Shown: positions 1 through 64,000 of the stretch, one piece after another
How the letters are laid out: every line of letters begins with the position of its first letter
Position numbering within the stretch: position 1 is the first letter of the stretch
Origin: Escherichia phage UGJNEcP1
Strand: one strand, 5' to 3'
Length of the DNA stretch: 64,000 nucleotides
Sequence record: OV754623
Translations under genes and position numbers: made by a program
Notes under the pieces: model-generated
Seen by the model: only the letters and a program-made list of their open reading frames with translations
Told to the model about the DNA's origin: nothing
The model's database searches: none

Positions 1-1367
1 GTAGAATTCGACTTTTAGATTACAACCGTTTGTTACCATATGGACTTGTAGGACAAATAAAAAAGTTCTGTAACAATATGAGTTATTCTGTATGGATTGA
101 CCCTAAAATCTTTGAGACCGAAGACCTTACCAGGGAAGATTTTGACGCATGGCTTTCTAAACAAGAAATTTATTCCGGCAACGCCAAAATCGAACCACAT
201 TGGTATCAAAAAGATGCAGTATATGAAGGACTAGTTAATCGTCGTCGAATTTTAAACCTTCCAACATCAGCAGGTAAATCACTAATCCAAGCACTTTTAG
301 CTCGGTATTATCTAGAGAACTATGAAGGTAAAATTCTCATTATCGTCCCTACAACAGCATTGACAACCCAGATGGCTAATGATTTTGTTGATTATCGCTT
401 GTTTAGTCATTCGATGATTAAGAAAATTGGCGGTGGTGCTGATAAAGCGGACAAATCTAAAAACGACGCTCCAATTATTGTTGGCACATGGCAAACGGTA
501 GTTAAGCAGCCTAAAGAATGGTTCTCTCAGTTCGGTATGATGATGAACGATGAATGCCACTTAGCAACAGGCAAAAGTATTTCTTCAATCATCTCAGGAT
601 TAAATAATTGCATGTTTAAATTCGGTTTATCTGGCTCATTAAGAGACGGAAAAGCCAATGTAATGCAGTACGTAGGTATGTTCGGCGAAATCTTCCGTCC
701 TGTTAGCACGTCTAAATTAATGGAAGACGGACAGGTAACTGAGCTTAAGATTAATAGTATTTTCCTTCGTTATCCGGACGAATTCACCGTTAAATTAAAA
801 GGTAAAACATACCAAGAAGAAGTTAAAATTATTACCGGACTAAAACGTCGTACAAAGTGGATTGCTCAACTTTCGGTCAAATTGGCTAAGAAAGACGAGA
901 ACGCCTTTGTAATGTTTAAACACGTTACACATGGTAAAGAAATATTTGAAGCTATTAAAGAGCTTGGATACGAAAAAGTTTATTACGTATCAGGTGAAGT
1001 CGATACTGAAACACGTAACGCTCTTAAGGTCATGGCAGAAAATGGTAAAGGCATTATTATTGTCGCATCATATGGAGTATTCTCTACTGGTATTTCAGTC
1101 AAGAATCTTCATCATGTTATTTTTGCCCATGGTGTTAAATCAAAAATTATCGTACTTCAAACCGTAGGTCGCGTGCTTCGTAAGCATGGTTCTAAAGCTG
1201 TTGCTACAGTTTGGGATCTCATCGATGACGCAGGTGTAAAACCTAAATCATTAAATACTAAAAAGAAGTATACTCATCTTAATTACTTGTTAAAACACGG
1301 TATTGATCGTATCCAACGTTACGCTGATGAGAAATTTAACTATGTAATGAAAACAATTAATTTATAA
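1..1367 (+). CDS. uvsW: UvsW helicase (5' partial; frame opens at nt 3 and runs off the window start)
   Basis: ORF 30..1367 stays open in frame to the window edge. SF2 helicase motifs present (LPTSAGKS Walker A, DECH). Long near-identical stretches to T4 UvsW as recalled. Confidence 0.9.
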   Translation, partial: RIRLLDYNRLLPYGLVGQIKKFCNNMSYSVWIDPKIFETEDLTREDFDAWLSKQEIYSGNAKIEPHWYQKDAVYEGLVNRRRILNLPTSAGKSLIQALLARYYLENYEGKILIIVPTTALTTQMANDFVDYRLFSHSMIKKIGGGADKADKSKNDAPIIVGTWQTVVKQPKEWFSQFGMMMNDECHLATGKSISSIISGLNNCMFKFGLSGSLRDGKANVMQYVGMFGEIFRPVSTSKLMEDGQVTELKINSIFLRYPDEFTVKLKGKTYQEEVKIITGLKRRTKWIAQLSVKLAKKDENAFVMFKHVTHGKEIFEAIKELGYEKVYYVSGEVDTETRNALKVMAENGKGIIIVASYGVFSTGISVKNLHHVIFAHGVKSKIIVLQTVGRVLRKHGSKAVATVWDLIDDAGVKPKSLNTKKKYTHLNYLLKHGIDRIQRYADEKFNYVMKTINL

Positions 1368-1379
1368 GGGCTTCGGCCC
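1368..1379 (+). terminator. UUCG-tetraloop hairpin after uvsW (GGGC-UUCG-GCCC)
   Basis: Perfect 4-bp GC stem with UUCG loop right after the uvsW stop; no clear U-tract. Confidence 0.35.
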
Positions 1380-1392
1380 TTAGGAGATAAAA

Positions 1393-1626
1393 ATGGTACT
1401 TGAATTTAAACAATTTTTATACGAAGCATCTATTGACGAATTCATGGGTAAAATTGCTAGTTGTCATACCTTAGAAGGGCTTGAAGAATTGGAAGCTTAT
1501 TATAAGAAACGTATAAAAGAAACGGAATTAAAAGATACAGATGATATTTCTGTCAGGGATGCCTTAGCAGGTAAGCGTGCCGAACTTGAAGGCGACGATG
1601 ATGAGGATGAGGAAGAAGACTTCTAA
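1393..1626 (+). CDS. uvsW.1: UvsW.1, small acidic protein
   Basis: 77-aa ORF directly after uvsW with AGGAG SD; size, position and acidic C-terminus match T4 UvsW.1. Confidence 0.75.
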   Translation: MVLEFKQFLYEASIDEFMGKIASCHTLEGLEELEAYYKKRIKETELKDTDDISVRDALAGKRAELEGDDDEDEEEDF

Positions 1627-1683
1627 TTAAAAAAGGCCCGACCTTTTTGGAAGGGCCAAAAACCATAGGCAAAAAAGGTAACA

Positions 1684-1851
1684 CTATAGTAAAAGTTGGG
1701 TTTCGTTCAATTGCTCTTCTGAACTTTCTGAAACCGGCAATTGTTGGACATAATTATAACAAGGACCAGGATGTGCTGGACCTTTGTCTGTTTCAACAAC
1801 CAATGCAGAATCGATTGGAGTTTTACAGACAACACAAATCTTATCTGACAT
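1684..1851 (-). CDS. small Cys-containing protein (uvsY.-1 position), 55 aa
   Basis: Hand-translated minus ORF (MSDKICVVCKTP...) with GGAGG SD before the ATG; below the 60-aa ORF-track cutoff; fits the minus-strand uvsY cluster. Confidence 0.4.
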   Translation of the reverse strand: MSDKICVVCKTPIDSALVVETDKGPAHPGPCYNYVQQLPVSESSEEQLNETQLLL

Positions 1852-1883
1852 GATTGCCTCCTAAGTTGAAATTACATATCTAT

Positions 1884-2108
1884 TTATACCACTCGCATGC
1901 ACATATCGATACCCATATCTTTTGTATAAAAATACTCGTCGATATACCCAGCAAACTTCCCTTTAATATAAAGGACGTCTTCGCCACAAGGGTGGTCTGC
2001 TAGAATACGAATATCCTGGCGACGTAGACGATACTTTTCCATTAAGAATTTAATTTCAGTTTCAAATTCTTCATCATTATTAAAGGCATCTTCAATTGAA
2101 TAACGCAT
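1884..2108 (-). CDS. hypothetical protein (uvsY.-2 position)
   Basis: ORF track; start overlaps the uvsY stop by 1 nt (TAATG), typical T4 coupling. Confidence 0.5.
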   Translation of the reverse strand: MRYSIEDAFNNDEEFETEIKFLMEKYRLRRQDIRILADHPCGEDVLYIKGKFAGYIDEYFYTKDMGIDMCMRVV

Positions 2109-2521
2109 TATTGCCCCGCTTCAAATTCTCGCATGTCCTGGATATGTTTAAGTGCAAAACTACGAGACTTAACCGCGTCAAGTGCACCACTACAGAACTC
2201 AAGTAAAATTCCCCAGTATTGTAAAGTAGTCTCTATTTTAAGCACATCTTTATCAGCAGCCAGGACAGTTTTCATTTCAGATTTCTCGTATCGGTCCATA
2301 CTGAATTCATCACCGTCACCTCGTCCCGAGTAGTAGTCTAATCTTGCTTTTAGAGCAGTTTTCTTCTGAGTCTCTATACGCAACATTTCTTTACGAATAA
2401 ATGAGTGCTTACGTAGCCATTTGCTGTATAACTTAACATTATTCGCCGTCTCATATTGCAACTTTGACATATCAATAGCTAAGTCTGCGTCTAACTCTTC
2501 CTGTAAATCTTCCAGCTTCAT
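2108..2521 (-). CDS. uvsY: UvsY recombination mediator
   Basis: ORF 2108..2602 trimmed to internal Met 28 (MKLEDLQEEL...), giving 137 aa as in T4 UvsY; near-identical segments (KARLDYYSGRGDGDEFSMDRYEKSEMK). Confidence 0.9.
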   Translation of the reverse strand: MKLEDLQEELDADLAIDMSKLQYETANNVKLYSKWLRKHSFIRKEMLRIETQKKTALKARLDYYSGRGDGDEFSMDRYEKSEMKTVLAADKDVLKIETTLQYWGILLEFCSGALDAVKSRSFALKHIQDMREFEAGQ

Positions 2522-2601
2522 AATATTCTCTCTTTTAACTAATAATCTCCCGGCTGTATCGGAAGGACCTAAAACCATTATACATAGGTTGCCTTGAAGC
2601 A

Positions 2602-3000
2602 TTACACTCTATTGCTTGATGCTAATTGAAGTTTGATTTGTTCGATATCATCAGGGTTATCTACGACCGAAAATCTAATCTCTACTATAACTGTATAGTC
2701 ATCATATACTGGCGTTACACTTACAGAAAGTTTGTCGATGCGCGGCTCATAGTTACGGACGGCTGCCTGGATATTACGCTCAATCGTATCGGCTGTAAGT
2801 GGTGTCATGTTCTCGAAAAGTTCATCAACCAAATCGCATCCAAATTCTGGGTCGAAGGGGCGTGAGCCTTTTCTAGTTGTCACTATACCAAGAAGACTAT
2901 TTTTAATAGAACGAAGTCCTACAGAACGAGCAACGTCCTTGTTCCAATCCATACGCATTTCTGGGTCGATATCTGAATAAAGTTTATTGATATTAGACAT
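2602..3000 (-). CDS. 25: baseplate wedge protein gp25
   Basis: 132 aa, same length as T4 gp25; synteny uvsY-25-26. Confidence 0.85.
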   Translation of the reverse strand: MSNINKLYSDIDPEMRMDWNKDVARSVGLRSIKNSLLGIVTTRKGSRPFDPEFGCDLVDELFENMTPLTADTIERNIQAAVRNYEPRIDKLSVSVTPVYDDYTVIVEIRFSVVDNPDDIEQIKLQLASSNRV

Positions 3001-3626
3001 TATAGTAACTCAAAGAATTCTTTGAGGCCTCGTATTGTGTGAACATGTGACGCCCCACATTTGGGACATTTAATAGGGGTTGCCAGATAAATTGATGGCG
3101 ATACCAAAAGATTTTTAATATTGATCATGTCATCTTCTGTTATAAGGCCGTAAAGGTCGTTTATTTCAGCTTCAGTTAAATCTTCAACAGGGATGGACTC
3201 TCCATTGACAAAAACGGCCTCAATACATGAAGCAATCATTAATGCGATATTTTTATCGTCAAATAATTTAGGTTGGCGGAACTTAATTTTAATACCACTA
3301 AACGAATACCAGGGATCGGCCTGTTCATCTAATTGAGTGTGCAATAAATTCATATAGACTTGAAATGAATGCCCACAGGAACAATTCCAGGTGTGTTCTT
3401 GATTCACTTCACCTAACGAATGTGCCCACAGATTTACCAACAATAGCTCGGCTTCTTGTTTAGTCAAGTTTTTAGCATTAGAGCAATTAGTGATAATATT
3501 GTTCACTGCTGATTCAATAGTACCGGTAGCCCGCGCACCTATGAGTCCTAAATATTCTTTTAAAGTAAAGGCTCTACAATTCACTTCTTTATCGCCTAAA
3601 CGTACGGTAAACGTATATTTGTACAT
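3000..3626 (-). CDS. 26: baseplate hub subunit gp26
   Basis: 208 aa as T4 gp26; divergent from gene 51 across a shared late-promoter region. Confidence 0.8.
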   Translation of the reverse strand: MYKYTFTVRLGDKEVNCRAFTLKEYLGLIGARATGTIESAVNNIITNCSNAKNLTKQEAELLLVNLWAHSLGEVNQEHTWNCSCGHSFQVYMNLLHTQLDEQADPWYSFSGIKIKFRQPKLFDDKNIALMIASCIEAVFVNGESIPVEDLTEAEINDLYGLITEDDMINIKNLLVSPSIYLATPIKCPKCGASHVHTIRGLKEFFELL

Positions 3627-3644
3627 GTTAACTCCTTTATTGTT

Positions 3645-3656
3645 TATTTATAAATA
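3645..3656. promoter_or_regulatory. bidirectional late promoter (overlapping TATAAATA on both strands) for genes 26 and 51
   Basis: Palindromic TTATTTATAAATAA between the divergent starts at 3626 and 3674. Confidence 0.55.
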
Positions 3657-3673
3657 ATAGAAAAGGAGTAATT

Positions 3674-4426
3674 ATGGCTAATATAATTCGTTGTAAATTA
3701 CCGGATGGTGTTCATCGTTTCAAGCCGTTCACCGTAGCGGATTATAGAGACTTTTTACTAGTTAGAAATGATATCGAACATCGTTCGCCACAAGAACAAA
3801 AAGAAATAATTGCCGATCTGATTGATGATTATTTTGGCGAGTACCCTAAAACATGGCAACCATTTATATTCCTGCAAGTTTTTGCAGGCTCTATAGGCAA
3901 AACAAAAGTTCCCGTTATTTTCACTTGCCCTAAATGCTCTAAAGAAAAAACTGCACCATTTGAGATATATCAAAAAGAACTAGTCGAACCTGAACTTGAT
4001 GTTGCTGGTATAAAAATACGTTTTTCTTTCCCTGAAAAGTTTTATGACAACAAGGCATTAATGATAAGTGAAAACATAAAAGAAATATATTATAATGATG
4101 AATGGTACCCGTGGAATGATTTGACTGAAGAGAACCAAATCCAAGTAATAGAAGCAATAGACATTGACTCGCTCGAGAAGGTTATTGCTTCTATGAACCC
4201 TATTAATTTGACCCTTAGATTAGGTTGTTGTGAACGTCATGTTAAAACATATACTGATATCTTAGAGGTTTTTAAATTGTTAGTTAACCCTGATGAGATT
4301 TTTACATTCTATCAGATAAACCATTCACTAGTAAAGAGTCAATACACGTTGGATTCTATTATGCAAATGATTCCTGTTGAACGTGGTATTGCTTTAACAT
4401 TAGTAGAAAAGGACCATAAAAAATGA
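3674..4426 (+). CDS. 51: baseplate hub assembly catalyst gp51
   Basis: 250 aa; AGGAG SD; TATAAATA 18 nt upstream; synteny. Confidence 0.8.
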
Positions 4427-5595
4427 CAGTATTCCAACGTCCAGGATATCCTAACTTAAGCGTTAAATTATACCAAGATTATTCGGCTTGGCAAGAAAAT
4501 AGATACGTTGAACTCGCAGCAACAATAACAACTTTAACCATGCGAGATTCGCTATATGGAAGAAATGAAGGGATTCTTCAATTTTATGACACTAAAAACA
4601 TCCACACTAAAATGGACGGTAGACAGATAGTTCAAATCTCTGTTTCAAATTCAAACACACCTCTCCAAGTTAGAACTCGAATTTATGGATGTAGACATTA
4701 TTCTGTGTCTGTGGACTCAAAAGGTGACAATATTATTGCAATTGAGCTTGGAACAATACATTCTATAGAGAACCTTAAATTTGGGCGACCATTCTTCCCA
4801 GACGCAGGAGAATCTATACGTGAAATGTTAGGTGTCATATATAAAGACCGTACATTAATTACTCCGCCAATAAACACTATTAATGCTTATGTTCCTGATA
4901 TTCCTTGGACAAGCACATTTGATGATTATTTGGCATATGTCAGAGAATTAGGACTTGCTACAGCGAGTGATAAGTTCGTATTCGTATGGCAAGATATTTT
5001 AGGCGTAAACATGATTGACTACGATACTCTTATTGGTCAGGAAGGCATTAAGATGATTGTAGGCGAGCCAAATACCGTAGGTCAGTATATTCAAGAGCTT
5101 GAGTATCCATTAGTATGGGATTTCACCTGGATGACTAAAGCTAACCAATTTACAAGAGACCCTATTAAAAACGCCACGATATTCGCCCATTCATTTTTAG
5201 ATACATCTATTCCGGTTATTGTTACAGGCGATGGTGATAATGCTATTGTTGTGTCAAGATCTGGTGGATATTCCGAAATGACCTATCGTAATGGATTTGA
5301 AGAAGCAAGTCGTCTTCAGACAATGGCTCAATATGACGGATATGCTAAATGCACTACTACAGGTAATTTTAACATAACGCCTGCTACTAAAATTATATTT
5401 GTTGACCAAAAGAACCAATTCAAATCCGAATTTTACGTAGATGAAGTTATTCATGAGTTATCAAATAACAACTCACAAACTCATCTGTACATGTTTACCA
5501 ACTCAATGGTGTTAGAACCTGTTAACCCAGTTAAGGTTAAAAATGAACTTAAATCTGATTCTACCTCTAAAGAAAATAATTCTACCACAGTCTAA
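4423..5595 (+). CDS. 27: baseplate hub subunit gp27
   Basis: 390 aa (T4 gp27 391 aa); synteny 51-27-28-29. Confidence 0.85.
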
Positions 5596-6076
5596 TAAAA
5601 AGGTAATGATTCCTAAATTAGGGCTCAAACATTATAATCTTTTAAAGGACGTTAAAGGCCCTGATGAAAACATGAAAATCTTAGCTGATTCTATTTGTAA
5701 AAATATGAGTCCCGCAGATTTTGATTTTGCATGTCTACACATATTGGAATTTAATAACAAACTTAAGTCTGAAGTTGAAAAAGATGGATTCACTTATAAA
5801 CTAGATGACGTCTATGTATGCCAACGAACAGAATTCCAATTCCAAGGTAATACTTTTTATTTTAGACCCCCAGGCAAATTTGAACAATTCGCTACAATCA
5901 GTGAAATGCTATCAAATTGCTTAATAAAAGTTAATGACGAAGAGAAAGAAATTTCTTTCCTTGAGATGCCTGCTTTTGTAATCAAATGGGCAGAAGACCT
6001 TTCGACAACTATTGCTATTCCAGGCCCTAATGGTCCTATTAAGGGTATAGCAGAAATTATTGGATTGCTTGAATGA
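5543..6076 (+). CDS. 28: baseplate hub distal subunit gp28
   Basis: 177 aa as T4 gp28; overlaps the 3' end of gene 27. Confidence 0.75.
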
Positions 6077-7845
6077 AACCTGAAGAAATGAAATCCATGC
6101 GTAGAAATAAGGTCATTGCCGATAATAAACCACAAAAAGTAGCTGCTGATGCAGCTACCGATTCATTAGAAGCATTGAATAACATTTCATCAAAACTAGA
6201 CGATGTCCAAGCCGCGTCTGAACTCACATCACAAAGTGTAGAAGATAAAGGCAATGGAATTATTGAATCAATTGGAGACTTAAAGAATTCGACAGATAAT
6301 ACTGCTGAAGGCACAGAGCTTATCGCAGAAGTTATTGAAAAACAAACTGAAGTCACTAAAAGTATAAACGAAGTTTCTAGTGCAATAAGCTCTAAGTTAG
6401 ACCGATTAGCTACATTATTAGAGCAAAAATTACAAACATCTACCGCTATTCAAAATACAGGAGGCACCTCTCTTGAAGTAATTGAGAACGCAATACCTGT
6501 TAAAGTGGTTGAGAATGAAACTTCTGATGAGCTGTTTAAAGCATTACCTACACCTGAAAAGATTGATAATAAGCCAGACGAAGATTTCTTCCCGGCTCCG
6601 GTTCAAGAAAGTGCTAATTCTACTTCCGATTCTAAAGGCGGAATTAGCTTTAAATTGAGCGATAAAATTGCAATGCTCACCAAAACAGTTCAAACCGGGT
6701 TTAATAAATCAATATCAATTTCAGACAGAATTGCTGGAATGCTTTTCAAATACACTATAACGGCTGCTATTGAAGCAGCAAAAATGGCCGCACTTATTCT
6801 CGGTATTGTTATCGGTATTGATTTATTGATAGTCCATTTCAAATATTGGACAGACAAGTTCACTTCTGCCTGGGATTTATTTGATGAAAACTTTACTAAA
6901 TTCTCCGATGAAGCTCAAGAGTGGGGTAAATTCTTAAGTGATATATTCACTTCTATTGACTCGATAAAACAATTGTGGGAAGCTGGAGACTGGGGTGGTT
7001 TAACTGTTGCTATTGTCAAAGGTGTAGGAACAGCATTAATGAACTTAGGTGAACTAATTCAATTAGGAATGGCTAAACTCTCCGCGTCTATATTGCGTGC
7101 TATAGGTTTTGGTGATACCGCGGACGAAATAGAAGGACGTGCTTTGGAAGGATTCCAAGAAACTACCGGGAACAAATTAAAGAAAGAAGACCAAGAGAAA
7201 GTCGCTAAATATCAAATGAAGCGTGACGATGGGGAATTAGGAACCGTTTCTAAAGGTCTTGATATGTTACAACGCGGCAAAACATTCGTTACTAACTGGG
7301 TTCGTGGTAATGACAATAAAGAAGAGTTTAGTACAAGCGATGAGCGTGCTGCGGAATCAGCAAAATTAAAAGAGTTACCTGAAGAGGAGCGTAAAGAGGC
7401 GTATATAAAAGCTAATGAAACTCGTGCGGCACTGGTTAGATTTGAGGATTATATCGATAAAATCGATATGACTAATCCGGAAAATGCTAAAAACGTCGAG
7501 AAGTCTTATGCTGATTTAAGTAAACTTATTAAAGACCCTGAACTTAATAAAACTCCTGTTATTAAAAAGGAATTAGATGCTAGATTTGAAAAGCTAAATA
7601 ATAAAATGGCTGAAGCCAAAAAGGCTCAGACAACGGTTAAGCCTGAATCTTCGTCTAAATCTCCGGAAGCAAAACAAGTTCAGTCAATAGAGAAAGGACG
7701 TGCTTCTGAATCTAAACAACAGCAACCGGTAGCGGCGATTAGTAACACAAATAATGTCGTCAAAAAGAATACCGTAGTCCAGAATATGACCCCTGTAACA
7801 AGTACAACGGCTCCTGGAATTTTCCATGCCACCGGTGTTAATTAA
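6073..7845 (+). CDS. 29: baseplate hub subunit / tail length determinant gp29
   Basis: 590 aa as T4 gp29; coiled-coil-rich N-terminal half; synteny. Confidence 0.85.
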   Translation: MKPEEMKSMRRNKVIADNKPQKVAADAATDSLEALNNISSKLDDVQAASELTSQSVEDKGNGIIESIGDLKNSTDNTAEGTELIAEVIEKQTEVTKSINEVSSAISSKLDRLATLLEQKLQTSTAIQNTGGTSLEVIENAIPVKVVENETSDELFKALPTPEKIDNKPDEDFFPAPVQESANSTSDSKGGISFKLSDKIAMLTKTVQTGFNKSISISDRIAGMLFKYTITAAIEAAKMAALILGIVIGIDLLIVHFKYWTDKFTSAWDLFDENFTKFSDEAQEWGKFLSDIFTSIDSIKQLWEAGDWGGLTVAIVKGVGTALMNLGELIQLGMAKLSASILRAIGFGDTADEIEGRALEGFQETTGNKLKKEDQEKVAKYQMKRDDGELGTVSKGLDMLQRGKTFVTNWVRGNDNKEEFSTSDERAAESAKLKELPEEERKEAYIKANETRAALVRFEDYIDKIDMTNPENAKNVEKSYADLSKLIKDPELNKTPVIKKELDARFEKLNNKMAEAKKAQTTVKPESSSKSPEAKQVQSIEKGRASESKQQQPVAAISNTNNVVKKNTVVQNMTPVTSTTAPGIFHATGVN

Positions 7846-7853
7846 GGATTATT

Positions 7854-8963
7854 ATGATTAGTGTAAAAGAAATAGTAGTAGATGCAAAGGATTTAAATAA
7901 AGCAATCCCAGTCTCAGAAAGTGCCGGGCAAAGCACTAAAACCGAAACAACTACTAAAACTTATGTTGCTCAATTTCCTACAGGAAGAGCAGCCGGAAAT
8001 GACTCCACAGGAGACTTCCAGGTAACAGACCTTTATAAGAATGGATTATTATTTACCGCGTACAATATGTCTGCACGCGATTCAGGATCCCTCAGGAATT
8101 TACGTCCGGCGTATGCCGGGACTTCATCTAATGGTATCATATCAGATTTAACTGATAATGTAAAAGATGCAGTGACTAAATTCTCAAATGGATTGCTTCC
8201 TGCCGGAGCTAATAAGTCTACTATAAACAAAACTCCTGTTGCTAATATACTTTTGCCACGTTCCAAATCCGATGTTGATACAACTTCGCATCGTTTTAAT
8301 GATGTCGGTGATAGCCTTATTACTAAAGGTGGAGGTACTGCTACAGGTGTTTTAAGTAACATTGCTTCTACCGCAGTTTTTGGTGCATTAGATTCTATTA
8401 CTCAAGGGCTTATGGCCGATAATAACGAGCAGATTTATACGACTTCTCGTAGTATGTACGGCGGCGCTGAGAACCGTACTAAAGTCTTTACATGGGATTT
8501 AACTCCACGTTCAACTGAAGACCTTATGGCTATTATAAACATTTACCAATATTTTAACTATTTCTCATATGGTGAGACAGGTAAATCACAGTACGCCCAA
8601 GAGATTAAAAGTTATTTAGACGAATGGTACCGTTCAACGTTTATTGAGCCTATGACACCAGACGATGCAGTAAAAAATAAGACATTGTTTGAAAAGATTA
8701 CTGCGTCATTAACAAATGTATTAGTTGTAAGCAACCCTACAATTTGGATGGTTAAAAACTTTGGTTATACATCTAAATTTGACGGGTTAACTGACGTATT
8801 TGGCCCATGTCAAATTCAAAGCGTACGTTTTGATAAAACTCCAAATGGACAATTTAATGGTCTTGCTGTTGCTCCTAACTTACCATCAACATTTACGTTA
8901 GAGATAACAATGCGAGAAATTATTACATTAAACCGTTCTTCACTTTATGCGGGGACTTTCTAA
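7854..8963 (+). CDS. 48: baseplate tail-tube cap gp48
   Basis: 369 aa; synteny 29-48-54. Confidence 0.8.
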   Translation: MISVKEIVVDAKDLNKAIPVSESAGQSTKTETTTKTYVAQFPTGRAAGNDSTGDFQVTDLYKNGLLFTAYNMSARDSGSLRNLRPAYAGTSSNGIISDLTDNVKDAVTKFSNGLLPAGANKSTINKTPVANILLPRSKSDVDTTSHRFNDVGDSLITKGGGTATGVLSNIASTAVFGALDSITQGLMADNNEQIYTTSRSMYGGAENRTKVFTWDLTPRSTEDLMAIINIYQYFNYFSYGETGKSQYAQEIKSYLDEWYRSTFIEPMTPDDAVKNKTLFEKITASLTNVLVVSNPTIWMVKNFGYTSKFDGLTDVFGPCQIQSVRFDKTPNGQFNGLAVAPNLPSTFTLEITMREIITLNRSSLYAGTF

Positions 8964-9925
8964 TGTACTCTTTAGAAGAATTTAATAACCAAGCTATAAA
9001 TGCAGATTTCCAACGAAACAATATGTTTAGTTGTGTATTTGCTACTACACCATCAACCAAATCGTCTTCACTAATTTCGTCAATTGGTAGTTTTGCTTAT
9101 AATAACTTAGGGTTGGATTCAGATTGGCTAGGATTGTCTCAAGGTGATATCAATCAGGGCGTAACAACCCTGATTACAGCAGGAACACAGAAATTAATTC
9201 GAAAATCAGGTATAAGTAAATATCTGATTGGAGCAATGAGTCAACGTACGGTACAAAGCTTGTTAGGTGAGTTCACAGTAGGAGCTTATCTGATAGACTT
9301 CTTCAATATGGCATATAATAATACAGGTTTAATGATTTATTCTGTAAAAATGCCTGAGAACCGATTATCGTATGAAACGGATTTCAACTATAACTCCCCG
9401 AACATCCGAATTACCGGTCGTGAAATGGACCCGTTAGTAATAAGCTTTAGAATGGATTCTGAAGCATCTAACTTTAGAGCAATGCAAGACTGGGTAAACT
9501 CGGTCCAAGACCCTGTAACAGGTCTTCGCGCTTTACCACAAGACGTCGAAGCAGATATTCAGGTTAATTTACATGCACGAAATGGTTTACCACATACCGC
9601 TGTCATGTTCACTGGATGTATTCCTGTTAGTGTCTCTTCTCCTGAGTTAACGTATGATGGTGATAATCAGATAACAGTTTTTGATGTAACATTTGCTTAT
9701 CGCGTTATGCAATCAGGTGCTGTAAATAGACAGGCTGCTTTAGAATGGCTGGAATCAGGACTTATTAGTAGTGTTTCAGGAATGTTTGGAAATAATCAGA
9801 ATGATTCTGGACTAGGAAGTGCAGTATCAAGACTTTCTAGATTAGGTGGGACTGCTGGTGGTGTGTCTAATATAAACACATTGACAGGTGTTGTGAATTC
9901 TGCGTCAAGAGTTTTAGGACTATAA
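8963..9925 (+). CDS. 54: baseplate tail-tube initiator gp54
   Basis: 320 aa as T4 gp54; followed by a hairpin. Confidence 0.8.
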   Translation: MYSLEEFNNQAINADFQRNNMFSCVFATTPSTKSSSLISSIGSFAYNNLGLDSDWLGLSQGDINQGVTTLITAGTQKLIRKSGISKYLIGAMSQRTVQSLLGEFTVGAYLIDFFNMAYNNTGLMIYSVKMPENRLSYETDFNYNSPNIRITGREMDPLVISFRMDSEASNFRAMQDWVNSVQDPVTGLRALPQDVEADIQVNLHARNGLPHTAVMFTGCIPVSVSSPELTYDGDNQITVFDVTFAYRVMQSGAVNRQAALEWLESGLISSVSGMFGNNQNDSGLGSAVSRLSRLGGTAGGVSNINTLTGVVNSASRVLGL

Positions 9926-9931
9926 GAAAAA

Positions 9932-9948
9932 GGGAGACAACGTCTCCC
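9932..9948. terminator. hairpin GGGAGAC-AAC-GTCTCCC between genes 54 and alt.-1
   Basis: 7-bp stem; T-run follows on the minus strand, A-run precedes on plus. Confidence 0.5.
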
Positions 9949-9957
9949 TTTAGGGGT

Positions 9958-10251
9958 TTATTTACGGAATGAAAGGAATGCTGGTGCTCGGAATGGAGTA
10001 TCATCTTTAGAGTATTTAACTAATACGACCATTGGTACCTCTGTTTCTAAATGACCTGTCACTACACCGATAAAAATTTGATCAGTGTGCTCAGGGTCAC
10101 GAAAGTTTTTAAGAGGTTCCATAGCAATATGGAATGCACCTGGGAATACTCGATTCAATTCGTCAATCACAGCTTCGTTAAAAACATCATCTGCCGGGAT
10201 AACATCTTCAACTACCAGTTCTTGACCATTAAAGCGAAGCATAGATTTCAT
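9958..10251 (-). CDS. hypothetical protein (alt.-1 position)
   Basis: ORF 9958..10323 trimmed to Met 25, which has a GAGGAAA SD and sits just downstream of an early-type promoter. Confidence 0.45.
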   Translation of the reverse strand: MKSMLRFNGQELVVEDVIPADDVFNEAVIDELNRVFPGAFHIAMEPLKNFRDPEHTDQIFIGVVTGHLETEVPMVVLVKYSKDDTPFRAPAFLSFRK

Positions 10252-10280
10252 AACGTTTTCCTCATGTTGTTGATGGGATG

Positions 10281-10310
10281 ATAGTATCACACATCCATGT
10301 GTTTGTAAAC
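10281..10310 (-). promoter_or_regulatory. T4 early-type promoter (GTTTAC-N18-TACTAT)
   Basis: Read on the minus strand; overlaps the alt stop; spacer carries the palindrome ACACATCCATGTGT. Confidence 0.5.
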
Positions 10311-12397
10311 TATCCTTGGACAAATTTAAACGGAACTGATTCTAAATCCATTAAAGATGCTAACAATTTCAAACCTTTAGGTGCACTAGTTTTTTCTACA
10401 AATGAGGAGAACGATACCGGCTCATCTGATTCGATTTCACCCGTCATAGCAACCACCTCGCCTGTTTCCATGAGAACATCACCGTCGTAAATGACAGCTT
10501 CATCTAACTGGTCTGAGGACATGACTTCAGCTTGAATAAATTTAAGGTTGGATTCTAAACCTGCACCAGTATCAGATGACGCATCTGTAATTTTATTTAT
10601 CTGCAAGAGAATGCCTCTAGGCAAAATAATTTCTTGCTCATTAGGGTGATTACTCAACTGTCCTGGATAAATCACATTAACTTTATGGGCGCCATCAATA
10701 GCCCATCCAACGTTAACACGGATTTGTTCTGGTGCATGCATAGCTGTTCTTACTTGACTAGGAGAAATAGTAACACCTTCGTCATTATTGTCAATGTTAA
10801 GCTCTTTGCGAACTTCTTCAGGAGCAAGTCCAAGGGCAACGTTCTCTTTAAACCCACCGAAAATAATAGGAGCTAGTGAAGTGGAAACATAGTTTCTGAA
10901 ATAGAATACCTTATTTTTAACCATTGCTTCGTAAATAGGCATTCTGATAGACTGAGCTCTATATAACGTTAGTCCTTCAGGTAAACGGTCTCCATTTAAA
11001 AACGCCGAATCAAGACCATCAATAGCGCGTTTAACTTCATCTTCATCTGCAACATCGTAAAAATCTGGTTTATAACGACCTAACAACATATTATTGATAT
11101 CTATATATGCAGAAGAGGCATATTCACGAATAGCTCGTTTTTCAGCAACAGAGTATTGTTTAGGGTCCCGATTCATTGTTATATTAAAGGTGCCTCTAGC
11201 CGATTCTCGTGCATAAGTATACATCACATTAGACAAGAACGCTGATTTACGTTGTTTCCAAGTTCTTTCAGATACTTCAGCTAAAACGTCGTCAGGCAGT
11301 TGGAAATTATCACGTCTAAAATCTTCAAACCATTCGTCTTTAATAGAGTCTGCAATTTCATTTGCAGCTTCAACAAAAGCAGCTAATGCTTTAACAGATG
11401 TTGTTTTTTCGGTTTTAATTTTCTTAGCAAACTTTTCTAAAGTCGGCTTAATAACACTACCATAAGAAACTTCATCAGCAAATTTAAAGGATTCATCAAT
11501 ACGATTATAAATCTTATTTTCGATATCAGCAACTAAAGTGCCTTTTGCTGTGGACGATGCTTGGGCTAGTACGATTTCATATGCTTCAGGAAGTAATTCG
11601 GCTGTAGCCGGGCCACTAACTTCTTTAGCAGAATTTTCGTATTTCTGGAATAACTCACCTTCTTGTCGGTCAGCTTCTAAAGATTGACTTGCTGCAATAG
11701 CACGACGAGAAATTTTGGTGCGAGCAATAACAGGCTTATCTTTACGTTTTTCTTCTACCGCGGCAATAGAACCAGCGATAGCCGTTTCTTTGGTGACCTT
11801 TTCACCGGTCTTTTTACTCACATAAACTTCGCCAACATCAGAATCTACTTTCGTGTACAACTCTGTGTTAATGTTAGGGATGCCTTTAATATCTTCAATG
11901 TTGGCATTTTTACGAACCATCATCACATAGGTGTGTTTACCTGTGAATTGATACATTGCCGACAATACTTTAAAACGACCACCGGTTTTAGTAGAAACTA
12001 AACGAGCAAGAAGAGTTTGAAGCTGTTGTCCACGTCCTTTCAATTTCTTGGTAGGGAATCGGAACAGAACTGCATCCATACGAAGAGCTTTAACTTGTTC
12101 ATATACTGTATTGAAAATGGTGTTGATTGCATCAATAGGAGCAGGACCAAGGCCATTTTTCAATTCAGCGAGATTACCCTTTTCAGACAGACTCATAATA
12201 ACAACATGAGCGTATTTGTCGCCAAGTTTAACTTGTTTTACAGCGTCGCCTTCGGAAAGGTAAGAGAATAAACGAACTACGATGTTTGTATCGATATCAC
12301 CAATTTTCCAGACTTGTGGAACTTTAGCTTTAGGGTTCAAATTGACGACAGGAAGACTGCCTTCAGATTCAAACACTTCATTTAATTGTTCAGACAT
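10310..12397 (-). CDS. alt: ADP-ribosyltransferase Alt (packaged, modifies host RNA polymerase)
   Basis: 695 aa (T4 Alt 682 aa); position between gene 54 and DNA ligase; late-promoter-like ATAAATA upstream. Confidence 0.75.
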   Translation of the reverse strand: MSEQLNEVFESEGSLPVVNLNPKAKVPQVWKIGDIDTNIVVRLFSYLSEGDAVKQVKLGDKYAHVVIMSLSEKGNLAELKNGLGPAPIDAINTIFNTVYEQVKALRMDAVLFRFPTKKLKGRGQQLQTLLARLVSTKTGGRFKVLSAMYQFTGKHTYVMMVRKNANIEDIKGIPNINTELYTKVDSDVGEVYVSKKTGEKVTKETAIAGSIAAVEEKRKDKPVIARTKISRRAIAASQSLEADRQEGELFQKYENSAKEVSGPATAELLPEAYEIVLAQASSTAKGTLVADIENKIYNRIDESFKFADEVSYGSVIKPTLEKFAKKIKTEKTTSVKALAAFVEAANEIADSIKDEWFEDFRRDNFQLPDDVLAEVSERTWKQRKSAFLSNVMYTYARESARGTFNITMNRDPKQYSVAEKRAIREYASSAYIDINNMLLGRYKPDFYDVADEDEVKRAIDGLDSAFLNGDRLPEGLTLYRAQSIRMPIYEAMVKNKVFYFRNYVSTSLAPIIFGGFKENVALGLAPEEVRKELNIDNNDEGVTISPSQVRTAMHAPEQIRVNVGWAIDGAHKVNVIYPGQLSNHPNEQEIILPRGILLQINKITDASSDTGAGLESNLKFIQAEVMSSDQLDEAVIYDGDVLMETGEVVAMTGEIESDEPVSFSSFVEKTSAPKGLKLLASLMDLESVPFKFVQG

Positions 12398-12437
12398 AGT
12401 GTTTTCCTTTTAGTAATAATTTATATTTATGCCAAAA

Positions 12438-12453
12438 AGAGCCCGAAGGCTCT
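12438..12453 (-). terminator. intrinsic terminator (AGAGCC-UUCG-GGCUCU plus U-run)
   Basis: Tetraloop hairpin followed by TTTTT on the minus strand, between the ligase-region genes and alt. Confidence 0.55.
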
Positions 12454-12641
12454 TAATCCACAATCGGGAGCAAAGTACGATAAACTTCAAAATTAGGGCC
12501 TTTTTCGTACCCATTAACGTTATCTACGAAAACCCGATACGAATTTTCATTAGGAAAATCTAATATAATCTGAGAGCAAGAGGTGGAAACATCTCCACCA
12601 TCCTTCTTAGCTACAATAACTGTTTCTAAATAAGCTTTCAT
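12453..12641 (-). CDS. hypothetical small protein
   Basis: ORF 12453..12662 trimmed to Met 8, whose ATG overlaps the ligase stop (TAATG). Confidence 0.4.
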   Translation of the reverse strand: MKAYLETVIVAKKDGGDVSTSCSQIILDFPNENSYRVFVDNVNGYEKGPNFEVYRTLLPIVD

Positions 12642-14134
12642 TATAAACCTGTCTGGGACCACGGTCCAAATACGTCTTCAAATGAATCCGCTTCTGTTTT
12701 ATCAAAACGGAACCCTTTAATAATTGGAAGGAAAATACCTACAGTACCTTCACGGCCTTTAGAATGAACCCAACCATTACATTCACAATCAGCGATACGT
12801 CCAATTAATTTACCTTCACGAGCTTCGGTCATTAATCGTTCACGGTCTAAATCATGACGCTCGTCTAAAGGAATAAGAACCTTTACACCGTCAACTGTTT
12901 TATGAGTTGTATCTTTAAAACCTGAACCACAATCAGTTGTAATACGACGACAACGTGATACGAGTTCGACACCACCTAATTTGTTAGGGTCTTTAGAGTG
13001 TTCATAGTATCCTACAACTTCTAAAGCGATATCAATAACTTCTTTAAATTTAATTAGGTTCTTAGAGCGTTTGTTTTCCCAATATGAATCACGGTTTTTA
13101 AGGATAATACCTTCAAGACCTTGGTCAACATATTTTTTATAAACCACTTTAGCTTCGTCAAGATTACGAACTAACTGATTTTCAATTGGTTCAATTCGCT
13201 TAAAGCCTTCAGCCATATTTTCAAGAGCAGCAAAACGAACATCATATTTCTGACCTTTAATTTTGCCATCAGAATAGACTTCATCTAAAGGAACATAGTC
13301 CCAGGCTTGAAGAACCATACCTTCCGCTTCTTTAGGAGAAATAGTCCCTTGAAGAGATTTATTTGCTAAACCATTTGAAGTGCTACGGTCTGCAACTTGT
13401 ACTTCTTCGGATTCTTCATTATCGCCAAATAAGAACGACAGGTCATTTCCTGAGCTCACAGCCTTTTTAATATCAAATGAATGATAAACTAATTCACCGT
13501 CGATTAAAACCCCATTAGGGTGTCTTTCACGAGCTTCTTTAGTCATTTCCATTAGTTCATCTGCTAATAGGGTAAGACCATGGTATTCATTACCAGCACG
13601 AGAAAAGAATTGAACACCATCATCGCGAACTTCAGCGAAACAACGAGCACCATCTGCCTTTAATTGAGCAAATGCAGGCCATTTAATATTTTTAGTAATC
13701 AATTTCTCGTCATATGCAGATGCTAACATCTGTGGTTGCAATTGAATAAGTCCAGGCCACACCTTATTCGCAATAGACACTGAAGCACCTACTTCAAGGT
13801 CGCGCATCATTACACGACGAAGGACTTCTACATCATCAGGTTTACCGTCAGCGATATAACCCATGAGCTCTTTAATTGCCGCGTTACCAGTGAGTTTACG
13901 AGTGGCTAATGTGAACTCAATAAAATCCAACATGTCATCTAATTCAAGAAGACCATATGCTTGAGACCTTTCACCTGGTCCCGGCCATTTCTTAATATAA
14001 TACTGGATACCACGTGCATATGTTAAACGATACACACGTTCAAGTAATTTGTTGTCCTTATTTTTCTTAAGGATTTCTTGTTTTGTTTTAGTAGAACCGA
14101 TCGCAGCTATTTGGTTTAAAATATCTAAAATCAT
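12641..14134 (-). CDS. 30: ATP-dependent DNA ligase
   Basis: 497 aa; long near-identical stretches to T4 DNA ligase (YAFAQLKADGARCFAEV with the active-site Lys motif). Confidence 0.95.
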   Translation of the reverse strand: MILDILNQIAAIGSTKTKQEILKKNKDNKLLERVYRLTYARGIQYYIKKWPGPGERSQAYGLLELDDMLDFIEFTLATRKLTGNAAIKELMGYIADGKPDDVEVLRRVMMRDLEVGASVSIANKVWPGLIQLQPQMLASAYDEKLITKNIKWPAFAQLKADGARCFAEVRDDGVQFFSRAGNEYHGLTLLADELMEMTKEARERHPNGVLIDGELVYHSFDIKKAVSSGNDLSFLFGDNEESEEVQVADRSTSNGLANKSLQGTISPKEAEGMVLQAWDYVPLDEVYSDGKIKGQKYDVRFAALENMAEGFKRIEPIENQLVRNLDEAKVVYKKYVDQGLEGIILKNRDSYWENKRSKNLIKFKEVIDIALEVVGYYEHSKDPNKLGGVELVSRCRRITTDCGSGFKDTTHKTVDGVKVLIPLDERHDLDRERLMTEAREGKLIGRIADCECNGWVHSKGREGTVGIFLPIIKGFRFDKTEADSFEDVFGPWSQTGL

Positions 14135-14400
14135 TTGATGTCCTCGATTTTGGTTACGGTTCTATTATAAGCCACTTCATCTAGAAGCGATTTCAGCGTT
14201 TTCTGATAAGTGGTAATCCATTTACCGAGTCCTTCAACATAGTATTCTGAAATGTAGATGAACCCTTGTTCAACACACTCTTTAAATATTTCTGCGTCTT
14301 TTACTGAACGAAACAACGGCCAGTCTCGAAAGAACATGTTAACATGACCGTAGTCACGTGTGGTGTTTTTGCCATCTGTAATATCATGAACTACAAACAT
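14131..14400 (-). CDS. hypothetical protein (30.1 position)
   Basis: ORF track; ATGA overlap with the ligase start. Confidence 0.55.
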   Translation of the reverse strand: MFVVHDITDGKNTTRDYGHVNMFFRDWPLFRSVKDAEIFKECVEQGFIYISEYYVEGLGKWITTYQKTLKSLLDEVAYNRTVTKIEDIK

Positions 14401-14409
14401 AATTAACCC

Positions 14410-15234
14410 TTAACAATTTATAGACCAAGTCCATTTAGACGAATCTAAAGGAAAGTTTTGAATCGTCCACCACGGCTGCATATCAGTTGGTCCTGGGGTT
14501 CGCCAGGTATATGGAGTACGTGTTGTCGAGGGGCCACCAATTTGATTAGGCCATGCACCTGGACTTGTTGCACCAGATTCTTTAAGCAAATCCGCCAATC
14601 GTTTTAAAAGGTCTTCACGATCTGAATCTGAATTATTCTTAGGCAGAACCAAACGAGATTCAATATCATCCCACGTGTGTACACGTTGTGCAGTACGAGG
14701 AATGGCATCACGTTCACCACGAGCCAACCAATAAATCGGTACATTAAGAATTTCTGCCGCATGGTCACAATGATGAGCTAAATCGTCAACGTAACAAATT
14801 ACGTTATATTTTGTTTTAGCTAGTTCGAATAATTGTTCCTTTGAAGAATCATGACCACACATCATTACTTCAGAAAAAGCGCCTGGGAACAAAGCATTCA
14901 AATTAAATTGTCTATTCAATCGAGCATCAATTGAATCACCTAGCGCCGTCACGGCTACAAAATTATAGTCTTCTTTTAGTTTATTGATAACTCGAAGAGC
15001 ATCCGAATAAGGCGCTAAGTAACGAATAAAATCAGAGCGATTATATTTTTCTATTAATTGTTTACCAAGGTTATCGTCGGTATTGAACAGTTTACCAGGA
15101 GAAATAAATTTTTCGTCCTGAATCATTTTTAAAATATGTTCTAATGGAAGATTATATTTTTGGGCAAAATAAGGAAGTCCAGATTGCCAGCTTAAACATA
15201 CACCATCAATATCAGTCAAAATAGTAGGCTTCAT
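14410..15234 (-). CDS. conserved protein (30.2 position) with N-terminal HAD-like DxDG motif
   Basis: 274 aa; N-terminus ILTDIDGVCL resembles HAD motif I. Confidence 0.55.
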   Translation of the reverse strand: MKPTILTDIDGVCLSWQSGLPYFAQKYNLPLEHILKMIQDEKFISPGKLFNTDDNLGKQLIEKYNRSDFIRYLAPYSDALRVINKLKEDYNFVAVTALGDSIDARLNRQFNLNALFPGAFSEVMMCGHDSSKEQLFELAKTKYNVICYVDDLAHHCDHAAEILNVPIYWLARGERDAIPRTAQRVHTWDDIESRLVLPKNNSDSDREDLLKRLADLLKESGATSPGAWPNQIGGPSTTRTPYTWRTPGPTDMQPWWTIQNFPLDSSKWTWSINC

Positions 15235-15689
15235 AAAGAGTCTCTTAATAGGTTTAACACATCAATAAATTCAGCTTCAGTTAATATTGTATCATCTTTT
15301 GTTAGGTGGCTGGCCATGCTGTGCTTCAAAATTTTTCCTTTAGAGGCTTGTAAGGCATCGCGAAACCCCTTGTTTTGGATCGCTGCTTCAAAATATGCAT
15401 TTGTATATAATTCTTTCCATGCTTCAGAGTATCTTGAAAATGGAACTCCTAACCAGAAGAGAGTCCCATGGTCCTGAGCTCTTGCATAAGACCTTCCAGC
15501 TTGCTGTGCGGCCAGTCCTGACAGCCCAAATATACGTCTTTGTTGTTCAACATTTTTCACCTTACATCCTTGGAGAAATCCTTCAAGACCTCCGAATTGA
15601 ATACCATCCATAACGAAAGGCCATTGAGCAAAGTTACTTAATGCACATGACGGCCACTTGAAATTACTTCTTATTTCTAATTCAGACAT
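15231..15689 (-). CDS. NADAR/YbiA-like (DUF1768-type) protein (30.3 position)
   Basis: ORF 15231..15698 trimmed to the first ATG (Met 4); motif LSNF..PF..DG..F...E..LQ..K matches the YbiA/NADAR signature. Confidence 0.5.
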   Translation of the reverse strand: MSELEIRSNFKWPSCALSNFAQWPFVMDGIQFGGLEGFLQGCKVKNVEQQRRIFGLSGLAAQQAGRSYARAQDHGTLFWLGVPFSRYSEAWKELYTNAYFEAAIQNKGFRDALQASKGKILKHSMASHLTKDDTILTEAEFIDVLNLLRDSL

Positions 15690-15900
15690 CTTTAACACTT
15701 ATAATTTCAACATCAGCCCAATGACCGTATCCAGGTATACGGTCTTCGATAGATAAATTTCCGTCATTTTTAGGCATTTTAATTGACGTAACGTATGGTT
15801 CTAAACGGTTTTCTGCATAATACGGAAAAACGTCTGTTACACGATAAGTAACTTCAATCATTTCCGTACCAAACAATTTCTGGATTAATTTATTCAACAT
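15682..15900 (-). CDS. hypothetical protein
   Basis: ORF track; tight minus-strand array. Confidence 0.45.
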   Translation of the reverse strand: MLNKLIQKLFGTEMIEVTYRVTDVFPYYAENRLEPYVTSIKMPKNDGNLSIEDRIPGYGHWADVEIISVKDV

Positions 15901-16087
15901 GTTTCAACCCTTTAATAGGAGATAACTCTTTACCCATACGTATGTCAGAAGTCCAATCAACCCATTGAACAGCATACGCTTCATTGATAATTCCAGCGGC
16001 GGTTTTAAATTCAGGGAGAACTTTAAAAATCACCCCAGGAATTCCAACACCTTTTAATTGGACTGTTTGTGCTATTAAAAATTTCAT
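15890..16087 (-). CDS. hypothetical protein
   Basis: ORF track; promoter-like element upstream. Confidence 0.45.
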   Translation of the reverse strand: MKFLIAQTVQLKGVGIPGVIFKVLPEFKTAAGIINEAYAVQWVDWTSDIRMGKELSPIKGLKHVE

Positions 16088-16111
16088 ATTTTTCCACTTA
16101 CTAAAGAAATC

Positions 16112-16142
16112 ATTATACTCTAATCCGTCCTTGGATATAAAC
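16112..16142 (-). promoter_or_regulatory. possible early-type promoter (GTTTAT-N19-TATAAT)
   Basis: Upstream of the ORF starting at 16087; non-ideal spacer. Confidence 0.3.
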
Positions 16143-16756
16143 TACTTAATGAAATTAATTTCTACTGGATGAACAACAGGTTGAGCAGTGATATATTGAG
16201 TAATCGCTTTCATGACCAAAGCTTCAGAACCAGGATTTTTCTCAACGAATTCACGTGCTCGGTTATGAGCTTCGAGTTCACTCAATAAACCGGAACGCTG
16301 GCATCCACGGTCTTGAGTACCCTGTTCAGATAAAAGGACTACTACATATTTTTCATCGTCGTAGGGCTTAGCCAGTTGAGCAAATGTTCCTTTACTTCCA
16401 AAAGGAGAGTTATGACGCCACATCACACCGTGAGGAGTTTCAACCTTCGTATATTCGTGTGGGCCATTTTTCTTAGTTTCTTGCTGTGGAACTTCATAGA
16501 CCTTAGGGTTAGGACATTCAATAAAATGCTCATCTAAATCGGTCGAGAATATTAAAGTAAAACAATGTCTGAATTTACCAACACCTGCCTGATAAATTTT
16601 ACCTTCAGAAGTTCTAATTTCACAAACCGAGCCAGCATCAGTAACTTCTAAAACTTCAAAAGGCTCGATAAGGTCATATGAGAACATGTTTTTAAGGCGT
16701 GGAGTAATATCCCCATTTTTAAAATTCATTTTATAAAAAGTATTAACTTTAAACAT
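16142..16756 (-). CDS. hypothetical protein
   Basis: 204-aa ORF; tetraloop hairpin then GAGGAAA SD before the ATG. Confidence 0.55.
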   Translation of the reverse strand: MFKVNTFYKMNFKNGDITPRLKNMFSYDLIEPFEVLEVTDAGSVCEIRTSEGKIYQAGVGKFRHCFTLIFSTDLDEHFIECPNPKVYEVPQQETKKNGPHEYTKVETPHGVMWRHNSPFGSKGTFAQLAKPYDDEKYVVVLLSEQGTQDRGCQRSGLLSELEAHNRAREFVEKNPGSEALVMKAITQYITAQPVVHPVEINFIK

Positions 16757-16768
16757 AATTTCCTCAGT

Positions 16769-16784
16769 GGGAGCCGAAGCTCCC
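16769..16784 (-). terminator. tetraloop hairpin GGGAGC-UUCG-GCUCCC (terminator or leader stability element)
   Basis: Between the ORFs at 16792 and 16756; no U-run; directly precedes the SD. Confidence 0.35.
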
Positions 16785-16791
16785 AGTTAAA

Positions 16792-17157
16792 TTAGATATC
16801 GAATTCGTTCAGAACTACATCAAAGATTGCTTCCAGGTGTTCAGGTTTAGCTCGGTTACTCAGGATATGACGAATCCAAGTTTTAACCAGAAGTTTACGA
16901 TTAACACCGTTCCAGCAAGGATGAGTACCTAAATCACGCTGACGGAAATCATCATCTAATGCAATTTTAAAATTTGAACCTTCCATCGTGATTGAAACCG
17001 TGATGCCATTTTCAAATCGCATATAAACATAATTAGGAGTCATGCACTGTTCGATTTCACAAACTGTACCGTTTTCATGTTTCCATAAGCAAATAACTTC
17101 AGAAGAACCAGCGATACCGTTAGAAACATATTTACGTTCGAAGTTGATGTAGTTCAT
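16792..17157 (-). CDS. hypothetical protein
   Basis: ORF track; own early-type promoter at 17199..17227. Confidence 0.55.
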   Translation of the reverse strand: MNYINFERKYVSNGIAGSSEVICLWKHENGTVCEIEQCMTPNYVYMRFENGITVSITMEGSNFKIALDDDFRQRDLGTHPCWNGVNRKLLVKTWIRHILSNRAKPEHLEAIFDVVLNEFDI

Positions 17158-17198
17158 TTTATTCTCCAGATGTTTAAGTTGTTTGTTGGTACAGGTCT

Positions 17199-17227
17199 AT
17201 AATAACATAACCTGTACCAAAGTAAAC
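17199..17227 (-). promoter_or_regulatory. T4 early-type promoter (GTTTAC-N17-TATTAT)
   Basis: Upstream of the ORF starting at 17157; -10 sits between inverted repeats GGTACAGGT / ACCTGTACC. Confidence 0.55.
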
Positions 17228-17231
17228 TGTT

Positions 17232-17600
17232 TTATGCAACTTTAATCCAATTGTCTAAATTTAAAACACCTTTGGCTTTCATTTTTTCGATCAGGTTATC
17301 TGCTGTAATGCGTCCATTTTGATACCATGTAACATCTTCAGAGTAACCAGTTTCTTCGTCAACATATGTTTCTGAACGAATTTTACCGGTAATAATAGTT
17401 TTTAATTCGTATGTGTCACCTGTGAAAAAGTTTGCTAACACAATTTTCCAAGAGAAATCATCTGAAGGACCTTCAGGGGTCATACAACCTACGAACTCAA
17501 ATTGCTCTTTGTATAACATCCACTGGAATTCTTTAATTTCGATAGCTTTATAACCATCGTGGTCTTTACATTTGATGTATGAGTTCAGATTGATTTTCAT
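17232..17600 (-). CDS. hypothetical protein
   Basis: ORF track; own early-type promoter at 17643..17671. Confidence 0.55.
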   Translation of the reverse strand: MKINLNSYIKCKDHDGYKAIEIKEFQWMLYKEQFEFVGCMTPEGPSDDFSWKIVLANFFTGDTYELKTIITGKIRSETYVDEETGYSEDVTWYQNGRITADNLIEKMKAKGVLNLDNWIKVA

Positions 17601-17642
17601 TTTGTTCTCCGGTTTGTTTTATCGATTAGGTGGTACAAGTCT

Positions 17643-17671
17643 ATAGTAACACATCCTACAGGAGAGTAAAC
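17643..17671 (-). promoter_or_regulatory. T4 early-type promoter (GTTTAC-N17-TACTAT)
   Basis: Upstream of the ORF starting at 17600. Confidence 0.55.
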
Positions 17672-17707
17672 ATCTTTTTAAACTTTTTCTGCCCTAAACG
17701 CACAAAA

Positions 17708-17725
17708 GGGAGACCGAAGTCTCCC
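17708..17725 (-). terminator. intrinsic terminator (GGGAGAC-UUCG-GUCUCCC plus U-run)
   Basis: 7-bp GC-rich stem, UUCG loop, TTTT downstream on the minus strand. Confidence 0.6.
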
Positions 17726-17730
17726 TAAAA

Positions 17731-17910
17731 TTATGCAATAACCTTTCCAAAACGAGAAGCATCATCTCGAAGAACTGCACGTGCTCTGCGCATGATCTTC
17801 TCAACTGTTTGATTAATACGAGAGTTCGACCCACGCTTGTATCCAGCGCGTTTAGAGGTACCATCAACTTTCTTTTCAACTGCTTTCTTTGCTTTAGCTT
17901 GTTTTGCCAT
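17731..17910 (-). CDS. small Lys/Arg-rich protein (30.9 position), 59 aa
   Basis: Hand-translated (MAKQAKAKKAVEKK...); ends just before the hairpin plus T-run terminator at 17708..17725; below the ORF-track cutoff. Confidence 0.4.
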   Translation of the reverse strand: MAKQAKAKKAVEKKVDGTSKRAGYKRGSNSRINQTVEKIMRRARAVLRDDASRFGKVIA

Positions 17911-18074
17911 TATAAATTCTCTTTAAATGAAAATGCAGGACTTATTGACATTGCCTGCGCAAGCCCTCAAGGGGAACATAGGTTTTGGATATTTAACGAC
18001 AGGATAACCATAAACCTCGTCATCATACCAACCACGACTTAGACAGCTAACCTTTTGCTGACGCGTGATAGCAA

Positions 18075-18323
18075 TTATTTCAAAGTAATAACAAAATGAC
18101 GAACTGCTTTACGTGCGGCAGAAGCCAGAGGCTTAGCATATTTCAGTTCATCTTTTGCTTCCAGTTCAGAGGCCAAAGCTGCCTGTACCGGGTTCAGATG
18201 TTTGAAATAACGCAGGATTTCCAGTGCTTCGGCTTCAACATCAATTGACGCACCGTAGTTTTCGTGACCGTTATTCCATGCGTTGCGTTGCAGTTCAAGA
18301 GCGTGTTGTAATTGTTTAATCAT
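18075..18323 (-). CDS. rIII: rIII lysis-inhibition accessory protein
   Basis: 82 aa as T4 rIII; position next to gene 31; sequence resembles T4 rIII as recalled. Confidence 0.75.
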   Translation of the reverse strand: MIKQLQHALELQRNAWNNGHENYGASIDVEAEALEILRYFKHLNPVQAALASELEAKDELKYAKPLASAARKAVRHFVITLK

Positions 18324-18439
18324 TTTAAATTCTCAATTCGAGATAATATTTAGTAGCCACGTTCGTCTGAATTTCACCTTCTTTCGACAGGTCTCTCAGT
18401 TGTAGGCTACCGCTTAGAAGAGTGTTCTCTTCATATAGT

Positions 18440-18447
18440 TATTTATA
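18440..18447 (-). promoter_or_regulatory. late promoter TATAAATA upstream of rIII
   Basis: Exact TATAAATA on the minus strand just after the gene 31 stop; long leader to rIII. Confidence 0.35.
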
Positions 18448-18780
18448 TCACTTATAAAGACACGGAATAGCTTTATAGTGGCATGTTACGAATTTCTGTT
18501 TAATTTCTTTAGGTTGTTTAAGTCCCAAAGCCACAAATGGATGTGGAACATTTCGAATTTGTCCAACCGGTAGTGGAGTCAAATCACCGACTTCAACAAA
18601 ACCTTCAGGAACATCAGGACCTACAGAATGAACTACGCATAGTTCAGGAACTTCACCTTGAACACGTTTACCAATCACAAGTCCTGATTCGGTAACTTCT
18701 TCATCACCTGCTTGAGCGGGTTCAGAAACCAGAATAACATATTCACCAACAGCACGAATTGGGAGTTGTACTTCAGACAT
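18448..18780 (-). CDS. 31: co-chaperonin gp31 (GroES analogue for capsid folding)
   Basis: 110 aa; near-identical to T4 gp31 as recalled; MotA-box middle promoter upstream. Confidence 0.9.
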
Positions 18781-18810
18781 CTTATTTCCTTGTTGTTTGA
18801 CGATAGATTA

Positions 18811-18836
18811 ATAATACCATACTATTCGTAAAGCAT
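18811..18836 (-). promoter_or_regulatory. MotA-dependent middle promoter for gene 31 (MotA box ATGCTTTA, 12 nt, TATTAT)
   Basis: TGCTT-containing MotA box about 12 nt upstream of a -10 hexamer. Confidence 0.5.
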
Positions 18837-18837
18837 A

Positions 18838-19146
18838 TTACATAAGAAGCAAACGTTCTACCGGAGTACCATCAACCGAAATTACTTTATCAAGGCGGAA
18901 AGAACGCCACTGGCCTAACTTGGTATCGAATGCTCGAACTGATTCACGAGGTTCATAACGAACTTCTGTTGCCGGATTGTTATTTTCGTATTTGACTTCA
19001 AGTTCATCACGGGAGGCAAACATCGTACGAACATCACCGTTAGCCTTTTCAAATACAACACAATGAACGCCTACAGACAGAATAGTTTTAATACGTTCAC
19101 GAAGAACCATAGTTTCTTGTTCAGTTAAAATCATATTATTCACCAC
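18838..19146 (-). CDS. hypothetical protein (31.1 position)
   Basis: ORF track; synteny. Confidence 0.5.
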   Translation of the reverse strand: MVNNMILTEQETMVLRERIKTILSVGVHCVVFEKANGDVRTMFASRDELEVKYENNNPATEVRYEPRESVRAFDTKLGQWRSFRLDKVISVDGTPVERLLLM

Positions 19147-19717
19147 AAAAGTTTCGGATTTGTTCCCAATTCAGAGAACGAAGATTATTACGAGAGTACT
19201 GAATTACTTCAATACCAGCTTGTTTAAGAATGTCTGCCCAATTTTCAGGAGATCGGTCATATAATTCTGCATATACAACCTTTTTAATACCTGACTGTGT
19301 AATAGCTTTAGTGCAATCAGGACATGGAGAAAGTGTCGTATACAACGTAGCACCTTCAATAGAATTACCTTTACGAGCTGCAAACAAAATTGCATTCAGT
19401 TCCGCATGGATTTCGTTATTGGCAGACCATGCACTATGAGCAGCCCGATGTTCTTTAGCCAAAACAAAATTATCGGCCCGTCCAAATGCTGTAGTGCCTT
19501 CTTTATGCCCAGCAACGATGACTGGGATTGGTTTATTCTTCAACCAACCATTTTCAGATGCATGTTCGCAACAGTTAACGCCACCTGCAGGTGAACCGTT
19601 ATACCCAGTAGAAATAATGCGCCCATCTTTTTCAATGACTGCGCCAACTTTCCATGAACAACATTTTGATTCTTGAGAAATCAGATATGCAATCTGAAGG
19701 TATGTGCTAGCTTTCAT
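19136..19717 (-). CDS. cd: dCMP deaminase
   Basis: 193 aa as T4 Cd; zinc motifs HAE (HAELNAI) and PCxxC (SPCPDCTKAI). Confidence 0.9.
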   Translation of the reverse strand: MKASTYLQIAYLISQESKCCSWKVGAVIEKDGRIISTGYNGSPAGGVNCCEHASENGWLKNKPIPVIVAGHKEGTTAFGRADNFVLAKEHRAAHSAWSANNEIHAELNAILFAARKGNSIEGATLYTTLSPCPDCTKAITQSGIKKVVYAELYDRSPENWADILKQAGIEVIQYSRNNLRSLNWEQIRNFCGE

Positions 19718-20709
19718 TATTGAACCTTATTAATATAAGTTAACAGCTCTTTAGTTTGTTCCCAACTGATGCACGCATCGGTAACGGAAACGCCATAGGA
19801 CATATTATCAGAAATTTTTTGATTTCCTTCATGTAGGAATGATTCTATCATAATTCCTTTGACCAAATCATTAGCTGCTAAATTTTTACCAATACCAATT
19901 TGATTGCTATAATGCCCATCAGCGTTTGCATGGCTACAGTCAACCATTACATAATGATTCAGACCTACTGCCCTTGCTTTGTTAGAAGCTTCTTGAATAT
20001 CAGAAGAATGATAGTTCGGGCCGTTGGTCCCGCCACGCAATACGATATGCGTATTCTGATTACCTTCAGCTTCAACAATGCCTACAGTACCATCGACGTC
20101 CATACCCATATACCGATGAGGCCAGGCGGCACTATACATCGCGTCTGTAGCTACTTTAATAGAACCATTGGTTGCGTTCTTGAAGCCTACGCACATCGGT
20201 AGACCTGAAGCAATTTCACGATGTGTCTGACTTTCAGTCGTACGGGCGCCAATAGCAACCCATGAGAAAATACCAGAAAGATACTTAATCGTGAATGGGT
20301 CTAATACTTCAGTTGCTAATGGAAGTCCCATACGTAGAAGTTTACGACACAATGTTCGTGCAACTATAAGACCGTGGTTCATATCAAAACTTCCGTCAAG
20401 ATATGGATCATTTACAAGACCTTTCCAACCTACGGTAGTTCGAGGCTTTTCAAAATAAACGCGCATCACTAACAGAACATTAGGAAGACGAGTTTGAAGT
20501 TCAGCCAGACGTTTGCCGTATTCAACAGCAGCAATAGGGTCATGAATTGAACAAGGACCTACAACAATAAGTTTGCGTGGGTCTTCACCGTTCATAATCG
20601 AATTAACTTGTTCGCGATGAGAAGCCACTTGTGATGCGTAAGCTTCCGACAAAGGAATAATCTCAGCTAGTTCTTTTGGAGAAATAAGTTTTCCGACGAC
20701 AGGTAACAT
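19717..20709 (-). CDS. 3-deoxy-D-arabino-heptulosonate-7-phosphate (DAHP) synthase, class I (AroG/AroF/AroH type)
   Basis: 330 aa; GPCSIHDP, MRVYFEKPRTTVGWKGL, AIGARTTESQTHRE; putative metal ligands Cys (GPCS), His (CSHAN), Glu (IESFLHEG), Asp (TDACI), matching E. coli AroG as recalled. Confidence 0.85.
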   Translation of the reverse strand: MLPVVGKLISPKELAEIIPLSEAYASQVASHREQVNSIMNGEDPRKLIVVGPCSIHDPIAAVEYGKRLAELQTRLPNVLLVMRVYFEKPRTTVGWKGLVNDPYLDGSFDMNHGLIVARTLCRKLLRMGLPLATEVLDPFTIKYLSGIFSWVAIGARTTESQTHREIASGLPMCVGFKNATNGSIKVATDAMYSAAWPHRYMGMDVDGTVGIVEAEGNQNTHIVLRGGTNGPNYHSSDIQEASNKARAVGLNHYVMVDCSHANADGHYSNQIGIGKNLAANDLVKGIMIESFLHEGNQKISDNMSYGVSVTDACISWEQTKELLTYINKVQ

Positions 20710-20829
20710 AACAATCCTTAGGAGATATAAACAGATTCTGATTCAACAATACCTTTAACCGGATTAGACAGGCTAAGTTGGTAGTGCTTAGATTTATGAC
20801 CATTCTCGATAGTAATGAGATAGCTCTCA

Positions 20830-21066
20830 TTATAGTGTTCCATATACTCGAGTTGCTTCAACAAGACCATCACTGCCTAATTTAAGATTAGTAATTTGGT
20901 CACCATCTTTAGGATTAACGATTATGAGAAAAGAACGTGGAGATTCTTGAATAACTCGTAATGTTGCATCTTGGAAACGTTCAGACACTTTATTGATGAG
21001 TGCTTGAGCAAATTCTTTTACTTTAATCTGAAATTCGTGTACTGTAATTGGGTTTTCACTTAGCAT
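20830..21066 (-). CDS. hypothetical protein
   Basis: ORF track; early-type promoter and GAGGAAA SD upstream. Confidence 0.45.
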   Translation of the reverse strand: MLSENPITVHEFQIKVKEFAQALINKVSERFQDATLRVIQESPRSFLIIVNPKDGDQITNLKLGSDGLVEATRVYGTL

Positions 21067-21094
21067 TTCTATTTCCTCATTTGTTGGTAGAGTT

Positions 21095-21124
21095 ATAGTA
21101 TCACAACTCCACCATGTTGTAAAC
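21095..21124 (-). promoter_or_regulatory. T4 early-type promoter (GTTTAC-N18-TACTAT)
   Basis: Upstream of the ORF starting at 21066. Confidence 0.5.
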
Positions 21125-21126
21125 CA

Positions 21127-21402
21127 TTAAATTGCTTTGCATTCAATTTTTTGTGTACCGAAATTGATATCACACTGGATAACTAAATCACCATCAAGAT
21201 CAAATACCACTATGACGTGCGCAGACCCAGGGAGAAGAGTAATAGCAATAGAATCTACTTGGTCTGGGAGCAAAGCATTGAGTACATGAGTTAGTTGAGC
21301 ATGAACTCTGAGTTCGGCTGCATTATCAAGCACTTCAAACATATTATTAGCAATAATCTGACTGAAGACTACCTTTACAATTTCAGAATAAGTTGGGAAC
21401 AT
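21127..21402 (-). CDS. hypothetical protein
   Basis: ORF track. Confidence 0.45.
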   Translation of the reverse strand: MFPTYSEIVKVVFSQIIANNMFEVLDNAAELRVHAQLTHVLNALLPDQVDSIAITLLPGSAHVIVVFDLDGDLVIQCDINFGTQKIECKAI

Positions 21403-21409
21403 AATTACC

Positions 21410-21634
21410 TCAGTGTACAGTATTTACTTTAACTCGAACAACAAATCGCTCGGTCGGTTCACCTACAGGAACAAACTCTACATGATATTCGCCTTTGTAA
21501 CGAGTATTCAGATCATTACGAATTCCTGCGAGTTTGTTTATTAATGTAGGACTCATATTAAGTCCCACTAGTTCACGAAGCATTTTGTATGCTTCATCTT
21601 CGATTTCATGATGTTTATCGTACATAGTTTTCAT
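21410..21634 (-). CDS. hypothetical protein
   Basis: ORF track. Confidence 0.45.
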   Translation of the reverse strand: MKTMYDKHHEIEDEAYKMLRELVGLNMSPTLINKLAGIRNDLNTRYKGEYHVEFVPVGEPTERFVVRVKVNTVH

Positions 21635-21805
21635 TTAACCATTCAATTGCCTGGTCGACGTTATCAAATATACCGCCGTCCAAACGTTCTTCATGCTCAT
21701 AGTCCAGCACATCAATACCGAACTGTCCATTTACTAAAGGCCAGGCTACAAACAAATATTCTTTATGCTGTTCGATGGCCTCAATCACTTCATATAATCG
21801 TTTCA

Positions 21806-21806
<1 letters not shown>
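21615..21806 (-). CDS. hypothetical protein
   Basis: ORF track; directly upstream of pseT. Confidence 0.4.
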
Positions 21807-22892
<1,086 letters not shown>

Positions 22893-22893
<1 letters not shown>

Positions 22894-23192
22894 TATTTTA
22901 TTCCTAAGAAAATTTCAAGAATACGAATGTTATGCTCGCGCCGGTCTTTATTAATTTCAGCAACGTTTTTATTAATTGACGTACTTCTAACGTTTGAAGA
23001 AATAAATTTAATCATATGACTTTTGAGTTGTTGCAAATCCAACCCTTTTTCTTTAGCAGCTTTACGAAGAGCTTTACCTGCTTCATCTAGTGCCTTTGCT
23101 GCATCTTTGTCATAATTGCCAAGTGACATTCCACGACAGATATCAATATACTCATCGGACCGTTTGATGTAATTCTCTAGTAATGTTTTCAT
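22893..23192 (-). CDS. hypothetical protein
   Basis: ORF track; early-type promoter at 23221..23250. Confidence 0.5.
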
Positions 23193-23220
23193 TTAGATTT
23201 CCTCAATTATCCATAGGAGC

Positions 23221-23250
23221 ATTATACTCTGCTCCTGAGAGTTTGTAAAC
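23221..23250 (-). promoter_or_regulatory. T4 early-type promoter (GTTTAC-N18-TATAAT)
   Basis: -10 flanked by inverted repeat AGGAGCAGAG / TGCTCCT; near copy of the ndd promoter at 52148..52177. Confidence 0.55.
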
Positions 23251-23474
23251 TATTTTACTAAAGATTCAATATACTCGTGAAGAGCTTTAGTCGCTACTGC
23301 CCACTTATTCTGATATTCATTTTTCAGATTAGCACGAGACTGAACTAACAATCGGTCATTAGTCGGAGGCAAAGATTCTAATCGTTGAATCTGGCGCCCA
23401 TAAATCATAGCCGCCATTTCAGATTCATAGATAAGCCCTTTAATGTATTCATGTTGTTCTTTAGTCATTGGCAT
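23250..23474 (-). CDS. hypothetical protein
   Basis: ORF track. Confidence 0.45.
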   Translation of the reverse strand: MPMTKEQHEYIKGLIYESEMAAMIYGRQIQRLESLPPTNDRLLVQSRANLKNEYQNKWAVATKALHEYIESLVK

Positions 23475-23755
23475 TTTTCCTCTTTTAAACCACTACGATA
23501 ATAACATATCATAGTCTTCTGGTCATGTACATATCTTTTTACATCGTTTAACCAGATACGAAATTCTTGAGAGTCTTCAAACGGCATTCCAACCCACGGA
23601 TTACCATCAATAACCTTTACTTGCCATTTCTGGTTATATTCAACAATAGATTCAGGCCATGGCGGATGTAAAGTTTCTTTAGGGCTTAAGGGCACATCCT
23701 GGGCACATCCAGCCAAAATACTAATAGATAATACAACTGCGGTTAATTTAATCAT
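23465..23755 (-). CDS. pseT.2: outer-membrane spanin (o-spanin), lipoprotein
   Basis: N-terminal signal with lipobox LAGC; directly downstream of and overlapping the i-spanin candidate; position matches the T4 spanin pair. Confidence 0.6.
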   Translation of the reverse strand: MIKLTAVVLSISILAGCAQDVPLSPKETLHPPWPESIVEYNQKWQVKVIDGNPWVGMPFEDSQEFRIWLNDVKRYVHDQKTMICYYRSGLKEEKCQ

Positions 23756-24108
23756 TCTGAGAGCTTCCTGAGGTCTTCTGCAAAGGAATCGAAGGACTTG
23801 TTGATTTGTTTTTCGACCAATCCTGGTTTACTTGCCACCACGTTCTTCTTCTTCGAATCCTTACGGAGCTTTTCATTTTCAGCCTTAAGTTGGTCAACTA
23901 AAACACGATTCTTATAAGTCATTTCTTCGATTGACTGATATTGAGCTTTGAAGTCGTCTAATACTTTAGCATTGTTTTTAGCAGTCTCTTTAACAGAAGC
24001 TAATTCAGTATTCAACGAATCAACTTTGTTGTTTAAGACCACTATTGTTATCGTAGAAACTAGAGCAAAAGCTGCTACTATAGCATAAATCGGATTTACT
24101 TTAAGCAT
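23752..24108 (-). CDS. pseT.3: inner-membrane spanin (i-spanin)
   Basis: N-terminal transmembrane segment (IYAIVAAFALVSTITIVVL) followed by coiled-coil-like sequence. Confidence 0.6.
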   Translation of the reverse strand: MLKVNPIYAIVAAFALVSTITIVVLNNKVDSLNTELASVKETAKNNAKVLDDFKAQYQSIEEMTYKNRVLVDQLKAENEKLRKDSKKKNVVASKPGLVEKQINKSFDSFAEDLRKLSE

Positions 24109-24596
24109 GTTTTAATAATCTCAATGATTTCATCTCGGGATAAACCATTAATAAGAACGGTTTTCAAACCATCACACTGGATTTTGTACGATTCAAACAA
24201 TACACACAACTCTTCTGCTGTATGATACGGACTTGAAATTCCGAGGCGGTTGAATTTGTCGGTAAGAGGGTCGCAAATAATGTAGAATTTTATACCTGCG
24301 ATATGTACGTTTGGTTGACTAATATTAACGAAAACATTAGCGTCATATTTAGTCAAATTGTTTTGAAGAAATTCTACCATGGCATTAACTGCTTCTGGCA
24401 TCGCTTCGCGTTTCTCTTCAGCGTATCGGGTGGAATACTCTTTTTGTTTTACTTTCTTTTTAAGATTTTTGGCCAGTGTAACACGTAGGTCAGTAAGATA
24501 ACCAACTGGACGTCCTTTCTTAAAGACCCGGATTCCGTCAGTTGTGTCTCCAAAAGCGGTTACGACCATATCATTAGTAATCAATTGCATATTCAT
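24096..24596 (-). CDS. alc: Alc, inhibitor of host transcription on cytosine-DNA
   Basis: 166 aa (T4 Alc 167 aa); position between the spanins and rnlA. Confidence 0.6.
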   Translation of the reverse strand: MNMQLITNDMVVTAFGDTTDGIRVFKKGRPVGYLTDLRVTLAKNLKKKVKQKEYSTRYAEEKREAMPEAVNAMVEFLQNNLTKYDANVFVNISQPNVHIAGIKFYIICDPLTDKFNRLGISSPYHTAEELCVLFESYKIQCDGLKTVLINGLSRDEIIEIIKTCLK

Positions 24597-24626
24597 AATT
24601 TTCTCCTCGTGTTATTGATAAAAGCC

Positions 24627-24656
24627 ATAGTAACACCTTCCTTGGTGTTTGTAAAC
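24627..24656 (-). promoter_or_regulatory. T4 early-type promoter (GTTTAC-N18-TACTAT) upstream of alc
   Basis: Spacer contains CCAAGGAAGG. Confidence 0.55.
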
Positions 24657-24658
24657 CA

Positions 24659-25792
<1,134 letters not shown>

Positions 25793-25809
25793 TCAGTTAG
25801 TTTTTTTAA

Positions 25810-25839
25810 ATTGTACCACAATCCTTGTGGTATGTAAAC
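25810..25839 (-). promoter_or_regulatory. T4 early-type promoter (GTTTAC-N18-TACAAT) upstream of rnlA
   Basis: Spacer palindrome CCACAAGGATTGTGG. Confidence 0.5.
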
Positions 25840-26249
25840 TACTTTTTCTTATGTTGGATATTCCAAGGCGGGTTGAACTTTTTGATAAAAAGCGGTTCTT
25901 CAAGGTCCATTGTTGCGATGGTCATTGAACCAAGTTCGTTGGTGACTGAAAGGTCAAAACATTGGCGGGCCCAGAATTCAACCTTTTTGCCTTGCATTAA
26001 GGCATCCAAAATCATAAGTGATTTTCTTGAATCTGAAGTCTGGTCTTTTCGATTTATGGCTGTTCGATAATAGTTAATGCGTTTCTTTAAATTCTTGGTT
26101 TTACCAATATACACAAGTTCGTCATCTATAGCAATAGCATATATGACATTTTTCTTATTAGGGACATCAACTGTTTTAATTGTTGCATCTTCTAATAGCT
26201 CCAATTCTGTATATTTAATAAAGGAATATTCAGCGGCGATATCTTTCAT
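25839..26249 (-). CDS. denA: endonuclease II (GIY-YIG family)
   Basis: 136 aa as T4 EndoII; VIYAIAIDDELVYIGKTKNLKKRINYY GIY-YIG motif. Confidence 0.85.
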   Translation of the reverse strand: MKDIAAEYSFIKYTELELLEDATIKTVDVPNKKNVIYAIAIDDELVYIGKTKNLKKRINYYRTAINRKDQTSDSRKSLMILDALMQGKKVEFWARQCFDLSVTNELGSMTIATMDLEEPLFIKKFNPPWNIQHKKK

Positions 26250-26257
26250 AATAAAGT

Positions 26258-26271
26258 GGGACCGAAGTCCC
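26258..26271 (-). terminator. tetraloop hairpin GGGAC-UUCG-GUCCC between nrdB and denA
   Basis: Lies between an AAGGA SD-like sequence and the denA AUG. Confidence 0.35.
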
Positions 26272-26275
26272 GTCC

Positions 26276-27451
26276 TTAGAAATATTTTTTGTATGAATTG
26301 ATTACATTTTGGTCTACATCATTATCAATTTGTGCGACAAGATAAGAACTGATTTCAACTTCCTGAGGAGCTGCTTGAACTAAATCGGAGTTCAGATATT
26401 CACGAATCCAAGGATATGGATGCTTGGTCGGAGCATCAGTGATTGGGCATGGCAAACCACACTGTTTCATACGAGACACAGTCAAGTAATCAACAAAAGC
26501 ACACATACTCTGCGTATTGATACCTGGACATGTACCGTCTTTAAAGAGGTGTGCAGCCCATTCCTTCTCTTGTCTATTTACTTCCATAAAAATGTCAACT
26601 GCTTCTTGTTCACATTCTTTAGCAATTTGAACCCACTCATCACCATCAGTACCAGATTGAAGTTGACGGATAATATACTGAGTACCCTTGAGGTGGAGTT
26701 GTTCGTCACGAGCAATGAACTTCATAATCTTTGCATTACCTTCCATAATTTCCATATTTTTATGGAAGTTGAAAGTACATGCAAATGATACGTAAAAACG
26801 AATAGCTTCTAAGGCGTTGATAACATGCAAACAGAGATAAAGAGACTTCATTAAATCACGCTTGGCGTTAAACATTATTTCTTCGTACATCTCAATATCA
26901 TTCTGCTGGCATGAGCCTATTGAACACTCGTAAACTTCCTTAGCATTTTCCCAATGACGAGTCTTGACTAGAACATCATCGTAATATTTACCTATTGATT
27001 CAGCTCGTTTCATGATTGCTTCGTCTAATACAATTTCATCAAATACCTTAGATGGGTCAGTATAAAGATTTCGCATGATATGAGTATATGAACGACTGTG
27101 AATAGTTTCACTGAATGTCCATGTTGCAACCCACGTATCTAATGAAGGGTCAGAAATCAGTGCCATAAGTACCGCAGATGGGGCCCTGCCTTGGATAGAA
27201 TCTAATAATGATTGATACTTAAGATTGTTTGTAAAGATGTCCTGTTGGAACTGAGGAAGCTTATTGAACTGCGCAGAGTCCAACATCAAGTTTACCTCTT
27301 CGGGGCGCCAGAAAAATGACAATTGCTTTTCGGTCAAATCTTCAAAAACTTTATGGCGTTGAATATCATAACGCGCAATACCAAGACCAGAACCAAAGAA
27401 CATCGGCTCATTCAAAACATCGACTTGTTGTGTGTTAAAAACTGTACTCAT
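26276..27451 (-). CDS. nrdB: ribonucleotide reductase class Ia beta subunit (no intron)
   Basis: 391-aa continuous ORF; di-iron/tyrosyl radical protein; resembles T4 NrdB. Confidence 0.95.
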   Translation of the reverse strand: MSTVFNTQQVDVLNEPMFFGSGLGIARYDIQRHKVFEDLTEKQLSFFWRPEEVNLMLDSAQFNKLPQFQQDIFTNNLKYQSLLDSIQGRAPSAVLMALISDPSLDTWVATWTFSETIHSRSYTHIMRNLYTDPSKVFDEIVLDEAIMKRAESIGKYYDDVLVKTRHWENAKEVYECSIGSCQQNDIEMYEEIMFNAKRDLMKSLYLCLHVINALEAIRFYVSFACTFNFHKNMEIMEGNAKIMKFIARDEQLHLKGTQYIIRQLQSGTDGDEWVQIAKECEQEAVDIFMEVNRQEKEWAAHLFKDGTCPGINTQSMCAFVDYLTVSRMKQCGLPCPITDAPTKHPYPWIREYLNSDLVQAAPQEVEISSYLVAQIDNDVDQNVINSYKKYF

Positions 27452-27505
27452 TATATTTTCTCACTTAGTTTTAACTCATCCATGAGTAAATTATAATCAA
27501 AAGAC

Positions 27506-29761
27506 TTAAAGCTTACAAGCAGAACAATCTTCAGCTTTAGGTGTTTCTAATTCATAGTCATCTGTACCCGACCCATCACGAGTGTTATGATAGTAGAGGT
27601 TTTTTCCGCCAAAGTACCAGAAGTAAAGCAGATCGTCAAGCATTACTGACATTGGCACTTTACCTTTCTCAAATATCGCAGGGTCATAGTAGGTATTAGC
27701 AGAAGCAGATTGGCACACCCATTTCAACATGATAGCAACTTGAGTCAAATAAGGTTTATTACCTTTCTTAGCAAGTTTCCACGCGTAGTCGTAAAGACTC
27801 ATGTTATGTTCTATATTAGGAACAACCTGACGGAAGTTGCCTTCTTTAGATTCTTTAATACTTACTGGACCACGTGGTGGCTCAATCCCGTTTGTAGAGT
27901 TCGATACTTGACTGCTTGACTCACAAGGCATGAGTGCAGACAACGTTGAGTTACGAATTCCATGTTCTTTGAGTTCAGCTCGAAGTTCTTCCCAGTCACA
28001 GACGTAGTTCGGGGCTGCGATTTGGTCAATCTTTTTATTGTACCAGTCGATAGGTAATTCGCCTCTAGACCATTTAGTGTCTGAATAATACTCGCAAGGT
28101 CCTTTTTCTTTGGCGAGTTTGATTGAAGCTTTGATAAGGCCATATTGCAATCTCTCAAACAATTCATGGGTCAAATCGTTAGCGTCTTCATATGAAGCAA
28201 AGTTAGAAGCTAACCATGCAGCATAGTTCGTAACACCCACGCCAAGGTTTCGACGCTTTTTAGCTTTTAAAGCTTCTGGAACCGGATAATCTTGATAGTC
28301 TAACAGGTTATCAAGTGCACGTACTTGTACTTCAGCAAGTTCATTAATTTTATCTTGGTCTTGCCAATCAAATTTATCTAATACAAAAGCAGATAATGTG
28401 CATAAACCAATTTCAGCATCAGGACCATTCACATCATTAGTTGGAATAGCGATTTCACAACATAAGTTACTCTGTCGAATTGGAGCTTTTTCGCGAATAA
28501 ATGGAGTGTAGTTATTCGTGTTATCAACAAACTGTGGATAAATTCGAGCAGTGCCAGAACGTTCAGTCATGAACAATTCAAAGAGTTCTAGTGCTTTGAT
28601 TCTTTTCTTTCTGATTGTTGGGTCTTTTTCAGCTTTCTCATAAAGCTCACGGAATTTATCTTGATCTTCAAAGAACGAGTAGTATAGTTCGCCTGACATT
28701 TCGTGAGGGCTAAATAAAGTAATATAATCATTTTTACCAAGGCGTTCCATCATAAGGTCATTAATCTGAATTCCGTAGTCCATATGTCGAATACGGTTTT
28801 CATCCACGCCTTTGTTATTTTTCAGAACTAATAGGTTCTCTACTTCTAAGTGCCACATCGGATAATACGCTGTAGCAGCACCACCACGAATACCGCCTTG
28901 AGAACAAGATTTTACTGCAGTTTGGAAATGTTTCCAGAATGGAATAACACCAGTATGTCGAACTTCACCCATACCAATCTTAGAACCTTCTGCACGAAGC
29001 ATACCAACGTTGATACCTATACCAGCTCGTTTAGAAATATATTCAATAATTGATGCTGAAGTTTTGTTAATAGATTTTAATGAATCACCGGCTTCAATAA
29101 CTACACAACTAGAGAACTGGCGAGTCGGAGTACGAGCACCTGCCATAATTGGAGTAGGCAATGAAACTTGATGAGTAGAAACAGCATCATAAAAACGAAT
29201 AATATGTTTCAAACGGTCATGAGTTTCGTCTTGATGTAAGGCCATACCAATAGCCATGATAGCAAACTGGGGAGTTTCATAAATCTTCCCAGTTGTTTTA
29301 TCTTTAACTAGATATTTTTCTTTAAGCTGCATAGCACCAGCATAAGTCAGGTCGAAATCTCGCTCGTGTTTAATCTGTGAATCAAGATAAATGATTTCTT
29401 CTGCAGAATATCTAGACAACAGCTCAGGGTCGTATTTGCCTTCATTAACACAGTAAGAAATATGGTCGATAAAAGCAGGAGGTTCAAACTGTCCATATAC
29501 ATCTTTACGAAGTGCAAACATTAATCCTTTAGCGGCAACATATTGATAATCGGGTTCTTCGACAGAAATCGAGTTAGCTGCAACTTTAATACAAATCTTC
29601 TGGATATCTTTGGTGCTCATCCCATCGACAAGATGGGTCTTAATTTCTTCGTACAATTCATATGGGTCGATTTGTGTTCCTTCACATTGCCAAGTTAAGA
29701 CTTGAATAATTTTCTGTGCATCAAAATTTTGGGATACACCACTGCTCTTAGTTACTTGCAT
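27506..29761 (-). CDS. nrdA: ribonucleotide reductase class Ia alpha subunit
   Basis: 751 aa; near-identical to T4 NrdA across long stretches as recalled. Confidence 0.95.
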   Translation of the reverse strand: MQVTKSSGVSQNFDAQKIIQVLTWQCEGTQIDPYELYEEIKTHLVDGMSTKDIQKICIKVAANSISVEEPDYQYVAAKGLMFALRKDVYGQFEPPAFIDHISYCVNEGKYDPELLSRYSAEEIIYLDSQIKHERDFDLTYAGAMQLKEKYLVKDKTTGKIYETPQFAIMAIGMALHQDETHDRLKHIIRFYDAVSTHQVSLPTPIMAGARTPTRQFSSCVVIEAGDSLKSINKTSASIIEYISKRAGIGINVGMLRAEGSKIGMGEVRHTGVIPFWKHFQTAVKSCSQGGIRGGAATAYYPMWHLEVENLLVLKNNKGVDENRIRHMDYGIQINDLMMERLGKNDYITLFSPHEMSGELYYSFFEDQDKFRELYEKAEKDPTIRKKRIKALELFELFMTERSGTARIYPQFVDNTNNYTPFIREKAPIRQSNLCCEIAIPTNDVNGPDAEIGLCTLSAFVLDKFDWQDQDKINELAEVQVRALDNLLDYQDYPVPEALKAKKRRNLGVGVTNYAAWLASNFASYEDANDLTHELFERLQYGLIKASIKLAKEKGPCEYYSDTKWSRGELPIDWYNKKIDQIAAPNYVCDWEELRAELKEHGIRNSTLSALMPCESSSQVSNSTNGIEPPRGPVSIKESKEGNFRQVVPNIEHNMSLYDYAWKLAKKGNKPYLTQVAIMLKWVCQSASANTYYDPAIFEKGKVPMSVMLDDLLYFWYFGGKNLYYHNTRDGSGTDDYELETPKAEDCSACKL

Positions 29762-29848
29762 ATATTCCTCAGTATAGGTTGATAGACATTACTCCAAACG
29801 GGATAGTATTTATCCCGTTAATTTATTACACACTTTTAAACTGAAGCG

Positions 29849-30103
29849 TTAATTATTCTTAGCAATAATTTCTTTGTATTCTTTAGGAGTCAAGACCGTA
29901 ATATCGAAATAAACCAATGGTTCTTTTTCCATACCGTAACCACCACAAAATTCACGATATTCATAAATTCGTTCATGTGAATAGCAAATGAATCGTTCAC
30001 CTTTAACTGTGATTTCACTATTTGGTGAAGGGATATCTAGTTCGGTAGGATTTTTCATTTCAAAAATTGTGGTGCCATATGAATTAATAAAACGTAAAAT
30101 CAT
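29849..30103 (-). CDS. hypothetical protein (nrdA.1 position)
   Basis: ORF track; between td and nrdA. Confidence 0.5.
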   Translation of the reverse strand: MILRFINSYGTTIFEMKNPTELDIPSPNSEITVKGERFICYSHERIYEYREFCGGYGMEKEPLVYFDITVLTPKEYKEIIAKNN

Positions 30104-30104
30104 T

Positions 30105-30965
30105 TTATACCGCCATTTTAGCTTTGATAGCTGGATGTGATTCGTAATTTTTAAGAACGAAATCAGAATGTGTCATTGTTCCGGTAACCCAGTCCATTTG
30201 GATTTTTGTAGGCCAATTCTCAAAATTACTAGGCCAATTAATTTCAAGAGAACATAACTCTTTAGGTTCACGTCGAAGAACTTCTTTGCATTGTTCTACA
30301 TGATTGCTGTAGATATGCGTGTTGCCGCCTGAGAACACTAAATCACCTGGGATAAGATTACACATCTTAGCTACAATATGAGTCAAGGCAGCGTACGAGG
30401 CAATGTTGAATGGCAAGCCCAAGAAAACATCTACACTGCGTTGATACCATTGTAAATCAAGATGCCCATTACGCACATTAAATTGATAGAACATATGACA
30501 AGGAGGAAGAGCCATTTGGTCAATTTCGGCAGGGTTCCATGCAGAAACTATTTGACGACGGTCAGTTGGTAATTTTTTAATACGGTTGATTGTTTCAACT
30601 AATTGGTCTACACCACCGAAATCACGCCATTGCTTACCATAAATAGGACCAAGTTCGCCACTATGATATCCAAGGTCTTTTGCCTGATTTTCATAGTTGT
30701 CGTCCCAAATAGTTTTGCCTTCAATTAGACTACCATGAGTGCGAATACGCAAATCATTAACATTGGTAGAACCAGACATGAACCACAGTAGTTCGGCAAT
30801 ACAAGCTTTCCATGCTAATTTCTTAGTTGTTACTGCAGGGAATCCTTTAGTAAGGTCCCATCGCAATTTAGTTCCGAACAGGGCAATAGTGCCGGTACCT
30901 GTACGGTCGTCTGTTTCGTAGCCATTTTCTAAGATATCTTTAATCAGGTATTGGTATTGTTTCAT
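30105..30965 (-). CDS. td: thymidylate synthase (no intron)
   Basis: 286 aa continuous, same length as spliced T4 TS; active-site motif ALPPCH. Confidence 0.95.
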   Translation of the reverse strand: MKQYQYLIKDILENGYETDDRTGTGTIALFGTKLRWDLTKGFPAVTTKKLAWKACIAELLWFMSGSTNVNDLRIRTHGSLIEGKTIWDDNYENQAKDLGYHSGELGPIYGKQWRDFGGVDQLVETINRIKKLPTDRRQIVSAWNPAEIDQMALPPCHMFYQFNVRNGHLDLQWYQRSVDVFLGLPFNIASYAALTHIVAKMCNLIPGDLVFSGGNTHIYSNHVEQCKEVLRREPKELCSLEINWPSNFENWPTKIQMDWVTGTMTHSDFVLKNYESHPAIKAKMAV

Positions 30966-31549
30966 TTATAAACGCTCTCAGTAATTTCGGTGAGTTCATC
31001 AATTCTGTAGTAATGAGATTCTACCATAGAACGTTGAAGCATAATATCCTGGACGAAATCTTTATCAAGTTGAACATCAGAATTAACACGACATTTCTTA
31101 ATGATTTTAGTCATCACGATTTCATCGGCATAAGGCAGTGCTTGTTTAAGTAGAGCAGGACCGCCAATAACAGATACATCAACATGTTCAGTAGAAAGTT
31201 TAAACGGTACATCAGTTGCAGGGCTAAACAGGTTAATTTCACCACCTGTTACCAAGGTAATAAATTCAGATTGGGTGATATAGAACCGTGCAAGTTCATC
31301 AGTTTTAGTCCTAGGCAGTTTTCTGGCCATATCAGTGACAACCACATGAGTACGATCTGGGAGTAAACGAGGTAATGATGCAAAAGTCTTAGCACCCATA
31401 ACCATTACAGTGTTTTTAGTGCGAGCAACAAAGTTACTCATATCTTGTTTGATATGCTTCCATGGAAGTCCATCACCTAATCCAAAAGCATATTCCAGTT
31501 TATCATCAACTGTTTTAGACGGGGCACATGCGAATACTAATTTAAGCAT
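30962..31549 (-). CDS. frd: dihydrofolate reductase
   Basis: 195 aa; resembles T4 DHFR (GLGDGLPW); ATGA overlap with td. Confidence 0.9.
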   Translation of the reverse strand: MLKLVFACAPSKTVDDKLEYAFGLGDGLPWKHIKQDMSNFVARTKNTVMVMGAKTFASLPRLLPDRTHVVVTDMARKLPRTKTDELARFYITQSEFITLVTGGEINLFSPATDVPFKLSTEHVDVSVIGGPALLKQALPYADEIVMTKIIKKCRVNSDVQLDKDFVQDIMLQRSMVESHYYRIDELTEITESVYK

Positions 31550-31790
31550 TTTTAAGTCCTTTAATAACTTTTTGGATTTGTGATTTAGATGAAACTAGTT
31601 CTGTCTGAATTTCAAAACCGTCAGTTTGGTCAAATGTTGTAACACAAACACGAGGTTTTGTTGTGTATCGCCCAGACAAATCAAATGCGTCACCAATGAA
31701 TTCGGCCAAATCCGGATGGTCTAAATTAACTGAAGTATAAACTTCATATCCGACATCAGCGCCTTGAGAGTATTCAACAACAACATTCAT
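31542..31790 (-). CDS. hypothetical protein (frd.1 position)
   Basis: ORF track. Confidence 0.5.
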   Translation of the reverse strand: MNVVVEYSQGADVGYEVYTSVNLDHPDLAEFIGDAFDLSGRYTTKPRVCVTTFDQTDGFEIQTELVSSKSQIQKVIKGLKNA

Positions 31791-31792
31791 AA

Positions 31793-32041
31793 TTATTTCC
31801 TCAGATTTTTCTTAACAACTTTCCAATCAGCTTTAAACTGATCGACGTCAGAATGATAAATCCAGAATCCTGCACTTTCACCATCTTCGTAGAGTGGACA
31901 TCCATCACATTCTTCGTTCCAACCCATTTCGCGTAAAGCTTCTTCAGCTTGTTCAAGGAGTTCGGCGTCTTTACCAACGATGTTGAAGTACCATTTACCT
32001 CTAACTTCAGAATCTTTGATGCTCTGGCGTTGCAATCTCAT
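31793..32041 (-). CDS. hypothetical protein (frd.2 position)
   Basis: ORF track; promoter-like element upstream. Confidence 0.5.
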   Translation of the reverse strand: MRLQRQSIKDSEVRGKWYFNIVGKDAELLEQAEEALREMGWNEECDGCPLYEDGESAGFWIYHSDVDQFKADWKVVKKNLRK

Positions 32042-32075
32042 TTTATTCTCCTCTTCACTTTTATTTGATAGGGCT

Positions 32076-32105
32076 ACTATAACATAGCCCTATCTGATTG
32101 TACAC
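32076..32105 (-). promoter_or_regulatory. early-type promoter variant (GTGTAC-N18-TATAGT)
   Basis: Palindrome TAGGGCTA...TAGCCCTA around the -10; homologous to the elements at 52409 and 52921. Confidence 0.4.
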
Positions 32106-32509
32106 TACTTTTTAAAAGTTTTTTGCAAAAGTTTGATGATTTCGTCGACGTTGGTTTCATCTACGATACAATGGATTTTTGTTACACCTAAAGTTATACC
32201 TTCGTTAGTAGGTTGAGGCTTTTCTAAAGTTACCTCAGTAAAGTACTCAATAAAGTATTTGAACTCGTCAGGATAAATCTCAAAATAAGTTTCAATTTCA
32301 CCACCGGCAGAGCATACAGTACCATCTTCCATAGTTACACTTACTACGTTTGACGTATCGCTATCATAATCAGGTTCCATTCCGTTTACAACAAAACTAG
32401 GCCCGTGGAGTTCAATCAATTTTAACATCTTAGCGTTATTATGTGGTGCTTCTTGAACAAAGTCGTCTTTAAATAAAGGGTTAATGATATAAGATTTTCC
32501 GATTTCCAT
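32105..32509 (-). CDS. hypothetical protein (frd.3 position)
   Basis: ORF track; early-type promoter and GAGGAAA SD upstream. Confidence 0.5.
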   Translation of the reverse strand: MEIGKSYIINPLFKDDFVQEAPHNNAKMLKLIELHGPSFVVNGMEPDYDSDTSNVVSVTMEDGTVCSAGGEIETYFEIYPDEFKYFIEYFTEVTLEKPQPTNEGITLGVTKIHCIVDETNVDEIIKLLQKTFKK

Positions 32510-32538
32510 TTTGATTTCCTCATGTTGTTGATAGGTCT

Positions 32539-32567
32539 ATACTAACACATCCAGGGAAGAAGTAAAC
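32539..32567 (-). promoter_or_regulatory. T4 early-type promoter (GTTTAC-N17-TAGTAT)
   Basis: Upstream of the ORF starting at 32509; leader TATAGACCTATCAACAACATGAGGAAA. Confidence 0.5.
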
Positions 32568-32598
32568 AACTTTTTCGGCAATTTACAGATACTCAAAA

Positions 32599-32616
32599 GG
32601 GAGACCGAAGTCTCCC
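32599..32616 (-). terminator. intrinsic terminator after gene 32 (GGGAGAC-UUCG-GUCUCCC plus U-run)
   Basis: Identical hairpin to 17708..17725; TTTT follows on the minus strand. Confidence 0.6.
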
Positions 32617-32622
32617 GATTTA

Positions 32623-33525
32623 TTATAGACCAGCTAACAGGTCATCGAGGTCACCATCATCAGAGGATGAGGTAGAGCTCATGAAGTCATCTTCAGTTTT
32701 TGCAGAACTAAAGGCTTCCATGTCTTTATCAAAATCGTCAAGGTCAGAAGCAACTTTATCTGCAACAGAAGCTGCGGCAGCTGCTGCACCGCCCAGAGCG
32801 GCAGTACCAAGAACCTTAGCGAAAGATTCATTTAATTTTTCAAAGGATTTGAACTGGTCTTTAGCCGTCAAAGTGGTAAGGTCTACCATCTGGTCATATA
32901 GTTCTTTCTGGAATGCTTCATCATTAATACGAGGAATTTCAGATTGACCCAAGAATTTAGATTCGTCATAGTTGCTAAAACCAGAAACCTGCTTAGCTTT
33001 CAGAACGAAGTTAGCACCTTCAAATGGACAAGTAACATCAACTGGAGTTTCACCCATTTCGGTATCAACTGCAATCATTGCATTGATTTTGTCCCAAATC
33101 TTTTTACCGAAACGATATTTAAATACTTTACCTTCGTTATCTGGAGCTTGAGGGTCTTTAACAACCAGAATATTAGCCCAATAAGAAGTTTTACGTTTCA
33201 GTTGAGAATATTCAGTTTTGTTGGTATTGTACAGGTCATTTTTAATAATGTACTGACATACAGGACAAGAGTCGTAATCCCCATGTGTAGAAGAGCAATT
33301 TTCAATATACCATTTACCATTTTTCTTGAAACCGTGGTTAACAAGAATTGCAAATGGTAGTGCATCATCAGTTTTTGCTGGCAAGAAACGAATTACCGCT
33401 TGACCATTACCTGATGCATCTAGCTTCAGCTTCCATTCGCCTTTATCTTCTGAAGAGAAACCTTTGTTACCGTTCAGTTTAGCCATTTGAGCAGCGAGGT
33501 CAGCAGTAGATTTACGTTTAAACAT
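32623..33525 (-). CDS. 32: single-stranded DNA-binding protein gp32
   Basis: 300 aa; zinc-binding H-x12-C-x9-C-x2-C region and acidic C-terminus; near-identical to T4 gp32 as recalled. Confidence 0.95.
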
Positions 33526-33612
33526 TATATTTACCTTTATTTAGATTATTTAATTTATTTACAGTTGGTTGCTACGACACTTATACCTCGTAGCTGGTAT
33601 GTTTTATTTATA
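33526..33612 (-). promoter_or_regulatory. gene 32 leader: A/U-rich translational operator, upstream hairpin, and TATAAATA late promoter (33605..33612)
   Basis: mRNA-sense leader AAAUAAAUUAAAUAAUCUAAAUAAAGGUAAAUAUA before the AUG; hairpin GCUACGA...UCGUAGC further upstream. Confidence 0.5.
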
Positions 33613-33641
33613 AAGTAATTTTAACACGCAAGAAATAAAGC

Positions 33642-34295
33642 TTAATACTTACATGATTTGATTGTTTCTATGAACAATTTCTTAGCAGCATTTCCATCGA
33701 TTTGAAGTATTTTTCGATATGCCTTTAATTTGGTAGAATAATTTTGCCAGACTAAATTGTCGGTAAGTTCGTCATGCTTATCTATAATATTCAAGAATGA
33801 ATCTAACAACAAGAAGGTTTCAAATGAAATTATATTGCTTTGTAGCAATTTAAATATGTAGCTCGACTGAACTTTATTATTATAATCAAATATCTCTTGA
33901 AGCGCACTAACTTCCACTTTCTTACTGAAATAGTAGATGTTACGTACGTCTTCAGCAAACGTCTCCTTGGCTTGTTTGAGACGTCCAATGTATTCCCTAT
34001 AGAAAACTAATGCATCAGCGTCTGATATCTCACCAATCCATGCGTCTTGGTTAGCAACTAAGTTGCTTATGAATATCAAGGTGAGTTCCTTCAATTTATA
34101 TTTCTCTGCTAGTTTTTCAAAGAAATATTTATCTCGGCGTTTTTGATACGCATTATCCGAAACACGCATGCACCAGTTATATTTGATTACGTCATACCGA
34201 CCACCAAAATGGTTTTTGCACATCAAGTATAGTTTATATACTGATTTTCCATTAATATAACGTTCTCCATCAGGAGGCATGCGTATTTTAATCAT
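33642..34295 (-). CDS. 59: helicase loader gp59
   Basis: 217 aa as T4 gp59; near-identical segments (DVIKYNWCMRVSD, AWIGEISDADALVFYREYIGRLKQ). Confidence 0.9.
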   Translation of the reverse strand: MIKIRMPPDGERYINGKSVYKLYLMCKNHFGGRYDVIKYNWCMRVSDNAYQKRRDKYFFEKLAEKYKLKELTLIFISNLVANQDAWIGEISDADALVFYREYIGRLKQAKETFAEDVRNIYYFSKKVEVSALQEIFDYNNKVQSSYIFKLLQSNIISFETFLLLDSFLNIIDKHDELTDNLVWQNYSTKLKAYRKILQIDGNAAKKLFIETIKSCKY

Positions 34296-34971
34296 ATTTC
34301 CATCCGGGCCATTTTGAAGATTTAAGTCTATATGTAACTAAAGACGCAGAAATATTAAAAACATTTGAAACTTCTTTACACGAGGCGTATTTTATACCAT
34401 CAATAGTTATAGGTTTTTGTTTTTTAATAGTCCTTTCTCTAGAATGTGGTTTTGAATTTGCTATTCTAAGAGCTTCTTTAGTGGAATCAGGCATCGCCTT
34501 ATTCGTTTTTCTCCCTTTTCGGACTTTACTCAAGGCCAATTTGTGAGCTTCAGATAGTTTCTTACCCTTATTAGGGGACGGTATTTTTCTTTCTAGTCTT
34601 GTTTTAGATACTTTAGCCTTAGTCTCTTCAGATCTAGGTTTACCTAATTTAGAAAGTGAAATGGCCCTTTTAGCTTCATCACTTTGTTTTTTGCCAGGAC
34701 CACCTTTACCACCGGGAACTAAGTTATAAGTATCATCTCGCAAAACAAAATCTTCATTAACCAATTCTGCTTCTTTTTTATAGGCGTCCTTGTCATTATC
34801 ATATTCATAAAGAATTTCGGTATAAAAATTTTTTAGTCCATATTTAGCTTTGGCCGCTAATATAGCGCGGCCTGATCCAATATACCAATCTTTCTCTTTA
34901 TGTTTTTTATGTACGCCTATATAAATTTTACCATTTATTTTATTGGTAGTTTTATACACAACGTATTTCAT
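34288..34971 (-). CDS. GIY-YIG homing endonuclease (Seg/I-TevI-like) with NUMOD3 repeats and C-terminal HTH
   Basis: N-terminal YVVYKTTNKINGKIYIGVHK GIY-YIG motif; repeated basic NUMOD-like motifs; C-terminal helix-turn-helix-like segment. Confidence 0.8.
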   Translation of the reverse strand: MKYVVYKTTNKINGKIYIGVHKKHKEKDWYIGSGRAILAAKAKYGLKNFYTEILYEYDNDKDAYKKEAELVNEDFVLRDDTYNLVPGGKGGPGKKQSDEAKRAISLSKLGKPRSEETKAKVSKTRLERKIPSPNKGKKLSEAHKLALSKVRKGRKTNKAMPDSTKEALRIANSKPHSRERTIKKQKPITIDGIKYASCKEVSNVFNISASLVTYRLKSSKWPGWKYD

Positions 34972-35306
34972 AATAAGAAATCTAACGTATTAGTTTTTTC
35001 ACCACGAGCAACTGATGGGCGAAGCATGTTTTCGTCAATTGCTTCGCTTGTAATTTTTTCAACAATTCCTGTAGGAATAAATTTAGCAAATTGTGTTTCT
35101 GGAATAGAATTTTCTTCCAAGAAAGCAGTTGTTGCTTCTAAATAAGACATACCAAATTGTTCAACCATGGATTCAATAATGAATCCGTTTTCTTGCCGGT
35201 CAAGCAATTTAGCGATATCATCTTTATCGTGTTTTACTGCTAATTCTTGTTCAGATAAACCGGCCTCATCAACCGGTTTAATATCACTTAGTGAAAACTG
35301 TGTCAT
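34968..35306 (-). CDS. 33: late transcription accessory protein gp33
   Basis: 112 aa as T4 gp33; near-identical as recalled. Confidence 0.85.
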   Translation of the reverse strand: MTQFSLSDIKPVDEAGLSEQELAVKHDKDDIAKLLDRQENGFIIESMVEQFGMSYLEATTAFLEENSIPETQFAKFIPTGIVEKITSEAIDENMLRPSVARGEKTNTLDFLL

Positions 35307-35553
35307 AAAGCTCGACTACCTCTTCGTTTTCAGCTTCAAATTGGTCACGAGCATCTTTATGATAAAGAGCTAACAAACGATTAAACATTTTTCCATCAAC
35401 GCCAAGCTCTTCTTTAGCACGAGTACGAATGTCTTTAATCAGTTCATTATAACCAGAAATTTTAAGTTTGTTATCGGAAGCTTCCTTGACTAGTTTAGCC
35501 AGTTCTTCACCATGCACATCTTGATTAAATTCAACTGCTTCTTTCTTAGCCAT
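35284..35553 (-). CDS. dsbA: double-stranded DNA-binding protein DsbA
   Basis: ORF 35284..35571 trimmed to Met 7 (GAGGT SD), giving 89 aa as T4 DsbA. Confidence 0.75.
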   Translation of the reverse strand: MAKKEAVEFNQDVHGEELAKLVKEASDNKLKISGYNELIKDIRTRAKEELGVDGKMFNRLLALYHKDARDQFEAENEEVVELYDTVFTK

Positions 35554-35560
35554 GTTTACC

Positions 35561-36478
35561 TCAGAATTCATTAATTACACTTGTTAATTTAGAAAGACCA
35601 GATTTTACAAAATATGAATAAATCTTGCCTTTAGGTTGTTGTTTATATGAGTTATAATACTCTATAATGGTTGAAGCAATATTATCAGGGATATAATCAA
35701 AATCAATGAGAACCAAATTTTCTTGATACCGTTTATATTCTTCTGCACTTAATAATACTTCAGCTTGAGAACGGTCGTTAGCAATTGCTTCAATAATTGA
35801 TGTTTTCATGCTCGGAGTTCGTTCACCTTCAACTCGAGTAAACCAGAAGTCACCACGAACTCGAACAGATGCGACACCATCCTTACGGTCACCTTTAAGA
35901 ATTTTAGTCATGCAATCAATTTCAGCAGAACCATTCTTAATTTTAACCCATTTTTTCTGTGGTGGCGACCACTGTTTAACGTTAGGATATTTGTGTAATT
36001 GTGTAAAGTCACCATCTGATGCAACAATACATACCTTATGTCCAGCTAATGACAAATATTTGGTTAATACACCAATATGGTCATCCGCTTCATACTTGTC
36101 AATATCCATTACAACGTATGGCATGTATTTCTTAATCTCATCAACAACTTGATGGAGTGCAGTAAAATATCCTTCCCAATCCCACTTTGAAGCTTCACGA
36201 TCGGTTTTACGATTTTTCTTGTAATAGTAAGCAAAGTCACGTCGCCAATAACCTGAAGTAGCATTATCCATACACAATACAAATTTTGTATAGCCTTGCT
36301 TACGGAACATCACTACGTTTTTACGAATTGAATTCAAGATTACATGGCGAACCATCGGAACAGTAATTTTATCGCCGTCTTCAAAGTTGTTTAATGCAGC
36401 TGCCAATGCAATGTTACTAAAGTCGGCAAGTGCAATACCTTCTTTGTAATCTTCATCCAACATCATTTCTAAATCCAT
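35561..36478 (-). CDS. rnh: RNase H (5'-3' exonuclease / flap endonuclease)
   Basis: 305 aa as T4 RNase H; near-identical segments (KYEADDHIGVL, SDGDFTQLHKYPNVKQWSP). Confidence 0.9.
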   Translation of the reverse strand: MDLEMMLDEDYKEGIALADFSNIALAAALNNFEDGDKITVPMVRHVILNSIRKNVVMFRKQGYTKFVLCMDNATSGYWRRDFAYYYKKNRKTDREASKWDWEGYFTALHQVVDEIKKYMPYVVMDIDKYEADDHIGVLTKYLSLAGHKVCIVASDGDFTQLHKYPNVKQWSPPQKKWVKIKNGSAEIDCMTKILKGDRKDGVASVRVRGDFWFTRVEGERTPSMKTSIIEAIANDRSQAEVLLSAEEYKRYQENLVLIDFDYIPDNIASTIIEYYNSYKQQPKGKIYSYFVKSGLSKLTSVINEF

Positions 36479-36510
36479 ATGAACCTCTTGTTCAGTTAGT
36501 CAACTTGACT

Positions 36511-36540
36511 ATAGTAACACACTCATTTGAAAGCGTAAAC
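36511..36540 (-). promoter_or_regulatory. T4 early-type promoter (GTTTAC-N18-TACTAT) upstream of rnh
   Basis: In the divergent rnh / gene 34 intergenic region. Confidence 0.5.
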
Positions 36541-36543
36541 TGG

Positions 36544-36551
36544 TATAAATA
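36544..36551 (+). promoter_or_regulatory. late promoter TATAAATA for gene 34
   Basis: Exact TATAAATA about 30 nt before the gene 34 ATG. Confidence 0.55.
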
Positions 36552-36581
36552 AGTATTATTGAAACAATAAAGGAAAAACGA

Positions 36582-39500
36582 ATGGCCGACATCAAACGTA
36601 AGTTCAGAGCCGAAGACGGTCTGGACGCCGGTGGCGACAAGATTGTTAACGTAGCATTAGCCGACCGTACAGTAGGTACAGATGGCGTAAACGTTGACTT
36701 CCTGGTACAAGAAAACACCGTTCAAGTATATGATTCTACGCGTGGATATAACAAAGGATTTGTTGTTCTTTATGACAACCGTTTATATCAAGCAATAAAT
36801 GATATCGTGTCTCCTTCAGGGGCATTTAACCTTTTACAATGGCGTGCAGTTCGTACCGATGCACAATGGATAACTGTCGCTTCTGGGACTTATCAACTTT
36901 CTTCAGGTGAATCTATTTCGGTTAACACTGGTGCTGGCAATGATATGGTTTTCACATTGCCAAATGCGCCGGTTGATGGTGATACTGTTGTTTTGGCTGA
37001 TATTGGTGGAAGAACCGGGACAGTTAAAGTACAGATTAACGCGTCTGTGCAGAGTATTTTAAACTTTAGAGGTGAACAAGTTCGTACAGTTTTAATGACG
37101 CGCCCACGTTCACAACTATTGTTTGTGTTTAGTAATCGCTTGTGGCAGATGTATATCATTGATTATGGTAAAGAATCAATCACTGTTACACCTGCGACAC
37201 CATATCAAGCACAAGCAAATGATTTTATCGTTCGTCGTTTTACTAGTGCAGCACCAATCAACATTACACTTCCACGTAATGCTAACAATGGCGATATAAT
37301 CACCCTAGTCGATTTAGATAAATTAAACCCACTGTATCATACAATTGTTAAAACATTTGATGATACAACGTCTATTGGTGAAGTCGGGACTCATATTGCC
37401 GAAGGCAGAAATGACTCTGACGCGTTTTTTGTTTTTGATGCTTCAAATAGTTTATGGCGTATATGGGAAGGCGACCAGAAATCGCGTCTTCGTATTATCC
37501 GTGCGGATTCAAATATTCGTCCAAATGAAGAAGTTCTTATTTTTGGCACAAATAACGCTACATCCGGAACTATTAATCTTACGCTGCCTACAGGAATTTT
37601 GAGTGGTGACACTGTTAAAATTTCAATGAACTACATGCGTAAAGGCCAAACAGTAAAAATTAAAGCTGCCGAAGGTGATACAATTGCTTCTTCTGTTGCA
37701 TTGCTTCAGTTCCCTAAACGTTCTGAATATCCACCTGATGCTCAATGGGTCTCTGTTACTGAACTAGAATTCAATGGCACTACTTCGTATGTTCCTGTAT
37801 TAGAATTAGCATATATTGAAGATACCGATTCCGACACTCATTATTGGGTTGTGCAACAGAATGTCCCTACGGTAGAACGTGTTGATGCTGGAACTGATGC
37901 TACACGAGCTCGTTTAGGTGTTATTGCTCTTGCTACTCAAGCGCAAGCAAATGTTGATTTAGAGAATACTCCAGCTAAAGAAGTGGCTATTACTCCTGAA
38001 ACGTTGGCAAATCGTACAGCAACTGAAGCTCGACGTGGTATCGCTAAAATTGCTACAACAGCACAAGTTAACCAGAATTCCACAGCAACATTTGTGGACG
38101 ATACTATTGTTACGCCTAAAAAACTAAATGAGCGTACAGCAACTGAAACTCGTCGTGGTCTTGCTGAAATTGCTACTCAGGCTGAAACCGATGCTGGTCT
38201 TGACGACACAACGATTATTACACCTAAGAAATTGCAGGCACGTCAGGGTTCTGAAACACTATCTGGTATAGTTAAATATGTATCAACTACTTCTGCTACT
38301 CCTGCTGAAACTCGTGGGGCAGCAGGCACTAACGTTTATAATAAAACCGTAAATAATTTAACTATTTCCCCTAAAGCCCTTGACCAATATAAAGCAACTT
38401 ATGCTCAACAAGGTGCAGTAATTTTAGCTGTTGATAGTGAAGTAATTGCTGGACAATCTCAAGCAGGTTATTCTCACGCTGTAGTAACTCCTGAAACACT
38501 ACATAAGAAAACTTCTACTGATGGACGTATTGGTTTAATTGAAATTGCTACGCAAGCAGAAACTAATACTGGGACTGATTATACACGTGCAGTAACGCCT
38601 AAGACGTTAAATGATAGGAAAGCTACGGAAGGAATATCCGGCATAGCCGAACTTGCTACGCAAGTTGAATTTGATACTGGAACTGATGATACTCGTATCT
38701 CGACTCCACTGAAAATTAAAACTCATTTTGATTCTTCTGACCGTACCAGTGTTAATTCTGATTCCGGACTTATTGAAGAAGGAACCTTGTGGAACCATTA
38801 TACTCTTGATATTTCTAAAGCAAATGAAACACAACGTGGTACACTTCGCGTAGCGACCCAGGCAGAATCTAATGCAGGAACTTTAGATGATGTTCTTATT
38901 ACTCCTAAAAAGCTTTTAGGGACTAAGTCCACTGAAACGTCTGAAGGCGTAATTAAGGTTGCTACTCGGGCTGAAACTGTAACAGGAACTTCTGCTAATA
39001 CTGCTGTATCTCCTAAGAATTTAAAATGGATTGTCCAGAACGAACCAACATGGGCTGCTACTACGGCAATTCGCGGATTCGTTAAAACTTCATCCGGTTC
39101 TATTACATTTGTTGGTAATGATACAGTTGGTTCAACACAACCTTTAGAATCATATGAGAAAAATAGCTATGCAGTATCACCATATGAATTAAACCGTGTA
39201 CTTGCTAACTATTTACCATTAAAAGCAAAAGCTGCTGACGCAAATTTATTAGATGGCCTAGATTCATCTCAGTTCATTCGTAGGGACATTGCACAGACGG
39301 TTAATGGTTCACTAACCTTAACCCAACAAACGAATCTGAGTGGCCCTCTTGTATCATCTAGTACCGCTACGTTTGGTGGATCAGTTTCGGCAAATAGTAC
39401 ATTAACTATTTCTAATACTGGAACGGCAACTCGTCTGATTTTTGAAAAAGGACCTCAGACTGGAACTAACCCAGTACAGACGATGACTATCAGAGTTTGG

Positions 39501-40457
39501 GGAAATCAGTTTGGTGGTGGTTCAGATACAACACGTTCTACCGTATTTGAAGTTGGCGATGAAACGTCTAATCACTTTTATTCTCAACGTAATAAAGCTG
39601 GTAATATAACGTTTAGCATTAATGGTACTGTAATGCCAATAAATGTTAACGCTTCGGGTTCATTGAATGCGAATGGCGTAGCAACATTTGGTAGTTCAGT
39701 TACTGCTAATGGCGAATTCATCAGCAAGTCTGCAAATGCTTTCAGAGCAATAAACGGTGATTACGGATTCTTTATTCGTAATGATGCTGCTAATACCTAT
39801 TTTATGCTCACTGCATCTGGTGATCAGACTGGCGGATTTAATGGATTACGTCCTTTGGCTATTAATAATGCATCTGGTCAAGTAACGATTGGTGAAAGCT
39901 TAATCATTGCCAAAGGTGCTACTATAAATTCAGGTGGTTTAACTGTTAACTCGAGAATTCGTTCTCAGGGTTCTAAAACTGCTGATTTATACACTCGTGC
40001 TCCTACTGCTGATACAGTCGGGTTCTGGTCAGTTGACATTAACGATTCAGCCACTTATAACCAATTCCCGGGTTATTTTAAAATGGTTGAAAAAACTAAT
40101 GAAGTGTCTGGACTTCCGTACTTAGAACGTGGTGAAGAAGTTAAATCCCCTGGTACTTTGACTCAGTTTGGTAATACGCTTGATTCTCTTTACCAAGATT
40201 GGATTACTTATCCAACGACACCGGAAGCGCGTACCACTCGCTGGACTCGTACATGGCAGAAAACTAAAAATTCTTGGTCAAGTTTTGTTCAGGTATTTGA
40301 TGGTGGAAACCCTCCTCAACCTTCTGATATTGGTGCTTTACCTTCTGATAATGCAACAATCGGAAACTTGACAATAAGGGATTTCTTAAGGATTGGTAAC
40401 GTCCGCATTATTCCAGACCCTGTGAATAAATCTGTTAAATTCGAGTGGATTGAATAA
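36582..40457 (+). CDS. 34: long tail fibre proximal subunit gp34
   Basis: 1291 aa (T4 gp34 1289 aa); TATAAATA late promoter upstream; internal repeats of the type ATExRRGxxEIATQAETxxG. Confidence 0.9.
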   Translation: MADIKRKFRAEDGLDAGGDKIVNVALADRTVGTDGVNVDFLVQENTVQVYDSTRGYNKGFVVLYDNRLYQAINDIVSPSGAFNLLQWRAVRTDAQWITVASGTYQLSSGESISVNTGAGNDMVFTLPNAPVDGDTVVLADIGGRTGTVKVQINASVQSILNFRGEQVRTVLMTRPRSQLLFVFSNRLWQMYIIDYGKESITVTPATPYQAQANDFIVRRFTSAAPINITLPRNANNGDIITLVDLDKLNPLYHTIVKTFDDTTSIGEVGTHIAEGRNDSDAFFVFDASNSLWRIWEGDQKSRLRIIRADSNIRPNEEVLIFGTNNATSGTINLTLPTGILSGDTVKISMNYMRKGQTVKIKAAEGDTIASSVALLQFPKRSEYPPDAQWVSVTELEFNGTTSYVPVLELAYIEDTDSDTHYWVVQQNVPTVERVDAGTDATRARLGVIALATQAQANVDLENTPAKEVAITPETLANRTATEARRGIAKIATTAQVNQNSTATFVDDTIVTPKKLNERTATETRRGLAEIATQAETDAGLDDTTIITPKKLQARQGSETLSGIVKYVSTTSATPAETRGAAGTNVYNKTVNNLTISPKALDQYKATYAQQGAVILAVDSEVIAGQSQAGYSHAVVTPETLHKKTSTDGRIGLIEIATQAETNTGTDYTRAVTPKTLNDRKATEGISGIAELATQVEFDTGTDDTRISTPLKIKTHFDSSDRTSVNSDSGLIEEGTLWNHYTLDISKANETQRGTLRVATQAESNAGTLDDVLITPKKLLGTKSTETSEGVIKVATRAETVTGTSANTAVSPKNLKWIVQNEPTWAATTAIRGFVKTSSGSITFVGNDTVGSTQPLESYEKNSYAVSPYELNRVLANYLPLKAKAADANLLDGLDSSQFIRRDIAQTVNGSLTLTQQTNLSGPLVSSSTATFGGSVSANSTLTISNTGTATRLIFEKGPQTGTNPVQTMTIRVWGNQFGGGSDTTRSTVFEVGDETSNHFYSQRNKAGNITFSINGTVMPINVNASGSLNANGVATFGSSVTANGEFISKSANAFRAINGDYGFFIRNDAANTYFMLTASGDQTGGFNGLRPLAINNASGQVTIGESLIIAKGATINSGGLTVNSRIRSQGSKTADLYTRAPTADTVGFWSVDINDSATYNQFPGYFKMVEKTNEVSGLPYLERGEEVKSPGTLTQFGNTLDSLYQDWITYPTTPEARTTRWTRTWQKTKNSWSSFVQVFDGGNPPQPSDIGALPSDNATIGNLTIRDFLRIGNVRIIPDPVNKSVKFEWIE

Positions 40458-40465
40458 GAGGTATT

Positions 40466-41593
40466 ATGGAAAAATTTATGGCTAAGTTTGGACAAGGATA
40501 CGTCCAAACGCCATTTTTATCGGAAAGCAATTCAGTACGATTTAAATTAAGCATAGCGGGCTCTTGCCCGCTATCAACATCTCCTGCTTATATTAAGTTC
40601 CAGGATAATCCACTTGGGTCTCAGGTTTTTTCCGTTGGATTAAACGTTCGTGTAATAAACCCTACAACAGGTACAGTAGTTGAATCTAAGACATATAATT
40701 TCTCTACTGAAAACGACACCACGTCAAGTGCATTTGTTACTTTCATGGACACATATGCTTCAAATTTTATATTTGCTCTTGTTACTAACGCTAAAACAAA
40801 CTTTCCACCTGAAGTTCTTGCATGGTTTAATAAAGCCGGAAGTTCTGCTATTCCATTAGCTCAACAAGTTTTAAATATAGTGGACATTTCTTATTCGGCA
40901 TTTTATATTTCTGGTAAGAATGCTATAGCACTAGAACATATTAAGTATAGTAATAAGAAAACTTCAACCGACTATAGTACACCACTTGATGTTGTGTATG
41001 ACACAATCGATGATATCGGTGCTACCGGCTTCCCTAGTCGTACGTATGAATCGTCAGACACATTTTTATCTGCCATTGGAGGTACTAATAATGAAATTAA
41101 AAGGATGCCTACAACATCCCTTATTACACCTCTCGCTGGGTATAAATTGAAGCCTGGAGATTTCCTTTATATGAAATTCCAACTAATGGCTGATGCCGAT
41201 TTGTTAGCACAAGGGACGACACGACTTTCTATTCGTTTCTTTAAATCTCCTTCTACTTCACCTATTTCATTTAAGGATACAAACTTTGATGGGGCTGCAG
41301 GTGAATGGAAGATATATGAAGACTACATAGAAATTCCTGCTGGTGCTGACGGGTTCACGATTTATTGTTATCGTACAGCTCCAGTCGGGCAAGGTGGATT
41401 AAGAAACGTTATATTCACTGAAGTATCATGTAATGGAAGCGTTTCAAAACCTGCCGAGTTTGGTATAAATGGTATTCGTGTAAATTATGTTTCAGAATCT
41501 TTAAGTGCCCCAGACATAATGACATTACCTACTCAATCTTCAACTGATACTGGTAAGGTATTTGGACAAGAATTTAAAGAAGCATCAGAATAA
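40466..41593 (+). CDS. 35: long tail fibre hinge gp35
   Basis: 375 aa; synteny 34-35-36-37; terminator hairpin after the stop. Confidence 0.85.
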   Translation: MEKFMAKFGQGYVQTPFLSESNSVRFKLSIAGSCPLSTSPAYIKFQDNPLGSQVFSVGLNVRVINPTTGTVVESKTYNFSTENDTTSSAFVTFMDTYASNFIFALVTNAKTNFPPEVLAWFNKAGSSAIPLAQQVLNIVDISYSAFYISGKNAIALEHIKYSNKKTSTDYSTPLDVVYDTIDDIGATGFPSRTYESSDTFLSAIGGTNNEIKRMPTTSLITPLAGYKLKPGDFLYMKFQLMADADLLAQGTTRLSIRFFKSPSTSPISFKDTNFDGAAGEWKIYEDYIEIPAGADGFTIYCYRTAPVGQGGLRNVIFTEVSCNGSVSKPAEFGINGIRVNYVSESLSAPDIMTLPTQSSTDTGKVFGQEFKEASE

Positions 41594-41598
41594 ATTTA

Positions 41599-41616
41599 GG
41601 GAGACTTCGGTCTCCC
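41599..41616 (+). terminator. intrinsic terminator after gene 35 (GGGAGAC-UUCG-GUCUCCC plus U-run)
   Basis: Hairpin followed by ATTTTTG on the plus strand. Confidence 0.65.
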
Positions 41617-41623
41617 ATTTTTG

Positions 41624-41631
41624 TATAAATA
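41624..41631 (+). promoter_or_regulatory. late promoter TATAAATA for gene 36
   Basis: Exact TATAAATA after the gene 35 terminator, about 25 nt before the gene 36 ATG. Confidence 0.55.
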
Positions 41632-41655
41632 TGGTATACATATAAGGAGACAACT

Positions 41656-42321
41656 ATGGCCGATTTAAAAGCTGGTAGTACAACTGGCGGTGCTGTTATA
41701 TGGCATCAAGGTAATTTCCCTTTAATGCCGGCAGGTGATGACGTCCTGTATAAAACGTTTAAACTCTATTCAGAATATAATAAGCCACAAGCGGCTGATA
41801 ACGATTTCGTTTCTAAAGCTAATGGTGGTACGTATGCCGCTCGAGTAACATTTAATAATGGTGTGCAAGTACCTTATGCCGTAAATAACACAAATCAAAG
41901 TGGTATTTATCCTGGCAATGGCGATGCTGCTACTTTTGATACAGCAAATATTGATATTGTTTCATGGTATGGCATTGGTTTTAAATCATCACAAGGATCT
42001 GCAGGTAGAACTGTTGTTGTTAACACTCGTACTGGTGATATCAGCACTAAAGGTGGTATTTATGCAACTGGTCCTGTCCGTTCTAACGCTACTGCTCCTA
42101 TAGCAGCGAATGACCTTACTAGAAAGGACTATGTTGACGGACGAATAAATATTGTTACGGATAACGCAAATTCCCGTGTATTGCGTAAAGGCGATACCAT
42201 GACTGGTACTTTAACAGCACCAAACTTTTTCTCACAGAATCCGGCGTCTGAGGCTAATCATGTTCCTCGTTTCGACCAGATTGTAATTAAAGATTCTGTT
42301 CAAGATTTCGGCTATTATTAA
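41656..42321 (+). CDS. 36: long tail fibre distal connector gp36
   Basis: 221 aa as T4 gp36; near-identical N- and C-termini; TATAAATA upstream. Confidence 0.9.
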
Positions 42322-42329
42322 GAGGACTT

Positions 42330-45300
42330 ATGGCTACATTAAAACAGATACAATTTAAAAGAAGCAAAGTGGCAGGAGTTAATCCTACTGCAGCACAATT
42401 AGCCGAAGGCGAATTAGCGATAAACTTAAAAGATCGAACTCTTTTTACTAAAGATGACCTCGGTAATATTATTAGCCTAGGCTTTGCTAAGGGTGGGGAT
42501 ATTAACGGTAATGTAACTCAAACTGGCGATTATTTACAAAACGGCACGTATAATCTCAATGGAAATCAGTTTGTTTATGCAGGAAAATACATTGAATTTT
42601 TACCTAAAACCACTGGAAATGGCGCTTGGGCTAACCAACATTCGAATAAAGCCCCTATCTTTACAGATTTAAGTTCAACTACTTCTGTTTCAGAATACCA
42701 TCCACTGATTAAACAACGCTATAAAGATGGAACTTTTTCTGCTGGTACATTAGTAAACGAAGGTAGTTTTAAATTCCATTATATTGATGAAACCGGGACT
42801 TCAAAATACTGGACTTTTAATCGAAACGGTAATTTTCAAGTTGATTCCGGAAGTTTATTAGTATCTAATGGATATTTAGTTACTCAAAGTAATATTGAAA
42901 CTAAAGCTGGTTCTTTAATTGGTCCTAAAGTTATTACCAAAAATATCAATGTGAGCACTAAATCTTGGGACACTAATATTGATACTGCATATGATTTAGT
43001 TTCATTACCGACTTGGCAGTATACTCCAACCGAAACAGATTTGGATACTAATGGTATAAACTACCTTCGTAAATTCCGCGGACATGTTTCTTCTGCTATT
43101 TTCCATGAAGTTGCTGATGCTCGTTCAGGTAAACCACAGAATATTTCGTATTGGACAGGACGTAATGCTGAAGTTTATCAATGGTCTTATACCACAGATG
43201 GGCGTATGTCTGTTGCTAATTCGATAGGTATAGGTCTTGCTGATGTTGGTGACCAAGGACGTTATCCATTGGTTTCGTTTGGTAAAGGTATTGCAATTGG
43301 TGACAATGATACTGGTATTAAATGGGTTCGTGACGGGGTTATCGATTTAGTTGCGAATGGTATTTCTGCCGGCACTATTCTTAATAACGGTATTAACAGT
43401 ACTAAAAAATTGATGGTTGGTTATAGTCGAGATTCTGGTTCTACTTGGGATTACCCAAATAACAACCAAGCAATGTTTACTGCGCGTACCGATGTTGATG
43501 GTAATAATAACGGTGACGGTCAGACTCATATCGGTTATAGTAGCAATGCCAAGATGTATCACTATTTCCGTGGCACTGGTCGTATGTCCGTTAGTATGGG
43601 TGATGGGCTTCTTGTTGAGCCTGGCATTTTAGATATTAAAACCAGTTCAAATAGGGTTGCTATTAGAGCAGATGGTACATTTGACTCAACCCAACGTATT
43701 TCAATGCGTACTGGGTTATTTTTATCAGGTGATGACAATACCAATGCTTTGACATTTAAAGCGCCTACAGGCGTTGACGGGACAAAAACCATTAACTGGG
43801 ATGCAGGTACTCGTAATGGTCAGAATAAAAATACTGTAACCATTAAAGCATGGGGTAACTCATTTAACGCTGAAAAGGGTAATAGAGAAACTGTATTTGA
43901 AGTATCAGATTCACAAGGTTATTATTTTTATGCTCAACGTACCAACCCGGCTTCTGGTGAAACAGTAGGTCCTGTTAACTTTAAATTTAACGGAACTGTC
44001 GAAACAGGCCATATCATAGGCCTTGGTAATATAAGTGCCTCCGGTACAGGTTCTTTTGGTGGCAATGTTACCATGACTAATGGCCTGTTTGTCCAAGGTG
44101 GTTCTTCTATTACAGGCCAAGTTAAAATTGGTGGAACAGCTGATGCATTAAGAATTTGGAATGCTGAATACGGTGCTATTTTCCGTCGTTCTGAAGATAA
44201 GCTTTATATTATTCCAACCCCGCAGAATGCTGGCGAATCAGGTGGTATTTCTAATTTACGTCCGTTCTATATTACATTAAGTACCGGTAAAGTTTCTATG
44301 GACCATGATGTAGATATCGGTGGTGGAATATTTAAAGTAGAAACTAGTGGAACAACAGCAGGGAAACGTATTACAGTTAATGCGGCGTCAGATGCTATTA
44401 GAATAAATGCCCCAACGCAAGAGTCTTCTAACTTTATTCAAGGACGTAAAGCAGATGTTACAAAATGGTATTTAGGTATTGGCGATGGCGGCAACGTCGT
44501 TCGTATGCATAGTTACACCTATTCACATGGTATTGCACTGAATTCTGATACTGTCGATATTACTAAACCATTAAAAGTTGGTAATGCTCAATTCGGTACT
44601 GATGGTAATATCACTGGTGGTTCTGGTAATTTTGCTAACTTGAATACCACAATAAATAACCTTAAGACAGATATTGTCTCAAGTTATCCAATTGGTGCTC
44701 CGATTCCTTGGCCTACTGATACACCTCCTGAAGGTTATGCCATAATGGAAGGCCAGACGTTTGATACTGACTTGTATCCTAAGTTAGCTGCGGTGTATCC
44801 TTCCGGCGCTCTGCCTGATATGCGCGGTCAAACTATCAAGGGTAAACCATCCGGGCGTGCTGTATTAAGTACAGAAGCAGACGGTGTTAAGTCACATAGC
44901 CATAGTGCAAGTGCGTCAAGCACGGATTTAGGTACTAAGACCACTTCTAGTTTTGATTACGGTAGCAAAACGACTTCAAGCTTTGATTATGGTACTAAAA
45001 CCAGTAATACTACTGGTAACCATAACCATACAGTGAGTGGTAATACTAGTGCCGCTGGTAATCACCAGCACTCACAGACAGGCCCAAGAGGACCTAGTAA
45101 CCAACCGACCGGGATATTTCCTAATGGGGCTACTCTAATTAGTGGGACTCAGGTTATTAGTTTTGGCCTAAGCAACGGTATCGTGCCTGGTACAAGCCAA
45201 TATATTGCAAAGTCGTCAACAGAAGGTAACCATACCCATAGTTGGTCAGGAACTACTAGCGCTACTGGTAACCATGCCCATACGGTAGGTATTGGTGCTC

Positions 45301-45443
45301 ATACCCATTCGGTAGGTATTGGTGCTCATTCTCATACTGTTGCAATTGGTTCCCATGGGCATACAATAACTGTAAATGCCACAGGAAATACAGAAAACAC
45401 TGTTAAAAACGTTGCTTTTAACTATATCGTTCGTTTAGCATAA
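42330..45443 (+). CDS. 37: long tail fibre distal subunit gp37 (receptor-binding tip)
   Basis: 1037 aa; C-terminal His-x-His repeats ([22 protein letters not shown]) typical of the T4 gp37 needle domain. Confidence 0.9.
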
Positions 45444-45449
45444 GGAGAA

Positions 45450-45463
45450 GGGACTTCGGTCCC
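45450..45463 (+). terminator. hairpin GGGAC-UUCG-GUCCC plus U-run after gene 37, within the gene 38 translation initiation region
   Basis: Follows the gene 37 stop; sits between an AAGGAG SD and the gene 38 AUG. Confidence 0.55.
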
Positions 45464-45473
45464 TTTTTATAAT

Positions 45474-46025
45474 ATGAAACTCTATCACTATTATTTTGAC
45501 ACTAAAGAATTTTACAAAGAAGAAAATTATAAACCATTAAAAGGCGTAGGATTTCCGGCTCATTCGACACCAAAAAAACCTTTAGACCCTAAAGAAGGCT
45601 ATGCTGTTATATTTGACGAACGCGAGCAAGAATGGGTATATGTTGAAGACCATCGTGGAAAAACAGTATGGACTTATGATAAGCAAAAAATTGTTATTGA
45701 CACTCCAGGTGCTCTTCAAAATGTTACTACAGAAGAACCTGGTGAATTTGACATTTGGACCGACGACGGGTGGAAGGAAGATGAAGCATATAAACGCGTA
45801 GTTCAACGTGATAAGAAAATTCATGAACTCTATAAATTATTCAGTGTTTTAAGTTCTCTTATTGACGCAGAGGTTGCTAATAGAGAAGAAAAACGAAAAT
45901 TTAAAGAGCTCAAAAAATTCTTTGCCCTTTTAGAAAAACATGAACATCTTGGCGGCGAATTCCCTAAATTCCCTGACCTTGAAAAAAAATCTATTGTCAA
46001 AGCGATTATAAATATCTTTAAGTAA
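45474..46025 (+). CDS. 38: tail fibre assembly chaperone gp38 (T4 type)
   Basis: 183 aa as T4 gp38; near-identical N-terminus (HYYFDTKEFYKEENYKP). Confidence 0.85.
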   Translation: MKLYHYYFDTKEFYKEENYKPLKGVGFPAHSTPKKPLDPKEGYAVIFDEREQEWVYVEDHRGKTVWTYDKQKIVIDTPGALQNVTTEEPGEFDIWTDDGWKEDEAYKRVVQRDKKIHELYKLFSVLSSLIDAEVANREEKRKFKELKKFFALLEKHEHLGGEFPKFPDLEKKSIVKAIINIFK

Positions 46026-46034
46026 GGAGGTATT

Positions 46035-46697
46035 ATGGCAACACCAAAAGTGTCATTTTCGCCTAGTGATATTCTATTTGGGTTGCTAGATCGTATTTTC
46101 AAAGATAACGCTACTGGAAAGGTTTTAATGTCCCGAGTAGCGGTAATTATTCTTTTGTTCCTAATGGCACTAATATGGTACAAAGGAAGTATTTTGCTGG
46201 ATTATTATGTAAGAGCTAAGTATGATACTTATACTGAAATAATCCAAAAAGAACGAGCTTTACGTTTTGAATCTGCGGCTCTAGAACAACTGCAAATAGT
46301 TCATATCTCATCTGGTGCAGATTTTAGTGCTGTGTATTCTTTCAGACCTAAAAACTTAAATTATTTTGTCGACCTTATAGCTTATGAAGGCAAACTACCT
46401 AGCACAATTTCTGAAAAGTCGCTTGGTGGATTCCCGGTGGATAAAACGGCTAATGAATATATAATTCATTTAAGTGGCCGTCATTTCTCATCTAAATCAG
46501 AATTTGCATTTTTGCCTACAAAATCTAAGACTGCCGAACTTTCTTATATGTATAGTTGTCCATACTTTAATTTGGATAACATCTATGCTGGAACTGTGGC
46601 GATGTATTGGTATAAGGGGAATAATAATATACTTGAGGAAGATCGCTTAGCGGCTATATGCAACCAAGCGATCCGAATACTAGGAAGGGCTAAATAA
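46035..46697 (+). CDS. t: holin T
   Basis: 220 aa; single N-terminal transmembrane segment; near-identical to T4 holin as recalled. Confidence 0.9.
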   Translation: MATPKVSFSPSDILFGLLDRIFKDNATGKVLMSRVAVIILLFLMALIWYKGSILLDYYVRAKYDTYTEIIQKERALRFESAALEQLQIVHISSGADFSAVYSFRPKNLNYFVDLIAYEGKLPSTISEKSLGGFPVDKTANEYIIHLSGRHFSSKSEFAFLPTKSKTAELSYMYSCPYFNLDNIYAGTVAMYWYKGNNNILEEDRLAAICNQAIRILGRAK

Positions 46698-46970
46698 TTA
46701 GTTGTTAGAATACATCGCTAAATGACGATAAATATTTTCAAAACCTTCATTGAATTCACTAATCAGTGTTTTCTTTTCTTCGGCAGTTAAATTTGTAATT
46801 AGTTTTCTAAAAGAATTCTGATTTAGCTGCCGACCATCTTTTTTAATTCCAATCTCATTCAAGAATCCGATGAAACTTGCTCGGTCTTCAACAATATCTT
46901 CCCTAGAGAATTTAATCAAAATAGAAGCAATAGTAATAATTTCACGTACAATTTCAATATCTTTATTCAT
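46698..46970 (-). CDS. asiA: anti-sigma70 factor AsiA
   Basis: 90 aa as T4 AsiA; near-identical (ILIKFSREDIVE, FLNEIG). Confidence 0.85.
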   Translation of the reverse strand: MNKDIEIVREIITIASILIKFSREDIVEDRASFIGFLNEIGIKKDGRQLNQNSFRKLITNLTAEEKKTLISEFNEGFENIYRHLAMYSNN

Positions 46971-47016
46971 AACGTTTTATTCATTCTACTTAGTTGATAT
47001 GGATATAGTACCATTA

Positions 47017-47232
47017 TCAGTGTTGATTGTAAACAGCTTTTTCTACGCTTTTAACGTAATTGACGTAGTCTTCCTGTTCGTACGAGTGTAAGGCTAAGAA
47101 CAGAGCTAATAGTTCATTATAGACTAAAGCCTCACGCTCGCGTTCGGCCTCTACTACGTTCTGAAGATTATGGCTCATACCGTTCCTTATAACTATCAAT
47201 ATAGTCCTGTATGTCGAAGAATGACATTTCAT
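47017..47232 (-). CDS. hypothetical protein
   Basis: ORF track; overlaps the next ORF; start uncertain. Confidence 0.3.
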   Translation of the reverse strand: MKCHSSTYRTILIVIRNGMSHNLQNVVEAEREREALVYNELLALFLALHSYEQEDYVNYVKSVEKAVYNQH

Positions 47233-47467
47233 ATTCTAGGGCATTAAGAGCCCGTTCTTCAGTATAGTCAGAACCAAAGACGATAGTGATTTCACCAGGC
47301 TTCATGTGATTGAAATCAACACTAAAAGGAATACGAGAACATACTTCGTCTGCCATATCTGCAACAACACTACGATACACTTCTCGGTTAACCTGATAAA
47401 GCTCTGCAAGTTCTTCGCATCGAATAACAAGTTCAGTGGCAGGATTTTCTTTGATTTTAGTAAGCAT
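47168..47467 (-). CDS. acidic protein, possible Arn-like anti-restriction protein
   Basis: ORF 47168..47554 trimmed to Met 30 (about 99 aa, acidic); position between asiA and motA as for T4 arn. The upstream ATG at 47554 with ATGA coupling is an alternative start. Confidence 0.35.
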   Translation of the reverse strand: MLTKIKENPATELVIRCEELAELYQVNREVYRSVVADMADEVCSRIPFSVDFNHMKPGEITIVFGSDYTEERALNALEYEMSFFDIQDYIDSYKERYEP

Positions 47468-47550
47468 AGTCTTTACCCTTATGTTTTTGTTTGCGTTTAG
47501 ATTGAAGTTCTGATTTCTTCTTGTCCTTATGGACAGAAGCCTTATTGAAA

Positions 47551-47769
47551 TCATGTTTTGCTACAAGATTGTTCATAATGATTTATAACCTCATTTAAGC
47601 ATTTATCGGTAAAAGAAAACTTTTTAGCCACAGAACATTCGATAATGTGCTCTTTCAAATCTTTAGAGTCGGTATATCCCATCTCAGTAATAAAGTGGCG
47701 AATTAAAGCTTTATTCTTATCATTGACAGAATTAAAATAATCTGCTTTAGAATCAATTATTCTCATCAT
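47551..47769 (-). CDS. hypothetical protein
   Basis: ORF track. Confidence 0.45.
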   Translation of the reverse strand: MMRIIDSKADYFNSVNDKNKALIRHFITEMGYTDSKDLKEHIIECSVAKKFSFTDKCLNEVINHYEQSCSKT

Positions 47770-48034
47770 CTAATTTCCTTAATTGATATTGCAACGAGCT
47801 AATAATTTCTTCATTCATTTTAATATACATGTCACACAAGAAAGATTTTAACCCGTCACGAATAATTGCTAACTTATCACCTTTACATAAATTGACCAAA
47901 TAAGGATGATCTAAAGCATCCCAACCAGGCTGATTAGCATACATACCATAGTTTTCTTCCATCATATGATTAAGACGTTTGATATCTTGGATACGTGTTT
48001 CAATAGCATCTTTCTGGAGTTGTTTAATATTCAT
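47753..48034 (-). CDS. hypothetical protein
   Basis: ORF track. Confidence 0.45.
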   Translation of the reverse strand: MNIKQLQKDAIETRIQDIKRLNHMMEENYGMYANQPGWDALDHPYLVNLCKGDKLAIIRDGLKSFLCDMYIKMNEEIISSLQYQLRKLDDENN

Positions 48035-48495
48035 TAATAAAGGTCCTCTGAATAAAGTTCTTTCTCACTTCCGCCACGTTCAATACGTACCTGTCCAGCA
48101 TATGTTGCAATAATCATTGCTTCTTCACGAGTCCAGTAATTAGAGTATTGGTCGATAAAGCCTTGGTCGTCACCACAAACTTGTTGCGAGACTAATTGAG
48201 GACCAACTATATCAAGTACTTCAGCCATATCTTTAGAGTAATGACGAACTCCAGGAATAACCAGAGTTCCACCGCTCTTCAATTTAAACCTATTAGCTGC
48301 ACATACTATAACACGTTGAACTTTTTGGTCATTATTCCAATAGCATGTTTGCCAACAGATTTCAGGAACTTCATTCATTATATCATCAGCAGAATAATTA
48401 TAACCGTAGGACTGGAATTTTTCTGCTAGACTTTCAGGAGTCTCACGAGACAAGGCCAAATCTAATAGCTCTAAACGTTCTTTAAATGATTTCAT
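48034..48495 (-). CDS. hypothetical protein
   Basis: ORF track; ATGA overlaps at both ends. Confidence 0.5.
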
Positions 48496-48836
48496 TTAAA
48501 CCATTCCTTAATACGTTGCCAAATAGATTTTTGTGCTTGTTTATTTACACCAATCGAACGAATAACTGGTTGTGACTGCTGATATTCTTTATAATCTTCT
48601 TTATAGATTTCGTAAGCTGCATCAACAAATGAACTGATCGCTGCCATGTAGTTTTTACGAAGACCACCAGGAGCTACTCCATTAGGGAATTCGGAATTTT
48701 CGCGAATAATTAAATATAACCCAGCTTTAACCTTTACAATTGTCCCTAAATAAGCCCCGTGGTACCAAATATCCCATCCTTCCTGAGTAGGTTCTGCACA
48801 TTTACGAAGTTCGTTAATAATATTCAGCTTATTCAT
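48492..48836 (-). CDS. hypothetical protein (motA.1 position)
   Basis: ORF track. Confidence 0.5.
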
Positions 48837-48846
48837 TATGTATTCC

Positions 48847-49479
48847 TCACAGTACGTTAGTTACAAGAGTAATGATTTCTTTGGACACATTAGGGAAGTC
48901 AATGTAAGTATATTTACCACCGATCTTAATCTTAACATCATTTTCAAGAGAAGTAAACAGCTTTGATTCAGTTTCTGACATGTTGTATGCAAAGATTCTA
49001 AGAGCGCCATCTCGTCGAATTTCAATTTGGCGAATGCCTAGAACTCGTTTAGCGAATCGAACTTCTAAGTTACTACGGTTTTCACCAATTTCTTTAACTT
49101 CAACTTTATCTTTAATATTTTCAAAAACAAAGTTTGCTAATTCATGCATTTCAGGAGTAACTCCACGTGCTTTTCTAGTGTTACGTTTCTGAAGAAGTTC
49201 TGGAGCATTTTCTTGGGCAAAGAGGTCTGCAGCTTTTTGGATAATATCCATTGCTTCGCCTGTTGCTATAAGTCCATCACCAGATTTTTCGACTAAACCT
49301 TTCTTAATCAATACACCAATGTTAGAGTTAACAACCGATGCATTGTATTCAGCTTCCAGAGCTTCACGGACATTAGCAGCAGTGGTGAAGTTGTTCTTAA
49401 TGATATAAACCATTATTGCAGCAGTTTTTTCATTCAGAGCGTTTTCAGAAGCTTTGATGATGTAAGTAACTTTAGACAT
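48847..49479 (-). CDS. motA: middle-promoter transcription activator MotA
   Basis: ORF 48847..49539 trimmed to Met 21 (MSKVTYIIKAS...), 210 aa versus T4 MotA 211 aa; early-type promoter upstream. Confidence 0.85.
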   Translation of the reverse strand: MSKVTYIIKASENALNEKTAAIMVYIIKNNFTTAANVREALEAEYNASVVNSNIGVLIKKGLVEKSGDGLIATGEAMDIIQKAADLFAQENAPELLQKRNTRKARGVTPEMHELANFVFENIKDKVEVKEIGENRSNLEVRFAKRVLGIRQIEIRRDGALRIFAYNMSETESKLFTSLENDVKIKIGGKYTYIDFPNVSKEIITLVTNVL

Positions 49480-49547
49480 TTTATTTCTCCAATTTGGTTG
49501 TTTTGTTTTGATATGTCTATAATACCATGTTTGAAGCAAAAGTAAAC
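49474..49547 (-). repeat. promoter-leader cassette, copy 1 (motA)
   Basis: 74 nt, about 93 percent identical to 49795..49868. Confidence 0.7.
49519..49547 (-). promoter_or_regulatory. T4 early-type promoter (GTTTAC-N17-TATTAT) for motA
   Basis: Spacer includes a TGCTTCA MotA-box-like motif. Confidence 0.55.
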
Positions 49548-49584
49548 TTTATTTTGGGCTCTTTTTCAAAAGCCCTGGTAAAAT

Positions 49585-49800
49585 TTACAAACTCATTTCT
49601 TTAATAAGGCTAATAAGTTTTGCCTTTTTAGAACGAAGCTTTTCTAAATGATGCCCATTTGAACCGCGAACCACTAAAGAATTGATTTCAACTTCTAAGA
49701 AATTTAATTCTTCAACAAGTGCTTTACGGAGAGCATTCATACCAGGTTTAACTTTACCGAAACGAGTAGTTGTGTTTTGAGTTAATTTCATTTTAGACAT
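49585..49800 (-). CDS. hypothetical small protein expressed from a duplicated motA promoter-leader
   Basis: 71-aa ORF; its upstream 74 nt (promoter, leader, SD, first codons MSK) is a near copy of the motA upstream region. Confidence 0.5.
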   Translation of the reverse strand: MSKMKLTQNTTTRFGKVKPGMNALRKALVEELNFLEVEINSLVVRGSNGHHLEKLRSKKAKLISLIKEMSL

Positions 49801-49868
49801 TTTATTTCTCCAATTTGGCTGTTTTGTTTTGATAGGTTTATAATATCATGTTTGAAGCAAAAGTAAAC
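49795..49868 (-). repeat. promoter-leader cassette, copy 2 (upstream small ORF)
   Basis: 74 nt, about 93 percent identical to 49474..49547; includes -35, -10, leader, SD and the first codons. Confidence 0.7.
49840..49868 (-). promoter_or_regulatory. T4 early-type promoter (GTTTAC-N17-TATTAT), duplicate of the motA promoter
   Basis: Near-identical copy 321 nt upstream of the motA promoter. Confidence 0.55.
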
Positions 49869-49896
49869 TGTTTTCGTGAGAAAAAAATGCACAAAA

Positions 49897-49912
49897 GGGA
49901 GCTTCGGCTCCC
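49897..49912 (-). terminator. intrinsic terminator after gene 52 (GGGAGC-CGAA-GCUCCC plus U-run)
   Basis: Hairpin followed by TTTTGTG on the minus strand, upstream of the duplicated promoter. Confidence 0.55.
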
Positions 49913-49988
49913 TAATCATGTTTGTCTAACCAATACAGCCAAATCACTAGTGCAGCTATTGCACCGAGAAATCCTAAGGCTAGGGCAC

Positions 49989-51314
49989 TCAAAGTGCCTC
50001 CAAGTCTTTAGTGTACTCTGTCACAACATCAGTAGACTTCCAATACTCGTTTTCTTCTTTCTTAGCTTTAGCTTCTTCTGCTAGTTTACGTGCTTCGTCG
50101 GAAGTGATATGGAAGATGTTAAGACCTACCAGTTTATCGACATGTTCTTTATACATTTCGATTTGTGCTAGCTCTTCAGTCAAAGCTTTACGAGTCTTGC
50201 CTTGAATCACAATTTCACCGGCAATAACTTTTTTGATGAAGTGTGCCTTAGCAAAAGCAAGTTTAAATGCTTTTTCAGATTCAAGGATTTTGTTGTCAAT
50301 ACGTTTCTGAACGTAAGTCTTACGGACTTCAACAAAATCTTTGATTAAGTCCACTACGTTATCGTAGACCGCTAATTTACCCTTTTCATTAATCACTGTG
50401 ATGTTTTGTGAACGACGTTCGATGAGACTAAAATCTTTCATGATTTTTTCGTGACGTAGCTCTTCATCATCAGGAAGCGAGTACTCTTTACGGAACTTCA
50501 CCTTAAACCCAAAGCCGTGTTCACCACAATCATCTTCCCATGAGATTAGACCTTTGTCTTCCAACGGGTCAAGAACCTTACTCACATACGTTTCACGGTC
50601 GAATTTATATGGGATTTCAGTTATCTGCATTTGAGTGCGAGATGTGAACTTATATGTTCCGTGAATCTCATAACGCCCATCAACTTCATGTACTTCACCA
50701 CGGAATTCCGGGAATTCAACTTTTGGCTTAGTGACATTTTTACCTTGAAGAGCTTGTAATACAGCCTTTTTAACTGATTTAAAACTATGAGGCAGAATAT
50801 TTGTTGCGTAACCGGTTGCAATACCAGAGACGCCATTCAAAAGAACTGTCGGAATAATAGGAAGATAGAATTTTGGTGGAACGTGTTCTTTATCTTCATG
50901 AGCTGGAGCGTATTCAGTATCTTTATAGACATTATAGAAATTTTTACTTACACGAGCAAAAATATAACGAGATGCTGCAGCTTTTTGGACTGTTCTAGAA
51001 CCAAAGTTGCCCTGGCCGTCTAACAGTGGATAGTTGTTGTTCCATGTGTTAGCCATCAATGCACCTGCATCTTGTGCAGAAGATTCGCCATGATGATAAC
51101 CTAAATCTGCAACACCTCCTGCAATTGACGCAAGTTTATGAAATTTTTCTTTATTACCACGAGCCAAATCTAATGCCCGATGAACAACAAAACGTTGAAC
51201 CGGCTTAAATCCATCAATCATGTTTGGGATTGCACGGTTTTCAACGGTGTACATCGCATATGCTAAGGCTTCGTTATCAATAATACTTTTTAGATTACGA
51301 GAATTCAATTGCAT
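49989..51314 (-). CDS. 52: DNA topoisomerase II medium subunit gp52
   Basis: 441 aa (T4 gp52 442 aa); GyrA-like N-terminus; near-identical to T4 as recalled. Confidence 0.9.
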   Translation of the reverse strand: MQLNSRNLKSIIDNEALAYAMYTVENRAIPNMIDGFKPVQRFVVHRALDLARGNKEKFHKLASIAGGVADLGYHHGESSAQDAGALMANTWNNNYPLLDGQGNFGSRTVQKAAASRYIFARVSKNFYNVYKDTEYAPAHEDKEHVPPKFYLPIIPTVLLNGVSGIATGYATNILPHSFKSVKKAVLQALQGKNVTKPKVEFPEFRGEVHEVDGRYEIHGTYKFTSRTQMQITEIPYKFDRETYVSKVLDPLEDKGLISWEDDCGEHGFGFKVKFRKEYSLPDDEELRHEKIMKDFSLIERRSQNITVINEKGKLAVYDNVVDLIKDFVEVRKTYVQKRIDNKILESEKAFKLAFAKAHFIKKVIAGEIVIQGKTRKALTEELAQIEMYKEHVDKLVGLNIFHITSDEARKLAEEAKAKKEENEYWKSTDVVTEYTKDLEAL

Positions 51315-51318
51315 ATTT

Positions 51319-51459
51319 TCACCATATTAATGAACGAATAACCATTATAACATCTGAAATGAAAAGCACTACTTGGATTAGTCCAAACATCACACCATAA
51401 TACAGAACCGTAAGCAACAACAAGAGCCCGAAGGCTCCTGCTAAGATTTTCTTAATCAT
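51319..51459 (-). CDS. small hydrophobic membrane protein, 46 aa (ac/52.1 position)
   Basis: Hand-translated (MIKKILAGAFGLLLLLTVLYYGVMFGLIQVVLF...); start overlaps the upstream small ORF stop; not in the ORF track. Confidence 0.35.
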   Translation of the reverse strand: MIKKILAGAFGLLLLLTVLYYGVMFGLIQVVLFISDVIMVIRSLIW

Positions 51460-51604
51460 TACTCGCCTTTAACACGTTAAGAAGAGCTAAGACCGCTAAG
51501 GTGCCTTGTGATACGGCTTGTTGAAATACTGTTGTTTCGCCTGTAACTAAAGTGTTAACGAATAAAAACAACCAACACAGCAATGCAATAATCCATGATA
51601 CCAT
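51452..51604 (-). CDS. small hydrophobic membrane protein, 50 aa
   Basis: Hand-translated (MVSWIIALLCWLFLFVNTLV...); GAGGT SD; directly downstream of ndd. Confidence 0.35.
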   Translation of the reverse strand: MVSWIIALLCWLFLFVNTLVTGETTVFQQAVSQGTLAVLALLNVLKASND

Positions 51605-51656
51605 TTTAATTACCTCAAAAATAAATTAAAGGACTATTAAGCTAGGCCCGTATAAA

Positions 51657-52103
51657 TTAGTAACTCTGCAGAATGAATTTGAAATTATCTGCCAGAAGAC
51701 GGTTCATTTCAGTGAGTGTTTGATATTCTGATGTATGATTGCGAGTGAATGCCAGAGCCAATTGTCCTTTACCATAACCAGTAGTCAGGGGTTTCATGTT
51801 CTTAGCTGCAACAAAGATTACATCATATTCAATATTGTTAGTGCCCATAGTACGGGCTAGTTGTGAACGGCCTTGACGAATGTGAGAAAGAATTGCATCC
51901 AACCCTTGTTTAGAACGTTGACGTCCTACAAAGAATCGTGCTGCTACTTGTCGCCAATCAGATGAACCTTTAACAAAGAAGTAAAAACCTTCACGAGAAC
52001 GAAACTCTTTAGAAACTTCAGAACCGTATTCACCATTACGAACTACTGCAACAACTTCACCGCCAACTGCCAGAAGGTCTTTACGAGTTAAATATTTGGA
52101 CAT
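51657..52103 (-). CDS. ndd: nucleoid disruption protein Ndd
   Basis: 148 aa (T4 Ndd 151 aa); position between gene 52 and denB; promoter upstream. Confidence 0.65.
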
Positions 52104-52147
52104 GCTAATTTCCTCAATTGATTAATGTTTTTGTAATCCATGAGAGC

Positions 52148-52177
52148 ATTATACTCTGCTCTCAAGAGTTTGTACAA
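52148..52177 (-). promoter_or_regulatory. early-type promoter variant (TTGTAC-N18-TATAAT) upstream of ndd
   Basis: -10 flanked by GAGAGCA / TGCTCTC. Confidence 0.45.
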
Positions 52178-52179
52178 TT

Positions 52180-52380
52180 TTATTCGGCCATATCAGAACG
52201 TTCAAAAAGCTCTTCAACAGTTAAACATTCAGTGTCATCCTCAATAAAGAATCGAGTCCAACACGTTGGGGCGATACAGTTATGAGTTTGTCCGGCGATA
52301 GAAGCTACACGAATAAGCTGCTGACCGTTATTCAGAACAAATTTTTCACCAATTTCAACATCTTTAAAAAGCTTAGCCAT
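52180..52380 (-). CDS. hypothetical protein (ndd.1 position)
   Basis: ORF track; promoter at 52409..52438. Confidence 0.45.
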   Translation of the reverse strand: MAKLFKDVEIGEKFVLNNGQQLIRVASIAGQTHNCIAPTCWTRFFIEDDTECLTVEELFERSDMAE

Positions 52381-52408
52381 TTTGTGTTCCTCATGTTTCA
52401 GTAGGACT

Positions 52409-52438
52409 ACTATACCATAATCCTACCTTGTTGTAAAC
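52409..52438 (-). promoter_or_regulatory. T4 early-type promoter (GTTTAC-N18-TATAGT)
   Basis: Palindrome GTAGGA...TCCTAC around the -10. Confidence 0.5.
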
Positions 52439-52630
52439 AATTAAATTACATTAAAATATGTTAAAGCCAACCATGTTCCTGTGAACGAACACGCAATGTA
52501 AAAACCCGTATCGCAAATTGTTCTTAGTACAATAAGAAGTGCATTTTTCATAAGTACCTCAATGCAATTGAAAATATTATACAAATCATAGGGATACTAA
52601 GCAACCATATTCCGATCCACATTTTAGAGC

Positions 52631-52894
52631 TCATAGCTCAACTTCCGCCAGTTCCATATATCCTTTGTTGATAGTCTCTTTAAGGTCTTTAGAAAGAATG
52701 ACATTAAAATGGTCGTTCATATGTCCGTTAACTAAACGAGTTATTTCGGCTTCAGATGACATATAAGGCACGTCTGAGTCCCAATGAGATAGTCCCAAAT
52801 GGGTATAAATCATCCCTTCGTCATCTGCAGTGTTGTACATTGAAACAAATTCGCCTGTTACTTTATGTTTTGCGTAGAAAAATTTAAATTTCAT
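52631..52894 (-). CDS. hypothetical protein
   Basis: ORF track; promoter at 52921..52950. Confidence 0.45.
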   Translation of the reverse strand: MKFKFFYAKHKVTGEFVSMYNTADDEGMIYTHLGLSHWDSDVPYMSSEAEITRLVNGHMNDHFNVILSKDLKETINKGYMELAEVEL

Positions 52895-52920
52895 AATGTT
52901 ATCCTCTTTTAGATAGGACT

Positions 52921-52950
52921 ACTATAACATAGTCCTACTTAGTTGTAAAC
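52921..52950 (-). promoter_or_regulatory. T4 early-type promoter (GTTTAC-N18-TATAGT)
   Basis: Palindrome TAGGACTA...TAGTCCTA around the -10. Confidence 0.5.
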
Positions 52951-52962
52951 ACTTTTATGAAA

Positions 52963-53520
52963 TTAAAGATGAAGATACCACCCGTTGTAGTTGCTCTTGC
53001 GGACGATTTTCTTTAGGTCTTCATGGTCTCCCACAAACTTTATAGAATAAGAGAAGACGTCAGGTGAGGTTTCTTTGACATCTAATATAATAATGCAATC
53101 TGCGACTCGATGATTCAAGAAGGGCCCTATATTGATTCCATTACCACCCGGATAATCACCGCTGTATCCTGTGGTAACCGAAATCCATTTAGAATCTATC
53201 TGATGGGTCTTTACTTCTACGCGTAGACCACAGTACTTAGGATGAGCTAAAACGTCCCACGCATACGTGTACGGGTCTTCTACGTCTTCAATACCTTTAT
53301 TAACATATCCGTCTAGCCAATTTGCTACTACGTACTCTGCAAAGACCGCAACCTTACAACGTCGAACTACATCTTCTTTGTTTTGGTCAGGATTTTGGCT
53401 CAGGGAATACCGAGCAGTGTCAGCAATCTTCACCTTCATTTCACTAGTCAAAAACTCATTCGACAGGATAAATGTCGGAAGATTCTTCAGTCTCAACAGT
53501 CCCAAGTTCGTCTTTACCAT
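52963..53520 (-). CDS. endonuclease IV-like protein (denB position)
   Basis: ORF 52963..53583 trimmed to Met 22 (GAGGT SD), giving 185 aa as T4 DenB; assignment by size and synteny only. Confidence 0.45.
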   Translation of the reverse strand: MVKTNLGLLRLKNLPTFILSNEFLTSEMKVKIADTARYSLSQNPDQNKEDVVRRCKVAVFAEYVVANWLDGYVNKGIEDVEDPYTYAWDVLAHPKYCGLRVEVKTHQIDSKWISVTTGYSGDYPGGNGINIGPFLNHRVADCIIILDVKETSPDVFSYSIKFVGDHEDLKKIVRKSNYNGWYLHL

Positions 53521-53743
53521 AGATACCTCTGATGTGTAGTTCGCCAAAATAAATGCGGTCACCTTCTTCAAGATATTCAGCATCTACAGATGGAATTTCA
53601 ATAACAACTTCGTCGCATTCTAACCAGCCGTAGTGTGCATCACCAGGATGTTTTACCAATTTAGCACAATAAACTGATTTACACTTATGATGACCACGAA
53701 GATTAGCAATTTTGGATTCTGATACGTCAAATGGATGAATCAT
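53456..53743 (-). CDS. hypothetical protein (denB.1 position)
   Basis: ORF track; SD after the rIIB terminator hairpin. Confidence 0.4.
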   Translation of the reverse strand: MIHPFDVSESKIANLRGHHKCKSVYCAKLVKHPGDAHYGWLECDEVVIEIPSVDAEYLEEGDRIYFGELHIRGIYGKDELGTVETEESSDIYPVE

Positions 53744-53763
53744 AATTACCCCTAAAGAAAAAA

Positions 53764-53779
53764 GGGGACCGAAGTCCCC
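53764..53779 (-). terminator. intrinsic terminator after rIIB (GGGGAC-UUCG-GUCCCC plus U-run)
   Basis: Hairpin followed by TTTTTCTTT on the minus strand. Confidence 0.6.
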
Positions 53780-53784
53780 AATTA

Positions 53785-54732
53785 TTATTCTGCAAATAAT
53801 TCAGTAACGTCTGAAATTACTTCATAACGACATGTACGCATCTTAGCATCACCATAGTCAACTGGGATGGATACAACATCACGTGGATGAACTTTAACCT
53901 TAACAACTTTATCTGAGCTAGAACCAAAGTAACGAATATATGATTTAGCACAAACGTGGAGACCGCGAGAACAGGTTTGTGTATCATCGTCGTTAACTCG
54001 AGTACGAGGCATTGAAACAACTTTACCAGGCGAGTTATCAAATGTGCCACTATAGCAATCTAAATAGTCTTTACGAACTACTTTCCATGCATAGAAATAC
54101 CCATCTTCAGTGATTTCAATATCGTTTGCAACCAAGAAGTCGAATAAACGTTGTACAGCTTTTTCGCTTGGGTTTTCTAACAGGTTTTCAAGGAATGGCA
54201 GATAGAATTTAAAGTCTTCACCTTTTTCCATGGAATCAATAATACGGTTAACCAGCCCTGAACGAATCTCTATACCTTGATAAAATAAACTACCACCTTC
54301 AATAGTAACATTACCGTCAACAAACTTACTAATAGCTTTCTTGATGTTAATAAGTTCGACAGCTTTACTAAGGTTTCCTGCGACCAAATTAGCTTTAATT
54401 TCTTCAAAATTTGCATGACTTGATGGGGTCGCATTGTATGCTACGCGTCCTTCAATGATTGAAATAAATTTAGATGACGCGTTCCATATGATTTCAGGAC
54501 GATGTCCGCCGATAATAGGTTCATCATTTTCTGGAACTTCTTCGATTACATAAGAGGCATCGTTTGCTTCAGGGACAACGCCTTCAGCTTTAAAATTCTT
54601 AACAATCTTACGAAGAGTATCTGTTGAAATGTCGAAGTAATCGGCAATTTCTTTACGAGTCCATTTGCCTGATTCAACCAGGCCGTAAGCTTCTAACTGT
54701 TCTTCTTGGGACAAGCATTTGATATTGTACAT
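53785..54732 (-). CDS. rIIB: rIIB membrane-associated protein
   Basis: 315 aa (T4 rIIB 312 aa); near-identical central and C-terminal segments (YFYAWKVVR, HVCAKSYIR). Confidence 0.9.
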   Translation of the reverse strand: MYNIKCLSQEEQLEAYGLVESGKWTRKEIADYFDISTDTLRKIVKNFKAEGVVPEANDASYVIEEVPENDEPIIGGHRPEIIWNASSKFISIIEGRVAYNATPSSHANFEEIKANLVAGNLSKAVELINIKKAISKFVDGNVTIEGGSLFYQGIEIRSGLVNRIIDSMEKGEDFKFYLPFLENLLENPSEKAVQRLFDFLVANDIEITEDGYFYAWKVVRKDYLDCYSGTFDNSPGKVVSMPRTRVNDDDTQTCSRGLHVCAKSYIRYFGSSSDKVVKVKVHPRDVVSIPVDYGDAKMRTCRYEVISDVTELFAE

Positions 54733-54741
54733 AATGTTTCC

Positions 54742-56955
54742 TTATTTGGCCGCTTCCACGGCCTTCATGAATTTAACGATTTGAGCGACCTGTTCTTTTG
54801 AAAGAGTACCACGTCGTCCCATGTATTCTGACACAATATGATAATTGGTTTCAAATTCAATAACCATTTTATCATCATTATCGTAAGCATTATCTTTAAG
54901 CTTATCGAAAATTTTAGCACACAATTCTAACTTCCTGTTCAGGTCTGTATTAGTAGCACCTGCGAATCGATTCCATCCCCAGCGATTATTTACTGTTGAG
55001 AGTTTTGCAAAGTCTTTACTGATTTCTTTGTTCTTAGAGCTAAAATACTTACTAAGGAAGTTAAGCTCTTCATTACGAGTAATATGATTCAAATAAGGCT
55101 GTGCTCTACGACTTGGTGATACATACTCATCATAATCTACTTTATCGATTAGCATAATATAGTCATTAATTGATTTTTCAAACAAACATTCTACTTCACC
55201 AAGTTTACGAACTTTCTTAGCAATCTGTGGGCGAACTACAGTGAACTCTTTAATACCTGACAAATCGGCAATACGAGTCAAGAAATTAGAATCATAGTTC
55301 AACCAACCTTTATCTGCGTCAAGACATTCAGCGTTAGAACGATTACGAATTACAACATAACCTTGAATCTCATCAGCTTTACCGGCCGGAATAAAGAGAT
55401 CTTCTGATACCCAAACATCGTTTTCATTCTTAAAGAACCGATGAGCACTCGGCGATTTAGGACGAGGCTGCGATGAACGTTCTTTAACTTCAATCCACGG
55501 TTTAACTAATGCAAGAATTTCAGATGTCTTATAAAATTTAAGGCTATCACCAGCGAAAATAACCTTTAATCGTTCCAGAAGTTTCATTGCAACTTCATCT
55601 TCCGGGTTAATGAATAATACGCTACTACCCCATCCGGAAGGAACCTTATCAACGAGTGTTGATGCATCGGTGGAAGTCAAAGCATCGTTCAGAGCACGCA
55701 TCATTGGTACGCGGCCTTTCACATCGTCAATAACGATATCAATATGCTTACGACTAATACCTAGCAGGCTATTAATTGAAATAGTTGCAGACGAGCTTCC
55801 GCTTTCACGAATACGACGAAGTCGTGGGTCTGAAACGATATCATATACAACGCCAAGGTTGCACCATTCAGGTCCCATTTTAAAACGTTTGTACAACTCA
55901 GAATAAGTTAGTTGTTCTTTAGAGTATTTCAGTGATTCAATATTAGAACCGGCTTTTTCCATATATTTACGAGCAGAGTAACCAAGAGAATCGATTTCAC
56001 GGAATACATGACGTGGATATTCACAATCAATCCATTTCTTAGAATCTTCAGCAAATAATTTTGCATCGATTTCTGCAACACGTTTATGGATATTTGCTAC
56101 TGTACGTTTATCAAATGACAATGCTTCACGAGACGGGGCTACATCTAGTTCACCCATAGGGAATTTAATATAAGCTGTAGTGCATCGCGTCATCATCCAT
56201 GTTTGTTCTTTAATAACACTTCCGATTGGATATACAATACCGCCATAAACAGCCATGATATTACCACGTTCACCCCATGGAGCTTCCTTGGCCAAATATA
56301 CATCGTCAAATTCAGGAAAGTATTTAATATCTTTAACACCGCGAACTTCTGCAATATCACCTAGAGGACGCATAACATATGCAATTTCAGATGCGAACTT
56401 TTCAAAATCTTCTGGGTTAACAGGTACAACTACTTCTACACCCGTACGGTCATCAGGACCCATCTTATCTACAAAGGTTGGCTTAATCTGTGGACCACTG
56501 TCATCTTGGTAGATTACGTAACCACGAACTTCACCGTTGTGATAAGACGTAAGGTTAAACGTATCAGTATATGCTAGCGGAGCTTTAGAGCCGAGTCCGA
56601 ATCCACCAATGAAATCGTTACTCGATGTTTTAGTTGAAGCAAAATATGAGTTATAGATTCCTGGCTCTTCGTCATTACCTCGAATGGTGAAATCACTCAT
56701 ACCAGGACCAAAGTCTCGAACTACAAAACGTGGGTCTAAACGACCTGGTGCCTGAACAATAAACTTATCAGTGCAACCATTAAGAATTTGTCCATCGATA
56801 CAGTTTGTGATTAATTCACGTACACAAGCCAATTCTTTGTTTGTATAAAGGTCATTAGACAAAATCTTATAAACTTTGCTATTGCCTTGAATAGTAAATG
56901 CTGTGCTCTTACCGCCTGAACCAATAATCGTTTCTTTAGCCGTTTCAATAATCAT
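54742..56955 (-). CDS. rIIA: rIIA membrane-associated protein
   Basis: 737 aa (T4 rIIA 725 aa); directly upstream of rIIB. Confidence 0.9.
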   Translation of the reverse strand: MIIETAKETIIGSGGKSTAFTIQGNSKVYKILSNDLYTNKELACVRELITNCIDGQILNGCTDKFIVQAPGRLDPRFVVRDFGPGMSDFTIRGNDEEPGIYNSYFASTKTSSNDFIGGFGLGSKAPLAYTDTFNLTSYHNGEVRGYVIYQDDSGPQIKPTFVDKMGPDDRTGVEVVVPVNPEDFEKFASEIAYVMRPLGDIAEVRGVKDIKYFPEFDDVYLAKEAPWGERGNIMAVYGGIVYPIGSVIKEQTWMMTRCTTAYIKFPMGELDVAPSREALSFDKRTVANIHKRVAEIDAKLFAEDSKKWIDCEYPRHVFREIDSLGYSARKYMEKAGSNIESLKYSKEQLTYSELYKRFKMGPEWCNLGVVYDIVSDPRLRRIRESGSSSATISINSLLGISRKHIDIVIDDVKGRVPMMRALNDALTSTDASTLVDKVPSGWGSSVLFINPEDEVAMKLLERLKVIFAGDSLKFYKTSEILALVKPWIEVKERSSQPRPKSPSAHRFFKNENDVWVSEDLFIPAGKADEIQGYVVIRNRSNAECLDADKGWLNYDSNFLTRIADLSGIKEFTVVRPQIAKKVRKLGEVECLFEKSINDYIMLIDKVDYDEYVSPSRRAQPYLNHITRNEELNFLSKYFSSKNKEISKDFAKLSTVNNRWGWNRFAGATNTDLNRKLELCAKIFDKLKDNAYDNDDKMVIEFETNYHIVSEYMGRRGTLSKEQVAQIVKFMKAVEAAK

Positions 56956-56967
56956 ATTTTTCTCTCA

Positions 56968-57168
56968 TCACAAGTTACGTTTAAAAATTTCTGCCACTTC
57001 GAGAAGTTCTTCTTTAGTAGCTGTATCGGTTTGTATTTTATATCGAATTTCTTTAAAGCGTTCTTTAAAGGACTCTGCTGACTCGATATCAAAAAATCTT
57101 TGGATAAGCCGGAATTCCCGGAGCACTGCTTTATCAAAAAGTTCCAAGTCCACGTTATATGTTCTCAT
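56968..57168 (-). CDS. hypothetical protein (rIIA.1 position)
   Basis: 66-aa ORF; preferred over the overlapping 56952..57137 frame on composition. Confidence 0.5.
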   Translation of the reverse strand: MRTYNVDLELFDKAVLREFRLIQRFFDIESAESFKERFKEIRYKIQTDTATKEELLEVAEIFKRNL

Positions 57169-57260
57169 AATATTCTCTTCAGTAGATTCCTAGGGCACTA
57201 TTACTAAAGACCATATAATCTATCATCTTATGTGTAATAGTGCCTCAGGCTATTCAGGAT

Positions 57261-58361
57261 TTACGCTGTGAAGATTTTATCCCACATCGCAACAACTGCA
57301 TCTCGGTTATACTTCTTCCATACTGCTTCAGCACGTTTAACTCGAGCTTCGTATGTGTCAGTGAATTCTAATACAGCTTTTGTGTAAAGCGCAACTACTT
57401 CTTTCTTAGGAGTAGAGGAATCAATTTCTACACGCACAGTATCTGGGTCGTATTCGAATGTCGCATGAGGATAATCCTTAAAAACTAACTGGATTACAGG
57501 GACACCTTTAGAGATGGCTTCAATAGAACTATTCTCTACAGTACCTGTGTCAGGACACGTATTAATAAGTGCTTTAGCTGTTTTAAGACGTTCCATAATT
57601 TCACTGTGTGGAGCATCAATAATAACAGGATATTTAGCTGGTGGCGCCCATTTGCTTGGACAGTATCCTGCACCATTTTCGCCTAGTGCTTTAATCGCTT
57701 CAAGAGCAACATCAGTACGACGCATTTTAGTGTCATAACGTTGTGCACTAATAATCAGATCCGTCGCCGGAAGAACTTCTGGCTTTTCAGTCAAACAAAT
57801 AACCGGATAATCTTCGGCTTCAAACAACGGATTTGCTCGCCAATAATCATAATCAATTTTGTCAGTCAGACCTGAAGTCATATAACAATATTTGCGTTCA
57901 AATTCACGGAAGGCTTTAGTAGGAGCATAACTCTTACCACCATTCTTATGAATTTGAATAGTCTGGTCCCAAATTTGAACAATGCCACGAGATACCGGTT
58001 CAAATGGTGTTGCCATAAAATTCTTATGAACTTTAGAGAGACCTGCGTCTTTAATTGCCTGAACGGTTAGTTTAGTCGGTTCCATAGTAACAACAAAATC
58101 GTATTCATGGATGCCGGCTAGTTCAACAATCTTACGAGCCATAGTATAACTCATACCTAGACTGAATTTAGTCAGATGACCAACAGGATGATGATTAACT
58201 TTCCAATCACCAAATGTGTCATTATCAAAACCGATATAATCAATATCAGCACCGATGGACACAAGATATTTCAACACGTTCAAATGAACCGCTTCAAGAC
58301 CACCTTGTACACGGTCAGGATTAAATGGGACTGCACGAGATGGGATAAACATAACTTTCAT
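57261..58361 (-). CDS. candidate GT-B fold glycosyltransferase
   Basis: 366 aa; Rossmann-like N-terminus (MKVMFIPS...GGLE) and C-terminal E-x(n)-E...G-PVI motif (VENSSIEAISKGVPVI). Confidence 0.5.
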   Translation of the reverse strand: MKVMFIPSRAVPFNPDRVQGGLEAVHLNVLKYLVSIGADIDYIGFDNDTFGDWKVNHHPVGHLTKFSLGMSYTMARKIVELAGIHEYDFVVTMEPTKLTVQAIKDAGLSKVHKNFMATPFEPVSRGIVQIWDQTIQIHKNGGKSYAPTKAFREFERKYCYMTSGLTDKIDYDYWRANPLFEAEDYPVICLTEKPEVLPATDLIISAQRYDTKMRRTDVALEAIKALGENGAGYCPSKWAPPAKYPVIIDAPHSEIMERLKTAKALINTCPDTGTVENSSIEAISKGVPVIQLVFKDYPHATFEYDPDTVRVEIDSSTPKKEVVALYTKAVLEFTDTYEARVKRAEAVWKKYNRDAVVAMWDKIFTA

Positions 58362-58387
58362 AATTAAGCCTTATTAAAATTAAAATG

Positions 58388-58405
58388 AAGCTCCCGAAGG
58401 AGCTT
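58388..58405 (-). terminator. hairpin AAGCUCC-UUCG-GGAGCUU at the 3' end of gene 39
   Basis: Overlaps the last codons and stop of gene 39; U-rich sequence downstream. Confidence 0.4.
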
Positions 58406-60221
58406 AGGACATCCATTCTTTACGAAGTTCTGAATCATCACCCATCAACATTTCAAAGAGTTCTTTCCAATTTTCAGGAAGTTTAACTACGTCGTACACA
58501 GGGTTCTGAATCATTTCACGATATTCTGACTTTTCAAGGGAGCCTAATCCCTTGATGTATCTAATACTATGCTTAGGCAGTGTATCTTTAACTTCTTCAT
58601 ACTCAGCTACAGTATAAAACCATTTTTGAGTTTTGCCAATTTGTGCAATAATTACAGGCGTTTTAACAAAACGAATACGTCCTTGTTCAAACAATTCAGG
58701 CCAATTACTAAAGAAAGCAAGCAAAGCCGGATAGATACTTCCAAGACCGTCGTGATCTGCATCGGTCATAATTGCAATATTACGATAGTTCGTATTCTCT
58801 GCCTTTTCACCAAGAATAAGACCTGTGATAGCACAGATATCGAAGAGCTCTTTGTTCTTCATCATATCGGCATATGACATACCCCAGCTATTCATCACCT
58901 TACCACGTAATGGGAATCCACCGTGTAGTTCACGGTCACGAACATCAATGAGATAACCAATTGCCGAATCACCTTCTGTTAAAAACAATGTTGTATCTGC
59001 ATCTTTACCGCATTGGTTAGCTTTAATATGCTTATGAACCTTAGCTTTAGTTGCCTTTTTAGCTGCTTTAGTTTCTGCAGCCTTTTCTGCCGCCAATTTA
59101 CGAGCTAATGCTGCTTCAACAATAGGCATAATCAAGGCTTCGTTTTTAAGAAGTGCCTGAGCAATTTTCTTAGCATCTAATTGGATATGATTACGAATAT
59201 CACCGTACGTTGACGTTAAACGCTCTTTAGTCTGAGAATCAAAACGCATGTTGCTCATGTCTCTAATAAACATCAACATTGTGAGACATTCTTTAACACG
59301 AGCTTTAGTGACTTCAATACCCTTATATTTCTTTTTAATACCTGGCAAAAGATGTTCACAGATATCATCCATTACACATTCAACATGATGACCACCATTT
59401 TTAGTATGGATGTTATTCACATAAGTTAAATGACGGAAGCCATCTGGTGATGTTGTGAATGCTATAGAAACTTTATCATTTTCTTGAATGATGTTATCTT
59501 CACCAAATTGTTTAGCAAATCGTTTAAAATTACCATCAACCTTTTTACCATTAAATGTGAACTTGATATCAGGATAAACGACTGCCAATGTTTGAAGTCG
59601 GTCTAAAGTAATATCTAAATAAATTTGAGATAAATTGTGCTCTTCAAACGAAGAGAAATCAGGAGTGAAGATTACTTTAGTGCCTTTACCTTTAGATTTC
59701 TTAGAAGACCATGATTTGTTTTCCATTCCATTTGAACAGTTAACAGTGATTTCATTTTCGCCATCTGACGTAATGCCTGTAAACAACGTAGAGAAGATAT
59801 TAGTTAAACTACTCCCGACGCCATTCATACCACCAGTCTTGCGTTCAGAGTCATCACCAAAGTTACCACCGGCCTTTGGAATAGTCCAGGCTGCTACAGG
59901 CCCAGGAATTTGTTCACCTGTTTGGTCGGTAACTAAACCTTGAGGAATACCACGTCCGTTATCTTCCACCGAAACTTGATTATTTTTAATTTGCACATCA
60001 ATTTTATTTGCAAACTTAAATGATGTACGAATAGCTTCATCAACCGAGTTGTCAATAATCTCATCGATTAATTTAACCAGACCAGGAACATATTCAACTT
60101 GTTGATATTTACCAAACAAAAAACGCTCATGTGCTTCTTTAGCTGAAGAACCAATATACATACCACTGCGTTTCTTAATATGTTCTACATCCGACAATAC
60201 CTTAATTTCATTTTTAATCAT
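58404..60221 (-). CDS. 39: DNA topoisomerase II large subunit gp39 (unsplit 39+60 form)
   Basis: 605 aa; GHKL ATPase N-terminus; one continuous ORF covering what T4 splits into genes 39 and 60. Confidence 0.9.
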   Translation of the reverse strand: MIKNEIKVLSDVEHIKKRSGMYIGSSAKEAHERFLFGKYQQVEYVPGLVKLIDEIIDNSVDEAIRTSFKFANKIDVQIKNNQVSVEDNGRGIPQGLVTDQTGEQIPGPVAAWTIPKAGGNFGDDSERKTGGMNGVGSSLTNIFSTLFTGITSDGENEITVNCSNGMENKSWSSKKSKGKGTKVIFTPDFSSFEEHNLSQIYLDITLDRLQTLAVVYPDIKFTFNGKKVDGNFKRFAKQFGEDNIIQENDKVSIAFTTSPDGFRHLTYVNNIHTKNGGHHVECVMDDICEHLLPGIKKKYKGIEVTKARVKECLTMLMFIRDMSNMRFDSQTKERLTSTYGDIRNHIQLDAKKIAQALLKNEALIMPIVEAALARKLAAEKAAETKAAKKATKAKVHKHIKANQCGKDADTTLFLTEGDSAIGYLIDVRDRELHGGFPLRGKVMNSWGMSYADMMKNKELFDICAITGLILGEKAENTNYRNIAIMTDADHDGLGSIYPALLAFFSNWPELFEQGRIRFVKTPVIIAQIGKTQKWFYTVAEYEEVKDTLPKHSIRYIKGLGSLEKSEYREMIQNPVYDVVKLPENWKELFEMLMGDDSELRKEWMS

Positions 60222-60270
60222 GTTGTCTCCTCGTTATGAAGGTATTCTATCATCCGAAATCTAAAGCAAA

Positions 60271-60286
60271 AAGGGCCGAAGCCCTT
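60271..60286 (-). terminator. intrinsic terminator (AAGGGC-UUCG-GCCCUU plus U-run)
   Basis: Hairpin followed by TTTTTGC on the minus strand, between gene 39 and the ORF at 60285..60728. Confidence 0.55.
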
Positions 60287-60728
60287 ATTTAAATTTAATT
60301 TTCTGAAGTGCATCAATTGCAGCTAAACGCCCTTGTTCACTTTTAACTGTAATGACCACATCGCCTGATACGATCACCGAACCATCAACAAATTCTATAG
60401 AGCCTTTTTTGAAATCGACAGCTGTATCTGGTTCCGGAACTTCTTCAAAGAATTTAAATTCTGCACCATAAATCAGAATATCACCTTGCATACTAATGAT
60501 TGTACGTCTAGGTCCATCGGTTTCAGCGGCAATCATTGAAACACCATAACCAATCATCTCTTCTACAATAAAATCTCTTGATAATAAAACTGTATGCAGA
60601 GTAGTGTTAAGACGTTTACCAGTTGTATTAAGAATTCTCAAGAAATTATCTTCTTGACCTTTGATAATACGATATTTCTTACCAACTTCAAAACCTTTAA
60701 AACCTTTAAAAGCCGTATTAAAAGCCAT
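60285..60728 (-). CDS. hypothetical protein
   Basis: ORF track; terminator hairpin at its 3' end. Confidence 0.5.
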   Translation of the reverse strand: MAFNTAFKGFKGFEVGKKYRIIKGQEDNFLRILNTTGKRLNTTLHTVLLSRDFIVEEMIGYGVSMIAAETDGPRRTIISMQGDILIYGAEFKFFEEVPEPDTAVDFKKGSIEFVDGSVIVSGDVVITVKSEQGRLAAIDALQKIKFK

Positions 60729-60730
60729 AA

Positions 60731-60910
60731 TTAACCCTTCTTAAGTAAGTCGTAAAAACCACCGTTCACATGTTTAGGAGCAGAAACCCGACGAGTAGAC
60801 AGACGATGACATTCAGGGCAAACATCGTTTTCTCGTTCAGAAATCCTTTTAATTTTTTCATATTCATGACCACAATCTTCAGATTGACATTTATAGTCGT
60901 ATAACGGCAT
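60731..60910 (-). CDS. FmdB-family zinc-ribbon protein, 59 aa
   Basis: Hand-translated ([20 protein letters not shown]...VCPECH...RRVSAP); two CxxC pairs and the FmdB-like MP.Y.Y.C..CGH..E pattern; TAATG overlap with the upstream ORF. Confidence 0.5.
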   Translation of the reverse strand: MPLYDYKCQSEDCGHEYEKIKRISERENDVCPECHRLSTRRVSAPKHVNGGFYDLLKKG

Positions 60911-61323
60911 TATTGTTCCTTAAAATGTGCTTTCAACATTTGATACAAAGACCATGCCTGGTCGTTATTTTCGATAGTAATCGTCATCACAGGAAATTCA
61001 GACAATTCGTCAAGTTCATCAGAATCTTGCTCTTCAGACGCTTGATATGGATTTCCAACTTCGTCAAAGAACTCTGCTTCATTCGTGGAGAGCCAGATAA
61101 AGTTTTCATCAAGGATATCACCGCCTGTTGCGTATCCAACCGTGCCAGTAGATGTTAAAATTTTAGTAGGACGTCCGAGATGGTCAACATCTAATACTTT
61201 AAATGGTTCCATGCCAAGACGTCGTGCATAAATCCCATTATCAGTGTGGTCTTTAATAAACTCTTCTTGGGCACGTTTATCTATAAATTGATACCATGAG
61301 TTAACGCGGAATTTATTAGCCAT
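60910..61323 (-). CDS. hypothetical protein
   Basis: ORF 60910..61341 starts on TTG in the track; trimmed to the ATG at Met 7, which overlaps the upstream stop (TAATG). Confidence 0.5.
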
Positions 61324-61550
61324 TAGTAAGTTTCCTTCCAATAAGTTGTACCATTTTCAGTGATTTCACGGAAGATACCATAGATAGGCATTTCATCGCC
61401 GAGTTTTTCGTAAACGTAAACCACTTCGGTGTAGCATAAAAATTCAGTCCAGTTTTTCTGTACAACAACTAAATCAGGATTAAACAGAACATCTTCAAAC
61501 TCATCGATGTTTGAATCGGTAGTTACGTTTTTAATGATTTGACGTTTCAT
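61323..61550 (-). CDS. hypothetical protein
   Basis: ORF 61323..61595 trimmed to Met 16 (GAGGAG SD); the track start falls inside the predicted promoter. Confidence 0.45.
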
Positions 61551-61578
61551 AATATTCTCCTCTTGTTTTGATAGGTCT

Positions 61579-61608
61579 ATAGTATCATAGACCATAGTTG
61601 TTGTACAT
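61579..61608 (-). promoter_or_regulatory. possible early-type promoter (weak -35, TACTAT -10)
   Basis: Conserved leader TATAGACCTATCAAAACAAGAGGAG; -35 deviates from GTTTAC. Confidence 0.3.
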
Positions 61609-62132
61609 CATTTTAGCAAAATAAAATCAACTTGTTCTGCCAATGAACGTCTGAACATTAATTGACAACTTCCAAGGATGAAATCAGGTGCTTCATAGAC
61701 CGCGATGTAGTATCCTTTAGCTTTCAAGAGTTCAACATCCACCTGGTCATCAAACCATGCATAGACCGCGTCAACACTTTCAAATCCAAAATAGAACTCT
61801 TGAGCCCAATCTTCGCTCAATTCAAATGTGTGCTCAATTCTATGGTATCTTAAGGTATTTTGTTCAAGGAGTTTGTCTTCATTTACTGTAGGACGATTAG
61901 GGACATTATAGTTGTCGCCATGATGGTAGAAGTTACCTGAGAGTATTCCATGCTTATCAAGGAACTCCCATGTTTCTTCAGAGTTGTCGGTGCCCGACCA
62001 ACCGTATGGCGAACGAGGTTCTTTATTCCAAGAGGTTTCCCAAATTCTGACGGCTTTACCGTCTTCAATAGCAATTCCTGGTAATGATTCACGTTGAGTA
62101 CAAAAACTACGTTCTACTCGGTAAACTAACAT
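61608..62132 (-). CDS. hypothetical protein
   Basis: 174-aa ORF; early-type promoter and GAGGAG SD upstream. Confidence 0.5.
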   Translation of the reverse strand: MLVYRVERSFCTQRESLPGIAIEDGKAVRIWETSWNKEPRSPYGWSGTDNSEETWEFLDKHGILSGNFYHHGDNYNVPNRPTVNEDKLLEQNTLRYHRIEHTFELSEDWAQEFYFGFESVDAVYAWFDDQVDVELLKAKGYYIAVYEAPDFILGSCQLMFRRSLAEQVDFILLK

Positions 62133-62158
62133 ATTATTCTCCTCTGGTTGATATGGTT

Positions 62159-62187
62159 ATAATATCAAAACCAGAGGAGAAGTAAAC
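62159..62187 (-). promoter_or_regulatory. T4 early-type promoter (GTTTAC-N17-TATTAT)
   Basis: Upstream of the ORF starting at 62132; inverted repeat CTCCTCTGGTT / AACCAGAGGAG. Confidence 0.5.
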
Positions 62188-62191
62188 AACT

Positions 62192-62611
62192 TTATGCAAA
62201 AGATGCTGGACAATATTTTTTGATTTGGAACTCAGGAACTACCATGAACTGACCAGCAAAAACAATGTTATAAAGCTTGACGCCATCTTCAACCCATTGG
62301 TCACTGATGAACCCAGCGACTTGATTCGTTGTCCACGGTGTTCCGTCTGTCGCAGAGGCAATGGTGAACTTGTGGTCTTTTACAACTAAAACCGATCTGC
62401 ACAGTTTCCATTTGAACGCTTTTTCTTCCGGTTCAATGAATTGGCTTTTAACGTAACCAATGTTACCATCGGCGTCACGAACTTTAATTTCGTTACGTCC
62501 AAAAACAGGATCACTCACATAAAGAACTTCAACCAACTTCCCGGCAACTTTAGAGCGAGAAGCATCCGATACGTGTACATAATCACCAATAGAGAGATTT
62601 GCAATATTCAT
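62192..62611 (-). CDS. paralogue A of a tandem family (KOW-like N-terminus, DQWVEDG C-terminal motif)
   Basis: C-terminus GFISDQWVEDGVKLYNIVFAGQF shared with the next two genes; N-terminus SIGDYVHVSDASRSKVAGKLVEV shared with paralogue B. Confidence 0.55.
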   Translation of the reverse strand: MNIANLSIGDYVHVSDASRSKVAGKLVEVLYVSDPVFGRNEIKVRDADGNIGYVKSQFIEPEEKAFKWKLCRSVLVVKDHKFTIASATDGTPWTTNQVAGFISDQWVEDGVKLYNIVFAGQFMVVPEFQIKKYCPASFA

Positions 62612-62620
62612 AATAATTCC

Positions 62621-63085
62621 TTAAGCTTTACGAGGAGACACATAGCGAGTGATTTCAGATTCTTCAACAACTCGGAAGTCACCTAAGAATACAATATTGT
62701 ATAGCTTTTTACCATCTTCAACCCATTGGTCGCTGATGAAGCCGCACATAGTATCAGTTTTGCTTGGATAACCGTATTCGTCGATGTAATCAAATTCTTT
62801 ATCGGTTATAAATTCAACGCCTTTGCAAAGGGCCCATTTGAACTGTGTAGTAGGCTCAACGATATCGCTTGAAGCAAATTGGACTCGTATATGTTTTTCC
62901 AGGAATTTAGGACTTACGTAAGCATACTGGGCATCTTGTCCGCCAAAACTCGGGATGATTCGAACTTTAACTTCTTTAACACGTCCCATGCCGTTAGTAC
63001 GAAGCCCTGCTACTTCAACCAGACGACCTGCAGCTTTAGAACGAGAAGCAGGAGATACACGAAGGATTTCACCAATAGTAATCAT
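62621..63085 (-). CDS. paralogue B of the tandem family
   Basis: ORF 62621..63148 trimmed to Met 22 (track start lies in the promoter); GFISDQWVEDGKKLYNIVFLGDF. Confidence 0.55.
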   Translation of the reverse strand: MITIGEILRVSPASRSKAAGRLVEVAGLRTNGMGRVKEVKVRIIPSFGGQDAQYAYVSPKFLEKHIRVQFASSDIVEPTTQFKWALCKGVEFITDKEFDYIDEYGYPSKTDTMCGFISDQWVEDGKKLYNIVFLGDFRVVEESEITRYVSPRKA

Positions 63086-63115
63086 AATTTCTCTCTCTTT
63101 GTTTAAATTGAATTC

Positions 63116-63145
63116 ACTATACTCCATCCATCCTTGGATGTACAA
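63116..63145 (-). promoter_or_regulatory. early-type promoter variant (TTGTAC-N18-TATAGT)
   Basis: Upstream of paralogue B (start 63085); spacer CCAAGGATGG. Confidence 0.45.
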
Positions 63146-63147
63146 CA

Positions 63148-63642
63148 TTAATTAAGGATATTAACCACAGCACTACGTGGAACAACACTAAAATCACCAG
63201 CATGAACAACGTTAATAAGTTCAACACCATCTTCAATCCACTGGTCAGTTACCCATCCACTCACTGGACCTGCGAACGGACGTCGAATTGAAACGGCTTT
63301 ACACAACAAATCAGTAGGCTCAATAGGCTTAATCAGAGTACCGTACATACAAGCGATGTCCATATCAAAGTGGAGACCATCTTTAACAGGTGCTTCTTCA
63401 ATCAACAGTTCAAAGTCTGTGCTTGGAAGGGCGGTAGTAGAAATTGTACCGTATGAATTTTTAATTTCTAAGAATAACCAAGGGCCTTCAGCTTGTTTGA
63501 TGAAGTTAACAATAGTGAAACTATTACCTTGAGTGGCACCTAAAATTTCACAAAACTTTTCATAAGCTCGCACTGAAGCACCGTACCAATTGATTTGTTT
63601 TTCGTCTTTCAGGATGTAAGTAGCCGTAGTATTGATATTCAT
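63148..63642 (-). CDS. paralogue C of the tandem family (C-terminal domain only shared)
   Basis: C-terminus GWVTDQWIEDGVELINVVHAGDF; own promoter and AGGAAA SD. Confidence 0.55.
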   Translation of the reverse strand: MNINTTATYILKDEKQINWYGASVRAYEKFCEILGATQGNSFTIVNFIKQAEGPWLFLEIKNSYGTISTTALPSTDFELLIEEAPVKDGLHFDMDIACMYGTLIKPIEPTDLLCKAVSIRRPFAGPVSGWVTDQWIEDGVELINVVHAGDFSVVPRSAVVNILN

Positions 63643-63673
63643 AATGTTTTTCCTGTTTGGTTAAGATAGAAAG

Positions 63674-63703
63674 ATTATACTCCAACCATCCTTGGTTGTA
63701 AAC
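63674..63703 (-). promoter_or_regulatory. T4 early-type promoter (GTTTAC-N18-TATAAT)
   Basis: Upstream of paralogue C (start 63642); spacer CCAAGGATGG. Confidence 0.5.
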
Positions 63704-63707
63704 TGTT

Positions 63708-64000
63708 TTATCGCTGTTTTACACTTAACGGGTCAGGATTCTCAGGGACATCTTCAAGGCCAAGCGCATAACGCTGGGCATATTTTAACATCAAAATATC
63801 TTTAGCACAATCATGAATACTATCATGGGCAACGAATCCTTTTAGCGTACCCATCGGTAATGGACACATACTTAATCCTCGTGTCAACGAGTAAGCTTCG
63901 ATTGCCGTACGAATATCACGTTGAGCCCAGAATTTAACAGGTTCTAATTTATCAGTATCAATATCTGGTTCAAGAACACCTTCATCACGATAGAGGTCAC
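63708..64000 (-). CDS. hypothetical protein (3' end only; start lies beyond the window)
   Basis: Hand-translated minus frame open to the window edge, ending ...ENPDPLSVKQR just upstream of the 63674..63703 promoter. Confidence 0.35.
   Translation of the reverse strand, partial: DLYRDEGVLEPDIDTDKLEPVKFWAQRDIRTAIEAYSLTRGLSMCPLPMGTLKGFVAHDSIHDCAKDILMLKYAQRYALGLEDVPENPDPLSVKQR

Follow-up and report, generated by a model that had tools for sequence, protein, structure and literature searches.

Putative split translation initiation regions, with a hairpin between the Shine-Dalgarno sequence and the AUG, at gene 38 and denA of a Mosigvirus-type T-even phage

Gene 38 of Escherichia phage UGJNEcP1 raises the question of how translation is initiated at an AUG that has its Shine-Dalgarno (SD) sequence far upstream, on the other side of a hairpin, and whether denA, for which a similar layout had been proposed, belongs to the same class. 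The window (the whole stretch of DNA analysed, 64,000 nt) was collinear with and near-identical to the genome of Escherichia phage UGJNEcP2 (Mosigvirus, Tevenvirinae), sharing 99.9% identity over 45000-46500; the coordinates of the two corresponded base for base to about 60.3 kb and were offset by 12 nt thereafter. The window phage is a Mosigvirus-type T-even phage. The genes concerned were as follows.

42330..45443, + strand: gene 37, upstream neighbour of gene 38
45474..46025, + strand: gene 38, a T4-type tail fibre assembly gene (183-aa ORF)
26276..27451, - strand: nrdB, upstream neighbour of denA
25839..26249, - strand: denA, the endonuclease II gene (136-aa ORF)

The names 38 and denA given in the original prediction were borne out, since the product of the former is annotated as "tail fibre assembly protein" in the 99.9%-identical genome and that of the latter matched T4 endonuclease II (PDB 2WSH) with an E value of 1.4e-67. 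The N-terminus MKLYHYYFDT was common to gp38 of the window phage and T4 gp38, and that of the denA product, MKDIAAEYSFIKY, was conserved in relatives.

The gene 38 site was composed of the following elements.

45441..45447, + strand: UAAGGAG, in which the gene 37 stop codon (45441-45443) overlaps the SD AAGGAG (45442-45447)
45448..45465, + strand: hairpin AAGGGAC-UUCG-GUCCCUU, a 5-pair G-C-rich core (45450-45463) plus two A-U pairs
45448-45449, 45450-45454, 45455-45458 and 45459-45463, + strand: AA, GGGAC, TTCG and GTCCC, the parts in and next to the core
45464-45473, + strand: TTTTTATAAT, the 10-nt spacer after the 5-bp core
45466..45476, + strand: A/U-rich spacer UUUAUAAU (8 nt beyond the 7-bp stem) and AUG (45474-45476)

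The AUG at 45474 was the first in-frame start of the gene 38 ORF, with 30 nt between it and the gene 37 stop codon. The proposed lack of an SD at normal spacing was confirmed: the best duplex 0-12 nt from the start had -2.4 kcal/mol, the same value as for denA, versus a median of -5.7 kcal/mol over 93 annotated starts. AAGGAG, predicted to lie about 26 nt upstream, was measured at 26 nt in line and formed a duplex of -9.0 kcal/mol with the 3' end of 16S rRNA. With the 7-bp stem looped out, the distance became 8 nt, which falls inside the 3-11 nt range (median 6) of ordinary window genes having a clear SD (n = 61). The expected GGGAC-UUCG-GUCCC hairpin was present in the gap, with a folding energy of -9.0 kcal/mol for the core, and the 50-nt context folded at -15.7 kcal/mol (z -3.8; 0 of 200 shuffles equally stable). 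In the minimum-energy fold, the stem grew to 10 bp (GAGAA with UUUUU) through G-U and A-U pairs and spanned 45445-45468, so that part of the gene 38 SD is predicted to be paired rather than free.

The elements of the denA site, all on the - strand, resembled those of gene 38.

26272..26278, - strand: UAAGGAC, in which the nrdB stop codon (26278-26276) overlaps an SD-like AAGGA (26277-26273), followed by an unpaired C (26272)
26271-26258, - strand: hairpin GGGAC-UUCG-GUCCC (GGGACTTCGGTCCC), the same 14-mer as the gene 38 core
26257-26250, - strand: spacer ACTTTATT (= ACUUUAUU), 8 nt
26249-26247, - strand: AUG, start codon of denA and first in-frame start of its ORF

Thus AAGGA, C, the 14-mer hairpin, 8 nt and AUG followed one another here as proposed, although the range first given for them, 26249..26276, had left out one base of AAGGA. 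Measured in line, AAGGA and AUG were 23 nt apart, a distance that fell to 9 nt when the hairpin was looped out; 26 nt lay between the nrdB stop codon and the AUG. The SD duplex with the 16S 3' end was weaker than at gene 38 (-5.6 to -5.7 kcal/mol), as was the fold of the context (-10.5 kcal/mol, z -1.5), and the stem was again extended into the SD (AAGG with CUUU). The folding called for in the original prediction therefore gave a stable core hairpin at both sites, but the SD was not left free of the stem, the extension pairing SD bases. At 26 and 23 nt, both SD sequences lay beyond the roughly 15 nt upstream that marks a distant SD, and no second SD was found between hairpin and AUG at either gene. 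In-frame starts upstream of either gene were absent in the window, including any ATG, GTG or TTG further upstream in the denA ORF. At both sites, and in essentially all the related cassettes described below, the stop codon of the upstream gene was part of the SD.

The observation at both sites is far beyond chance. The full layout, defined as an SD, a Watson-Crick hairpin of at least 5 bp, 5-10 nt and ATG, occurred exactly twice on both strands of the 64 kb, namely at gene 38 and denA, versus a mean of 0.02 in 100 dinucleotide shuffles, none of which had two. The exact 14-mer was found in three copies, and in six when up to two mismatches were allowed, with 0.08 expected. When 92 annotated starts were screened for a weak near SD together with a strong far SD and the gaps were then folded, a stable gap-filling hairpin was seen at three of them, gene 25, denA and gene 38; three further starts passed the SD thresholds, weakly. 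The first of these genes and its site are the following.

2602..3000, - strand: gene 25
3000..3031, - strand: gene 25 split site, consisting of GAGG, hairpin CUCAAAG-AAUU-CUUUGAG, UUACUAUA and AUG, inside the end of gene 26

A search of the whole T4 genome for the layout, made without regard to annotation, gave six matches, of which three were true gene starts, again genes 25, 38 and denA; the remainder were one antisense ORF and two internal in-frame ATGs. No Rfam family was found in the window at the gathering threshold.

The split site of T4 gene 38 reportedly goes back to work of Gold and co-workers in the 1980s. The T4 37-38 junction, UAAGGAGAGGGGCUUCGGCCCUUCUAAAUAUG, was collinear with and orthologous to that of the window, and the original prediction was right that T4 gene 38 has a published split SD: there, an SD-AUG distance of 22 nt is cut to 5 nt by structure (Uzan and Miller 2010, PMC3014915), and the published 22 nt was reproduced by the spacing measure used here. 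The gene 38 cassette was kept in 12 of 12 T4-type 37-38 junctions, all with an identical UAAGGAG. Stems varied only between GGGAC/GUCCC and GGGGC/GCCCC, that is, by one compensatory pair, one junction had a UUCU loop, and the looped-out spacing was 6-10 nt in six of six cassettes. The gene 38 site of the window is a natural variant of the known T4 element, from which it differs by a single compensatory change in the stem and in having a longer spacer.

For denA, 42 IMG/VR loci encoding DenA proteins 57-100% identical to that of the window were compared, and 41 of them possessed a cassette of UAAGG(A/G), hairpin, 6-10 nt and AUG. T4 denA has the same design with another hairpin, UAAGGAG-U-GGGCC-GCAA-GGCCC-A-UUUUAUU-AUG. 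At least 12 stem or loop versions were seen, the stems including GGGAC, AGGGC, GAGGGC, GGGGC, GGGCC, UAGGGC, CAGGGC, GGGAGAC, GGGAG and others, and the loops UUCG, GCAA, GUAA, UUUG, UUAG and CUUGA; UAAGG(A) stood immediately 5' of the hairpin in nearly all relatives. When 26 distinct junctions were aligned, pairs formed in 95.5% of the stem cells and four of the six pairs had changed on both sides (27 cells), a covariation score reached by none of 500 shuffles; sliding the partner by one column lowered pairing to 64-70%, and the signal collapsed at this and larger shifts. SD-AUG distances were 21-28 nt in line; looping out the Watson-Crick stem brought 25 of the 26 cassettes to 6-10 nt (median 8). 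Some cassettes had a weak SD (UAAGG, UAAGAG; -1.7 to -3.9 kcal/mol). The T-even relative L079 lacked the cassette, its nrdB and denA overlapping as ATGA, while in RB49 the hairpin was followed by GAGGAAAGGAUA-AUG, which places a canonical SD 3 nt from the AUG. The distant DenA-like proteins (L088 to L093) were encoded outside a T4-like context and lacked the cassette. The gene 38 and denA hairpins were identical to each other in the window phage and different from each other within T4 and within the L002/L074 contig.

The comparison also bears on the denA start. In RefSeq T4 (NC_000866.4), denA starts at a GTG inside the cassette, at position 137951 as against 137927 for the ATG, and some relatives have an upstream ATG; neither the GTG nor this upstream ATG was conserved, and differences in cassette length shift the frame (26 nt in the window versus 27 in T4). 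On these alignments, the RefSeq T4 denA start appears unsupported.

Both genes thus combined the lack of a near SD with a strong far SD, a hairpin filling the gap, and conservation with compensatory changes. Gene 38 and denA are therefore likely to have discontinuous ("split") translation initiation regions of the kind known from T4 genes 38 and 25. Within this class, denA would be a well-supported additional member, its function being suggested by anatomy, covariation and spacing, and by analogy the effect of the T4 gene 38 hairpin presumably carries over to both genes of the window phage. The hairpin would necessarily be carried on the mRNA for gene 38, transcribed from the late promoter before gene 36, or for denA, transcribed from the nrdA/nrdB promoters. 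The 30S subunit would pair with UAAGGA(G) overlapping the stop codon of the upstream gene while the compact tetraloop hairpin remains intact as a bulge, so that the path from SD to AUG would measure about 8-9 nt instead of 23-26 nt, within the range of ordinary genes of the phage. These 8-9 nt, which become more when the width of the helix is counted, lie in the upper part of the normal range and not at its optimum. Coupling is probable as well: the SD includes the stop codon and its 3' half can be drawn into the stem, so that ribosomes terminating on gene 37 or nrdB would unfold the structure and promote initiation at the next gene. The hairpin with its U-rich tail may in addition stop some transcripts or protect the 3' end of the upstream mRNA, and such partial stopping or protection would hold gp38 and EndoII below the levels of gp37 and NrdB. 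EndoII is described as a toxic nuclease, and gp38 is a catalytic chaperone.

The main argument for the upstream UAAGGA(G) as the working SD is that an SD at a workable distance was found in every design seen. In T2-type phages, which have an unrelated gene 38, GGGGC-UUCG-GCCCC after gene 37 is followed by GGAGG 5 nt before the AUG. As T2-type gene 38 and RB49 denA both have a canonical SD after the hairpin, a workable SD seems to be required whatever the design.

The same phages supply part of the case for another explanation, an unlikely one, in which the hairpin is mainly an intrinsic terminator or 3'-end stabiliser for the gene 37 or nrdB mRNA and the downstream gene is translated by termination-reinitiation; the purine run would then be the A-tract of the terminator or serve ribosome retention, and bridging by a free 30S subunit would be unneeded. 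A hairpin followed by a normal SD, as in T2-type gene 38 and RB49 denA, fits this explanation, and so do the overlap of the stop codon with the SD in all cassettes and the direct overlaps in homologous gene pairs, namely TAATG in lambda stf/tfa, where the end of stf is homologous to that of gene 37, and ATGA in nrdB/denA of L079. It is likewise favoured by the other four hairpin copies in the window (17710, 32601, 41601 and 53765), which lay after stop codons and had U tracts, the downstream starts in view at 41601 and 53765 being preceded by an ordinary SD. The copy after gene 35, at the 35/36 junction, was followed by a late promoter, TATAAATA, at 41624, and a predicted terminator at this place is conserved in six T4-like genomes (PMC1524935). 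At the two sites themselves, the gene 38 core stem was followed by UUUUUAUA, a U tract, which together with the G-C-rich stem is what defines an intrinsic terminator. The denA hairpin followed by ACUUUAUU was listed as terminator-like by a simple terminator scan, from which the gene 38 hairpin was missing because the stem extension consumes its U tract. Other annotators have called both hairpins terminators, that of gene 38 being a "putative transcriptional terminator" in MK327934.1 and MK327933.1.

Against this stands above all the position of the hairpins. With the AUG only 8-10 nt away, there was no room for a promoter between the hairpin and gene 38 or denA, so efficient termination would abolish expression of both genes, and neither had a promoter of its own, as would be expected of a gene that follows a completed transcription unit. 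The + strand had exact late promoters (TATAAATA) only at 36544, 41624 and 46007, none being found within gene 37 or otherwise between the gene 36 promoter and gene 38, and the one-mismatch matches (42720, 43826 and 44651) were all upstream of the gene 38 hairpin. Since the hairpin stands 10 nt before the AUG and the gene 36 promoter is the last exact late promoter ahead of gene 38, the gene 38 mRNA must read through. The suggestion that the hairpin terminates gene 37 transcripts therefore stands as plausible for partial termination, but not for complete termination, read-through being obligatory; a terminator role is plausible at most in part. Furthermore, the stems at gene 38 and denA had 5 bp as compared with 7 bp in the stand-alone copies, and termination alone leaves unexplained the narrow range of hairpin-AUG distances and the conserved non-coding AAGG 5' of the stem. 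Structure-destabilising mutations lower initiation at T4 split sites, including that of gene 38 (PMC3014915). A search of the literature for transcript-end data on the window phage or T4 found none. For the most part, termination is compatible with a split site and does not exclude it. Bridging may even be a by-product that is tolerated and not the function under selection, because the hairpin exists without the split design and the four other copies look like plain terminators.

That the structure is mainly inhibitory, the U-rich spacer being paired to the SD's 3' half in the extended stem and translation of EndoII and gp38 thereby kept low, is very improbable. Such a device would have parallels in T4 genes e, soc, 49 and I-TevI, whose hairpins mask the SD; inhibitory structures that mask an SD are documented in T4 (PMC3014915). 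In the minimum-energy folds, GAG or GG within the SD was base-paired at the two sites as well as in T4. The 3' bases of the SD had probabilities of being unpaired of 0.01-0.13, which alone would inhibit initiation. However, the extension is made up of weak A-U and G-U pairing, and freeing the SD from it would cost 2.8-6.3 kcal/mol, below the SD:anti-SD gain of -5.6 to -9.0 kcal/mol. The AUG was unmasked at denA, and the prediction is unspecific in that a purine-rich SD near a U-rich spacer pairs in any folding program. Control of the gene e type needs an alternative promoter giving an unmasked transcript, and there was none; in T4 gene 38 the result is the opposite, the structure enhancing initiation (PMC3014915). 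A RegB target (GGAG in an early-gene SD) was rejected as a general explanation, window denA having AAGGAC and many relatives AAGGU or AAGGAA.

Within the preferred reading, that of split initiation regions, the T4 counterpart of the gene 38 site has been described before, and the mechanism holds no surprise for specialists. With denA, if true, the number of hairpin-bridged ribosome sites in T4 would rise from two to three. No mention of a split arrangement at denA was found in the searchable literature, although an older mention is possible. The denA loci amount to a natural mutagenesis series that could serve to test how ribosomes cope with a folded hairpin separating the SD from its start codon: the stem or loop comes in no fewer than 12 versions, the cassette is cleanly deleted in one relative, leaving an ATGA overlap, and in another the SD has shifted to the far side of the hairpin. 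For annotation, the comparison calls the GTG start of RefSeq T4 denA into question, and gene callers and terminator predictors treat these cassettes as terminators only. A wider reading, which taken as a whole is put forward tentatively and is somewhat doubtful, would make denA an unrecognised third functional member of the T-even split-SD class, spanning more genera than the reviewed gene 25 case, and the SD-hairpin-AUG cassette a portable dual-purpose module. As part of the same reading, the module would start at the stop codon of an abundant product, stop or stabilise part of the transcripts, and let a fixed share of ribosomes continue to a downstream gene whose product is required at a low level, and in evolution it would be interchangeable with a stop-start overlap, as in lambda stf/tfa and L079, or with a hairpin followed by an ordinary SD, as in T2-type gene 38 and RB49 denA.

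Among known systems, T4 gene 38 was closest to the gene 38 site of the window, the two sharing the end of gene 37, UAAGGAG over the stop codon, a C(UUCG)G hairpin, a short A/U spacer, the AUG and a 183-aa gp38. They differed in the stem, GGGAC/GUCCC in the window and GGGGC/GCCC(U) in T4, and in the spacer, which was longer in the window (UUUUUAUAAU versus UUCUAAAU), giving in-line distances of 26 versus 22 nt and looped-out distances of about 8 versus 5 nt. In T4 gene 25, the distance between SD and AUG is reduced from 27 to 11 nt by structure (PMC3014915). The gene 25 site of the window was similar to those of gene 38 and denA in having the SD far upstream, a hairpin between and 8 nt to the AUG, but its SD and hairpin lay within the gene 26 coding sequence and the stem was A/U-rich with an AAUU loop, whereas the gene 38 and denA cassettes were non-coding, G-C-rich and terminator-like, had tetraloops and started at the upstream stop codon.

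C(UUCG)G tetraloop hairpins were reportedly described in T4 intercistronic regions by Tuerk et al. in 1988. The window hairpins share with this family the cUUCGg loop, a short G-C stem and a location between cistrons, with six related copies in the window; most of these were plain end-of-gene hairpins with an ordinary SD after them, and only two stood between an SD and an AUG. The stop-start overlaps of lambda stf/tfa and of L079 concern the same or homologous gene pairs, in which a close downstream gene likewise lacks a promoter of its own. At gene 38 and denA, however, stop and start codons neither overlapped nor abutted, and an SD and a hairpin were inserted between them (30 and 26 nt, respectively).

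The cassette between nrdB and denA, in which the upstream stop codon overlaps the SD sequence and is followed by a hairpin, a short spacer and AUG, was 26 nt long in the window versus 27 nt in T4, and the denA reading frame is therefore not kept across it. This length bears on the annotated start of the T4 gene, the product of which is endonuclease II (EndoII):
NC_000866.4 137517..137951, T4 denA as annotated in RefSeq, 144 codons with a GTG start.
The GTG lies directly 3' of AAGGA, within the SD-hairpin cassette, and is missing from the window and from most relatives, while the EndoII chain in crystal structure 2WSH comprises 136 residues beginning MKEIATEY, plus a 7-residue extension at the N-terminus. 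The ATG at 137927, giving a protein of 136 aa, is the better-supported start of T4 denA over the RefSeq GTG.

Only one relative, IMGVR_UViG_2974786931_000001 (positions 371-404 of locus L079), lacked the nrdB-denA cassette; there nrdB ends in AAA UAC UUA UGA and the denA AUG overlaps the nrdB stop codon. In its close relative (locus L077) the cassette was present with a 5-nt loop, GGGAG-CUUGA-CUCCC.

The published split ribosome site of gene 25 was located at the gene 26-25 junction of the window, where the gene 26 stop codon and the gene 25 AUG overlap as UAAUG:
3000..3031, minus strand, GAGG, CUCAAAG-AAUU-CUUUGAG, UUACUAUA, AUG.

Beyond the gene 38 and denA copies, four more members of the hairpin family with the consensus G(G/A)GAC-UUCG-GUC(U/C)C were observed in the window, each just 3' of a stop codon and with a U tract:
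17710-17723, minus strand, UUCG-family hairpin.
32601-32614, minus strand, UUCG-family hairpin.
41601-41614, plus strand, UUCG-family hairpin between genes 35 and 36.
53765-53778, minus strand, UUCG-family hairpin.
These four look like terminators; 3' of the copy at 41601, a late promoter, TATAAATA, is situated at 41624.

For the homing endonuclease gene (34288..34971, minus strand) and asiA (46698..46970, minus strand), no SD could be recognised at a distance of up to 12 nt from the annotated start codon, and a bridging hairpin was likewise absent. Comparison with the near-identical genome OV877511.1 showed coordinates shifted by 12 nt from about 60300-60730 onward, and the ORF annotated at 60285..60716 was not recovered in the window as an intact ATG-start frame less than or equal to 20 nt from that position. 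In OV877511.1 the region 19717..20709 (minus strand) is annotated as aroF (Tyr-sensitive DAHP synthase), a metabolic gene unusual in a T-even phage; at the equivalent position beside cd (dCMP deaminase), the T4 annotation is empty.

At the gene 37-38 junction of Salmonella phage Lv5cm (MZ150757.1, about 245-348 of locus L040), a segment of about 78 nt is duplicated in tandem; it starts with the hairpin and takes in gene 38 up to nucleotide 54. The upstream duplicate ends in TAG just 5' of the second hairpin, which has no SD before it. Either an artefact of assembly or a recombination event at the hairpin could account for this duplication. An internal in-frame ATG of T4 gene 37 (NC_000866.4 157598, plus strand) has the layout GAGGA, CCAAG-GCGCAA-CUUGG, AUA, AUG, which is probably a chance match. 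At the D11-D12 junction of the T5-like phage FFH1, a near-identical hairpin, GAGGGGC-UUCG-GCCCCU, follows the D11 stop codon and is separated by 14 nt from the next AUG, with no clear SD 3' of the hairpin; this junction may represent the same design beyond the T4 group.

In two T2-type gene 37-38 junctions (L094 and L096), a similar hairpin after the upstream gene is followed by a canonical SD, GGAGGUUUAU-AUG, and the same order is found at RB49 denA (590-640 of locus L101), with GAGGAAAGGAUA-AUG. Since the hairpin is kept in these loci and a canonical SD lies 3' of it, the split design, with the hairpin between SD and AUG, and the "hairpin then SD" design alternate among relatives.

Follow-up and report, generated by a model that had tools for sequence, protein, structure and literature searches.

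In this study, we describe a single-gene cassette between gene 52 and motA of Escherichia phage UGJNEcP1, in which a small gene encoding a 71-aa protein is flanked on both sides by composite regulatory modules of one family. We put the probability of this reading, with shuffling of the PeSL (promoter-early stem-loop) type as the process behind it, at roughly three in four. The locus reveals no new kind of system and is a further example of the known T4-type shuffling of small genes at repeated regulatory cassettes. All features of the motA–71-aa ORF region lie on the minus strand of the window (the whole 64-kb stretch of DNA that was analysed) and are as follows.

49989..51314, minus strand: gene 52, medium subunit of topoisomerase II, the next gene upstream (ORF list; DNA topoisomerase II in the OV877511 annotation)
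49881..49913, minus strand: probable intrinsic terminator behind gene 52, supplying the upstream cassette with its stem-loop (fold; terminator scan)
49792..49874, minus strand: repeat copy 2, predicted early promoter/leader/start cassette of the 71-aa gene (repeat search, promoter signals)
49868..49863, 49848..49846 and 49845..49840, minus strand: -35 GTTTAC, TGn and -10 TATTAT of copy 2
49859..49853, minus strand: off-register MotA-box-like TGCTTCA of copy 2
49811..49801 and 49800..49792, minus strand: GGAGAAATAAA (Shine–Dalgarno [SD] sequence and RegB-like site) and ATGTCTAAA of copy 2
49585..49800, minus strand: 71-aa accessory, predicted early gene (PHROG 6200 match, dN/dS, model)
49556..49575, minus strand: stem-loop immediately before the motA promoter, belonging to the downstream cassette (fold)
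49471..49553, minus strand: repeat copy 1, predicted early promoter/leader/start cassette of motA (repeat search, promoter signals)
49547..49542, 49538..49532 and 49524..49519, minus strand: -35, TGCTTCA and -10 of copy 1
49490..49480 and 49479..49471, minus strand: GGAGAAATAAA and ATGTCTAAA of copy 1
48847..49479, minus strand: motA, activator of middle transcription (OV877511 annotation; 99.5% amino acid identity to RB69 MotA)

The repeat search found one direct-repeat family, consisting of the segments 49471-49553 and 49792-49874, which are 83 nt long, 93% identical and 321 nt apart; about 3e-26 such pairs are expected by chance in a 64-kb window of the same composition. This bears out the preliminary description, which had reported two near-identical promoter-leader-start cassettes, one before motA and one before the 71-aa gene; the 74-nt segments that it delimited differ at 4 positions (94.6% identity). 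The window holds only these two full-length cassettes, with a single partial match at 61563-61581. Across the region, GenBank OV877511 (Escherichia phage UGJNEcP2, Mosigvirus) is 100% identical, and the two-copy layout is present in 76 independent phage records, which together rule out an assembly artefact. Both copies run from GTTTAC through a 17-nt spacer, TTTTGCTTCAAACATG(A/G), to a TGn-extended TATTAT, and then through a leader of about 35 nt to GGAG and ATGTCTAAA. The SD sequence GGAG, the 7 nt after it and the ATG all lie inside the repeat, and the start codons read ATG-TCT-AAA in both copies, copy 1 leading into motA (MSKVTYII...) and copy 2 into the 71-aa ORF (MSKMKLTQ...).

A stem-loop stands before each copy. 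The one after gene 52, the hairpin (A)GGGAGC-CGAA-GCTCCC(U), occupies 49913..49896 and leads into a U-rich tail (-14.6 kcal/mol, z -3.1 in RNA folding); it is annotated as a Rho-independent terminator in ATK47. The terminator scan flagged it on the plus strand only, the longest stem leaving 4 T rather than 5 in the minus-strand tail, and an Rfam search of 49300-50100 gave only a sub-threshold CrcZ fragment, on this same hairpin. With a terminator upstream, the 71-aa gene would need a promoter of its own. The stem-loop before the motA promoter, GGGCUUUU-GAAA-AAGAGCCC at 49575..49556 (-13.2 kcal/mol, z -3.8), has no U-tract and, unlike the stem-loops of the RB49 PeSLs, may not be a terminator. 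Its Dhakavirus equivalent, GAGCTCTT-GAAA-AAGAGCTC, is compensatory at two stem positions, and in one relative (L062) the stem-loop also stands after a different ORF. The leader of copy 2 is predicted to be unstructured (-0.8 kcal/mol, z about 0), as is that of copy 1. A hairpin in the promoter spacer, present with one compensatory pair in many of the relatives compared, is absent from both copies in the window.

Promoter activity, timing and RegB cleavage are proposed here from the sequence and by analogy with the T4/RB69 literature; a search for transcriptome or start-site data on a Mosigvirus in the papers at hand gave none. Unmodified host RNA polymerase would fire each module immediately after infection, and the 71-aa protein would be a monocistronic immediate-early product, parallel to MotA. 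The GGAG and A-rich ribosome-binding site common to both mRNAs resembles a target of the RegB endoribonuclease, and because both mRNAs carry the same RegB-like site, a few minutes later the two would probably lose activity together. The RegB target consensus is a single-stranded GGAGRAYARAA (PMC1702504), which GGAGAAAUAAA, present in both unstructured leaders, fits at 9 of 11 positions (7 and 8 deviate), and T4 RegB cuts the motA mRNA in the SD sequence (PMC2988021). The regB gene had no match inside the window and lies elsewhere in the genome, at OV877511 122890-123348; its product shares 77% identity with the RegB of T4 (E 2e-92).

The preliminary description had also pointed to a MotA-box-like motif in the spacer. 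The motif TGCTTCA is indeed present in both copies, but it ends 7 bp from the -10 TATTAT and is out of register for MotA activation. In MotA-dependent promoters the box, (a/t)(a/t)(a/t)TGCTTtA, lies 12±1 bp from the -10 and replaces the -35 element (PMC2988021), and RB69 MotA promoters have the same box geometry as those of T4 (PMC1524935). Eight of the 13 box/-10 pairs in the window are spaced at 11-13 bp; only the two cassette copies are spaced at 7 bp, and no alternative TAnnnT was found 11-13 bp from their TGCTTCA. Given the spacing and the consensus -35, the reading of the two copies as MotA-dependent middle promoters was rejected.

MotA might conceivably still act at the TGCTT(C/T)A of the spacer, which would either make the cassettes dual early/middle promoters or serve MotA, together with AsiA-modified polymerase, as an operator for shutting off its own promoter and the twin. 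Sigma-70 spacers normally vary freely, yet the motA promoter spacer retains TGCTTYA in Mosigvirus, Dhakavirus, Klebsiella phage Marfa and a T4-MotA-type contig (L039); moreover, it fits the MotA box core, and T4 motA- infections show over-expression of several early genes (PMC2988021). However, besides its displaced position next to a perfect -35, the motif is missing from T4's own motA promoter, MotA alone binds DNA weakly (PMC2988021), and sister promoters of the cassette family have CCTTTAAAC where the motA cassettes have GCTTTAAAC, so that the motif may reflect family ancestry rather than a binding site. We consider a functional MotA site unlikely, and the same doubt attaches to its more specific form, in which the displaced core, 5 bp off the activating position and absent in T4, would be the operator at which MotA and AsiA-remodelled polymerase repress MotA's own early promoter. 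If true, the 71-aa gene would, through the twin cassette, be subject to the same negative feedback, and a sigma-appropriation activator would have a second, repressive mode that is invisible to work on T4.

Under the reading that we prefer, two modules of a dispersed family bracket the gene, and in each a stem-loop is followed by an early sigma-70 promoter of T4 type, an unstructured leader, the SD sequence GGAG and the opening codons. From sequence comparison, both copies belong to a PeSL-like early cassette family that is predicted to drive numerous small genes, unrelated to one another, in the genomes of Mosigvirus, Dhakavirus and Tequatrovirus. The -10/initial-transcribed motif TAYTATAGACCTATCAAA was found in 48 IMG/VR stretches, many times per genome and before different genes, and a near-identical cassette, ATGTCTAAAGT included, precedes an unrelated 60-aa gene in Tequatrovirus JoYop. 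The family is far denser in Dhakavirus than in Mosigvirus, where its density is modest.

The two copies evolve in concert within each lineage. In JS98 and VR5 they are identical over about 41 nt and have lineage-private substitutions in common (TTAT in both copies of VR5). In most two-copy relatives they differ in upstream flank, spacer and leader allele. The upstream copy of a typical Mosigvirus has leader A and the downstream copy leader B, whereas the present phage has A in both. Since the copies differ in these parts in most relatives, their high identity in the present phage is best read as secondary, the product of gene conversion. The preliminary description had spoken of a duplicated motA promoter; the two near-identical copies hold, but they would owe their origin to a dispersed early-cassette family and their likeness to conversion. 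Non-reciprocal exchange keeps the copies alike within a lineage, and in the present phage the converted tract extends through the leader to codons 2-3: the ORF starts with MSK in Mosigvirus, like MotA, and not with MNK as in Dhakavirus, where it has its own leader.

A purely local origin, in which the motA promoter region was duplicated in tandem and the intervening sequence became, or was captured as, an ORF with no mobile cassette family involved, would suit two copies that are adjacent, in direct orientation and 93% identical up to the first three motA codons. We regard it as quite improbable, given that the ORF has a 66-aa paralogue at a different locus, standing behind a terminator, an early promoter and a similar leader in 145 records (the same phage included), that unrelated ORFs occupy the same slot in other phages, that near-identical cassettes precede unrelated genes at other loci, and that the long identity of the copies is secondary.

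The distribution of the locus is in keeping with recombination between modules. The IMG/VR search with MotA yielded 2 loci only, and GenBank phage records were fetched individually instead. The full two-copy layout was found in 76 of about 153 Mosigvirus-level records. Ten ORF-less relatives, namely RB69, F2, S143_2, RPN187, ESh27, O157tp6, 348Ecol098PP, two IMG/VR contigs and the Dhakavirus QL01, have exactly one copy, missing precisely one repeat unit plus the ORF and keeping a single hybrid promoter. At least three types of hybrid single copy occur (spacer ATGT with leader A, ATAT with leader B, and TTTT with leader A). On this comparison the repeats are substrates for homologous recombination, a crossover between them deleting the gene and leaving one hybrid promoter, as in RB69, F2, S143_2, QL01 and others. 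Recombination with equivalent modules elsewhere puts different small ORFs into the gene 52-motA slot, whose other occupants include a 73-aa phrog_13302 protein (L043) and a 75-aa phrog_10955 protein (L062). Carriers and non-carriers are interleaved on the gp52 and motA trees in both genera, and, these phages recombining freely, whether single events were losses or gains cannot be proven from these trees.

Several lines of evidence indicate that the 71-aa ORF is a real gene. Its product matches the PHROG 6200 profile end to end (residues 1-71 of 71, E 1.1e-39), and 93 phage records hold the gene. Compared with Dhakavirus homologues at the same site, its dN/dS is 0.15-0.22 with dS about 1.2-1.5; the neighbouring motA shows the same divergence (dS about 1.0-1.1, 69% amino acid identity), which suggests that the 71-aa gene has been at this site since before Mosigvirus and Dhakavirus split. 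In the protein, 48 of 71 residues are invariant. The preliminary description had held that absence from close relatives would speak against the gene. About half of the Mosigvirus records do lack the ORF, yet it is under purifying selection where present, so that its patchy distribution marks the gene as dispensable and the site as recombinogenic rather than the ORF as spurious. A reading in which the ORF is unexpressed or non-functional and the upstream copy a relic in decay, as the absence of the gene from about half of the close relatives, a frameshift in ECCR664, the missing annotation in ATK47 and the lack of a recognizable function or domain might suggest, is very unlikely in view of purifying selection across two genera at saturated dS, of a -35, TGn, -10, SD sequence and spacing intact in every carrier examined, and of the upstream terminator that makes an own promoter necessary.

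In the AF2 model of the 71-aa protein (mean pLDDT 76), the N-terminal residues 1-22 are basic and disordered, and residues 23-44 and 50-70 form a helical hairpin. No domain was found by Pfam, by an exhaustive profile search or by Foldseek against the PDB, which gave generic helical hairpins only (best E 0.6). A word-indexed search with the protein gave only relatives of >72% identity, and the sole additions from the exhaustive profile search, two repeat proteins (P0009 and P0010), were spurious. The L29-like VEELN motif, which the preliminary description had itself set aside, is not significant: no Pfam L29 match appeared at E<=10, hhalign against E. coli L29 gave a probability of 0.8% over 10 columns, and the structural search was equally unspecific. 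The 66-aa paralogue, which came up by chance while cassette copies were being read, scored 94.6% in hhalign against the 71-aa protein and matches PHROG 6200 with E 1e-35. As no more than a guess, the 71-aa protein may be a dispensable early host-interaction factor.

The locus offers a clean natural example of the gain, loss and swap of small early genes in T4-type phages. Its allelic series is unusually complete, comprising two-copy carriers, at least three kinds of one-copy hybrid, alternative occupants of the slot and a paralogue behind a sister cassette. It suggests that cassette recombination can overwrite the opening codons of a gene and can tie an accessory gene to the expression programme of the core regulator motA. 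It also carries a warning for annotation, the 71-aa gene being real although some records miss it, and it provides a simple test locus for PeSL recombination in the widely used RB69-like phages.

Compared with known systems, the nearest counterpart in T4 is the motA region itself, where a terminator likewise precedes an early promoter of the form GTTTAC / TGn / -10, the leader is of comparable length, an A-rich tract comes after the GGAG SD sequence, and ATGTCTAAAGT is present; an orthologue of T4 RegB is present in our phage as well. In T4, however, the promoter is single-copy, the spacer AACCAAAGCATACTGTGG and the leader are unrelated in sequence, and a 49-aa membrane ORF, motA.1, lies between gene 52 and the promoter in place of the 71-aa gene, which agrees with the earlier remark that no such ORF is known there. 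T4 MotA-dependent middle promoters resemble the cassettes in the core TGCTT(C/T)A after T/A and in an excellent -10 with TGn, but their box lies 12±1 bp from the -10 rather than 7 bp, the cassettes having early-promoter geometry with a consensus -35. Among small T-even proteins, the PHROG 6200 members (JS98 orf253; the 66-aa ORF between nrdC.11 and nrdC.10 of Tequatrovirus Aplg8) are a full-profile match for the 71-aa protein; the 66-aa branch has the RFGK-K-G motif and the helical hairpin in common with it, and differs in its locus and in being only about 35% identical.

The closest system is PeSL modular shuffling, described for RB49/phi1, T4/PST and KVP40/nt-1 (Arbiol et al., 2010, PMC2839356; Comeau et al., 2014, PMC4122927). 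Neither the gene 52-motA locus nor Mosigvirus and Dhakavirus are among the published examples, JS98 being mentioned only for PeSL-like sequences near gene 43. The present locus also departs from them in that one cassette serves the essential core regulator motA rather than another ORFan, that the conversion tract runs into coding sequence, and that the downstream stem-loop lacks a U-tract. In other respects the likeness is close. PeSLs too are composites of a stem-loop, an early promoter (predicted in our case), an SD sequence and a start codon, they too occur in multiple related copies that flank small ORFs without assigned function, and indels and replacements between close relatives break within the cassettes. 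The promoter comes right after the stem-loop, which is the arrangement of the T4/PST type, and GTTTAC-N17-TATTAT fits the consensus TTTACW-N17-TAYWAT (PMC4122927). Finally, exchange between neighbouring PeSL cassettes yields excised mini-circles (PMC2839356), and the published mini-circle junction places the crossover between the -10 and the ATG, the same segment that is implied by the hybrid single copies.

The locus lies in a part of the window where every gene is carried by the minus strand.

Features of the gene 52-motA locus, in the direction of transcription
51314..49989, minus strand: gene 52, first in the direction of transcription
49912-49992, minus strand: unannotated hydrophobic ORF of 26 codons (LSALALGFLGAIAALVIWLYWLDKHD) that starts with TTG and overlaps the stop codon of gene 52
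49913..49881, minus strand: probable gene 52 terminator, a hairpin rich in G+C followed by a U-rich tail
49874..49792, minus strand: repeat copy 2
49800..49585, minus strand: 71-codon ORF
49575..49556, minus strand: stem-loop with an 8-bp stem and a GAAA loop
49553..49471, minus strand: repeat copy 1
49479..48847, minus strand: motA, last in transcription order

A repeat search revealed a single direct repeat of 83 nt (93% identity, spacing 321 nt), with 4 mismatches across the two 74-nt segments that the preliminary description had singled out as nearly identical; the chance expectation in the window is ~3e-26. The anatomy given in that description, with one cassette before motA and the other before the 71-aa ORF, was also right. 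Each copy comprises GTTTAC, a 17-nt spacer, TGn and TATTAT, a leader of ~35 nt, GGAG and ATG TCT AAA. RNA folding left both leaders unfolded (-0.6 and -0.8 kcal/mol, z ~0). The locus region is 100% identical to OV877511 (Escherichia phage UGJNEcP2, Mosigvirus, RB69 group) and 95-98% identical to ~150 further records. The description of a duplicated motA cassette stands as regards the repeat but not its origin: the best explanation of these sequences is a pair of cassettes of the promoter-early stem-loop (PeSL) type that flank an accessory early gene and owe their present form to homologous recombination and to gene conversion. A consensus scan also gave an antisense promoter-like site on the plus strand (49815-49844, TTGGCT-18-TATAAT, 10/12 matches), which arises because the -10 region of copy 2 is near-palindromic; such a site is not in excess of the shuffled-sequence expectation.

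The 71-aa ORF matches PHROG 6200 (unknown function) over its full length (E 1e-39), and tblastn found it in 93 phage records, 75 of them at an identity of at least 95% (Mosigvirus type) and 17 at 72-77% (Dhakavirus: JS98, VR5, IME08, Bp7 and others). In JS98, VR5 and ABTNLsp5 the homologue also lies between gene 52 and motA. Against these Dhakavirus homologues, dN/dS is 0.15-0.22 with dS ~1.2-1.5; the neighbouring motA is equally diverged (dS ~1.0-1.1, 69% amino-acid identity), so, most simply, the gene already occupied this site before Mosigvirus and Dhakavirus split. The ORF is a real gene, but a dispensable one. AlphaFold2, from a shallow alignment, predicted a basic disordered N-terminus (1-22) and a helical hairpin (23-44 and 50-70) with a mean pLDDT of 76; Foldseek against the PDB returned generic hairpins only (best E 0.6). 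A weak resemblance to L29, already discounted in the preliminary description, was rejected by hhalign against E. coli L29 (0.8% probability), and a Pfam search found no domain. The 71-aa protein has a diverged 66-aa paralogue behind another cassette of this kind (hhalign 94.6%, 35% identity, PHROG 6200 E 1e-35), found in 145 phage records at loci that differ among genera. Tequatrovirus Aplg8 carries it, unannotated, between nrdC.11 and nrdC.10, and the window phage has it at 129902-130102 of OV877511 (2501-2701 of the fetched locus L071), outside the window, where an early promoter of its own (GTTTAC/TACTAT) and a similar leader precede it. In the 134-kb 'complete genome' record of Escherichia phage ECCR664 (L018), both the 71-aa gene and motA look frameshifted, probably through sequence errors rather than biology.

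A 631-nt query spanning the locus was fully covered in 76 records, and a second class matched at ~94-96% identity with 62-63% coverage, in two pieces over ~307 nt of subject. The unit is missing from about half of the 153 Mosigvirus-level records. The non-carriers fetched (RB69, F2, S143_2, RPN187, ESh27, O157 typing phage 6, 348Ecol098PP, two IMG/VR contigs and Dhakavirus QL01) contain gene 52, motA and a single promoter, and their intergenic distance is shorter by 320-321 nt. Copy alignment showed that in typical two-copy Mosigvirus phages the upstream copy combines the gene 52 terminator flank, an ATGT or ACGT spacer and leader allele A (AAAACAAAACAACCAAATT), and the downstream copy the stem-loop flank, a TTTT spacer and leader allele B (AAAACAAATACTAATT). 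Single-copy phages are mostly ATGT with A, that is, the upstream copy joined to motA, which calls for a crossover within the shared 22 nt TTGGAGAAATAAAATGTCTAAA. The single copy of RB69 (ATAT with B) demands a crossover between spacer and leader, and that of F2 is TTTT with A. In neither genus do carriers and non-carriers form separate groups on neighbour-joining trees of motA or of the 3' end of gene 52; they are interleaved. Hence the locus has switched state repeatedly, each time by exchange inside the repeats.

The two copies also show concerted evolution within lineages. Those of Dhakavirus have TTCTGCTTTA with TACTAT and those of Mosigvirus TGCTTCA with TATTAT; in JS98 both copies are identical from the -35 through the start region, and in VR5 they have a private substitution, TTAT, in common. 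The leader of the small gene is its own (GGAGACAC...) in Dhakavirus, where the gene starts with ATG AAT AAG (MNK); in Mosigvirus it is the motA-type TTGGAGAAATAAAATGTCTAAA, and the start is MSK. The leaders of the two copies differ in most relatives; leader A is also present in the downstream copy of the window phage, and it is this gain that produced the near identity over 74-83 nt. The repeat is thus kept and lengthened by gene conversion, which in the window phage extends into coding sequence.

Related cassettes occur elsewhere. The -10 and initial-transcribed motif TAYTATAGACCTATCAAA precedes many different genes in 48 IMG/VR stretches, with several copies per genome in Dhakavirus-type contigs. 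Two such contigs carry unrelated small genes in the gene 52-motA slot, a 73-aa phrog_13302 protein (L043, 1107-1328) and a 75-aa phrog_10955 protein (L062, 624-851), the latter followed by the same stem-loop, GAGCTCTT-GAAA-AAGAGCTC; the slot is empty in QL01 and the fetched locus L069. In the Tequatrovirus Escherichia phage JoYop (L022, 1201-1290), a near-identical cassette, GTTTAC TTTTGTTTTAAACATGT TATTAT AGACCTATCAAAACAAA...GGAG...ATGTCTAAAGT, precedes an unrelated gene for a 60-aa protein (phrog_37915), which has goF and the spackle gene as neighbours, and the cassette's ATGTCTAAAGT encodes MSKV, as MotA begins. The cassettes are members of a dispersed family, and the gene 52-motA slot is a hot spot. 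A partial third cassette in the window (61563-61620, minus strand; TGTACA-N17-TACTAT AGACCTATCAAAACAAGAGGAG...ATG, before another gene) has only the -10 and initial-transcribed segment in common with the repeat. Contig IMGVR_UViG_2974787500 (L039) encodes a T4-type MotA (SNDVL...), and its promoter cassette is of the Dhakavirus type, with the upstream stem-loop flank present as a remnant; promoter modules are therefore swapped independently of the gene served.

Several smaller elements vary around the repeat. The promoter spacers (window 49525-49541 and 49846-49862) form in many relatives (L002, L010-L018) a 5-bp palindrome or hairpin, CATGT-GCTTCAA-ACATG, with a compensatory double change (CACGT...ACGTG) in ATK47 and ECCR664 and a G·T intermediate in ESh27. 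Both window copies have TTTT instead and gave no such hairpin on RNA folding. RB49-type PeSLs likewise have a stem-loop between -35 and -10 (PMC2839356). The terminator hairpin loop (49896-49913) is CGAA in the window phage, RB69 and S143_2 and inverted to TTCG, on an unchanged stem, in F2, HX01, ATK47, ESh27 and others, a loop-inversion polymorphism of the kind produced by intrastrand template switching. The 26-codon ORF is intact, with conservative changes only, in all 15 Mosigvirus-type loci examined; its place is taken by an unrelated membrane ORF of 34 aa in Dhakavirus and by the 49-aa motA.1 in T4. Conservation of this slot for a tiny membrane peptide concerns its position, not its sequence.

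Both copies have the elements of T4-type early promoters (UP-like A-rich flank, -35, TGn and -10; PMC2988021). With a terminator upstream and an early promoter, the 71-aa gene and motA should each be an immediate-early monocistronic unit. The Shine-Dalgarno sequence of T4 motA mRNA is cut by the phage endoribonuclease RegB, so that MotA is made in the first minutes only (PMC2988021), and the RegB/S1 target is single-stranded GGAGRAYARAA (PMC1702504). Both unstructured leaders contain GGAGAAAUAAA, a 9/11 match to this target; the RegB of the same phage (OV877511) is 77% identical to that of T4, and the RB69 enzyme is reported to be active (PMC3014915, PMC1702504). This makes it probable that the 71-aa gene is turned on and off together with motA. 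The preliminary description had also seen a MotA-box-like motif in the spacers, and TTTTGCTTCA does fit the consensus, but it ends 7 bp from TATTAT, whereas MotA-dependent promoters require 12±1 bp and no -35 (PMC2988021), a rule that RB69 obeys (PMC1524935). Of the 13 TGCTTYA/-10 pairs in the window, eight have a spacing of 11-13 bp, and these all lie on the transcribed strand; only copies 1 and 2 are at 7 bp. Given this spacing, and with a -35 present, we rejected a middle-promoter identity for the copies. The motif is kept in the motA promoters of Mosigvirus, Dhakavirus, Marfa and one T4-MotA-type contig and is missing in T4. That it is an autoregulatory operator is improbable; shared ancestry is the likelier cause of its conservation, since sister promoters carry CCTTTAAAC in its place.

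PeSL modules are composites of stem-loop, early promoter, Shine-Dalgarno sequence and start codon, the T4/PST type having a TTTACW-N17-TAYWAT promoter with the stem-loop immediately upstream; they adjoin variable small ORFs, mediate insertions, deletions and replacements, and give rise to excised mini-circles joined at a point between the -10 and the ATG (Arbiol et al., 2010, PMC2839356; Comeau et al., 2014, PMC4122927). The locus agrees with every one of these features that can be read from sequence, and it adds gene 52-motA and the Mosigvirus/Dhakavirus group to the published examples, which included neither. In T4, motA has only one promoter, whose spacer and leader are unrelated; motA.1, a membrane ORF, follows gene 52, and the 71-aa gene is absent, in line with the preliminary description. 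The informative comparison is with RB69-like and JS98-like phages rather than with T4.

Follow-up and report, generated by a model that had tools for sequence, protein, structure and literature searches.

The very short open reading frames around ndd in Escherichia phage UGJNEcP1 are, on the evidence of sequence comparison, real genes: orthologues of T4 52.1, ac, and ndd.6, together with a 36-codon gene found only in Mosigvirus. The cluster very probably corresponds, in Mosigvirus, to the set of small-peptide genes, non-essential and transcribed early, that lies between denB and gene 52 in T4. As a set these genes are already known, since all four are annotated in relatives, and the finding is an ordinary one. 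One of them, 52.1, appears in addition to double as a terminator-like hairpin and a promoter, given that it contains both an apparently selected hairpin and an invariant middle-promoter motif.

The window is a stretch of 64,000 nucleotides (record OV754623). Features discussed below are as follows.

49989-51314, minus strand: gene 52, flanking the 52.1/ac pair
51319..51459, minus strand: 52.1 orthologue, a DUF7396-family hydrophobic peptide of 46 aa (Pfam and T4 identity)
51344..51368, minus strand: MotA-type motif TGCTT-N14-TATAAT in codons 31-39 of 52.1, the predicted gene 52 promoter
51418..51443, minus strand: C(UUCG)G hairpin in 52.1, with an 11-pair stem and the core GAGCC-UUCG-GGCUC at 51424-51437
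51452..51604, minus strand: ac orthologue, a predicted two-helix membrane peptide of 50 aa (phrog_2501 and synteny)
51612..51616, minus strand: GAGGT Shine-Dalgarno sequence for ac, 7 nt upstream of its ATG
51657-52103, minus strand: ndd, the other flank of the 52.1/ac pair
52137..52180, minus strand: PeSL-like promoter and stem-loop upstream of ndd, TGTACA-N17-TATAAT with stem GAGAGCA/TGCTCTC
52400..52440, minus strand: PeSL-type early promoter and stem-loop, TTTACA-N17-TATAGT with stem GUAGGAUUAUG/UAUAGUAGUCCUAC
52441..52551, minus strand: Mosigvirus-specific 36-aa gene in the slot of T4 ndd.5, with a GAGGT Shine-Dalgarno sequence at 52560-52556
52548..52634, minus strand: ndd.6 orthologue of 28 aa with one hydrophobic segment (phrog_8851 and T4 identity)
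52912..52950, minus strand: PeSL-type early promoter and stem-loop, TTTACA-N17-TATAGT with stem TAGGACTA/TAGTCCTA

Four conserved small genes

UGJNEcP1 is a Mosigvirus (an RB69-like T-even phage), and all genes lie on the minus strand. The region is 100% identical to that of Escherichia phage UGJNEcP2 and 97-98% identical to those of other Mosigvirus phages, and it matches the T4 order 52 / 52.1 / ac / ndd / ndd.1 / ... / ndd.6 / denB. An earlier note on this DNA had described overlapping frames of 46 and 50 codons between gene 52 and ndd (51319-51459 and 51452-51604, minus strand), along with two further small frames at 52440..52630, which have 36 and 28 codons (52441-52551 and 52548-52634). 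All features of these frames lie where the note had put them, exactly or within a few bases. It had also made its reading depend on conservation of the frames in related phages. They are clearly conserved: across hundreds of phages the frames, their lengths, and their start/stop overlaps persist, and substitutions are mostly synonymous. Phage records with homologous frames number 727 for 52.1, 238 for ac, 152 for the 36-aa gene, and 730 (by tblastn) for ndd.6. The four genes are arranged as two pairs, ac/52.1 and ndd.6/36-aa gene, in each of which the stop codon of one gene overlaps the start codon of the next.

The 46-aa frame matches Pfam PF24129 (DUF7396) over residues 1-46 of 46, with 79.9 bits against a cut-off of 27, and phrog_3595 end to end (9.7e-23). 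It shares 72% identity with T4 gp52.1 over all 46 residues (tblastn of T4 52.1 against the window, 4e-18), and this comparison with T4 genes ruled out the possibility that it is ac or stp. All 27 unique 52.1 coding sequences, from four genera, have 46 codons.

The 50-aa frame matches phrog_2501 (4.3e-21), as does T4 Ac (2.2e-25). Direct identity to T4 Ac is lower, at 34% (tblastn of T4 Ac against the window, 1e-5); the two share a VFxQ..xQG motif, and in the alignment G34 of the window protein is equivalent to T4 G38. The homologous stretch of RB69 and a JK42 coding sequence are labelled "Ac acridine resistance protein". The GAGGT Shine-Dalgarno sequence that had been ascribed to one of the overlapping frames belongs to this one (51616-51612), and is identical in all Mosigvirus loci examined. 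The gene overlaps 52.1 by 8 nt (ATGATTAA), as in T4, and is separated from ndd by 52 nt. Pfam PF26944, a label listed for one Ac relative, was not recovered in the Pfam search.

The 28-aa frame matches phrog_8851, the family of T4 Ndd.6, over residues 1-28 of 28 (1.9e-10). It is 50% identical to T4 Ndd.6 across all 28 residues (tblastn against the window, 7e-8), and lies between denB and ndd as in T4. Its start (ATGA) overlaps the stop of an upstream 87-aa frame, and its own stop is overlapped by the 36-aa gene in the same manner (4 nt, ATGA). The 36-aa frame matches phrog_18561 end to end (1.4e-29). The 152 records in which it occurs, each named as a phage of E. coli or Shigella, have at least 90% identity; among close relatives every substitution is third-position synonymous, and in the most distant relative four of seven are synonymous. 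The peptide is not a diverged Ndd.5: BLAST gave no match, and the two belong to separate PHROG families even at E values up to 10. No homologues of ndd.2 to ndd.5 were found by tblastn anywhere in the window. The GenBank record of UGJNEcP2, the closest relative, leaves out both the 36-aa and the 28-aa genes.

The products of the two overlapping frames had been described as single-pass membrane peptides, and those of the other two as possible membrane peptides. Judged by hydropathy and by AlphaFold2 models of monomers with no membrane, "single-pass" suits at best 52.1 and Ndd.6. The 52.1 model is a single helix (residues 2-45, pLDDT 97); the synonymous substitution pattern, hydropathy, and this modelled helix point indirectly to a predicted membrane peptide. 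Ndd.6 has one hydrophobic stretch, residues 7-25, so that a single inner-membrane helix seems more plausible than the database label "outer membrane protein", an old prediction. Ac, by contrast, is modelled with two helices (2-21 and 25-49), and the 36-aa peptide is only marginally hydrophobic, with R10 and D14 present. Searches of solved structures with Ac and 52.1 gave nothing meaningful, and neither has a sequence match to any PDB chain.

The note had also named ac and stp as small membrane proteins of T4 in this place. A counterpart is present for ac, as the 50-aa frame, and not for stp. A tblastn search with Stp against the whole window gave nothing better than E = 0.14, and no 26-aa Stp-like frame lies between ndd and ac, where the gap is 52 nt. 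Nor is Stp a membrane peptide, as its sequence is polar and basic; the T4 record describes a 26-aa protein that activates PrrC, a host nuclease, and nothing further.

A hairpin and a predicted promoter within 52.1

The UUCG hairpin previously placed inside the first coding sequence is there: the plus strand reads GAGCC-CGAA-GGCTC at 51424-51437, and the mRNA sense is GAGCC-UUCG-GGCUC. The structure spans codons 6-14, in the 5' third of 52.1. Its fold of -16.5 kcal/mol compares with -4.75 +/- 2.5 in synonymous recodings. As a terminator it has a strong stem, but the tail (UUGUUGUUGCUU) is interrupted and partly in the stem; because of this interrupted U-tract, a simple terminator scan misses it. 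An Rfam scan of 51000-53200 yielded a single chance snoRNA match (E = 0.9). A GGAG in the window stem was considered as a RegB site and rejected, as GGAG is absent from the T4-type and KPV15 hairpins.

The hairpin has the look of an RNA signal under selection, and a terminator-like element or a stabiliser of 3' ends is its likeliest role. Acting on the early transcripts of ndd and ac, it would either terminate them leakily or stabilise their 3' ends; alternatively, it could be a roadblock that favours re-initiation at the overlapping ac stop and 52.1 start.

The 3' half of 52.1, just downstream of the hairpin, would contain a MotA-dependent middle promoter for gene 52. The pattern looked for was a TGCTT Mot box followed, about 12 bp further downstream, by a TAnnnT -10 element, and the motif at 51344-51368 matches it in sequence. 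It is predicted to drive gene 52 via MotA. The TGCTT and TA(T/A)(T/A)AT elements are invariant in position in 11 of 11 unique variants from four genera, and the synonymous sites between them vary; Klebsiella phage KPV15 has TGCTT and TATAGT at unchanged spacing. Another candidate Mot box, TGCTTTA in codons 14-16 next to the T4 hairpins, was rejected, since it lies too close to a -10 element.

Possibly, if not yet probably, 52.1 is put to three uses: the bases of its 5' third would both specify a transmembrane segment and form the hairpin, and those of its 3' half would both specify the invariant peptide stretch QVVLFISDVIM and hold the MotA promoter of the topoisomerase gene 52. If true, the overlap of hairpin and promoter with coding sequence would explain the near-invariance of half of 52.1, and the gene would be an instance of compact, multi-layer coding.

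Could the 46-codon frame instead be untranslated, and the ac-52 interval purely regulatory, with a terminator hairpin and the gene 52 middle promoter? Some relatives are annotated in just this way: 52.1 is missing and the region is labelled terminator, promoter, or both. Two GenBank records (SA35RD and G50) do not annotate 52.1 and mark the hairpin as a rho-independent terminator, flagged in SA35RD by WebGeSTer and TransTermHP, and SA35RD additionally marks a T4-like middle promoter at the corresponding place. Moreover, the TGCTT-N14-TATAAT motif falls on the best conserved stretch of the peptide, QVVLFISDVIM; 52.1 lacks a strong Shine-Dalgarno sequence; and its product went undetected in the T4 proteome, as did Ac and Ndd.2 to Ndd.6 (Class_P = NA; PMC9697503, Table S2). 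Such non-detection is unsurprising for tiny, hydrophobic proteins, although it still counts as no evidence; a literature search turned up no relevant work in which small T4 proteins were studied by ribosome profiling. Against this stands the coding pattern itself. Start, stop, and 46-codon length are invariant across five genera, even in an unannotated copy in KPV15 with about 57% amino-acid identity. Third positions account for 35 of 68 variable sites; in codons 20-46, the conserved half, 10 of the differences from T4 are synonymous and 6 non-synonymous; and the S-L-I-W at the C terminus, outside the promoter motif, is retained via synonymous changes. The other two frames are closed. Finally, 52.1 lies directly upstream of gene 52, and in every case its start either overlaps the stop of the peptide gene before it or directly adjoins that stop, a classic arrangement for translational coupling. 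A purely regulatory interval is accordingly highly improbable, and translation of 52.1 is the reading adopted here.

The opposite simplification would deny the hairpin any function, making it a by-product of Gly/Ala/Leu-rich transmembrane coding in a CUUCGG-tolerant genome. The KPV15 peptide VAAIAAA is indeed hairpin-prone in itself (null mean -9.6 kcal/mol; observed p ~0.01-0.05), the U-tract is poor, and the loop in phage 55 is UUAG, not UUCG. Covariation is of little help: among 17 T4-type sequences 204 of 204 pair cells are paired, including one CG-to-UA double change, but variation is scant and the shuffled mean is already 98.6% paired. Yet none of 2000 synonymous recodings is as stable as the window hairpin, nor does any of 2000 reach the stability of T4 hairpin 1, and there is no excess structure in the control regions (the rest of 52.1, ac, ndd.6, and the 36-aa frame). 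T4-type phages and KPV15 carry different hairpins in the same place, so that three lineages have three unrelated stem sequences, each starting 17-22 nt past the 52.1 ATG, although the peptide differs there. One-sided changes in the T4-type hairpin all keep pairing, and the non-pairing C-A combination never occurs. A by-product is thus rather unlikely, and a selected RNA signal remains the preferred interpretation.

Early promoters and modules

The small-ORF modules lie where T-even genera differ from one another in gene content. The published PST/T4-type PeSL consensus consists of a TTTACW-N17-TAYWAT promoter and a stem-loop of the form AGNA-loop-TCNT, in a variable region (PMC4122927). Promoter scanning and folding found elements of this kind at three places. 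That at 52912..52950 lies upstream of the 87aa-ndd.6-36aa module (-13.5 kcal/mol, z = -3.0). That at 52400..52440 (-14.1 kcal/mol, z = -3.1) is predicted from its sequence to close this module and to drive ndd.1. The third, at 52137..52180 (-13.9 kcal/mol, z = -3.3), fits less well in its -35 sequence, TGTACA. It is likely the early promoter for ndd-ac-52.1; the promoter scan detected no PeSL-like site between ndd and ac. PMC9697503 (Table S2) assigns the T4 transcripts of 52.1, ac, and ndd.2 to ndd.6 to the early class.

What the peptides might do

Within the four-gene group, only Ac has a described function or phenotype: acridine sensitivity. In T4, deletion of ac or the G38R change gives acriflavine resistance, and plasmid-expressed Ac makes E. 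coli acriflavine-sensitive; blockage of AcrAB-TolC by Ac is a mechanism only proposed (preprint 10.1101/2025.06.30.662393). T4 Ac, named as an acridine "resistance" peptide, in effect confers sensitivity.

By homology to T4 Ac, Mosigvirus Ac may have the same role in acridine sensitivity. Soon after infection, the peptides would enter the inner membrane of the host and change the properties of its envelope. Ac would obstruct the AcrAB-TolC efflux pump, rendering the infected cell acridine-sensitive (an effect documented in T4), and Ndd.6 and the 36-aa peptide would form a second membrane-peptide pair. The constant coupling of 52.1 to the gene in the ac slot suggests that the two products are membrane partners. 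More speculatively, 52.1 and the ac-slot peptide may form a two-peptide membrane complex acting on the host efflux pump. Other peptide types occupy the ac slot of Dhakavirus and Gaprivervirus, so partnership of 52.1 with Ac itself is pure inference.

A role in superinfection exclusion, as had been suggested, or more broadly in anti-defence, would suit the surroundings: the neighbourhood includes the host-takeover genes ndd and denB (and in T4 also stp), the genes are expressed early and are dispensable (T4 with the sa-delta-9 deletion, which removes this gene block, is viable), and the 36-aa gene is lineage-specific and PeSL-flanked, as is typical for accessory genes. Nevertheless, none of the four peptides matches Imm, Sp, or Sie-type families in PHROGs, Pfam, or NCBIfam (the last of which gave no match of any kind with the small peptides). 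Only two phenotypes, moreover, are recorded for the block: acridine sensitivity, due to Ac, and, when the entire block is deleted from T4, failure of the phage to stimulate phosphatidylglycerol synthesis. No result favours exclusion, and effectors of this type are very unlikely. The small peptides of this region are among the least understood parts of T-even early biology.

Comparison with known systems

The 52.1 protein and T4 gp52.1 have in common their 46 residues, their position upstream of gene 52, and the 8-nt overlap with ac; the invariant residues YYG...QVVLFISD...SL.W are also present in the window. They differ at residues 7-18 (AGAFGLLLLLTV against GYSLALAALLVA). Here T4 has two hairpins of 6-7 pairs, different in sequence from the one 11-pair UUCG hairpin of the window.

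T4 Ac occupies the same slot, is likewise coupled to 52.1, and is of the same two-helix hydrophobic type, with 51 residues against 50. It shares the C-terminal SND: relative to other Mosigvirus loci compared, ac of this phage has a 1-nt deletion that gives the T4-like ending ...KASND rather than ...KGE. The E. coli protein AcrZ, a 49-aa single-helix partner of AcrB, is a functional analogy at most, as another membrane peptide of about 50 aa in a setting where action on AcrAB-TolC is proposed; homology is not claimed.

T4 Ndd.6 has the same 28 residues in length, a WL(L/I)SIP core, and the ATGA overlap with the next small frame; its gene directly follows denB, whereas that of the window follows the 87-aa frame (phrog_2390). 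T4 Ndd.5 (phrog_5011) shares with the 36-aa frame its slot and its 4-nt overlap with ndd.6, and is a positional analogue, not a member of the same family.

C(UUCG)G hairpins of T4 mRNAs were reportedly described by Tuerk et al. in 1988. The window hairpin has the same extra-stable tetraloop and C-G closing pair as these (see also PMC4371310). About 14 G+C-rich C(UUCG)G hairpins occur in the window, mostly at gene ends; unlike most, that of 52.1 lies inside an open reading frame, as does one at the 3' end of T4 stp.

T4-type PeSL cassettes (Arbiol et al. 2010, PMC2839356; Comeau et al. 2014, PMC4122927), with TTTACA-N17-TATAGT and AGGA...TCCT, likewise flank the small-ORF modules of the window. 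The 52.1 hairpin belongs to none of these: it sits about 50 nt upstream of the Mot-box promoter, within coding sequence.

The small genes around ndd

The small ORFs around ndd in UGJNEcP1 are already known, as T4 52.1, ac, and ndd.6; each of the four ORFs is annotated in one or more related phages. The remaining interest lies in a hairpin, apparently selected, and a predicted promoter, both embedded in 52.1. Every gene in the region lies on the minus strand; a mechanical ORF list, combined with the annotation of relatives and T4, gives this order:

Genes from gene 52 to denB
49989-51314, minus: gene 52, topoisomerase II medium subunit
51319-51459, minus: 46-aa ORF (52.1)
51452-51604, minus: 50-aa ORF (ac)
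51657-52103, minus: ndd
52180-52380, minus: ndd.1 homologue, 66 aa
52441-52551, minus: 36-aa ORF
52548-52634, minus: 28-aa ORF (ndd.6)
52631-52894, minus: 87-aa ORF
from 52963, minus: denB

Over 51200-52950 the sequence has 100% identity with that of Escherichia phage UGJNEcP2, and about 150 further phages of Mosigvirus (RB69-like T-even phages) match it at 97-98%. The mechanical denB ORF (52963-53583, minus) encodes 206 aa, with a PHROG match spanning residues 22-205; the product annotated in relatives is 158 aa long (477 nt). The 87-aa ORF has an internal stop (W to stop) in metagenome contig OBCQ01000004.1 (L020), an otherwise intact Mosigvirus contig.

An earlier note described these ORFs from sequence alone. 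Its observation is confirmed, and its interpretation was partly right. The 46-aa and 50-aa ORFs do overlap, by 8 nt, and GAGGT lies 7 nt upstream of the ATG of the latter; the 36-aa and 28-aa ORFs are joined by an ATGA overlap, and a separate GAGGT precedes the 36-aa ORF.

Judged by similarity and position, the 46-aa ORF is T4 gene 52.1 (72% identity across all 46 residues; Pfam DUF7396 at 79.9 bits, threshold 27; phrog_3595). Likewise, the 50-aa ORF is T4 ac: both products match phrog_2501 (34% identity), the ORF sits in the T4 ac slot with the same 8-nt overlap with 52.1, and record rows list the homologous RB69 stretch and a JK42 CDS as Ac. The 28-aa ORF is T4 ndd.6 (50% identity, both phrog_8851). 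Of the two T4 genes that the note named for this region, ac and stp, the phage has ac; the whole window lacks any counterpart of stp or of ndd.2 to ndd.5. The 36-aa ORF (phrog_18561) occurs in 152 records at ≥90% identity, solely under E. coli or Shigella phage names, and all copies that could be placed lie within Mosigvirus loci. It was rejected as Ndd.5: it shares the slot and the ATGA overlap, without similarity to the T4 protein.

The note had named a lack of frame conservation in related phages as a refuting observation, and the frames are kept in relatives. Every one of the 27 distinct 52.1 coding sequences collected from Tequatrovirus, Mosigvirus, Dhakavirus, and Gaprivervirus is 46 codons long; the gene's variable sites are enriched at third codon positions (35/68), and comparison with T4 over codons 20-46 shows 10 synonymous and 6 non-synonymous differences. 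Just 12 clusters of 52.1, all DUF7396 and all 46-47 aa, are present among the 5.8 billion proteins of a large database. Klebsiella phage KPV15 has an unannotated copy, likewise of 46 codons, whose predicted product extends DUF7396 to Jiaodavirus. This homologue, MIKKLLIVAAIAAAFLLVMYYGMIYGMIYIVLFISDVIVQIGSLIW (L041, 689-829, plus), adjoins gene 52 on the upstream side, and a hydrophobic ORF upstream of it overlaps it by 4 nt. Substitutions in the 36-aa ORF are all third-position and synonymous in four closely related Mosigvirus loci; the most distant locus has 7, of which 4 are synonymous.

At the downstream end of gene 52 lies a 26-codon hydrophobic ORF, LSALALGFLGAIAALVIWLYWLDKHD (49912-49992, minus), whose TTG start and the stop codon of gene 52 overlap as TTGA. 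By position this ORF corresponds to T4 motA.1 and to the 32-34-aa ORFs of Dhakavirus and Gaprivervirus. Across six Mosigvirus loci, about 7 of its changes are synonymous and 3 non-synonymous. The records of UGJNEcP2 and phage 55 leave it unannotated, and no PHROG matches it significantly.

Ac and membrane character

Ac is the sole peptide of the four with a described role. Acriflavine inhibition of T4 is due to ac, and its deletion or point mutation confers acriflavine resistance; E. coli expressing Ac from a plasmid is more sensitive to acriflavine and ampicillin (preprint 10.1101/2025.06.30.662393). Ac is proposed to obstruct AcrAB-TolC (same preprint; repeated in PMC13250531). Time-resolved omics of T4 placed 52.1, ac, stp, and ndd.2 to ndd.6 transcripts in the early class and detected none of the corresponding proteins (PMC9697503, Table S2). 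For Ac, genetics stands in for direct translation evidence, since G38R and deletions alter the T4 phenotype (preprint 10.1101/2025.06.30.662393). The UGJNEcP1 protein keeps the VFxQ..xQG motif, including the critical glycine. Relative to six other Mosigvirus loci, a 1-nt deletion in an A-run (51455-51470, minus) changes its C-terminus from ...KGE to ...KASND, like T4 ...SND and with the 8-nt overlap with 52.1.

The note took the 46-aa and 50-aa products for single-pass membrane peptides and the other two for possible membrane peptides. By hydropathy sums (Kyte-Doolittle and Hessa-type), hydrophobic segments are clear in 52.1 (residues 5-42), Ac (2-20), and Ndd.6 (7-25); the 36-aa peptide, with R10 and D14, is marginal. 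AlphaFold2 models, as monomers with no membrane, show 52.1 as one unbroken helix (2-45, pLDDT 97) and Ac as two (2-21 and 25-49, pLDDT 78), agreeing with a two-helix ESMfold model of T4 Ac (preprint 10.1101/2025.06.30.662393). Single-pass topology is therefore plausible for 52.1 and Ndd.6 and doubtful for Ac. The suggested role in superinfection exclusion found no link in searches of the four peptides in PHROGs, Pfam, and NCBIfam. The viable T4 deletion sa-delta-9, which takes out 52.1 through denB, abolishes phage-induced stimulation of phosphatidylglycerol synthesis, an effect of the whole-block deletion (PMC6071114).

Elsewhere among the T-even genera, two other types of two-helix hydrophobic peptide occupy the slot that precedes 52.1. 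Because these too are coupled to 52.1, we infer that 52.1 may work together with whichever peptide occupies the slot. In Dhakavirus, Gaprivervirus, and some other T-even phages (loci L007, L009, L015-L017, L019, L022, L031, L034, and L035), the occupants are two families of 53-55-aa peptides with the motif GVW.P..., and the Ac type is absent.

A hairpin inside 52.1

Of the whole finding, the hairpin is the most unusual element. It is present as described, with GAGCC-CGAA-GGCTC on the plus strand at 51424-51437; in mRNA sense it is GAGCC-UUCG-GGCUC, with 11 pairs when extended. It folds at -16.5 kcal/mol. When its 11 codons were recoded synonymously 2000 times according to the codon usage of the phage, no version reached that value (mean -4.75 +/- 2.5 kcal/mol). 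T4-type 52.1 encodes a different peptide in this stretch and forms two different hairpins: GGGCUA-UUCAU-UAGCCC, at -10.1 kcal/mol versus -1.8 +/- 1.7 (0/2000 recodings reach -10.1), and a second at -8.6 kcal/mol, matched by 2% of recodings. In 17 distinct T4-type sequences, 204 of 204 pair cells are paired; one double change (CG to UA) is present, and the several one-sided changes all keep pairing. This conservation lends modest support to a selected hairpin, because pairing in a shuffled control already amounts to 98.6%. In KPV15 this position holds a third stem, unrelated to the others, GUGGCAGC-UAUU-GCUGCCGC (stability p ~0.01-0.05); its Ala-rich peptide is hairpin-prone by itself. Excess structure is absent from the controls: the 3' half of 52.1, ac, ndd.6, and the 36-aa ORF.

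In two GenBank records the hairpin is labelled as a predicted rho-independent terminator, and the 52.1 CDS is missing. A simple terminator scan did not flag it, because its U-run is interrupted. The window has about 14 C(UUCG)G hairpins of this G+C-rich kind, most of them at gene ends. The gene 52 terminator hairpin (49896-49913) has the loop CGAA (mRNA sense) in this phage and phage 55, and UUCG on an identical stem in four other Mosigvirus loci, which looks like a palindrome flip.

Predicted promoters and stem-loop cassettes

Codons 31-39 of 52.1 contain TGCTT-N14-TA(T/A)(T/A)AT (51368-51344). All 11 distinct variants, drawn from four genera, have it at the same position, and synonymous sites between its two elements vary; KPV15 has TGCTT and TATAGT at unchanged spacing, and the phage SA35RD record annotates a T4-like middle promoter here. 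As the most economical reading, we infer that early transcripts from a promoter at 52176-52148 would span ndd and ac, that the 52.1 hairpin would end or stabilise part of them, and that extra MotA-dependent transcription of gene 52 would start inside 52.1. In the ndd-ac gap (51605-51660, minus), other Mosigvirus phages carry a 7-pair hairpin with a U-run (-11.1 kcal/mol). UGJNEcP1 has all but lost this hairpin (-4.2 kcal/mol, z = +1.4), and its middle appears to have been inverted or changed.

Three cassettes bracket the small-ORF modules:

Promoter/stem-loop cassettes of PeSL (promoter-early stem-loop) type
52950-52912, minus: cassette 1
52440-52400, minus: cassette 2
52180-52137, minus: cassette 3

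In each, a stem-loop spans the -10 hexamer. By their sequence the cassettes fit PeSL elements, which have been described as driving module shuffling in T4-type phages (PMC4122927; PMC2839356). Such shuffling fits the patchy gene content here, with the 87-aa and 36-aa ORFs and without stp and ndd.2 to ndd.5. At its 3' end, T4 stp carries a C(UUCG)G hairpin within coding sequence, GGCGUC-UUCG-GACGCC (L004, the T4 locus, 4006-4030, minus); it encodes G-V-F-G-R, in parallel with the G-A-F-G-L of UGJNEcP1 52.1.

Follow-up and report, generated by a model that had tools for sequence, protein, structure and literature searches.

A predicted GT-B DNA arabinosyltransferase encoded between rIIA.1 and gene 39 of RB69-like Escherichia phages

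We analyzed a stretch of 64,000 nucleotides of Escherichia phage UGJNEcP1 (OV754623), hereafter the window, the DNA of which is 100% identical to that of Escherichia phage UGJNEcP2 (OV877511.1), an RB69-like member of Mosigvirus. The object of the study is an open reading frame (ORF) placed between rIIA.1 and the 3' end of a fused gene 39+60, in the following arrangement:

54742..56955: rIIA, which flanks the ORF beyond rIIA.1
56968..57168: rIIA.1, one neighbour of the ORF (Pfam PF24210, E 2e-30)
57261..58361, minus strand: the putative transferase ORF, with an ATG start and 366 aa, taken from the ORF list
58404..60221, minus strand: gene for the topoisomerase II large subunit (fused 39+60), 605 aa, the other neighbour

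The region is 98.1% identical to RB69 at the nucleotide level, and the RB69 gene found there is RB69ORF003c. In T4 the order of genes is rIIA, rIIA.1, 60, 60.1, mobA and 39. The initial annotation had set the ORF at the T4 gene 60/mobA site, and it does lie near rIIA.1 and gene 39, but gene 60 has not been replaced. The C-terminus of the 605-aa topoisomerase ORF (aa 452-605) matches a gp60-type PHROG, which indicates that genes 39 and 60 are fused in the window; since both reside in one ORF, the transferase ORF is no substitute for gene 60. The T4 39/60 split, the 50-nt translational bypass, gene 60.1 and mobA are all missing in the window phage.

The ORF is real, far above chance expectation, given that about 155 Mosigvirus records carry it at amino acid identities of at least 96% and 56 Acinetobacter phage records carry homologues at about 43%. 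The UGJNEcP2 record annotates it as 'hypothetical protein' because no Pfam or NCBIfam model recognises it; the Pfam scan of the ORF returned nothing even at E <= 1, and NCBIfam returned nothing. In Shigella phage JK45 (NC_054940.1 2520-2930; L007 662-1072), an extra 136-aa ORF identical to part of the gene lies just 3' of the full 366-aa gene, and the locus exceeds that of other records by about 500 bp; a partial tandem duplication or an assembly artefact would account for this.

The genes of a modified-cytosine phage that the initial annotation had named were borne out by the record, which annotates a dCMP deaminase, an alc-like host transcription inhibitor, an endonuclease, an anti-restriction nuclease and a DenB-like endonuclease. 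Other parts of the window hold features of separate interest. Three tandem ORFs of 139, 175 and 164 aa at 62192-63642 (minus strand) have a common C-terminal motif, GF(I/V)(S/T)DQW(V/I)EDG.KL(Y/I)N(I/V)VF.G.F.VVP; the first is labelled MotB-like in the record, and the set appears to be a local paralogue array. An annotated phage DAHP synthase (aroF-like phospho-2-dehydro-3-deoxyheptonate aldolase; 19717-20709, minus strand), an unusual auxiliary metabolic gene in a T4-like phage, adjoins the dCMP deaminase, and a homing endonuclease gene (34288-34971, minus strand) is annotated between the genes for a gene 59-like helicase loader and a late-promoter transcription regulator. Scans for tRNAs and Rfam families gave no match in the whole window.

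Two elements that could bear on expression lie 5' of the ORF:

58369..58372, minus strand: AAGG, a Shine-Dalgarno-like sequence 7 nt 5' of the ATG
58388..58405, minus strand: hairpin AAGCUCC-UUCG-GGAGCUU, with a 7-bp stem and a C(UUCG)G tetraloop, a terminator-like match

The first was read from the sequence and would serve in translation initiation only if its resemblance to a Shine-Dalgarno element holds. The hairpin lies 26 nt 5' of the ORF start, where it overlaps the stop codon of gene 39 and precedes a U-rich tract. The centroid fold of a 66-nt stretch contains it, while the z-score of that whole stretch is non-significant and no better than that of shuffles. Placed between gene 39 and the transferase gene, it may stabilise mRNA or act as a partial terminator. 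T4-type early, middle (MotA box) and late promoter motifs were all absent from the coding strand between 57100 and 59200, and sigma-70-like promoters were fewer than expected from shuffled sequences; we consequently assume co-transcription with gene 39. The third-position GC content (GC3) of the transferase gene is 0.267 compared to 0.275 in its neighbours. Recent horizontal acquisition was ruled out by these values, and the gene looks like a long-resident part of the gene 39 transcription unit.

At the sequence level, the ORF is an ortholog of RB69 ORF003c/gp3 and of the HY126 glycosyltransferase. Amino acid identity is 99.5% with RB69ORF003c and 98.4% with the chain of PDB entries 9iqz and 9ir0, where six residues differ (E 5.9e-249 in the PDB sequence search). 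The Foldseek listing gives these entries the titles 'phage HY126 glycosyltransferase' and '... with UDP' and a release date of 2025-07-16. Single-sequence and profile searches of the PDB recovered 9iqz/9ir0 only, with no sequence bridge to other glycosyltransferases. Among PHROGs the ORF matches phrog_8302 ('unknown function') over residues 1-366 with E 2e-222. More distant relatives include the paralogous proteins gp77 and gp76 of Acinetobacter phage DLP3, which are 43% and 41% identical to the ORF over the full length and 58% identical to each other. Since gp76 and gp77 are closer to each other than to the ORF, the ORF is an outgroup to their duplication and has no specific orthology to gp77. 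A word-indexed search found five clusters of relatives and an exhaustive HMMER profile search found 11 representatives. The family is thus tiny, since the 1.84 billion cluster representatives searched include no more than these 11 at E <= 1e-3.

Profile evidence connecting this family to described glycosyltransferases is faint. The ORF sequence does not reach the CAZy GT4/Pfam profile threshold (PF00534, PF13692, Glyco_trans_4), and GT4-type Pfam models left only sub-threshold traces across 13 members (GT4-conflict 0.0028, Glyco_trans_1_4 0.013, Glycos_transf_1 0.048). Profile comparison with the alpha- and beta-glucosyltransferases of T4 (a-gt and b-gt), as single-sequence templates, revealed no similarity, and their Pfam families gave no match; HHpred similarity was seen with deeper profiles by Thomas et al. 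2018 (PMC6024577). The ORF also has no sequence similarity to the 299-aa first transferase of the RB69 gp46:47 family (BLASTP E = 2).

Structure prediction was more informative. The final AlphaFold2 (AF2) model was built from a 13-sequence alignment for which the exhaustive search supplied diverse relatives, and has a pLDDT of 91.5 and a pTM of 0.87. It consists of two Rossmann-like alpha/beta domains with a cleft between them. The GT-B glycosyltransferase guess of the initial annotation was in this way upheld, and no other kind of fold was obtained; even an earlier model from six sequences, at pLDDT 60, had only GT-B enzymes as structural matches. The closest solved structures are members of GT4, and non-phage structural neighbours are 10-15% identical to the ORF. 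The proposed kinship with the T4 alpha- and beta-glucosyltransferases fared less well, the structure being nearer to cellular GT4 enzymes, and T4 beta-glucosyltransferase was not found among the best 60 structural neighbours. In BFVD, the nearest viral structural neighbours beyond the ORF's own family include the glycosyltransferases of Rhizobium phage RL2RES and Sinorhizobium phage phiM9, at TM 0.69. These may be functionally related DNA glycosyltransferases, because glycosylated 5-hydroxycytosine has been reported in Rhizobium phage RL38J1.

The motifs that had drawn attention to the ORF, MKVMFIPS at aa 1-8, GGLE at aa 20-23 and VENSSIEAISKGVPVI at aa 275-290, are all present in the 366-aa product of 57261-58361 and take defined positions in the model, together with a third conserved segment:

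58293..58361, minus strand: beta-strand 1 MKVMFIPS (aa 1-8) and the Gly-rich loop G20-G21-L22-E23, in the N-terminal, acceptor-side Rossmann-like domain
57732..57746, minus strand: A206-Q-R208-Y-D210, at the start of the C-terminal Rossmann-like domain
57492..57539, minus strand: V275-E276-N-S-S-I-E281-A-I-S-K-G286-V-P-V-I290 (VENSSIEAISKGVPVI), the putative nucleotide-sugar binding helix of the C-terminal domain

In the model, the N-terminus forms a strand (residues 2-6) and then a helix (21-35), and a further helix spans residues 277-284 within the 275-290 motif. The residues invariant in the family are G142, R208, R214, N267, T268, T274, E281, A282, G286, Q291, E303, P306 and R340, as established over the 13-member alignment, and G20, Q207, D210, E276, P288 and V289 are nearly invariant. 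R208 is a candidate contact for the UDP phosphates. By analogy with other GT-B enzymes, E281 would be the Glu that binds the ribose of the donor; it is invariant in the 13 members, and 9ir0 is a crystal structure of the 98%-identical HY126 protein with UDP. Note that the canonical GT4 EX7E motif is not kept: E281 stands for its second Glu, but the position of the first Glu, eight residues before it, is taken by G273, which is nearly invariant, and the spacing is E276-x4-E281 instead. The residues agree with those highlighted by Thomas et al. 2018 when they proposed from HMM/HHpred and Phyre2 results that ORF003c is the arabinosyltransferase, namely G20, an Arg near 207 and E281. In their alignments G20 corresponds to Gly-15 of T4 a-gt, the Arg (numbered 207 there) to Arg-204 of T4 a-gt, a beta-phosphate contact, and E281 to E311 of T4 a-gt (PMC6024577).

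The chemistry in which such an enzyme would take part has been established in RB69. Arabinose in RB69 DNA was found by Thomas et al. 2018 (PMC6024577). Lee et al. (NAR 2026) then described the full replacement of cytosine by mono- and di-arabinosylated 5-hydroxycytosine, and NMR and MS identified the disaccharide as beta-D-Araf-(1->3)-alpha-D-Araf on 5-hydroxycytosine, not on hydroxymethylcytosine (hmC) (PMC13326640). The ThyA homologue gp48 makes 5-hydroxy-dCMP in RB69; gp46:47, with a GT-B-like model, was proposed as the first transferase, a first-step assignment put forward as a hypothesis; and RB69p003 (NP_861693.1), or gp3, was listed as 'beta-arabinosyltransferase 2' and proposed as the maker of the di-arabinosylated species (PMC13326640). 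DNA of the Mosigvirus NP is also di-arabinosylated (PMC13390438), as is that of Bas46/47 (Mosigvirus). A citing paper also describes a deletion of the arabinosyltransferase Aat that sensitised Bas46 to a defence system, and the passages that cite this result do not say which gene Aat is. The DLP3 proteins gp76 and gp77, when combined in vitro, use UDP-Araf to extend the modification of RB69 DNA by a third Araf; single DLP3 glycosyltransferases were inactive, and none, gp79 included, acted alone on DNA with 5-hydroxycytosine (5hoC) (PMC13326640). The gene is therefore already known: it was the subject of the 2018 proposal, a crystal structure of a near-identical protein with UDP followed in 2025, and the RB69 ortholog received its second-arabinosyltransferase assignment in 2026. 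Of the options raised by the initial annotation, a second arabinosyl transferase coincides with the current proposal for RB69 gp3 (PMC13326640, PMC13390438). A hydroxymethylcytosine derivative as acceptor does not fit the arabinosyl-5-hydroxycytosine chemistry (PMC13326640), and a novel glycosylation function is superseded by a discussion of the gene that goes back to 2018 (PMC6024577).

The other components of the pathway are encoded in the same genome. A complete RB69-type arabinosylation cluster lies outside the window in UGJNEcP2, between uvsX and gene 43 (OV877511.1 85.5-92.1 kb). It comprises a kinase, an intact 299-aa ORF equivalent to RB69 gp46:47 (the first glycosyltransferase), a ThyA homologue, a U32-peptidase-like protein, a small HAD-like protein (HAD-like phosphatase), a 561-aa protein with NTP-transferase and kinase parts, and a SIS-domain arabinose-5-phosphate isomerase. 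The Pfam domains of these proteins are consistent with an arabinosylation pathway, and the ThyA homologue is 99% identical to RB69 gp48, a verified 5hodCMP synthase. UGJNEcP2 thus encodes a 5-hydroxy-dCMP synthase, a UDP-arabinose pathway and a first transferase. Where the RB69 reference has the split pairs gp46/gp47 and gp52/gp53, UGJNEcP2 has one intact ORF each, of 299 and 561 aa (L002 2076-2975 and 5574-7259, in OV877511.1 outside the window), in line with the literature, which attributes the splits in RB69 to sequencing errors.

The phylogenetic distribution of the two transferase families revealed a nested pattern. Members of the first-transferase family are present in 348 phage records, which cover phages of Escherichia, Klebsiella, Serratia, Enterobacter, Proteus, Yersinia, Shewanella (Thanatos) and Acinetobacter. 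The family of the ORF occurs in only 211 records, all inside that distribution, with one copy in Mosigvirus and two in Acinetobacter-type phages. Copy numbers of zero, one and two coincide with mono- (Thanatos), di- (RB69, NP, Bas46/47) and tri-arabinosylation (DLP3). Furthermore, in Lazarusvirus (Acinetobacter phage) genomes both homologues are located in or directly beside the arabinosylation cluster. A record labelled Tegunavirus sp. BRC001 (OZ038340.1) has two family copies at about 43% identity, as in Acinetobacter phages. Since it was deposited in a submission series that also contains Acinetobacter phage records, its label may be wrong, or the family may extend to another genus.

Taken together, sequence identity, fold, the chemistry of Mosigvirus DNA, the published assignment, homologue biochemistry, genomic context and distribution make it very probable that the ORF encodes a soluble GT-B (GT4-like) Mosigvirus DNA arabinosyltransferase, predicted to add the second arabinose. 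According to the proposed mechanism, phage DNA after replication would contain 5-hydroxycytosine instead of cytosine, with 5-hydroxy-dCMP provided by the phage ThyA homologue. A first, unrelated transferase of the RB69 gp46:47 family would put alpha-D-arabinofuranose on the 5-hydroxyl. The ORF enzyme would bind UDP-arabinofuranose in its C-terminal Rossmann domain, probably via R208, E276 and E281, and would link a second arabinofuranose to the first sugar at O3, so that beta-D-Araf-(1->3)-alpha-D-Araf-5-hydroxy-dC is formed. [quoted passage not shown] We infer from the foregoing comparisons that the ORF protein carries out the second, beta-1,3 step and that it acts on DNA rather than on nucleotides. 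Its GT4 structural neighbours also suggest a retaining mechanism, which would imply UDP-beta-D-Araf as the donor.

The inactivity of single DLP3 glycosyltransferases and the need for gp76 and gp77 together make a partner requirement or another order of steps possible. An unlikely variant of the scheme is that the enzyme is a retaining GT4-like transferase that reads the DNA-attached sugar and is deliberately sub-stoichiometric, or that it is active only when complexed with the first transferase. If the sub-stoichiometric reading were true, the mixture of mono- and di-arabinosyl forms would be a tuned heterogeneous coat that hedges against form-specific defences. The complex would resemble that of DLP3 gp76/gp77, but its partner would be the unrelated first transferase.

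The explanations that depart further from a second arabinosyltransferase are much less likely because of the evidence that counts against each. It is quite improbable that the ORF encodes the base-proximal, first arabinosyltransferase, which would attach arabinose directly to the hydroxylated cytosine. This was the view of Thomas et al. 2018, who named ORF003c 'the' arabinosyltransferase when a single candidate was recognised (PMC6024577), and the later study, where DLP3 gp79 alone was inactive on 5hoC DNA, gives the identity of the first-step enzyme as a hypothesis (PMC13326640). However, Thanatos, with its single pentose, and phages of many genera with the 5hodCMP-synthase/UDP-Ara cluster have a gp46:47-type glycosyltransferase yet carry no homologue of the ORF, the homologues gp76/gp77 work on DNA that is already arabinosylated (PMC13326640), and family copy number tracks the count of extra sugars.

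A non-DNA acceptor, whether a host envelope glycolipid or LPS, a phage protein or a small molecule, is very unlikely. Every non-phage structural neighbour acts on lipids, sugars or small molecules (PimA, WaaG, BshA, tetrahydrobiopterin glucosyltransferase), the Mosigvirus gene is about 22 kb away from the arabinosylation cluster, and some records annotate the ORF as a phosphatidylinositol mannosyltransferase. These neighbours, however, are uninformative on the acceptor at 10-15% identity; the Acinetobacter phage homologues lie inside the DNA-arabinosylation cluster and gp76 and gp77 modify DNA in vitro (PMC13326640), and the family is confined to genomes with a DNA-arabinosylation pathway. Finally, a hydroxymethylcytosine glucosyltransferase, equivalent to T4 alpha-GT or beta-GT or a second 'gentiobiosyl' transferase, is suggested by the label 'putative DNA alpha-glucosyltransferase' of some Acinetobacter phage homologues but is extremely improbable, given that Mosigvirus DNA has arabinosylated 5-hydroxycytosine and neither hmC nor glucose (PMC13326640, PMC13390438), that the phage ThyA homologue is nearly identical to a verified 5hodCMP synthase and that the profile comparison with single-sequence T4 a-gt/b-gt templates and the search for their Pfam families were negative.

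The assignment of the ORF as a second arabinosyltransferase matters since phages counter host defences by arabinosylating 5-hydroxycytosine in their DNA, a strategy, clarified recently, that protects against type II restriction, some DNA glycosylases and CRISPR systems and has relevance to phage therapy and to the sequencing and engineering of Mosigvirus. In terms of annotation, 'hypothetical protein' in most of the Mosigvirus records can be changed to putative DNA beta-arabinofuranosyltransferase, second arabinose. The additions of the present analysis are modest, and consist of the correspondence of zero, one and two gene copies with one, two and three arabinoses and of the delimitation of the family in protein sequence space.

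Comparison with known systems places the predicted second arabinosyltransferase among phage and cellular enzymes. Its closest counterparts, the HY126 glycosyltransferase (9iqz apo, 9ir0 with UDP) and RB69 ORF003c/gp3, differ from it by a handful of substitutions, none at family-invariant positions. DLP3 gp77/gp76 (Lazarusvirus), which are DNA beta-arabinofuranosyltransferases with UDP-Araf as donor and arabinosylated DNA as acceptor (PMC13326640), have in common with it the invariant G142, R208, R214, N267, T268, T274, E281 and G286. DLP3 has two paralogues in the cluster and a tri-arabinosyl product, whereas Mosigvirus has one copy at a distant locus and two sugars. The RB69 gp46:47 family (DLP3 gp79, Thanatos GT) belongs to the same pathway and the same genome and is likewise GT-B-like, but its members are shorter (299 aa), more widespread and proposed to form the alpha linkage to the base. 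The cellular neighbours are GT4-type retaining GT-B enzymes, namely sucrose-phosphate synthase (6kih), BshA (6n1x), PimA (2gej), PimB' (3okc), WaaB (6y6i), WaaG (8b5s) and PglA (8dqd). The ORF differs from them in its low sequence identity, in the E276-x4-E281 spacing in place of EX7E, in matching no Pfam GT model at threshold, and in its proposed acceptor, a sugar on duplex DNA, and proposed donor, UDP-Araf. Both T4 alpha-glucosyltransferase (1y6f/1xv5) and T4 beta-glucosyltransferase are structurally further from the ORF than are these cellular GT4 enzymes.
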